DNA of 24,934 nucleotides from Rhodanobacteraceae bacterium (GCA_043737435.1 JAYTAO010000283.1:1-24934); one strand, 5' to 3'. Positions 1 through 24,934 are shown, numbered from the stretch's first letter. Translations and numbers: made by a program. Notes: generated by a model not told the origin, from the sequence alone.

Positions 1-17
1 GCGACGGTTTTATTCAT
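1..17 (-). CDS. Possible 5' end of the gene downstream of gshB (MNKTVA..., runs off the window edge)
   Basis: On the minus strand ATG AAT AAA ACC GTC GC starts at 17, 13 nt after the gshB stop. Only 5 full codons are visible. A TonB-family gene often follows gshB in this context, but that cannot be verified here. Confidence 0.3.
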
Positions 18-30
18 TAGGAAGTCACTT

Positions 31-978
31 TCACTTTAGCCGCTGCTCTAGCGCGTCAAAAAGTGCTCCTGCAATATTAATTCCGTACGCTCGATCCAAT
101 TCGCGAATGCAGGTTGGGCTAGTCACGTTCACCTCGGTTAAGTACTCACCAATGACGTCTATACCGACGAAATATAATCCGCGGCGGCGCAATTCTGGCC
201 CAAGCTGGGCTGCGATCCAACGATCCCGCTCCGTAAGCGGTTGTGGCACACCGATGCCGCCACGCGCCAAATTGCCACGAAATTCGTCTCCTTGAGGAAC
301 CCGTGCGAGTGCATAAGGAATAGGTTCGCCATCAATCAGCAATATTCGCTTATCGCCATGTTTAATTTCCGGTAAAAATTGTTGCACCAGCGCAAGTTCG
401 GTGCCCTCATGCGTTAGTGTTTCAAAGATTACATTTAAGTTCGGATCAACGTTTGAAACACGAAAAATAGCCGAGCCCCCCATGCCATCAAGAGATTTTG
501 CTACGGCTTGGCCATGCTCCAACACAAACTCTTTGAGCAATTTAGCGTCGCGAGCTACCAAGGATTTTGGACAGCATTGTGGAAAATGTAGTGCAAATAG
601 TTTTTCGTTCGCATCGCGAACGGATTGCGGTTTATTCACGACGAGCGCTCCCTGCGCTTCCGCCAAATCTAAAATGTGCGTGTCGTGCAAATATTGCGTG
701 TCGAAAGGTGGGTCTTTGCGCGACAAAATAATCGACATATCGCCCAATTCAATGGATTGTGCTGCGTCAAGGTGAAACCAAGCGTCTTTATTATCGAAAA
801 CATCTAGTACCTGGGCGAGCGCACATGCGCGACTGTTTTTGATATAGAGGCTTTCTTGGAGCAAATAATGCAGGGTGTAGCCGCGTCTTTTGGCCTCGAG
901 CAACATCGCGAAACTAGAATCTTTGTAAATCTTGATTTTTTCGATCGGATCCATAAGGACCGCAAGAGCACGCTGCAT
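31..978 (-). CDS. gshB: Glutathione synthetase (prokaryotic ATP-grasp type), 315 aa
   Basis: N-terminal MDPIEKIKIYKDSSFAMLLEA, RKDPPFD, ANEKLF, LDGMGG, GDKRILLIDGEP, RGNLARGG and EVNVTSPTCIRE are GshB signatures. The divergent gshB/pilG arrangement is established synteny. Confidence 0.97.
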   Translation of the reverse strand: MQRALAVLMDPIEKIKIYKDSSFAMLLEAKRRGYTLHYLLQESLYIKNSRACALAQVLDVFDNKDAWFHLDAAQSIELGDMSIILSRKDPPFDTQYLHDTHILDLAEAQGALVVNKPQSVRDANEKLFALHFPQCCPKSLVARDAKLLKEFVLEHGQAVAKSLDGMGGSAIFRVSNVDPNLNVIFETLTHEGTELALVQQFLPEIKHGDKRILLIDGEPIPYALARVPQGDEFRGNLARGGIGVPQPLTERDRWIAAQLGPELRRRGLYFVGIDVIGEYLTEVNVTSPTCIRELDRAYGINIAGALFDALEQRLK

Positions 979-1331
979 GTAATGAATCCGTGTGAGATAA
1001 ATCTAATTGACGCAAGGCGGGCAAAAGTAGGGATCGCAGTATCCTCAAAAGCGGCCGTCATGCATGGCTTTTGCAAAATCCTACGAGTAGTATCGCTGAA
1101 GTTCCGGTGAAATGAATCGTGAGACTTGCGTTCAGTTGGTGGATATCGCCTAAGTTTGGCAAACACTTAGAACATAGTCTTGAGAAACAGCTGCAGCTGC
1201 GTAAAGCTCGTGTTAACGTTGGGCTTGACGAAGCGTCTGCGTCGCGCGAAATGCTTTTGAGTGGTTTTTAAGCAGTTGCTTGATCTTCTCAATAATTTGT
1301 TTAGTGGTGGATTGAATTTTTTGGGGTGCCT

Positions 1332-1733
1332 ATGGACGATCTAATCGAAAAAAGCGGTATGGCCGGCCTTCGAGTCATGGTAATTGACGATAGTAAAACG
1401 ATTCGGCGAACCGCTGAAACGTTATTGAAAAAAGAAGGTTGCGATGTAGTTACTGCGGTCGATGGATTTGAAGCGCTCGCGAAAATTGCCGACCAACAAC
1501 CGCAAATCATTTTTGTCGACATCATGATGCCCAGGCTAGATGGTTATCAAACCTGCGCGCTGATCAAAAGCAATAGCCAATTTAAGGCGGTGCCAGTAAT
1601 TATGTTATCCAGTAAGGATGGTCTTTTTGATAAAGCGCGTGGACGTATCGTGGGTTCTGAGCAATATCTCACCAAGCCATTCACTCGCGATGAACTGCTT
1701 GGCGCAATTCGTCGTTATGTAGCTTTCGGGTAA
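1332..1733 (+). CDS. pilG: Twitching motility response regulator PilG (single REC domain)
   Basis: VMVIDDSKTIRRTAETLL, IFVDIMMPRLDGYQTCALIK and MLSSKDGLFDKARGRIVGS are diagnostic of PilG. ATG 1332 is preferred over GTG 1326 because GGGGTG lies just upstream of it. Confidence 0.96.
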   Translation: MDDLIEKSGMAGLRVMVIDDSKTIRRTAETLLKKEGCDVVTAVDGFEALAKIADQQPQIIFVDIMMPRLDGYQTCALIKSNSQFKAVPVIMLSSKDGLFDKARGRIVGSEQYLTKPFTRDELLGAIRRYVAFG

Positions 1734-1742
1734 AAGTTCGCT

Positions 1743-2108
1743 GTGGCGCGTGTGCTAGTCATTGACGATTCCCTAACTGATGTTCGGTTGTTGACCGTAT
1801 TATTAGAGCGTAACGGTTTTGACGTAGTGAGCGCGGCAAACGCGACTGATGGGATAGTGCTTGCGCGTGCGCAGCAGCCCGATTTGATTTTGATGGACGT
1901 GATCATGCCGGGTACCAACGGCTTTCAAGCTACACGCATGCTAAGCAAAGACCCCGAGACAGCAGCCATCCCCGTGATTATCGTAACCACAAAAAACATG
2001 GAAGCGGATCGCCTTTGGGGTCTCAGGCAAGGCGCACGCGATTTCGTAACCAAACCCCCCAACGAGCGCGACTTGATATCGCGCATTAACCGTTTGCTGC
2101 AGGCTTAA
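1743..2108 (+). CDS. pilH: Twitching motility response regulator PilH (single REC domain), GTG start
   Basis: VLVIDDS, LILMDVIMPGTNGFQATR, IIVTTK and DRLWGLRQGARDFVTKP match PilH. It lies 9 nt after pilG. Confidence 0.95.
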   Translation: MARVLVIDDSLTDVRLLTVLLERNGFDVVSAANATDGIVLARAQQPDLILMDVIMPGTNGFQATRMLSKDPETAAIPVIIVTTKNMEADRLWGLRQGARDFVTKPPNERDLISRINRLLQA

Positions 2109-2113
2109 AGCTT

Positions 2114-2671
2114 ATGACAATTTCCTCTGAGACGTCCGAACCCAAAACAGCCTTTGAAATTTTGCTCGACTATGAAAAGCGAAGTTTGGAACACGTCGCA
2201 GGTGTTCCGGAGCAGCTCGAAGCACCGGGTCTGTGGCGAGGAATCGGTTTTCGACTCGGGGACATTTACTTGGTCAGCAGCATTTCAGAAGTGAATGAAA
2301 TTCTGCGTGTGCCTACCGTTACCAATGTGCCAGGCACCAAAGCTTGGATGCTTGGCATTGCCAATGTGCGTGGGAATTTGTTACCGATAGTGCACCTGCG
2401 CGGACTTCTGGAAGGTGAGACATACAAAGCGGTCGATACCGCACGTGTTCTGTCAATTAAACAAGCTGGCGGCACGATAGGTTTGATTGTTGATGAAGTG
2501 CTTGGTCAGCGCAGCTTTGTCGACGAAAACAAGCAAAATAATAAGACCTACTTAGACAGCCCTATAAATTCTCATCTTTCGCATGAATATGTTGCGGGAA
2601 CAATGAGTTGGGGCGTTTTTAGTATGGCGTCACTCATTAAAGAGCCTGAGTTTTTACAGGCGGCAGCGTAG
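2114..2671 (+). CDS. pilI: CheW-like adaptor PilI, 185 aa
   Basis: WRGIGFRLG and VPGTKAWMLGIANVRGNLLPIVHL (CheW core), plus its position between pilH and the MCP. Confidence 0.93.
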   Translation: MTISSETSEPKTAFEILLDYEKRSLEHVAGVPEQLEAPGLWRGIGFRLGDIYLVSSISEVNEILRVPTVTNVPGTKAWMLGIANVRGNLLPIVHLRGLLEGETYKAVDTARVLSIKQAGGTIGLIVDEVLGQRSFVDENKQNNKTYLDSPINSHLSHEYVAGTMSWGVFSMASLIKEPEFLQAAA

Positions 2672-2696
2672 ATTTTCTAATCGATCGGTTTTAGGT

Positions 2697-2703
2697 TAAG
2701 GAG
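2697..2703 (+). promoter_or_regulatory. Strong Shine-Dalgarno for pilJ (TAAGGAG)
   Basis: TAAGGAG ends 9 nt upstream of the pilJ ATG at 2713. Confidence 0.75.
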
Positions 2704-2712
2704 AGTTGGCAT

Positions 2713-4758
2713 ATGAGTACTCCAGCAGGTGGATTACAGCAGCGCGAATCGCAAACACTGAACGCAATCCTCGGGATTGTTTTGGCATTGTCATTATTAT
2801 TCTTGTTCGTCAATTTCTTCTTGGCAAATAAAAGAAATACCGAGGATCGCGGCGCCATTGCGGCGATCAATGAAATCCAGGTGCGCTCCCAGCAAATTGC
2901 GAAATTTGCCGCGGAGGCAGCTGGCGGTAATTTGGCAGCGTTCGCAGCGTTACAAGACACTCGGGATCAGATCGACGCCCGCGTTACCGCGCTTACCGCG
3001 GGCAGCGATGGAGTCAAATTCCCGGCAGTGCCAAAAATCGAACAGAATCTAGAGGTGCAGGGCAAAGTAAAACTGCTCGGTGACTCTTGGAATCGAGTTA
3101 AAAAGAATGCCAATGATATTTTGACCCGGCGTTCAAACGTCGGCGATTTCACTGACAATGCGGTACGTTTTCTCGAGCGAATTGCGCCGTTATCGGTACG
3201 TTCGGATCAACTGGCAAAATCACTTGCGGATGTCAGCGCCCCACAAGATCAAATCTATGTTGCGTCGCGGCAAGTGGCAATCGCCGAACGGATTATTCGG
3301 CGCCTAACGGAAATCCAAGCCGCGGGTGAAAATGCATCATCGGCACGCGACGGATTCTTGCGAGATTCCCAGCAGTTTGGACGTACGATGGACGGACTGC
3401 AGAACGGCAACCCTGAGCTCAGTATCTCGCAAGTACGAAATGCAGAAGGTTTACAAATTTTGCAAGAAGTGAAGACCATTTATACCGACGTCAGTGGTTT
3501 CGTGGATGCGATTACCAAAGGCTCAGACGCCGTTTTCGCAGTGAAAGAGTCGTCCGGTGATTTGTTTTTAAACTCTGCCACGCTGTTGACTCGCGCGCAG
3601 GAGGTCGAAAAGGCCTTTTCATTGCAACCCAATAACCGCGTCCTACCTTCGGTGTTGGCATCCGTGGTTTCCGGCGTCTTAGCCCTGTTTTCGGTGGTGG
3701 GGTTGTTGCTTTTAAATTATAGAGATCAGCAACGCCGATACAAAGTAACCGCCGATTTGAATCAACGAAACCAAGAAGCTATTTTGCGATTGCTCGATGA
3801 AATGGGCAGCTTAGCAGAAGGCGATTTGACCGTCCGCGCAACAGTTACCGAAGACATCACCGGCGCGATTGCAGACTCGATCAACTTTGCGGTTGAAGCA
3901 TTACGGTCATTGGTGACGACGATTAATGAAACCGCTGTGCAGGTGGCGGCAGCTGCGCAAGAAACGCAGGCAACCGCAATGCATCTGGCAGAAGCAGCCG
4001 AGCAGCAAGCGCAGCAAATTACATCCGCATCTGCGGCAATTAATGAAATTGCGGTCTCAATCGATGAGGTATCGAAAAACTCTGCGGAATCCGCTGACGT
4101 GGCGCAACGCTCGGTGCAAATCGCAGGCAAAGGTGCTGCGATTGTGCGTCAGACAATTCAAGGCATGGACAACATTCGCGATCAGATTCAAGAAACGTCA
4201 AAACGTATTAAGCGCTTGGGTGAAAGCTCGCAAGAAATTGGTTCCATCGTCGAACTGATTAACGACATCGCGGAACAAACAAACATTCTCGCGCTAAACG
4301 CTGCTATTCAAGCAGCATCAGCCGGAGACGCCGGTCGCGGGTTCGCAGTGGTGGCCGATGAAGTGCAGCGTCTTGCTGAGCGCGCGTCTAACGCGACAAA
4401 GCGAATTGAAACCCTGGTGCAAACAATTCAATCAGATACCAACGAAGCCGTCACCTCAATGGAGCAAACCACGGCCGAAGTGGTTGCCGGTGCGCGACTT
4501 GCAGAGGATGCTGGTTTGGCGCTGGGTGAAATTGAAAAGGTATCAAACGATTTGGCCGATTTGATTCAAAATATTTCTGAAGCTGCGCGTCAACAATCGG
4601 CGGCTGCGACGAATATTTCGGCAACCATGAACGTGATTCAAGAAATTACGACGCAGACGTCGGTAGGTGCATCACAGACGGCGGAATCGATTGGTAACTT
4701 GGCCCAGCTGGCTGCCGATTTACGTCGCTCAGTTGCCGACTTCAAGCTGCCGAGTTGA
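2713..4758 (+). CDS. pilJ: Methyl-accepting chemotaxis protein PilJ, 681 aa
   Basis: Two hydrophobic TM segments ([20 protein letters not shown]; [23 protein letters not shown]), a HAMP-like region (EGDLT...[10 protein letters not shown]), the MCP hairpin tip [39 protein letters not shown], and the PilJ-type C-terminus VADFKLP. Confidence 0.96.
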
Positions 4759-4896
4759 ACGGGCAGAGTCCTTATATGGTTCAATTTTTGCTTCCGTTTG
4801 CTTCTAATGATCCGCTGCAAAAGGCCAAAGTACAGTTCTCCCGTTGGGTTTATGAAAATTTCTGATTGTTCCTTAACATCAAACTGTTTATTCCTT

Positions 4897-4941
4897 AGCT
4901 ATCCTCACTGTAGCTATTCTTACCCGAGCTATTCCTCTCCA
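4897..4941 (+). repeat. Three 15-bp-period direct repeats starting AGCTAT, directly upstream of the chpA RBS
   Basis: AGCTATCCTCACTGT (4897), AGCTATTCTTACCCG (4912), AGCTATTCCTCTCCA (4927). The putative SD AGGGGG is at 4941-4946 and the ATG at 4953. Confidence 0.6.
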
Positions 4942-4952
4942 GGGGGCTGCCA

Positions 4953-7900
4953 ATGAACGATCCAAATGATATTGATTTCACCACGCTTAACTGGGTAAAG
5001 CAGGAGCTTGATGAAACCCTCAAACAAGCCCGGCAGGCGCTTGAGGCGTACGTAGAGGATCAATCCGACAAAACTCAGTTGAAATACTGCTCAACCTATA
5101 TGCATCAAGTGCAGGGCACTTTGCGTATGGTTGAGCTGTACGGCGCGGCGATGGTCGTGGAGGAGATGGAAAAAGTTACGCTGGCAATCGTTGATGGCCA
5201 GATCAAGCAAACCGATGACATGCTTGAAGTGATCATGCGCGGCCTGGTGCAAATGCCAGATTATCTTGGCCGGTTGCAGGGCGGGCATCGAGATATCCCG
5301 ATCGTGTTGCTACCCTTATTGAATGATTTGCGTGCATGCCGTAGCGAAAAGCTGTTGACTGAAACGGCGCTGTTTTCGCCCAACCTGAATGTTGGATTGC
5401 CCAGCTCAGCGGTGGGTGCTAACGAGGCAACCCCAGCCGCAGCCATGCGTGCAAGTGCGAGTAAATTGCGATTGGCATATCAATTTGGCTTACTGAAATG
5501 GATTAAGGGTGATGATGTTGATGGCAATCTCGGGCGGCTGATTGCTATTTTGGATCGCTTGCGATCAATGAGCGTGCAAGTTGATGCACGACGTCTTTGG
5601 TGGATTGCCAGCGGTGTAGTTGAAGGCGTTTTATTGAAAGCGCTGGAGCCAAGCGTAGCGGTGAAGCTGTTGTACGGTAGGCTAGATCGGGAAATCAAAC
5701 GTATAGTCGATATCGGTGAGGCGGATTTTGACCGTTTAGCGCCAGTGGAGCTTACAAAAAGTTTGTTGTATTACGCAGCGCATTCGGAAAACAAAGGCCC
5801 TCGTATCGCGGAGATTAAACAGCTTTACAAGCTGGAAACTCTGCTTCCTACTCAGTCTGAAATCGAACACGCCAACAGCGCTTTAAGCGGCAGAAATAAA
5901 GCACTGCTAGACACCGTGGGCGCGGCGATTAAAGAAGACATCATGCGCGTTAAAGACGGGCTTGATATGTTTTTGCGGGGCCCTCAATCAAACGTGGGTG
6001 ATCTGGCAACCCAAGGCGAAACTCTGCAACGCGTGGCAGATACTTTGGGTGTACTTGGCTTGGGGATTCCACGCAAGGTAGTTATTGAACAACGCGATAT
6101 CATCACCAACATTATCGTAGGAAAACTAGCGGCTGAGGAACAAGCTCTGCTTGATGTAGCGGGCGCGCTTCTGTTTGTGGAGTCGTCGCTTGACGATTAT
6201 ATTGACCGTTTAGGCCAGGGGCAAAACGATCAGCTAGCGAATGCTGCAACACTTAAAGGCTTGGAGCTGCCTCAAGCTGAAGTGCGCCGCATTCTTGATG
6301 CAACGATGAAAGAAGCTACGATTAATCTGTCTCAAGCGAAACAAGACATTGTTGCGTTTATAGAATCGCCGTGGGATCACGGAAAGATCGAAGGAATTCC
6401 TAAGCTTTTAGAAGAAATCTCCGGGGCGTTACGCATGTTGAATATGCCCGAGCCCGCCGAATTAAATGATGGCGTCACCCGATTTATTGAAGTCGAGTTG
6501 CTCAAACACAGACGTGTACCAACTTCTGAGCAGCTTGATCTTATGGCGGATGCTCTAGCTAGTATTGAGTATTACCTTGAGGCTATCCGCGAAGCTCGTC
6601 CCAATCGTGATCGTATCTTGGAAGTGACGCGTCGTAGTCTTGAAGCACTTGGTTACTGGCCCGTTCCCGACCCAAACGCATTGGGTACCGCCGGATCCTT
6701 GGATGGCGCGCCTGCTTCAAATGAGTTTGTTGCGTTTCCCGATGATTTCCAAGCGTCGCGTATCGACTCGTTTGCATTAGAGCCAATCGTCACTAAAAAC
6801 GAGCGTCCCTATGCGCAAGATAATGAACCAGTGCTTTCGCTATCTGATATCCCCTTGACCGAAGTTGCAGCAATGGCAGCAACGCCTCTAGATACCGAGT
6901 TGGATCTGAGCGGATTTGTGCTCATTGAAAGCGCTTCAAAGAGTGCAGATTGGCAGTCTGAAATGGAGCTGCCCACCCTCGCAGAGTTGACGGCACCCGC
7001 TGGGATTTCGGTTGCTGAGGTAGTAAATTCCGCTGAATCAAATGATGTCGTTGAATCGCAGCAGCCTGTTATTTCTTCGAATGAAGAGATTCCGGTTCAG
7101 GAGATTGTTGAGCTAGACACTGGAATTTCAGATGCTGACAGTGCGTTCAGTGATTTTGATTTATCAATGTTGGATCAGGAGCCTGCAGACAGTAATGTTG
7201 TTGACTTCCCTGATTTTAACGATTTAGACAGTTCTTCGGTGAACGAAAGTGTTTTCGTTAGCGCAGAACTTCAACAACTTGACGCGTTTGCCGAGCCTGA
7301 TCTTGCGCAAGCTGAGGTTGATGTCTTCAGTCTTGATGGGTTGATTGGTGAGGACTTTGCAGCTGAAGTAGTTTTAAATGCGCAACCAACTGTTGCGGCA
7401 ATTTCTGTTGAGGAGCCTGCATTTGACTTCAGTGCATTGGAGTCAGAGCCAACCCTGCCTGAGCCGGAAATTGTCGCAAGCGAAACGACATTTGATGTAG
7501 CGGCCTTGGAAGCGTTTGAATTTGAGCTGCCAAAAGTCGATGTGCCGGTAATTCAAAAAGTTGAAAGTCCGGCAAAGAAAACTGATCACCCTTCGATCTC
7601 ATCTGGTTTCCAGATGGTCCCTTCAGACGACATTGATGATGAAATTCGCGAAGTCTTTGTTGAAGAAGTACAGGATGAACTATTTGGGTTGGCGAAGTCA
7701 CTTCCCGCATGGAAGGCGGATCAAAATGACTTTGAAAAATTAAAACCGGTCCGACGTTCATTTCACACTCTTAAAGGCAGCGGTCGTTTGGTGGGTGCAC
7801 TCGCAATGGGCGAGTTCAGTTGGAAAATCGAGAATATGCTGAACCGTGTTCTCGACAAAACGATACCCGTCAGCCCGGCGGTGCTGGCTTGTTTAGATGA

Positions 7901-10900
7901 GGCAATTGCGGTGTTGCCGCAGCTGCTTTCCGGGCTAAAAGGTGAAGGCAATCCGACCGGCAATATCGGCGGAATTATGTACGTCGCTGACCGAATTTCC
8001 GCCGGGGAGGAAATCTTTCTCCCAAAAAATGAGCCCGTCCCGACTGCAGAGCATGCGACCGAAGTTTTGGTTGCCACTCAGGCGGCGGCGGGCGCTGTAC
8101 CTCTGGATGAGCGAGTTCAGATTGAAGTTGTAAATGTGTTTCCGGAAAAGCTACCTGAGAAAAATTTGTTGGCAGAGACAAGGGAGAGTGTTGAAGCGCC
8201 CCAGCAAATGGGCGAATTTGCCAGCCTTTTGGGCGAGAATGTTGTAGAAATCGAAACTCCTGTATCTGCAGACGTCGTCGGTGTGACGGGCGAATACGAG
8301 GTGGTCGGAGGAAATTCATTTGACGTTGTTGAGGGAGCCCCTGAGCAGTTAGGACATAGTTCGCCAGGTCTACCGGATGCACTTGCAAACGACCCTGTGC
8401 TGATCGATATTCTTAAGAGTGAATCTGCGTCTCACGTCACGGTGATTCGCGCTTACGTAGCCCAAGTACGACAATCGGGGGCAAACAGTCCTGTTAGCGA
8501 AGCACTTCTGCGCGCTGTTCACACGTTAAACGGCGCGATTGCAATGGTTGATTTGCCATTTGTTTCAAACGTGCTGGCGCCACTCGAGGGATATCTAAAA
8601 AGGCTTAAGAATACCACTGGGTTTGTTGACGATCGGGGTATAGAGGCGCTTTCCAGCACCGGCGATCTTGTCGAGCGAATGATCAAAGGTATTGAGTTGG
8701 GCGACGTTTCTAATATAGATTCGACGGAATTGGAGCACGTTGTCATTGGGCTACGTGACAATTTGCCCGAGCCCGAAGTACAGCTTTTCCACAGCATGCT
8801 TGGGGACGATTTTGATTCAAGCGTTTTGGATACGGAATTGTCTGAAGAAATCGATATAGAGCCCGCGCTTCCTACTGCGCAGTCGCCATGGTCGGATAAT
8901 AATTCGAAAATAGCATTGCCACTTCCAGAGTTGAACCTTTCTGTTGAGCAACCGATTGCAGAGTTGGAGCGACCGGTTGAAGACTTAGAGCCGGCGATTG
9001 CCGTTTCGGAACTTCCGATTGCACAGTTGGAGCCACCTATTGCAGAGTTGGAGCTATCCGCCATAGACTCTTTAGAAAATGCAGAGCGTGATCAAGCTCT
9101 TGATATCTCTGGCTCCAGCACTCTGGATATGGACGATTTGGAACTTTATTCGGTTTCTGATTTGAGCGAATATGATTTGCCCGACCAAGTTTCCCTTGGT
9201 GTGGATGGCGAATTATTAGGGCGTAGCGAACGCTTGGTTGCAGATCTTGCGCGTTTAGAGGAGCAGGCCTTTGCTCCAATAACCGCGGATGAGATTGGCG
9301 CAAGGGCGAGTGATGTCTCCAATGACCAAGCAAAACTATTAGAAGTTGAGATACTAGATCTGACTTTTTTGGATGATGCCATCGAGCCAACGGCAGCGTC
9401 GCCGCATCAGTCTTACAGCGCTGAGTCAGATTTCGCAGTGCCTGTTTCAGCACCGGACCCCGACATTTTTGCAGATCTGTCATTTTTTGAAACGTACACG
9501 GAAACCCCGTTGATCGAAACTGAGAATTTTATTCCAATTTTGGTTGACGATATCCCTACCGAAAAGCACGAACAAGAGCTTATCGGACTGGACGAGTTGT
9601 CAGCATCCGAAAGCTCAGATGCATTCTCCGAGTTGGATGTTGCAAATTTAGATACCCAGGACGCGTTCGCAGATCTGGGTCTATTTGACGAACTGGAAAT
9701 CAGTGACTTTAATTCTGCTAGCCCCGCTTCAAACAAAGCAGCCAATTCTTCTGCAACCGAGCCTCAAACAACAGAATTGGTCGATAACTTAAAGCCGTTA
9801 TTTGGCCAGATCAGGACTGACTTTGCGAATTTAAATACGTTGGATCTAGCTTCGCTTGATCCCTCAGTGAGTGAAGATGATCTAGATGGCGAAGTTTTTA
9901 GCCTTTCGGAAAAACCGCGCCTAGACGATTTAAACGTTGAATCCGTCGCGGACTTAGAATCATTATTTTCGGACGACTTAGACGATTTTTTGACCGCACC
10001 CGTTAACGAAGTTTTGCCTCATCGCGAAACCTCCGAACAAATGATGCCTGATGTTGATGCAGGGCAAGTTTTAGCGCCTGTCGAACACTCTAATTTTCTC
10101 GATTTAGATACTAAATTGTTTGAACCAGTCTCAGTGACGCATGATACCGCCGCATTGATTGATTCCGCTATTGAGACGAGTTTGGCGGAAGCGCGAGCTG
10201 TTAGCTCAATCATGGCCCAACGAGTTGTGCCAATCGTCTCAGACTTTGATCCGCCTGGGCCATTGGTCTTAGCCGATCCAGACGAGGAACTACTTGAGAT
10301 CTTCGTTCAAGAGGGTGCAGACATCCTGGATACGTCTGACAATATGATGGCAAGGCTGCGTGAGACACCTAACGATTTTGACATCGTGGTCGGGTTGCAG
10401 CGCGAATTGCACACCCTCAAGGGTGGCGCACGGATGGCGGGCGTCAACCCCATTGGTGATTTGAGTCACTCAATGGAATCCCTGTTCGAAGCCATCGTTG
10501 ATAAGCGCGCAAATAATTCGGTTGTCACAATGGAAGCGCTAGAACGCTCTTTTGATCGCCTACATCAAATGGTTACACGTGTAGGAAAACGACAAGCGAT
10601 TGGGCAACCTGTCAATATCATTGCACGCTTAGATGCGCTGTTGGATGGCGATGATGACCAGTTCATCGTGGCACCCGACGTGTCCGCGCCCGCAGATCTT
10701 TTACCGGTAGAGCCCTCTGCGCGCGCAACTGTATTGCCCGCTTCCCCAGTCAGCACCGGAAAGACTGAACCTGCGCCTCAGGCAGCAACGGCCAAATCGG
10801 CTCCCGAAGCTGCTCCTCGCGCTGAGCGAAAAACAGCTTTGGATGAGGATGACGGTGGGCAGCGACAGCAGCAAGAGTCGATACGTGTGCGTGCTGATTT

Positions 10901-12716
10901 GATTGACAACCTTGTTAATTACGCAGGCGAAGTGTCGATTTATCGATCACGGCTTGAGGCTCAAATTGGCGGTTTTAGATTTAATTTGCAGGAATTCGAT
11001 CAAACAGTTTTGCGGTTGCGTGATCAGTTGCGTAAATTGGAAATGGAAACCGAAGCGCAGATTCTTTCGCGCTATCAACGGGAAGAAACCAAAAAGGATA
11101 TTGGTTTTGACCCCTTGGAGCTGGATCGCTTCTCGACGTTGCAGCAGCTTTCCAGGGCTCTCGCTGAGTCCGTGTCTGACTTAGTGTCGCTGCAGAATTT
11201 AATGGATGATATTGCACGACAGTCCGAAACGTTGTTATTGCAGCAGTCGCGAGTTAGTACTGAATTGCAAGAAGGCTTGATGCGTACGCGCATGGTTCCT
11301 TTCGACTCCTTGGTTCCTCGTTTGCGCCGAATCATGCGTCAAACTGGCGGGGAATTGGGCAAAAGAGCTGCGCTTAAAGTTGAAGGTGCTCAGGGCGAAA
11401 TGGATCGAACGGTGTTAGACCGAATGACCGCGCCGTTGGAACATATGTTGCGCAACGCGCTTGCTCACGGTTTGGAATTGCCACACGTTCGGCGTGCAGC
11501 TGGCAAGCCTGAAGAAGGAACGGTCACGGTTTCGGTATCGCGGGAGGCGACGGAAGTTGTGATCAAAGTGAGTGATGACGGCCGAGGCATGGATCGCGAC
11601 GCTATTCGTAGCAAAGCAATCGAGCGCGGCTTACTTAGAGCAGACGCGCAGCTTTCAGACCGCGATTTATTTCAGTTCGTTCTTGAAGCTGGGTTTTCTA
11701 CAGCGGAAACGGTGAGCAAGATTTCTGGTCGTGGTGTTGGCATGGATGTTGTCAACTCGGAAATCAAGCAGTTAGGCGGGTCGCTGCTGATTGATTCTGT
11801 AAAAGGTGTTGGCTCTGTATTTTCGGTGCGGTTGCCTTTCACTTTATCTGTCACGCAGGCAATTCTAATCAAGTTGGCAGACACACCCTACGCAGTGCCG
11901 CTTTCGTCGGTTCAGGGCGTTATGCGGATGCCTCGAAAAGAGCTTGACCGCCGTATCGCCAGTAGCGATATGGATGTCACGTACGCGGGTGAGATTTATC
12001 AAATATATGATCTAGGGGAATTGATTCGTCAGCCGATCGCATATGCGAAAGACGAGTCGCAAGTGCCTTTTGTGATGACTAAATCCGGCGATCAGCGTGC
12101 AGCGGTTCGTGTTAGTCAAGTCGTTGGCTCCAAAGAAGTGGTTGTGAAGGCAGTCGGCGCACAACTCAGTTCCGTTCCTGGATTTTTTGGTGCCACCATC
12201 ATGGGCGATGGTTCAGTCATCGTCATTTTGGATTTGGCACCTCTGGTTCGGCACGGGGCAGCCTTACGTCAAGCGCCGGAGCTTGCGTCTGAACTAGATT
12301 TAGACGTCGTGGTAACGGCCCCAGTTGAAATTCGCCGTCAGAAGCTTGTCATGGTGGTAGATGACTCCATAACAATGCGTAAAGTCACGACGCGGGTGTT
12401 GGAACGAAACGATATGGAAGTCATTACCGCAAAGGACGGCCTTGACGCAGTTGAACAACTGCAAGACCGCGTTCCTGATCTGATGTTGCTGGATATCGAA
12501 ATGCCACGGATGGATGGCTATGAGTTGGCAACCTACGTGAAGAATGATAGTCGCCTTAAACATGTGCCGATTATTATGATTACCTCGCGTACTGGCGAAA
12601 AACACCGTCAGCGAGCCATGGAAATTGGTGTCGAGCGCTATTTGGGCAAGCCTTATCAAGAAGTTGACCTTCTAAAAAATGTCATGGAGTCGCTCAATGG
12701 CGTTAACGCAAAGTAG
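4953..12716 (+). CDS. chpA: Chemosensory pili system hybrid histidine kinase ChpA/PilL (multi-Hpt, HATPase, CheW, REC), 2587 aa
   Basis: FimL-like N-terminus (HQVQGTLRMVE, H51) and Hpt motifs RSFHTLKGSG (H938), AVHTLNGA (H1190), RELHTLKGGARM (H1820). HATPase boxes EHMLRNALAHG, DDGRGMD and GFSTAE..SGRGVGMDVV, CheW domain (GATIMGDGSVIVILD), and C-terminal REC (VVDDSITMRKV...LLDIEMPRMDGYEL). Confidence 0.96.
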   Translation: MNDPNDIDFTTLNWVKQELDETLKQARQALEAYVEDQSDKTQLKYCSTYMHQVQGTLRMVELYGAAMVVEEMEKVTLAIVDGQIKQTDDMLEVIMRGLVQMPDYLGRLQGGHRDIPIVLLPLLNDLRACRSEKLLTETALFSPNLNVGLPSSAVGANEATPAAAMRASASKLRLAYQFGLLKWIKGDDVDGNLGRLIAILDRLRSMSVQVDARRLWWIASGVVEGVLLKALEPSVAVKLLYGRLDREIKRIVDIGEADFDRLAPVELTKSLLYYAAHSENKGPRIAEIKQLYKLETLLPTQSEIEHANSALSGRNKALLDTVGAAIKEDIMRVKDGLDMFLRGPQSNVGDLATQGETLQRVADTLGVLGLGIPRKVVIEQRDIITNIIVGKLAAEEQALLDVAGALLFVESSLDDYIDRLGQGQNDQLANAATLKGLELPQAEVRRILDATMKEATINLSQAKQDIVAFIESPWDHGKIEGIPKLLEEISGALRMLNMPEPAELNDGVTRFIEVELLKHRRVPTSEQLDLMADALASIEYYLEAIREARPNRDRILEVTRRSLEALGYWPVPDPNALGTAGSLDGAPASNEFVAFPDDFQASRIDSFALEPIVTKNERPYAQDNEPVLSLSDIPLTEVAAMAATPLDTELDLSGFVLIESASKSADWQSEMELPTLAELTAPAGISVAEVVNSAESNDVVESQQPVISSNEEIPVQEIVELDTGISDADSAFSDFDLSMLDQEPADSNVVDFPDFNDLDSSSVNESVFVSAELQQLDAFAEPDLAQAEVDVFSLDGLIGEDFAAEVVLNAQPTVAAISVEEPAFDFSALESEPTLPEPEIVASETTFDVAALEAFEFELPKVDVPVIQKVESPAKKTDHPSISSGFQMVPSDDIDDEIREVFVEEVQDELFGLAKSLPAWKADQNDFEKLKPVRRSFHTLKGSGRLVGALAMGEFSWKIENMLNRVLDKTIPVSPAVLACLDEAIAVLPQLLSGLKGEGNPTGNIGGIMYVADRISAGEEIFLPKNEPVPTAEHATEVLVATQAAAGAVPLDERVQIEVVNVFPEKLPEKNLLAETRESVEAPQQMGEFASLLGENVVEIETPVSADVVGVTGEYEVVGGNSFDVVEGAPEQLGHSSPGLPDALANDPVLIDILKSESASHVTVIRAYVAQVRQSGANSPVSEALLRAVHTLNGAIAMVDLPFVSNVLAPLEGYLKRLKNTTGFVDDRGIEALSSTGDLVERMIKGIELGDVSNIDSTELEHVVIGLRDNLPEPEVQLFHSMLGDDFDSSVLDTELSEEIDIEPALPTAQSPWSDNNSKIALPLPELNLSVEQPIAELERPVEDLEPAIAVSELPIAQLEPPIAELELSAIDSLENAERDQALDISGSSTLDMDDLELYSVSDLSEYDLPDQVSLGVDGELLGRSERLVADLARLEEQAFAPITADEIGARASDVSNDQAKLLEVEILDLTFLDDAIEPTAASPHQSYSAESDFAVPVSAPDPDIFADLSFFETYTETPLIETENFIPILVDDIPTEKHEQELIGLDELSASESSDAFSELDVANLDTQDAFADLGLFDELEISDFNSASPASNKAANSSATEPQTTELVDNLKPLFGQIRTDFANLNTLDLASLDPSVSEDDLDGEVFSLSEKPRLDDLNVESVADLESLFSDDLDDFLTAPVNEVLPHRETSEQMMPDVDAGQVLAPVEHSNFLDLDTKLFEPVSVTHDTAALIDSAIETSLAEARAVSSIMAQRVVPIVSDFDPPGPLVLADPDEELLEIFVQEGADILDTSDNMMARLRETPNDFDIVVGLQRELHTLKGGARMAGVNPIGDLSHSMESLFEAIVDKRANNSVVTMEALERSFDRLHQMVTRVGKRQAIGQPVNIIARLDALLDGDDDQFIVAPDVSAPADLLPVEPSARATVLPASPVSTGKTEPAPQAATAKSAPEAAPRAERKTALDEDDGGQRQQQESIRVRADLIDNLVNYAGEVSIYRSRLEAQIGGFRFNLQEFDQTVLRLRDQLRKLEMETEAQILSRYQREETKKDIGFDPLELDRFSTLQQLSRALAESVSDLVSLQNLMDDIARQSETLLLQQSRVSTELQEGLMRTRMVPFDSLVPRLRRIMRQTGGELGKRAALKVEGAQGEMDRTVLDRMTAPLEHMLRNALAHGLELPHVRRAAGKPEEGTVTVSVSREATEVVIKVSDDGRGMDRDAIRSKAIERGLLRADAQLSDRDLFQFVLEAGFSTAETVSKISGRGVGMDVVNSEIKQLGGSLLIDSVKGVGSVFSVRLPFTLSVTQAILIKLADTPYAVPLSSVQGVMRMPRKELDRRIASSDMDVTYAGEIYQIYDLGELIRQPIAYAKDESQVPFVMTKSGDQRAAVRVSQVVGSKEVVVKAVGAQLSSVPGFFGATIMGDGSVIVILDLAPLVRHGAALRQAPELASELDLDVVVTAPVEIRRQKLVMVVDDSITMRKVTTRVLERNDMEVITAKDGLDAVEQLQDRVPDLMLLDIEMPRMDGYELATYVKNDSRLKHVPIIMITSRTGEKHRQRAMEIGVERYLGKPYQEVDLLKNVMESLNGVNAK
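8946..9071 (+). repeat. 21-bp (7-aa) coding tandem repeat, about 6 copies, in a ChpA linker
   Basis: gagcaaccgattgcagagttg / gagcgaccggttgaagactta / gagccggcgattgccgtttcg / gaacttccgattgcacagttg / gagccacctattgcagagttg / gagctatccgccatagactct = EQPIAEL ERPVEDL EPAIAVS ELPIAQL EPPIAEL ELSAIDS. Confidence 0.85.
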
Positions 12717-14850
12717 CGGTGTGGCAGTGCGCGCTGGCTTGGTATTTCAGGCAGTCGGGCTAAATGAGCACCTAAAAATTGCACTTCGCGAAGCTGGCGT
12801 GAATGTCGTAGTCGAAATTATTGCGAATGCGCTGTCGTTAGATAAAATTCGAGAAGCAAACCTGGACGTGTTTGTGGTCAATCTTGATCCAGAGCTTGAA
12901 GATAGCCTGGAAGAGCTTACTGACATGCTGGATCAGATGCGCAGGCCGGTTATTTTTAATGATGGCGCAGCCTCGTCTGGTTTATCAGGCTGGGACCAAG
13001 CCCGCTGGGCACGTCACCTTGCCGCAAAAATAACCGGGGAGCTGGATGCGTCTCCGCCGCGGCCTTTAGATGCAAAATCGATTCCGGTACCGTTGAGAGC
13101 AGTGCCACCCGCGGTAAAACTCGCGCCAGTGTTGCCGAACCCAGCTTCTTCCTTGGCAAGTATTCCCGACGCTGCTGTTGCAGTGAAAGAAGTAAAGCCT
13201 GCAAGTAGTCCTCTCAACCCAACGGTTGCCGCGAGTCTGGCGCCGCCGGATGCTGTTGTTCTTGAGGAAGTATTTGCCGAGCTTGACTTTGATTTTGATA
13301 ACGTAACACCAGCTGTTACGGCAAATCTCGATGATGAAGAATCTGGACTTGAAGGGTTTGATGCGTCGGCTTTTGACATGCCGGAATCCAACTCGCCAAA
13401 TTTTGTTGGGGAAGAGCTAAATGATCTTGACGAGCTTTTCCGAGATAGTGCTCAGGCTGCTGAAAAAACTGAAGCAAATGTCACTAGTACTTCGAAAAAA
13501 CCTGCACAGGCAGATCTAATTCTCTCTCGTACGCCTAATGCTCCATCTAGAACGGAAAACGTTGTTCTGGCTGAGCAAGCCAACCAAACAAAGGTTGCCG
13601 AAAAGCCAAAGTCTGATCTGAGTGCGTTGAGCTGGTCACTTGAGCCACTCGAGGGTGAAACCCCTGCGACAGTCCCTACCGGCAGAGCTGTTTTTGTTGC
13701 AAAAGAGGTGCTGCCTAGCGCTGAAGTGGCATCAAAAGAGGCTGTTAAGCTTGCACCTGTTCCTCTCGGACAACATGATTCAAATGAATTAGGCGATTTT
13801 GATTTTTTCTTAGAGCCGGATGAAGCGCCGCTGGTACCTGTTCAGGAAATTATTTCAACCCCAACATCCGCAGCAATCACCAAGCGTCTTCCGGCGATTC
13901 AACTGCCTACCAACAACAATGCTCCTGATGTTCGCACCGAGGTGCCTGGTCTGGCATTGGGCGAGGAGATGTCGGAATTTGACGCGTTGTTTGCTGATCT
14001 AAACGATTTGTCGCCAGTAACTATGCCAGCGACTAATTCTGCTGAATTCGACACACCTGTTTTAAAGGACTTTGATTCTGCATTTGATTCTTCGGGTTTA
14101 GATTTTGACCTTGATTTCGAAGTGGGTGCGCCGAGTAGTCCGAATATCATCGAAAAAGACGAAGACTTTGCCGATTTGGATGCCCTGTTCGCAGAATCAC
14201 CGGTAGCTGCAACACCGCAAGCAGCCACCAAAAGCTCTGCTTCTATAAAAACAGCGAATCCGCCTGCCACACAGATTGGCCCGGCTCGCGTTTTCGTCCT
14301 AGGAGCATCAATTGGTGGTCCTGAAGCGGTGCGAAGCTTCCTCAGTAAGCTTAAGCCAAAGCTCCCGGCGGCGTTTGTTTTAGCGCAGCACATGGGTGCT
14401 GAGTTTTTAGAACTTATGACTAGTCAGCTTGCAAAAGCCTCCTCAATGCCAGTTCGGCTCGCAAAGCCGGGAGAAGTTTTCGCTGCGGGTGAAATCGTGG
14501 TGGTTCCGGTGAATCAGCGTTTTCTGGTCGATCAGCAAAGCGTCATTCAATTTGCACCATTGCCAACAGAATCGCCGTACAGCCCTTCAATTGATCAGGT
14601 GATGATGGATATGGCGGATCGGTTTGGGCAGCGTTGTACCGGAATAATTTTTAGCGGCATGGCGTCGGATGCAATTGAGGGGGCGAAATATCTCTCCTCC
14701 CGCGGTGCAAAAGTTTGGGTGCAAGACCCAGCGACCTGCGTCATAAGCTCAATGATTGATGGTGCGCAAGCTGCGGGAGTGGTTAGTTTTGTCGGCGCGC
14801 CGGAACAGCTTGCAGATCATGTTTTGGATGAATTGGGTGGCTTGAACTAA
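12697..14850 (+). CDS. chpB: ChpB: N-terminal pseudo-receiver-like domain, long acidic linker, C-terminal CheB methylesterase; ~717 aa
   Basis: C-terminal LGASIGGPEA (Ser at 14308), AQHMG (His) and SGMASDA (Asp) form the CheB triad, followed by QDPATCVISSM. ATG 12697 is preferred over 12679 because GGAG at 12686-12689 sits 7 nt upstream. The gene overlaps the chpA stop (12714-12716). Confidence 0.9.
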   Translation: MALTQSSGVAVRAGLVFQAVGLNEHLKIALREAGVNVVVEIIANALSLDKIREANLDVFVVNLDPELEDSLEELTDMLDQMRRPVIFNDGAASSGLSGWDQARWARHLAAKITGELDASPPRPLDAKSIPVPLRAVPPAVKLAPVLPNPASSLASIPDAAVAVKEVKPASSPLNPTVAASLAPPDAVVLEEVFAELDFDFDNVTPAVTANLDDEESGLEGFDASAFDMPESNSPNFVGEELNDLDELFRDSAQAAEKTEANVTSTSKKPAQADLILSRTPNAPSRTENVVLAEQANQTKVAEKPKSDLSALSWSLEPLEGETPATVPTGRAVFVAKEVLPSAEVASKEAVKLAPVPLGQHDSNELGDFDFFLEPDEAPLVPVQEIISTPTSAAITKRLPAIQLPTNNNAPDVRTEVPGLALGEEMSEFDALFADLNDLSPVTMPATNSAEFDTPVLKDFDSAFDSSGLDFDLDFEVGAPSSPNIIEKDEDFADLDALFAESPVAATPQAATKSSASIKTANPPATQIGPARVFVLGASIGGPEAVRSFLSKLKPKLPAAFVLAQHMGAEFLELMTSQLAKASSMPVRLAKPGEVFAAGEIVVVPVNQRFLVDQQSVIQFAPLPTESPYSPSIDQVMMDMADRFGQRCTGIIFSGMASDAIEGAKYLSSRGAKVWVQDPATCVISSMIDGAQAAGVVSFVGAPEQLADHVLDELGGLN

Positions 14851-14923
14851 AACAATTGTTGGAGGAAATCTACTGGGATTTTCCTGACTGATAAATTGTG
14901 TAAAAAACTATTGGATTGAATGC

Positions 14924-15418
14924 ATGGACAATGTCGTTGTAGAGCAAAAGCGAGAAATTCGCGGCTTGATGATTCCGATCACCAATGGCCGCGTGCTCAT
15001 GCCGAACGCAAATGTGTCTGAAGTAATTACTTTGTCTACGCCCGAGCGGGTGCCGAATGCGCCAGATTGGTTGCTTGGACGAGTTGCTTGGCGGGGTTGG
15101 AAATTACCGCTAATTTCATTTTCACTTTTGGCGGGCCTCGCGCTGGACGAGCGAGCCACCGGAGGTCGGGTTTGCGTGATGAAAGCTCTAAGCGGTCATC
15201 CGCGAATGCCATTCATTGCGCTGTTGGCGCAAGGCTTCCCTCGATTGACCACGATCAACATAGATGAACTGGTGCCGTTGGGCGATAGTTTCGGCCGCGT
15301 CGGAGTAAAGATGGATTTAATGCTGCGTGATGACCAGGCCGTCATTCCGGATTTGGAAAAAATTGAACAGATGATTTTTGAGGCGATTAGTGCGCCTATA
15401 GCTGGAATTGCGGCATAG
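14924..15418 (+). CDS. chpC: CheW-like protein ChpC, 164 aa
   Basis: EIRGLMIP..RVLMPNANVSEVI and PDWLLGRVAWRGWKLPLISF match the ChpC/CheW pattern. It is the last gene of the cluster, after chpB. Confidence 0.88.
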   Translation: MDNVVVEQKREIRGLMIPITNGRVLMPNANVSEVITLSTPERVPNAPDWLLGRVAWRGWKLPLISFSLLAGLALDERATGGRVCVMKALSGHPRMPFIALLAQGFPRLTTINIDELVPLGDSFGRVGVKMDLMLRDDQAVIPDLEKIEQMIFEAISAPIAGIAA

Positions 15419-15470
15419 CCTCGCTTATTTTTTAAGTCGGAGTGACGTGGGCAAAATTAGATTAAAAGTG

Positions 15471-15499
15471 TTGTCATTGCGTCGCTAAGGCGCTAAGTT
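15471..15499 (+). promoter_or_regulatory. Candidate sigma70 promoter (TTGTCA-N17-TAAGTT) abutting the 15505 start codon
   Basis: -35 TTGTCA at 15471-15476, a 17-nt spacer, and -10 TAAGTT at 15494-15499 (keeps TAnnnT). The ATG follows 5 nt later with no SD. Confidence 0.4.
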
Positions 15500-15504
15500 T
15501 TGTC

Positions 15505-16176
15505 ATGAAATTTTTGAAACCCATGATTCGACAATCTTTTTGGCTGGCGATTCTGTCGCTTGCATGCAATCTGGTGCTCGCTCAAGCGCCAACTCAGGTG
15601 CGATATGCGAATCTTTATCACGCACTAGAACCCAGCTTAGTTATTTCGCGATTTGATCGACTTTTGGCGCATCAGCGGATTGTCTCGCGCCAGAGTAATG
15701 TATTACCCAGTCAAATTGCAGTTAGGATTTTGGCGGCCTCTGGCGTAATTCTTGTGAAAGTGGGGCAGGACGGCAGCGTTAATTTTCCAATGACGCAGGA
15801 TTTACTGGCGGAAAATCCGACTGTGGAAACCAACCAAGTAAAAGGTTCATTGAGCTTAAGTTGCACAATGGAAATCAAACTTGGGCAAAGTAAAGTGGTG
15901 CAGTACGCAGAACTTTATAAAAGCGCGCTGCAAGCGCAACAAGCGATCGCCGTACTTGGTCATGGGATGACTGGGCGCAAAGTTCGAAGTATTGAATTTG
16001 AGTTTGATCCCTCACTTAGTGCGCGCGCAGAGCTAGTTAATAGCGATGCGGAGGAGTTGTTTTTGGCGGATAAGCAGGGATTGCTGATCCTGCGCGTTGA
16101 TGAAGCATTGGTCAACGCGAAAGCAAAAGTCACATTTTCCAATTTCCCAATCGCTGCCAGGCCACATATAGACTGA
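15505..16176 (+). CDS. Secreted/periplasmic hypothetical protein, possibly DUF2987-like, 223 aa
   Basis: Long ORF filling the chpC-dnaX gap with a Sec-type signal peptide (MKFLKP...FWLAILSLACNLVLA|QAP). The DUF2987 resemblance (DGSVNFP...LLAENP..ETNQ.KG) is from memory only and unverified. Confidence 0.75.
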   Translation: MKFLKPMIRQSFWLAILSLACNLVLAQAPTQVRYANLYHALEPSLVISRFDRLLAHQRIVSRQSNVLPSQIAVRILAASGVILVKVGQDGSVNFPMTQDLLAENPTVETNQVKGSLSLSCTMEIKLGQSKVVQYAELYKSALQAQQAIAVLGHGMTGRKVRSIEFEFDPSLSARAELVNSDAEELFLADKQGLLILRVDEALVNAKAKVTFSNFPIAARPHID

Positions 16177-16283
16177 CAATTTATTAGCGCACTTAGCTAA
16201 TTAAGTTGCCGTTGATACAAAAAAAATCGGCAGACGCAGCGTCGAAATAATTTCTACACAGACAGGCATATGGAAGTTGAGCT

Positions 16284-18128
16284 ATGAGTTATCAAGTACT
16301 TGCACGTAAGTGGCGGCCGCGAAGTTTTGCTGAACTCATGGGACAAGAGCATGTTGTACGCGCGCTGACAGGCGGTTTGAGCCAGGGGCGTTTGCACCAT
16401 GCCTTTTTGTTTACCGGTACCCGCGGTGTGGGCAAAACAACAATCGCACGGATTATTGCGAAAGCGCTGAACTGTGAGATCGGTGTAACCGCAGTTCCCT
16501 GTGGTGTTTGTAACAGCTGCCGAGATATTGATGTCGGACGATTCCCGGATCTTATTGAAATTGATGCTGCGTCCCGAACCAAAGTTGACGATACACGTGA
16601 AATTTTGGATAACGTGATGTATGCGCCTTCCCGCGGGCGCTTTAAGGTCTATCTGATTGACGAAGTGCATATGCTTTCTACGCACAGCTTTAACGCTTTG
16701 TTAAAAACTTTGGAGGAGCCTCCCGAACACGTTAAGTTTTTACTAGCCACGACAGACCCGCAAAAATTGCCGGTAACTGTACTTTCCCGATGCCTAAAAT
16801 TTCATTTGAAGCGTCTGACGGTTCCCCAAATTACGCAACAAATGCGCCACATCCTAAACGCGGAAGAGATTGACTTTGATGAAGAGGCAATTGATGAGCT
16901 AGCGCGGGGCGCGGATGGGTCAATGCGCGATGGCTTGAGCCTGCTCGATCAAGCCTTGGCATTTGGTGCCGGAAAAGTAGAAACGATACCGACTCGTGAA
17001 ATGTTGGGAACTATCTCAAAAGAAGGCGTGTTAGACCTTTTGGAGGCCCTTAGTCTTAATAGTGCGGAACAACTTTCCGAAAAGCTCGCGAATTTAGCCG
17101 ATTTTGGTGGAAGTTACGTGCAAGTAATCGCTCGTTTGATGGAGCACTTGCATCAGTTAGCGTTTTTACAATTGGTTGGCTCGCATTCTAAGCAGCTGCT
17201 GGATGTGCCGCCACGCTTGGCCGCGATGGTTTCGCGCTTTAGCCCTGAAGATTTGCAAATTAAATTCCAGTTTGCAAATTTAGGCGCGAAAGAGATTGCT
17301 GGTGCGCCTGATGCAAAAATCGCATTTGAAATGTGCTTGCTGCGTATGCTGGCGTTTGCCGAAGTTGACGCCGGCGGGAATGGGCCTCCCGATGAGCGAC
17401 ACCATAGGATTGAGTCAGATTCGACAAAACAAGCGTCAGCCAGCGTGGCAGCCGCGCCGCCGGGAAAAACTGATGGCGACGGCACAGCGCGTGCCGTCGC
17501 CTCCCGTACTGATATCAAAGTCAGCCATTCTAGCGTTGTAGTCCTGCTAAACCCGGCGCAGTCAAACCGATCAGATTTGGAAATACATCATTCGTCGAAC
17601 AACGATTTCAAGCCAGTTGCGGAAAACCAGATAGCACAATTATTAGACCCTGCAGGTGCTGTGTCCGCGCCGTCTGAATTACTGGGCGTGCCAGAAGCGC
17701 AATCCGAATCCGAATCCGTGCCCGTGACTCTGTCCGCGCGCTGGCAGCGCTTGGTGGCCACTTTGCCACTTCCCCCAGGCGCGCTGCGCGAGTTTGCACA
17801 CAATTCGCTAGCGCGAAGCTGGCAACATGGCGCCTTAACTTTGACTGTCGACGCAGCACATAGCAGCTTGGCAAGTGCCGGGAATGTCCAACTACTTGCG
17901 CAATTTATTGAGCAAAGCTTAGGCCACACGTTAGCGATTCAAATCGTCGTCGCGGACGCTGATTTGTCGGCTAGCCCGGCCCACGTCAATGCACGTGAAT
18001 TCGCTTCCCGCGCGCACGTATTTGAAAACTCTATTACTGAGCGCCCGCTGGTGCGTGATCTAATCCACCAGCTCAGTGCGGCTGTAGTGCCTGGGTCTAT
18101 TTACTTCTCGGGATCAAGGGCGGCTTAA
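16284..18128 (+). CDS. dnaX: DNA polymerase III subunit tau (and probably gamma), 614 aa
   Basis: MSYQVLARKWRP, Walker A GTRGVGKT, Zn module CEIGVTAVPCGVCNSC, Walker B IDEVH, SRC and GSMRD motifs. Domain III ends near residue 358 (LLRMLAF), followed by a low-complexity linker and a C-terminal tau-like domain (WQRLV...LREFAHNS). Confidence 0.97.
   Translation: MSYQVLARKWRPRSFAELMGQEHVVRALTGGLSQGRLHHAFLFTGTRGVGKTTIARIIAKALNCEIGVTAVPCGVCNSCRDIDVGRFPDLIEIDAASRTKVDDTREILDNVMYAPSRGRFKVYLIDEVHMLSTHSFNALLKTLEEPPEHVKFLLATTDPQKLPVTVLSRCLKFHLKRLTVPQITQQMRHILNAEEIDFDEEAIDELARGADGSMRDGLSLLDQALAFGAGKVETIPTREMLGTISKEGVLDLLEALSLNSAEQLSEKLANLADFGGSYVQVIARLMEHLHQLAFLQLVGSHSKQLLDVPPRLAAMVSRFSPEDLQIKFQFANLGAKEIAGAPDAKIAFEMCLLRMLAFAEVDAGGNGPPDERHHRIESDSTKQASASVAAAPPGKTDGDGTARAVASRTDIKVSHSSVVVLLNPAQSNRSDLEIHHSSNNDFKPVAENQIAQLLDPAGAVSAPSELLGVPEAQSESESVPVTLSARWQRLVATLPLPPGALREFAHNSLARSWQHGALTLTVDAAHSSLASAGNVQLLAQFIEQSLGHTLAIQIVVADADLSASPAHVNAREFASRAHVFENSITERPLVRDLIHQLSAAVVPGSIYFSGSRAA
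17462..17501 (+). other. Candidate programmed -1 ribosomal frameshift cassette in dnaX
   Basis: In-frame heptamer G_GGA_AAA (17462-17468), 6-nt spacer ACTGAT, perfect 11-bp stem GGCGACGGCAC (17475-17485) / loop AGCGC / GTGCCGTCGCC (17491-17501). The -1 frame reads GGG AAA AAC TGA (stop 17471-17473). Confidence 0.75.
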
Positions 18129-18178
18129 GTAGTTAGATACCAAACGATTCTGCTTCAATTGCAAATATCACTGCGCCG

Positions 18179-20734
18179 CTATTCTTCGAAGCCGTCACCG
18201 AACAAATTTTCTCCAAGCAATTCGAAAACTGCGCCTTCTTGCGGATTTAGCGTAAATACGCCCGGCGCGCCAAACAGCGCTAGGCCAGAAGGTGACGCAG
18301 CCACGAACCGGCCGGTTGTGGCGCGCGCGATTGGAGGGGCTGGCAAAATAGTCGCTACTTTAAAGTGTGGCGCAATAAACCCCGCACCGATATCGGGTAA
18401 GCCGCTGGCATCTACACCAATGGCACCAATGACCACTCCATCAGGATATGCCGCAAGGGAAGTAGAAAACTGAGTGCCAGCGGCGGTAATTGGGCTCGAA
18501 ATGCTTCGCACGAGCGTCCAGTCGCCAAATACACCACCCGGCACAGGTGGGCGAAATTCTAACGCACGACCAACAGCAGGTGCTCCAAACTCTGTGGTGA
18601 AAGGTGAGCCGACATAGGCGCGGCTTGGATTTTTACCTAGGGCGATGGCAAAACCAAAGCCATCATCAGCAGCGCCATTTGGATCTTTTAGGCTTTGACT
18701 GTAACTCCAATCATTGCCGCCCGGCCCGGCAGTGAATAAAAAAGCTCGGCCTCCAGCATCACTGTCCTTACGAACAGCACCGGGAGCACCGATAAGTGCA
18801 GTGTCGCCCGAAAGATCCACAAAGGCAGCGAAGGTATCGAACGCAGCACTTTCCGGAGGCCGCAGCATAGGCCCGCCTTGAAATACTCCGTTGCGATCAC
18901 GCCTGAAGAACACTACGCCGCCTTGTTCACTAAAAAATTCACTGTCACCGCGTGCGCCGACAGCAATCCTTTCCCCATCAATGGCAACAGCAAAGCCAAA
19001 AAATGCACGATATCGCGGCTGTGGCGACACGAGTTTTTGTAGGAACTGCCAAGATACATCGCCTCTACTACGTTCGACGCGTTTGAATACATAAGCAGAA
19101 CCAGCGTCCACAGCGCCTTCGACAACGTCCCAGTAGGAACCCACCACAGCAAGGTCACCATCAATGTCTACTGAGACACCAAAGCGCTGTTCTTCTTCAA
19201 CGTCGGGCGGCGTAAGTGTTGCCTCAAGCTGCCAGCCAGCCCGGTTGCGACGATAAATATAAGCTTCACCGGTTTCAACTCCGCTCGCGCTGTCAACTAA
19301 AAAAGCACCCACAATGGCATGGTCGCCTTTCGCGCTGTGGAGTTCACTCGGTTTTTGTGACATCGCAAGTGCTGAGCCAAAACGATCAAACGCAGCCCCT
19401 CGTCCACTATCAACGCTCGTAATTAGCTCACCAATTGAGCTGAATCGATAGGCGCGCCCTTGAGTGGGATGCCCTGCCGCTTCGCTATAAGGCGCACCCA
19501 CATAAATTCCACTCGGGGCTATTGCAACACTGTAACCAAAAGCGTCCGCGCGAGGCGTATTGCCTATTGCAGGTGGCCGCAATGTAGTGTTGAGTTGCCA
19601 ACGACCCGCGGCGGCTGAGCTATAAAGATGCACAGCACCTTCGCCGTCCGTTCTGTTTAGGCGTGCAGCCGGTGCTGATACGCTAACGGTGTTTGCGAAA
19701 GCGGTAATAATTTCACCAAATTGTTCCACTGGCCCGCCCGAACTCGGGGCATCAAGCGTTTGTACACTCGCCCCGGTTGAAACGTCGAACACCATGACTT
19801 GACCAACCGCACCGTTTAAATCAGGTGTGCCTACCCAAAGCTGGGTACCTTGATAAGCCAAGCCTCGGCCAAAACTCGGTTGTCCGGCTAGGCGCCCAAT
19901 TTCAAATGCGGGCGTGCTCAAGGCATAGCGCACGACCGTGCCGCTCGCACCCACCGGCGCACCAATCGCAAGTTCACTTGCGGTATTGGTACCGCTGACA
20001 GCCACGCTAATGCCAAAGTTGCTCTCGGAGGATAGTCCGAGCCCCTGCAAGCGTTGAGGCATGCTCAAACTCAAGCCGGTGCGTCGATATAAGTATGCGG
20101 CCGATTCGCCAGGCGCGCCCACCACTAAAAAATCCTGATTAAGTGCTGTGCTTATTCCAAAACGCGCGCCACCGACAGCGCGTGCGCCTGGGACTTCGCC
20201 ATTGAACTGCCAAGCTTCGCCGACCCGCAAATAGCGAAACACGGTTCCGGCATCGGAATCAAAATTAATTTTGCCCACGCCCGGCGCACCAATAAAAAGT
20301 TCAGTGGCATCGCAACTTATGCTTATGCCAAATAGCGCACTTTGCTCTACGCCCGGTAACGATATTTTGCCTAACGGTCGCAGATCTTTCCCAATCACTT
20401 GATACCGATAGACGCTGCCAGCGGATTGACCATTGGCGCTGTTGGGAATTGGCGTCTGATCGCCGGTAGCGGCAACTAATAGCTCGCCATTACACAGTGC
20501 AACACGTGCACCGTAACTATCGCCTACCGCACCTTCGCCGGTAGTAGGCGGGCGTATATCTCGCGCACCTAAATTTGGAAAAGTCGCCGCAGCGGCAAGC
20601 GTGCTTAAAACTAACAACGCGCAAACTACAGCTAATTTCAGAATATTAGCGGCCTTGGGTAAAACAAACCCGCGCTTTTGCTGGCAAGCAAAAAAGCGAG
20701 CGTGTGTATAAAAGTCGGAAAGTGATAGCCTCAT
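18179..20734 (-). CDS. Secreted FG-GAP (integrin-alpha-like) repeat protein, 14 repeats, probably two 7-bladed beta-propellers; ~851 aa
   Basis: Recurrent FGxSVA...xxVGAP...G.VY.F units and a signal peptide LKLAVVCALLVLSTLAAA|ATF. The start is moved to ATG 20734 because the longer ORF (20842) overlaps the kynU start. C-terminus is GENLFGDGFEE. Confidence 0.88.
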   Translation of the reverse strand: MRLSLSDFYTHARFFACQQKRGFVLPKAANILKLAVVCALLVLSTLAAAATFPNLGARDIRPPTTGEGAVGDSYGARVALCNGELLVAATGDQTPIPNSANGQSAGSVYRYQVIGKDLRPLGKISLPGVEQSALFGISISCDATELFIGAPGVGKINFDSDAGTVFRYLRVGEAWQFNGEVPGARAVGGARFGISTALNQDFLVVGAPGESAAYLYRRTGLSLSMPQRLQGLGLSSESNFGISVAVSGTNTASELAIGAPVGASGTVVRYALSTPAFEIGRLAGQPSFGRGLAYQGTQLWVGTPDLNGAVGQVMVFDVSTGASVQTLDAPSSGGPVEQFGEIITAFANTVSVSAPAARLNRTDGEGAVHLYSSAAAGRWQLNTTLRPPAIGNTPRADAFGYSVAIAPSGIYVGAPYSEAAGHPTQGRAYRFSSIGELITSVDSGRGAAFDRFGSALAMSQKPSELHSAKGDHAIVGAFLVDSASGVETGEAYIYRRNRAGWQLEATLTPPDVEEEQRFGVSVDIDGDLAVVGSYWDVVEGAVDAGSAYVFKRVERSRGDVSWQFLQKLVSPQPRYRAFFGFAVAIDGERIAVGARGDSEFFSEQGGVVFFRRDRNGVFQGGPMLRPPESAAFDTFAAFVDLSGDTALIGAPGAVRKDSDAGGRAFLFTAGPGGNDWSYSQSLKDPNGAADDGFGFAIALGKNPSRAYVGSPFTTEFGAPAVGRALEFRPPVPGGVFGDWTLVRSISSPITAAGTQFSTSLAAYPDGVVIGAIGVDASGLPDIGAGFIAPHFKVATILPAPPIARATTGRFVAASPSGLALFGAPGVFTLNPQEGAVFELLGENLFGDGFEE

Positions 20735-20768
20735 GGCATAAGTTTGATAGATGTTGGGTGATATAACC

Positions 20769-22049
20769 ATGAGTACTGCCGTCAATTCCGGGGCCTTGTT
20801 AAGCTCGGGCTCTGGCACCAATGCGTTGGAGTGTTTGCGCACCGAATTCGCGATTCCTGAGGTGTATGGCCATCCGGTACATTATTTTTGCGGTAATTCT
20901 TTGGGTTTGATGCCGAAAGCTGCGAAAGCGATGGTCGTAGAAGCTCTAGATAGTTGGGCAGCTGAGGGTGTGGAGGGTCACTTTAAAGGGGCGGCGCCTT
21001 GGATGCGCTATCACGAATTGGTGCGCGACGATTTGGCAACGCTGGTCGGTGCAAAGCCTATTGAAGTTGTCGCGATGAATTCCTTGACGGTAAATTTACA
21101 TTTGCTGATGACCAGTTTCTTCAGACCGAACGCCGCGCGCAACGTCATTTTAATGGAGGCCCGTGCTTTTCCGTCGGATCGGCACGCGGTGGAATCGCAG
21201 CTCAAGCTGCATGGTTTGGACGTGAATACCTGCTTGGTCGAGCTGATCCCCGAAGCTGGCTCCGATCTTTTGCAGGAAAGCACCATTGACTCAGCGATTG
21301 CGGCGCTCGGGGAACGCCTAGCTTTGGTGCTCATGCCAGGCGTGCAATATGCCACCGGGCAGGCGTTTGATTTGACGCGTATTAGTAAAGCTGCGCATGC
21401 AGTCGGTGCCATGGCCGGCTTTGATTTGGCGCACGCGGTGGGTAATTTGGTCGTCAATTTGCATGATTCTGACGCGGATTTTGCGGTTTGGTGCAGCTAC
21501 AAATATCTCAACGGTGGCCCAGGTGCGGTCGCCGGTGCATTCGTGCATGAGCGCCATGCCAACAGTGATCGGATCCGTCTAGCCGGTTGGTGGGGGCATC
21601 GTGCAGATACGCGCTTTCAAATGCGGCCAAATTTTGAGCCCACGCCCGGAGCTGATGGCTGGCAACTGTCTAATCCGCCAATTTTTTCCCTTGCGCCGCT
21701 GCGCGCTTCTTTAGCGCAATTTACTCGGGTCGGCATTACAAATTTGCGCCAGCGTTCGATCCTATTGACCTCCGCACTCAGTGCCAAAATTACTGAGGAA
21801 TTAAGCGATTTTGTCCAAATCATTACGCCGCTAGACCCAGCACAGCGGGGCTGTCAGTTAAGTTTGCGGGTGCTGCGTGGGCAACAGGCCGGGCGCGCGT
21901 GTTTTCAGGCTTTGGCGGCAGCCCACATCGTCGCCGATTGGCGCGAGCCCGACGTGATCCGCGTAGCACCGGCACCGTTGTACAACACACTGGAGGACAT
22001 CTATGCCTTGGTTGCAGCGATGCGTCTCCACTTTGTTGGATGCGCCTAG
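20769..22049 (+). CDS. kynU: Kynureninase (PLP-dependent)
   Basis: YFCGNSLGLMP, EVVAMNSLTVNLHLLMTSFFRP, AFPSD, GFDLAHAVGN, WCSYKYLNGGPG (PLP lysine), GWWGH, RGCQLS and DWREPDVIRVAPAPLYN. ATG 20769 has GGTGA upstream; the ORF could also start at 20751. Confidence 0.96.
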   Translation: MSTAVNSGALLSSGSGTNALECLRTEFAIPEVYGHPVHYFCGNSLGLMPKAAKAMVVEALDSWAAEGVEGHFKGAAPWMRYHELVRDDLATLVGAKPIEVVAMNSLTVNLHLLMTSFFRPNAARNVILMEARAFPSDRHAVESQLKLHGLDVNTCLVELIPEAGSDLLQESTIDSAIAALGERLALVLMPGVQYATGQAFDLTRISKAAHAVGAMAGFDLAHAVGNLVVNLHDSDADFAVWCSYKYLNGGPGAVAGAFVHERHANSDRIRLAGWWGHRADTRFQMRPNFEPTPGADGWQLSNPPIFSLAPLRASLAQFTRVGITNLRQRSILLTSALSAKITEELSDFVQIITPLDPAQRGCQLSLRVLRGQQAGRACFQALAAAHIVADWREPDVIRVAPAPLYNTLEDIYALVAAMRLHFVGCA

Positions 22050-22052
22050 ATC

Positions 22053-23468
22053 ATGACTTCGAAACTAAACAATAGCGAATTCCGCCCGGTTTGGATCGTT
22101 GGTGCTGGGCTGGCAGGGGCGTTACTTGCGACACTACTCGCCAAGCGTGGGTATAAAGTGGCGATCTCAGAAAAGCGCTCCTCGGTTGAGCTTGAGCAGT
22201 TAGCGGCCGGGCGCTCAATCAATTTAGCGCTCGCCGAGCGCGGCCGTTATGCACTTGAGTGCGCTGGATTTATGCGCGGCGATTCCGGTCAGCGCATCGT
22301 GGATGCAGTAATGGCACAGGCCATTGCCATGCCCGGACGGCAAGTGCATTTAAGCGATGGCAGTGAGAATTTTCAAGCCTATTCCGCTCGTGGCAACAAA
22401 GCTATTTGGTCGGTACACCGGGCGCGCTTAAATCGCACGCTGTTGGAAGCGGCAAAAGCTGCGGGTGTGCAAAGTTACTTTGACGAGCGGTTGGTCAGCG
22501 TTGATTTAGTTGCAAAAACTGCTGTGGTCGAGCGTCCCGATGGTCAAGTCAACATCGGTTTTGAGCTGATTTTAGGCGCGGATGGCGCCGGTTCAGTGCT
22601 GCGCGAAGCCATCGCAACGCTGCACCCGCACGCGAAACCGCCATGCGTCGAATTTTTAGACCACGGCTACAAAGAAATTGCGATTCCGGCGAATCCCGAT
22701 GGCGAATTTGCCTTGCTGCCTGGTGCGCTGCATATTTGGCCGCGCGAACGTTTCATGGTGATTGCGCTACCAAATCCGGATAAAACCTTTACTGCGACGT
22801 TGTTTTTGCAAAATGAAGGTGCGACAAGTTTCGCAGCACTTACTTCAACCGCCGCGGTTGAAGCTTTTTGCGCCAAATATTTTCATGAGCTGATTGCCTT
22901 AGTGCCAAATCTTACCGAGCAAATTCTGCAGCATCCGAAAGGGCTTTTGGGCACGCTTCATTGTTCAACTTGGCAGCATCTTGAGAGCGCGGTGTTGTTA
23001 GGTGACGCTGCGCACGCAATCGTGCCCTTTCACGGGCAGGGTATGAATTGTGCGTTTGAAGACTGCGTTGCTTTGGCGAATCTTTTGGCTGTAGCGAAGC
23101 TTGAAACGCGTGCGGGCGCGTTGCGGCAATTTGCAATCACACGCCAACCGCAAGCAAAGGCTATTGCTGAAATGGCGCTTGAAAATTACATTGAAATGCG
23201 TGATCACGTAGCGGACGATGATTTTCGTTTGCGAAAGGCGTTGGAACAAAAACTTAGTAACGCGCACCCTGGGCATTTTGTGTCCCGCTATGAGTTGGTC
23301 AGTTTCAGCCGCCACGACTATGCGTTGGCACAAACGCGTGGGCTCTGGCAATCGCAACTGCTACACGAATTTTGTGATGGTAAAGTCAGCCTAGATGAGG
23401 TCGATTTTGCCGCTGCTAGCGCCAGAGTAAGCGCAGAATTGCCGCCGCTACCGGAATTATTGCCATGA
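22053..23468 (+). CDS. kmo: Kynurenine 3-monooxygenase (FAD-dependent), 471 aa
   Basis: GAGLAG FAD motif, GRSINLALAERG, GADGAGS, HGYKE, LHIWPR..FMVIALPNPDKTFT, LLGDAAHAIVPFHGQGMNCAFED and ALENYIEMRD. It lies 3 nt after the kynU stop. Confidence 0.95.
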   Translation: MTSKLNNSEFRPVWIVGAGLAGALLATLLAKRGYKVAISEKRSSVELEQLAAGRSINLALAERGRYALECAGFMRGDSGQRIVDAVMAQAIAMPGRQVHLSDGSENFQAYSARGNKAIWSVHRARLNRTLLEAAKAAGVQSYFDERLVSVDLVAKTAVVERPDGQVNIGFELILGADGAGSVLREAIATLHPHAKPPCVEFLDHGYKEIAIPANPDGEFALLPGALHIWPRERFMVIALPNPDKTFTATLFLQNEGATSFAALTSTAAVEAFCAKYFHELIALVPNLTEQILQHPKGLLGTLHCSTWQHLESAVLLGDAAHAIVPFHGQGMNCAFEDCVALANLLAVAKLETRAGALRQFAITRQPQAKAIAEMALENYIEMRDHVADDDFRLRKALEQKLSNAHPGHFVSRYELVSFSRHDYALAQTRGLWQSQLLHEFCDGKVSLDEVDFAAASARVSAELPPLPELLP

Positions 23469-24724
23469 CGATTAGCCCTGAACTTTTACGTTATGCCGCC
23501 CTAGATGCCGAGCTTGTAGCTTTGGTGAAGGACGTCAAAATGTTGTCGGTATTATCCTGGCCAGTGCAGACACAGACCATATTTTTAGATAACTGGCGTA
23601 AGAATAAAATAAAACTACCTGAAGTTAATTATCGTAAATTTGATTATTCAGAAAAGCGCTATGCACTTGAACAATTAATCGTAAAATGCGACGTAGAGCA
23701 TCCTATTGGCGATTATTTAACGCGTACCGCGCAAAGTTATTTATATGCAACACGTTTACTTGAATCAGCTGGCACAGAGGCGATGGGAGCTTATTCGGTG
23801 CAGCTCTACGGAAAACCGGGTGACACCATCGCCGGTAGTCAAGTTAAAAATACCGAAGCGGCGCGGCATTTTATTTTATCGGCACGTGAAATAATGCAAG
23901 ACGGACGCTTGGCGGAGCCGGACTATTGCTTAAGCGCCGAAACGATGCAGCAAGAGATGCAGGTCGAGTTAGATAAGTTTTTCGTAAATCACAAAGTGAG
24001 CGTAACCGTTGACCCTGATTTGGTAGCTAAAGCTGCGGCGGGGCCGACAAAAATTCGGTTGCGCGCGGCGACTAGTTTTACTGAATATGATCGTATGCAG
24101 CTGTTAGAGCACGAGGCTTTCGTGCACTCTTTGACGGCACTCAATGGTCGCGAACAACCGTATCTAAAATCCTTAGGCTTAAACTCGCCGCGCATTACCG
24201 CGACTCAAGAGGGTCTAGCCGTGTTTGCCGAATTGGTGACGGGTTCAATCGATTTAGGAAGAATGAACCGCATCTCACAGCGTATTATCGGCATTGATAT
24301 GGCCATGAAGGGCGCTGATTTTATTGATGTATTTAGATTTTTTATGGACGAGGGGCAAAGTGACTCGGAAGCTTTTACTTCAGCCATGCGGGTTTTTAGG
24401 GGCGCGCCGCTGACCGGTGGCGTTGCATTTACCAAAGATACGGTCTATCTACACGGTTTGTTAAGTGTGCATACTTTTTTCCGTTGGGTATTTAAGCAAA
24501 ACAAATTAGTCATGTCGCGGCATTTATTTGCCGGCAAAATGACCTTGCACGATGTTTTATCTTTTGAACCATTTTATGAAAGTGGTTTTATAAGCGAACC
24601 CCAATATTTGCCGCGTTGGGCACAGCGCACCAATGCGCTGGCCGGATACCTATCGTTCAGCCTGTTTGCCAATAAAATTCGTCTGGATCAAATTGAGCGA
24701 GAGGATTTAAGACTGGGCGTTTAA
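23465..24724 (+). CDS. QEGLA-motif / DUF1704 (MATCAP-like) putative zinc metallopeptidase, 419 aa
   Basis: HEAFVH (HExxxH, H216-H221), TQEGLAVFAE (E249), RVFRG and FTKDTVYLHG. ATGA start/stop overlap with kmo. Confidence 0.88.
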   Translation: MTISPELLRYAALDAELVALVKDVKMLSVLSWPVQTQTIFLDNWRKNKIKLPEVNYRKFDYSEKRYALEQLIVKCDVEHPIGDYLTRTAQSYLYATRLLESAGTEAMGAYSVQLYGKPGDTIAGSQVKNTEAARHFILSAREIMQDGRLAEPDYCLSAETMQQEMQVELDKFFVNHKVSVTVDPDLVAKAAAGPTKIRLRAATSFTEYDRMQLLEHEAFVHSLTALNGREQPYLKSLGLNSPRITATQEGLAVFAELVTGSIDLGRMNRISQRIIGIDMAMKGADFIDVFRFFMDEGQSDSEAFTSAMRVFRGAPLTGGVAFTKDTVYLHGLLSVHTFFRWVFKQNKLVMSRHLFAGKMTLHDVLSFEPFYESGFISEPQYLPRWAQRTNALAGYLSFSLFANKIRLDQIEREDLRLGV

Positions 24725-24833
24725 TAGCGCGATAGAATTCATTGATGTATCAAAATAATTTATTGTATTAATTTAATTAAACATGAGTCGGAAAGGCCAA
24801 TTAAAGAAAAACAACTATGAAATCATTAGCAGC

Positions 24834-24934
24834 ATGAAAGTCCCACCCGCACTTGAAGAATTAATTCACGATGGCATTATTGACGCCGTTACCCGCCAGC
24901 TCAAAAGTGGTAAAGAAGCGTCAGTATATGTTGT
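24834..24934 (+). CDS. 5' part of a RIO1-like (PA4780-type) protein kinase, truncated by the window edge
   Basis: MKVPPALEELIHDGIIDAVTRQLKSGKEASVYV; the LKSGKEASVY segment is the RIO-type P-loop. An in-frame upstream ATG exists at 24783. Confidence 0.8.
   Translation, partial: MKVPPALEELIHDGIIDAVTRQLKSGKEASVYV

Follow-up and report, generated by a model that had tools for sequence, protein, structure and literature searches.

A candidate programmed -1 frameshift cassette with a G_GGA_AAA slip site in the dnaX gene of uncultured Xanthomonadales

Does the dnaX gene of an uncultured sediment bacterium encode one product or two, and, if two, through which signal and with which evolutionary origin? 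Published cases of dnaX recoding comprise ribosomal frameshifting on A_AAA_AAG in enterobacteria, Vibrio and Neisseria, transcriptional slippage on A runs in Thermus, and the two-ORF 'reversed' genes, to which the proteolytic route of Caulobacter has to be added (PMC3711429, PMC5009743). The stretch of DNA analysed here, 24,934 nt in its full length and referred to as the window, comes from an uncultured sediment Xanthomonadales bacterium, and the sequencing runs in which the locus occurs come from sediment metagenomes, all of them of DNA. The explanation that we favour, with a probability of roughly 0.8, is that its dnaX carries a programmed -1 frameshift cassette splitting the gene's output into tau (614 aa) and a gamma-like protein of 396 aa, and that this cassette arose within a restricted clade of uncultured Xanthomonadales, separately from the A_AAA_AAG element, persisted through changes of its hairpin, and disappeared from two sublineages. 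The features on which the argument depends are the following.

16284 to 18128, plus strand: dnaX (DNA polymerase III tau), from ORF and translation; zero-frame product of 614 aa
17445 to 17450, plus strand: GUGGCA, a degenerate remnant at the position of the relatives' SD-like element; anti-SD duplex of -2.1 kcal/mol
17457 to 17465, plus strand: Pro-Pro-Gly codons CCG CCG GGA entering the slip site, from the sequence; a possible ribosome-slowing motif
17462 to 17468, plus strand: putative slippery heptamer G_GGA_AAA, codons 393-395; predicted re-pairing GGA to GGG in the P site and AAA to AAA in the A site
17468 to 17473, plus strand: -1-frame codon AAC (Asn396) and stop TGA, in the -1 reading GGG AAA AAC TGA
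17469 to 17474, plus strand: 6-nt spacer from heptamer to stem, from sequence and fold
17475 to 17501, plus strand: predicted stimulatory hairpin, with an 11-bp stem (17475-17485 / 17491-17501) and a 5-nt loop (17486-17490)

The codons CCG (P393), GGA (G394) and AAA (K395), followed by ACT and GAT, place G_GGA_AAA in the X_XXY_YYZ phase, and the -1 frame meets TGA at 17471-17473, one codon past the heptamer. The stem consists of 11 perfect pairs (9 G-C and 2 A-U), and the segment 17469-17510 folds with an MFE of -24.5 kcal/mol (z = -4.5; none of 200 shuffled sequences is as stable, and a wider stretch gives a similar result), the hairpin region of E. coli dnaX giving -19.7 kcal/mol by the same folding method. 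Heptamer, -1 stop, 6-nt spacer and 11-bp stem had all been called beforehand by a sequence-only reading of the locus, and every detail of that call, coordinates included, proved correct. The same cassette sequence is found on contigs of four sediment-metagenome runs from two studies, with no indel in the A run. Taken alone, the heptamer is no rarity, with 2 copies in the window where 4.4 are expected, and its frequency by itself is uninformative.

Regarding the products, ORF, translation, Pfam and alignment agree with the earlier proposal of a 396-aa protein beside the 614-aa one, cut just past domain III (about residue 358). The Pfam matches of DnaX are DNA_pol3_delta2, DNAX_ATPase_lid, DNA_pol3_gamma3 (237-360) and DNA_pol3_tau_5 (486-601), so that the clamp-loader ATPase, the lid and domain III reach residue 360 and tau domain V occupies residues 486-601. 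Residues 1-358 are 58% identical to residues 1-359 of E. coli DnaX, beyond which no residue is alignable. The predicted shifted product, ending in PPGKN, would thus be a gamma-like protein made of domains I-III, about 35 linker residues and a single Asn read in the -1 frame.

The relatives used for comparison were GTDB genomes and metagenome contigs, the latter traced from metagenome DnaX proteins 59-90% identical to that of the window. The cassette is present in 17 distinct sequences, which fall into three types according to the hairpin. Type A (12 sequences) has the GGCGACGGC-type stem; type B (3 sequences) has the same heptamer with a longer and different hairpin (GGCTCTGG / CCAGAGCC, with an inner stem); and type C (2 sequences) combines the heptamer G_GGA_AAG with two further hairpin sequences. 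The heptamer is therefore GGGAAAA in 15/17 and GGGAAAG in 2/17. Every one of the 17 has its -1 stop exactly one codon past the heptamer (TGA in 6, TAG in 3, TAA in 8) and the start of its hairpin 5-6 nt past it; the hairpins of types B and C, whose stem sequences differ while the spacing is the same, reach folding z-scores of -3.0 to -5.4. The sequence-only reading had counted the persistence of heptamer, stop and stem in close relatives among the conditions of its case, and 17 distinct relatives keep all three, the stop staying at the same position of a variable linker with all three stop codons in use. The compared sequences are related to each other, and these counts overstate the number of independent events, though synonymous sites are near saturation.

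How would such a cassette work? On the strength of its anatomy and of the established mechanism of E. coli dnaX and of IS elements, some ribosomes very probably slip back by one base and yield a short gamma, as in E. coli. Once GGA occupies the P site and AAA the A site, the G+C-rich hairpin of 11 bp, which begins 6 nt further on, would stand at the mRNA entrance against the ribosome's leading edge and hinder translocation; tRNA-Gly would then re-pair from GGA to GGG and tRNA-Lys(UUU) from AAA to AAA, and the ribosome would decode AAC and terminate at UGA, releasing the 396-aa gamma. The identity of the last slip codon fits the tRNA complement. The shiftiness of AAG in E. coli depends on the single tRNA-Lys of that species (PMC5009743), whereas the genome studied here encodes both tRNA-Lys(UUU) and tRNA-Lys(CUU); AAA_A, on which the re-pairing would be fully cognate, in place of the AAA_G of E. 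coli suits a genome with a separate tRNA-Lys(CUU) for AAG.

The efficiency of the event is a matter on which a different reading can be built, namely that frameshifting is real but low-level, tuning the output of tau or the fate of the mRNA, with no stoichiometric gamma for the clamp loader. G_GGA_AAA slips moderately in E. coli reporters, where -1 shifting amounts to 0.12% for the heptamer by itself, to 0.51% when IS911 signals are added and to 17% in combination with the IS3 pseudoknot, the corresponding values for A_AAA_AAG being 0.29, 4.3 and 39% (PMC4066793 supplement); it is thus 2-8 times weaker in that host. Furthermore, the window is without the SD-like stimulator that E. coli needs for full efficiency: at about 10 nt before the heptamer, such an element is weak or absent, the anti-SD duplex (GUGGC) reaching -2.1 kcal/mol, compared with -7.4 kcal/mol in E. 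coli dnaX by the same measure, which bears out the previous remark that no clear upstream SD can be seen here. Seven relatives (L058, L059, L060, L063, L064, L066 and L067) do have an SD-like GGAG(G) or GAGGU 9-12 nt upstream of the heptamer, with anti-SD duplexes of -5.6 to -9.5 kcal/mol. An SD-like stimulator is not obligatory in the dnaX -1 PRF class, as illustrated by the cso2 case, which has none (PMC5009743). PPGK occurs in 11 of the 12 closest proteins and is missing from the sublineages with a good SD-like element, and the Pro-Pro-Gly run that leads into the slip site in the window's sublineage may, speculatively, add a pause. The two losses of the cassette within the clade would also agree with a low-level event, and since P0015/P0017, P0022 and the congener G005 do without it, the product is dispensable or replaceable. 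Against this reading, the stop one codon past the slip and the location of the site just after domain III reproduce the design of E. coli gamma, the hairpin is stronger than that of E. coli (-24.5 vs -19.7 kcal/mol), and the purifying selection on every element implies that the product or the event matters; we regard a merely low-level role as unlikely.

A second possibility is that GGGAAAA represents nothing else than the codons of a conserved Gly-Lys motif of the linker, the hairpin and the out-of-frame stop being by-products of the peptide GK-x-N/D-G-D-G...A-V-A. The peptide around the site is indeed better conserved than the remaining linker, but the nucleotides are constrained in a way that the peptide does not explain. 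Among the columns of a codon alignment built from 15 full-length genes, 256 hold an invariant residue with synonymous choices, and a single codon is kept in only two of them, one being GGA of the slip-site Gly394; the 18 other invariant Gly columns (out of 19) all vary in codon. The codon before the heptamer specifies P, L or T and its third base is always G; the codon after it specifies T, I, F, A or P and always has as its third base the T with which the -1 stop opens. In the second codon after the heptamer (D, S, N or E), the first two bases are always GA, AG or AA; the swaps among TGA, TAG and TAA preserve the stop and change the zero-frame residue. These fixed positions contrast with a mean third-position identity of 0.49 over domains I-III, which indicates that the sequences are not recent copies of one another, and with a residue identity of 0.1-0.3 in the flanking linker. 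The synonymous-site comparison proposed together with the original call thus comes out in its favour, with GGA fixed and synonymous sites elsewhere close to saturation.

The stem behaves likewise, and the covariation foreseen for it is present in the type-A alignment: across the 12 type-A sequences, 98.5% of the cells form standard pairs and 4 of the 11 pairs have changed on both sides, compared with 21-63% of paired cells in a control in which the stem partners were slid by 1-3 columns. In P0016, three stem pairs have changed on both sides with an alteration of the peptide (G to R, V to I), and the stem is still perfect; types B and C encode other peptides, and their hairpins still form. A MAFFT alignment of all three types misplaced the 3' arms of types B and C, and due to this the three-type alignment was left out of the counts and of model building; the covariation statistics, as well as the covariance model R1 discussed below, derive from the 12 type-A sequences only. 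Contigs of co-occurring relatives from the sediment runs match the window only over 17442-17501 and diverge on both flanks. The cassette appears, in this respect, as a conserved island within an otherwise unalignable linker. Taken at the level of sequence comparison, these data point to selection acting on the RNA and not merely on the peptide, and leave the origin as a by-product of a conserved peptide very improbable.

The remaining explanations dispense with the ribosome. The palindrome, together with the run of five T on the minus strand, could be an intrinsic terminator against antisense transcription from the convergent gene at 18179-20842 (minus strand), and a terminator scan does list the minus-strand stem 17501-17475 followed by ATCAGTTTTT; the T run, however, begins 5 nt past the stem and comprises only 5 T (3 in type C), the phase of the heptamer in the reading frame and the conserved -1 stop would be left unexplained, and relatives in which dnaX is followed by ybaB on the same strand, with no convergent gene, retain the cassette, all of which makes a terminator extremely improbable. 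Transcriptional slippage in the manner of Thermus dnaX, with mRNAs having an extra or a missing A and encoding the short product, has precedents in the A9-A10 runs used in dnaX of Thermus and others (PMC3711429, PMC5009743) and in the A9 runs of the dnaX linker in another family of this order, but it can scarcely be entertained for a run of A5 (A3 in the G_GGA_AAG variants) where an A/T run of about 8 or more would be required at the gamma/tau boundary, and the downstream RNA hairpin and the X_XXY_YYZ phase typify ribosomal, not polymerase, slippage.

The candidate frameshift cassette is also specific to dnaX at the scale of the genome and of the family. In the GTDB-based genome set, the window's genus comprises 7 species genomes and its family 27. 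Taken together, the features of the cassette are rare: the fold downstream of the dnaX site is the most stable among those of the 84 in-frame G_GGA_AAR sites in the genome's long ORFs, and a -1 stop within 2 codons along with an MFE of -20 or below occurs at just one further site. The type-A covariance model R1, which given its construction cannot detect types B and C, scores 58-70 bits at dnaX of five cassette-bearing congeners and reaches at most 27 bits at any other place in the family's 27 genomes. A chance origin of the cassette pattern seems very unlikely, judging from its conservation in the 17 relatives, the compensatory stem changes and the fixed GGA codon. A second G_GGA_AAA site, at the 3' end of a hisA-like gene on contig C279 (its final 15 codons), has a -1 stop after one codon and an MFE of -20.3; its fold is irregular and it was judged to be due to chance.

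From where, then, would the cassette have come? Within the genus, 4 of the 6 other genomes carry the same dnaX cassette, G005 is without it, and G003 has no contig with dnaX. In a maximum-likelihood tree of domains I-III, all cassette-bearing proteins fall into one clade (support 96/97). The members of this clade that lack the cassette are P0015/P0017 and P0022, which represent two sublineages, and the sister groups, including the congener G005, have none either (for P0022, P0017 and P0023, the cassette status was taken from the protein sequence alone). The simplest history compatible with this distribution would be one gain followed by two losses. Outside the genus, the dnaX linker was inspected in species genomes of 12 families of the order, 113 in total, and none of them has a G_GGA_AAR cassette. 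In one other family of the order, a few genomes have instead an A9 run in this linker.

The closest counterpart is the E. coli-type dnaX PRF (Rfam RF00382; Escherichia, Salmonella, Vibrio, Neisseria and others), which acts in the same gene, with the same short product ending after domain III, and shares the layout: an in-phase heptamer, one -1 codon and then a stop, a spacer of 5-6 nt and a stem-loop of the 11-bp class. Of the hallmarks of the dnaX -1 PRF class, an in-phase heptamer in the linker, an early -1 stop and a covarying structure 5-9 nt downstream are found here. Unlike the E. coli type, the heptamer is G_GGA_AAA and not A_AAA_AAG, and the window has no functional SD-like element. 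The cassette also lies outside RF00382, which gave no match in the window between 17300 and 17650 even at E <= 10, and no hit above the cut-off in any of 121 genomes of the order (gathering score of 35 bits; 96.8 bits for the E. coli control). A match to Burkholderiales-2 in the permissive Rfam search, on the minus strand and with 18 bits against a cut-off of 68, was dismissed as chance-level. Moreover, the slip site lies 37 residues past the last alignable residue, and not 71 as in E. coli, and the cassette is confined to a narrow clade, the remainder of the order being without any such element. Because of its absence from the rest of the order, the lack of a match to RF00382 and its different position in the linker, an origin separate from the enterobacterial A_AAA_AAG element seems the favoured one. 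The original suggestion of a variant or independently evolved tau/gamma switch is therefore supported by the comparative tests, the short product itself being a predicted one. The cassette would represent a known kind of switch with a different signal, working like that of E. coli and yet standing outside the Rfam family.

As for other recoding systems, the slip-site class is shared with the G/GT tail assembly chaperones of phages (G_GGA_AAG, lambda-like) and with the G_GGA_AAR sites of the IS3/IS1 families, and IS elements use G_GGA_AAA as well as G_GGA_AAG, both of which proved competent when measured in E. coli (PMC4066793). The shift in the phage and IS systems leads into a second ORF and lengthens the protein, whereas here it would truncate a cellular replication protein: the -1 frame ends after a single codon, the surroundings show no phage or mobile-element context, and the gene is the chromosomal dnaX, which adjoins ybaB in relatives. 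Two DnaX products are likewise obtained from one gene in Thermus thermophilus (transcriptional slippage, A9) and in the two-ORF 'reversed' dnaX genes (Antonov et al. 2013), but with a homopolymer run of 8 or more or with tau needing the shift, while here the run is A5 and tau is the zero-frame product. In Caulobacter crescentus, the short DnaX comes from a single ORF through ClpXP proteolysis of tau (PMC5009743), a post-translational route that involves no recoding signal in the mRNA. In the openly searchable literature (subscription-only papers and RECODE lie outside this scope), we found no report linking dnaX with G_GGA_AAR or describing a dnaX frameshift in Xanthomonadales. Sharma et al., in their motif screen, found dnaX only under A_AAA_AAG, and G_GGA_AAA was not one of their patterns.

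These results bear on several aspects of dnaX and of frameshifting in general. Annotation pipelines and Rfam miss the predicted gamma, and screens for A_AAA_AAG-like motifs would miss it too. The slip site of dnaX varies in sequence, apparently in keeping with the tRNA-Lys repertoire, and stimulatory hairpins turn over while heptamer and stop remain. The natural variants, with three hairpin types, AAA or AAG, presence or absence of the SD-like element and of Pro-Pro-Gly, and losses, constitute ready material for studies on the tuning of -1 frameshifting. The role of gamma has long been debated, and a separate origin in a lineage whose relatives lack the switch would argue that the short DnaX itself is selected and is not an enterobacterial accident. 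On balance, we lean towards a broader scenario, in which the tau/gamma switch was invented a second time, recently, in a genus-level clade of uncultured Xanthomonadales, converging on the layout of E. coli (a stop after one codon, a spacer of 6 nt, a stem of 11 bp) with a heptamer suited to decoding by two tRNA-Lys; since then, the hairpin would have been replaced at least twice, AAA would have changed to AAG, the SD-like helper would have decayed where Pro-Pro-Gly appeared, and the cassette would have been lost two times. If true, this clade would offer a natural series in which to follow how a programmed frameshift of an essential gene is born, is tuned and dies out.

In sediment metagenome runs, contigs from other related organisms match the window along a single stretch, positions 17442-17501, which covers the dnaX slip site and its hairpin with 4-5 differences, while both flanks of this cassette are dissimilar to the window. 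One such contig carries a further variant of the stem, in which a different loop is followed by the 3' arm GCGCCGTCGCC. The window's own palindrome was also called on the opposite strand by the terminator scan:

17475-17501, minus strand: terminator-like site, the cassette palindrome followed by ATCAGTTTTT

The T run of the call is the complement of the A run of the slip site. We judge the call to be a by-product.

Frameshift-like sites also occur in other genes. One lies in the window's own genome:

contig C279, about 598-1446, minus strand: hisA-like gene, ending ...LLEGKFSF...

Here an in-phase G_GGA_AAA is followed one codon on by a -1 TAG, 15 codons ahead of the gene's own stop, and the local fold is loose (-20 kcal/mol); the site is probably there by chance. 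Another lies at codon 526 of dnaX in a Colwellia MAG (L038), where the canonical heptamer A_AAA_AAG is followed two codons on by a stop in the -1 frame; it is the E. coli-type site to be expected for an Alteromonadales genome.

Within the window's order, four dnaX linkers from another family (L162, L169, L183 and L186, from genomes G055, G046, G117 and G064) contain an A9 run 16-23 codons past domain III, and the -1 frame meets a stop 1-4 codons beyond the run. Such a run resembles an A_AAA_AAA frameshift site or a slippage run of the Thermus type; the linker of L146 (G103) has an A7 run. SRP RNA genes are common upstream neighbours of dnaX. In the high-GC genus of the window's family (L009, L012, L013, L014, L022), a conserved stretch immediately 5' of dnaX (CCCCCCG CGTCG.. 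GGCCGTCAACCCCGCCAGGCCCGGAAGGGAGCAACGG) resembles one and is a putative SRP RNA gene.

Leading into the slip site of the window, the reading frame encodes a short motif:

17457-17465, plus strand: Pro-Pro-Gly codons continuing straight into the slip site, a feature that all but one of the 12 closest proteins share

The second Pro is missing in the sublineages with a good Shine-Dalgarno-like GGAG(G) upstream of the heptamer. The Pro-Pro-Gly run, a putative pause motif, may have replaced the Shine-Dalgarno stimulator, although the sequences compared comprise very few independent transitions.
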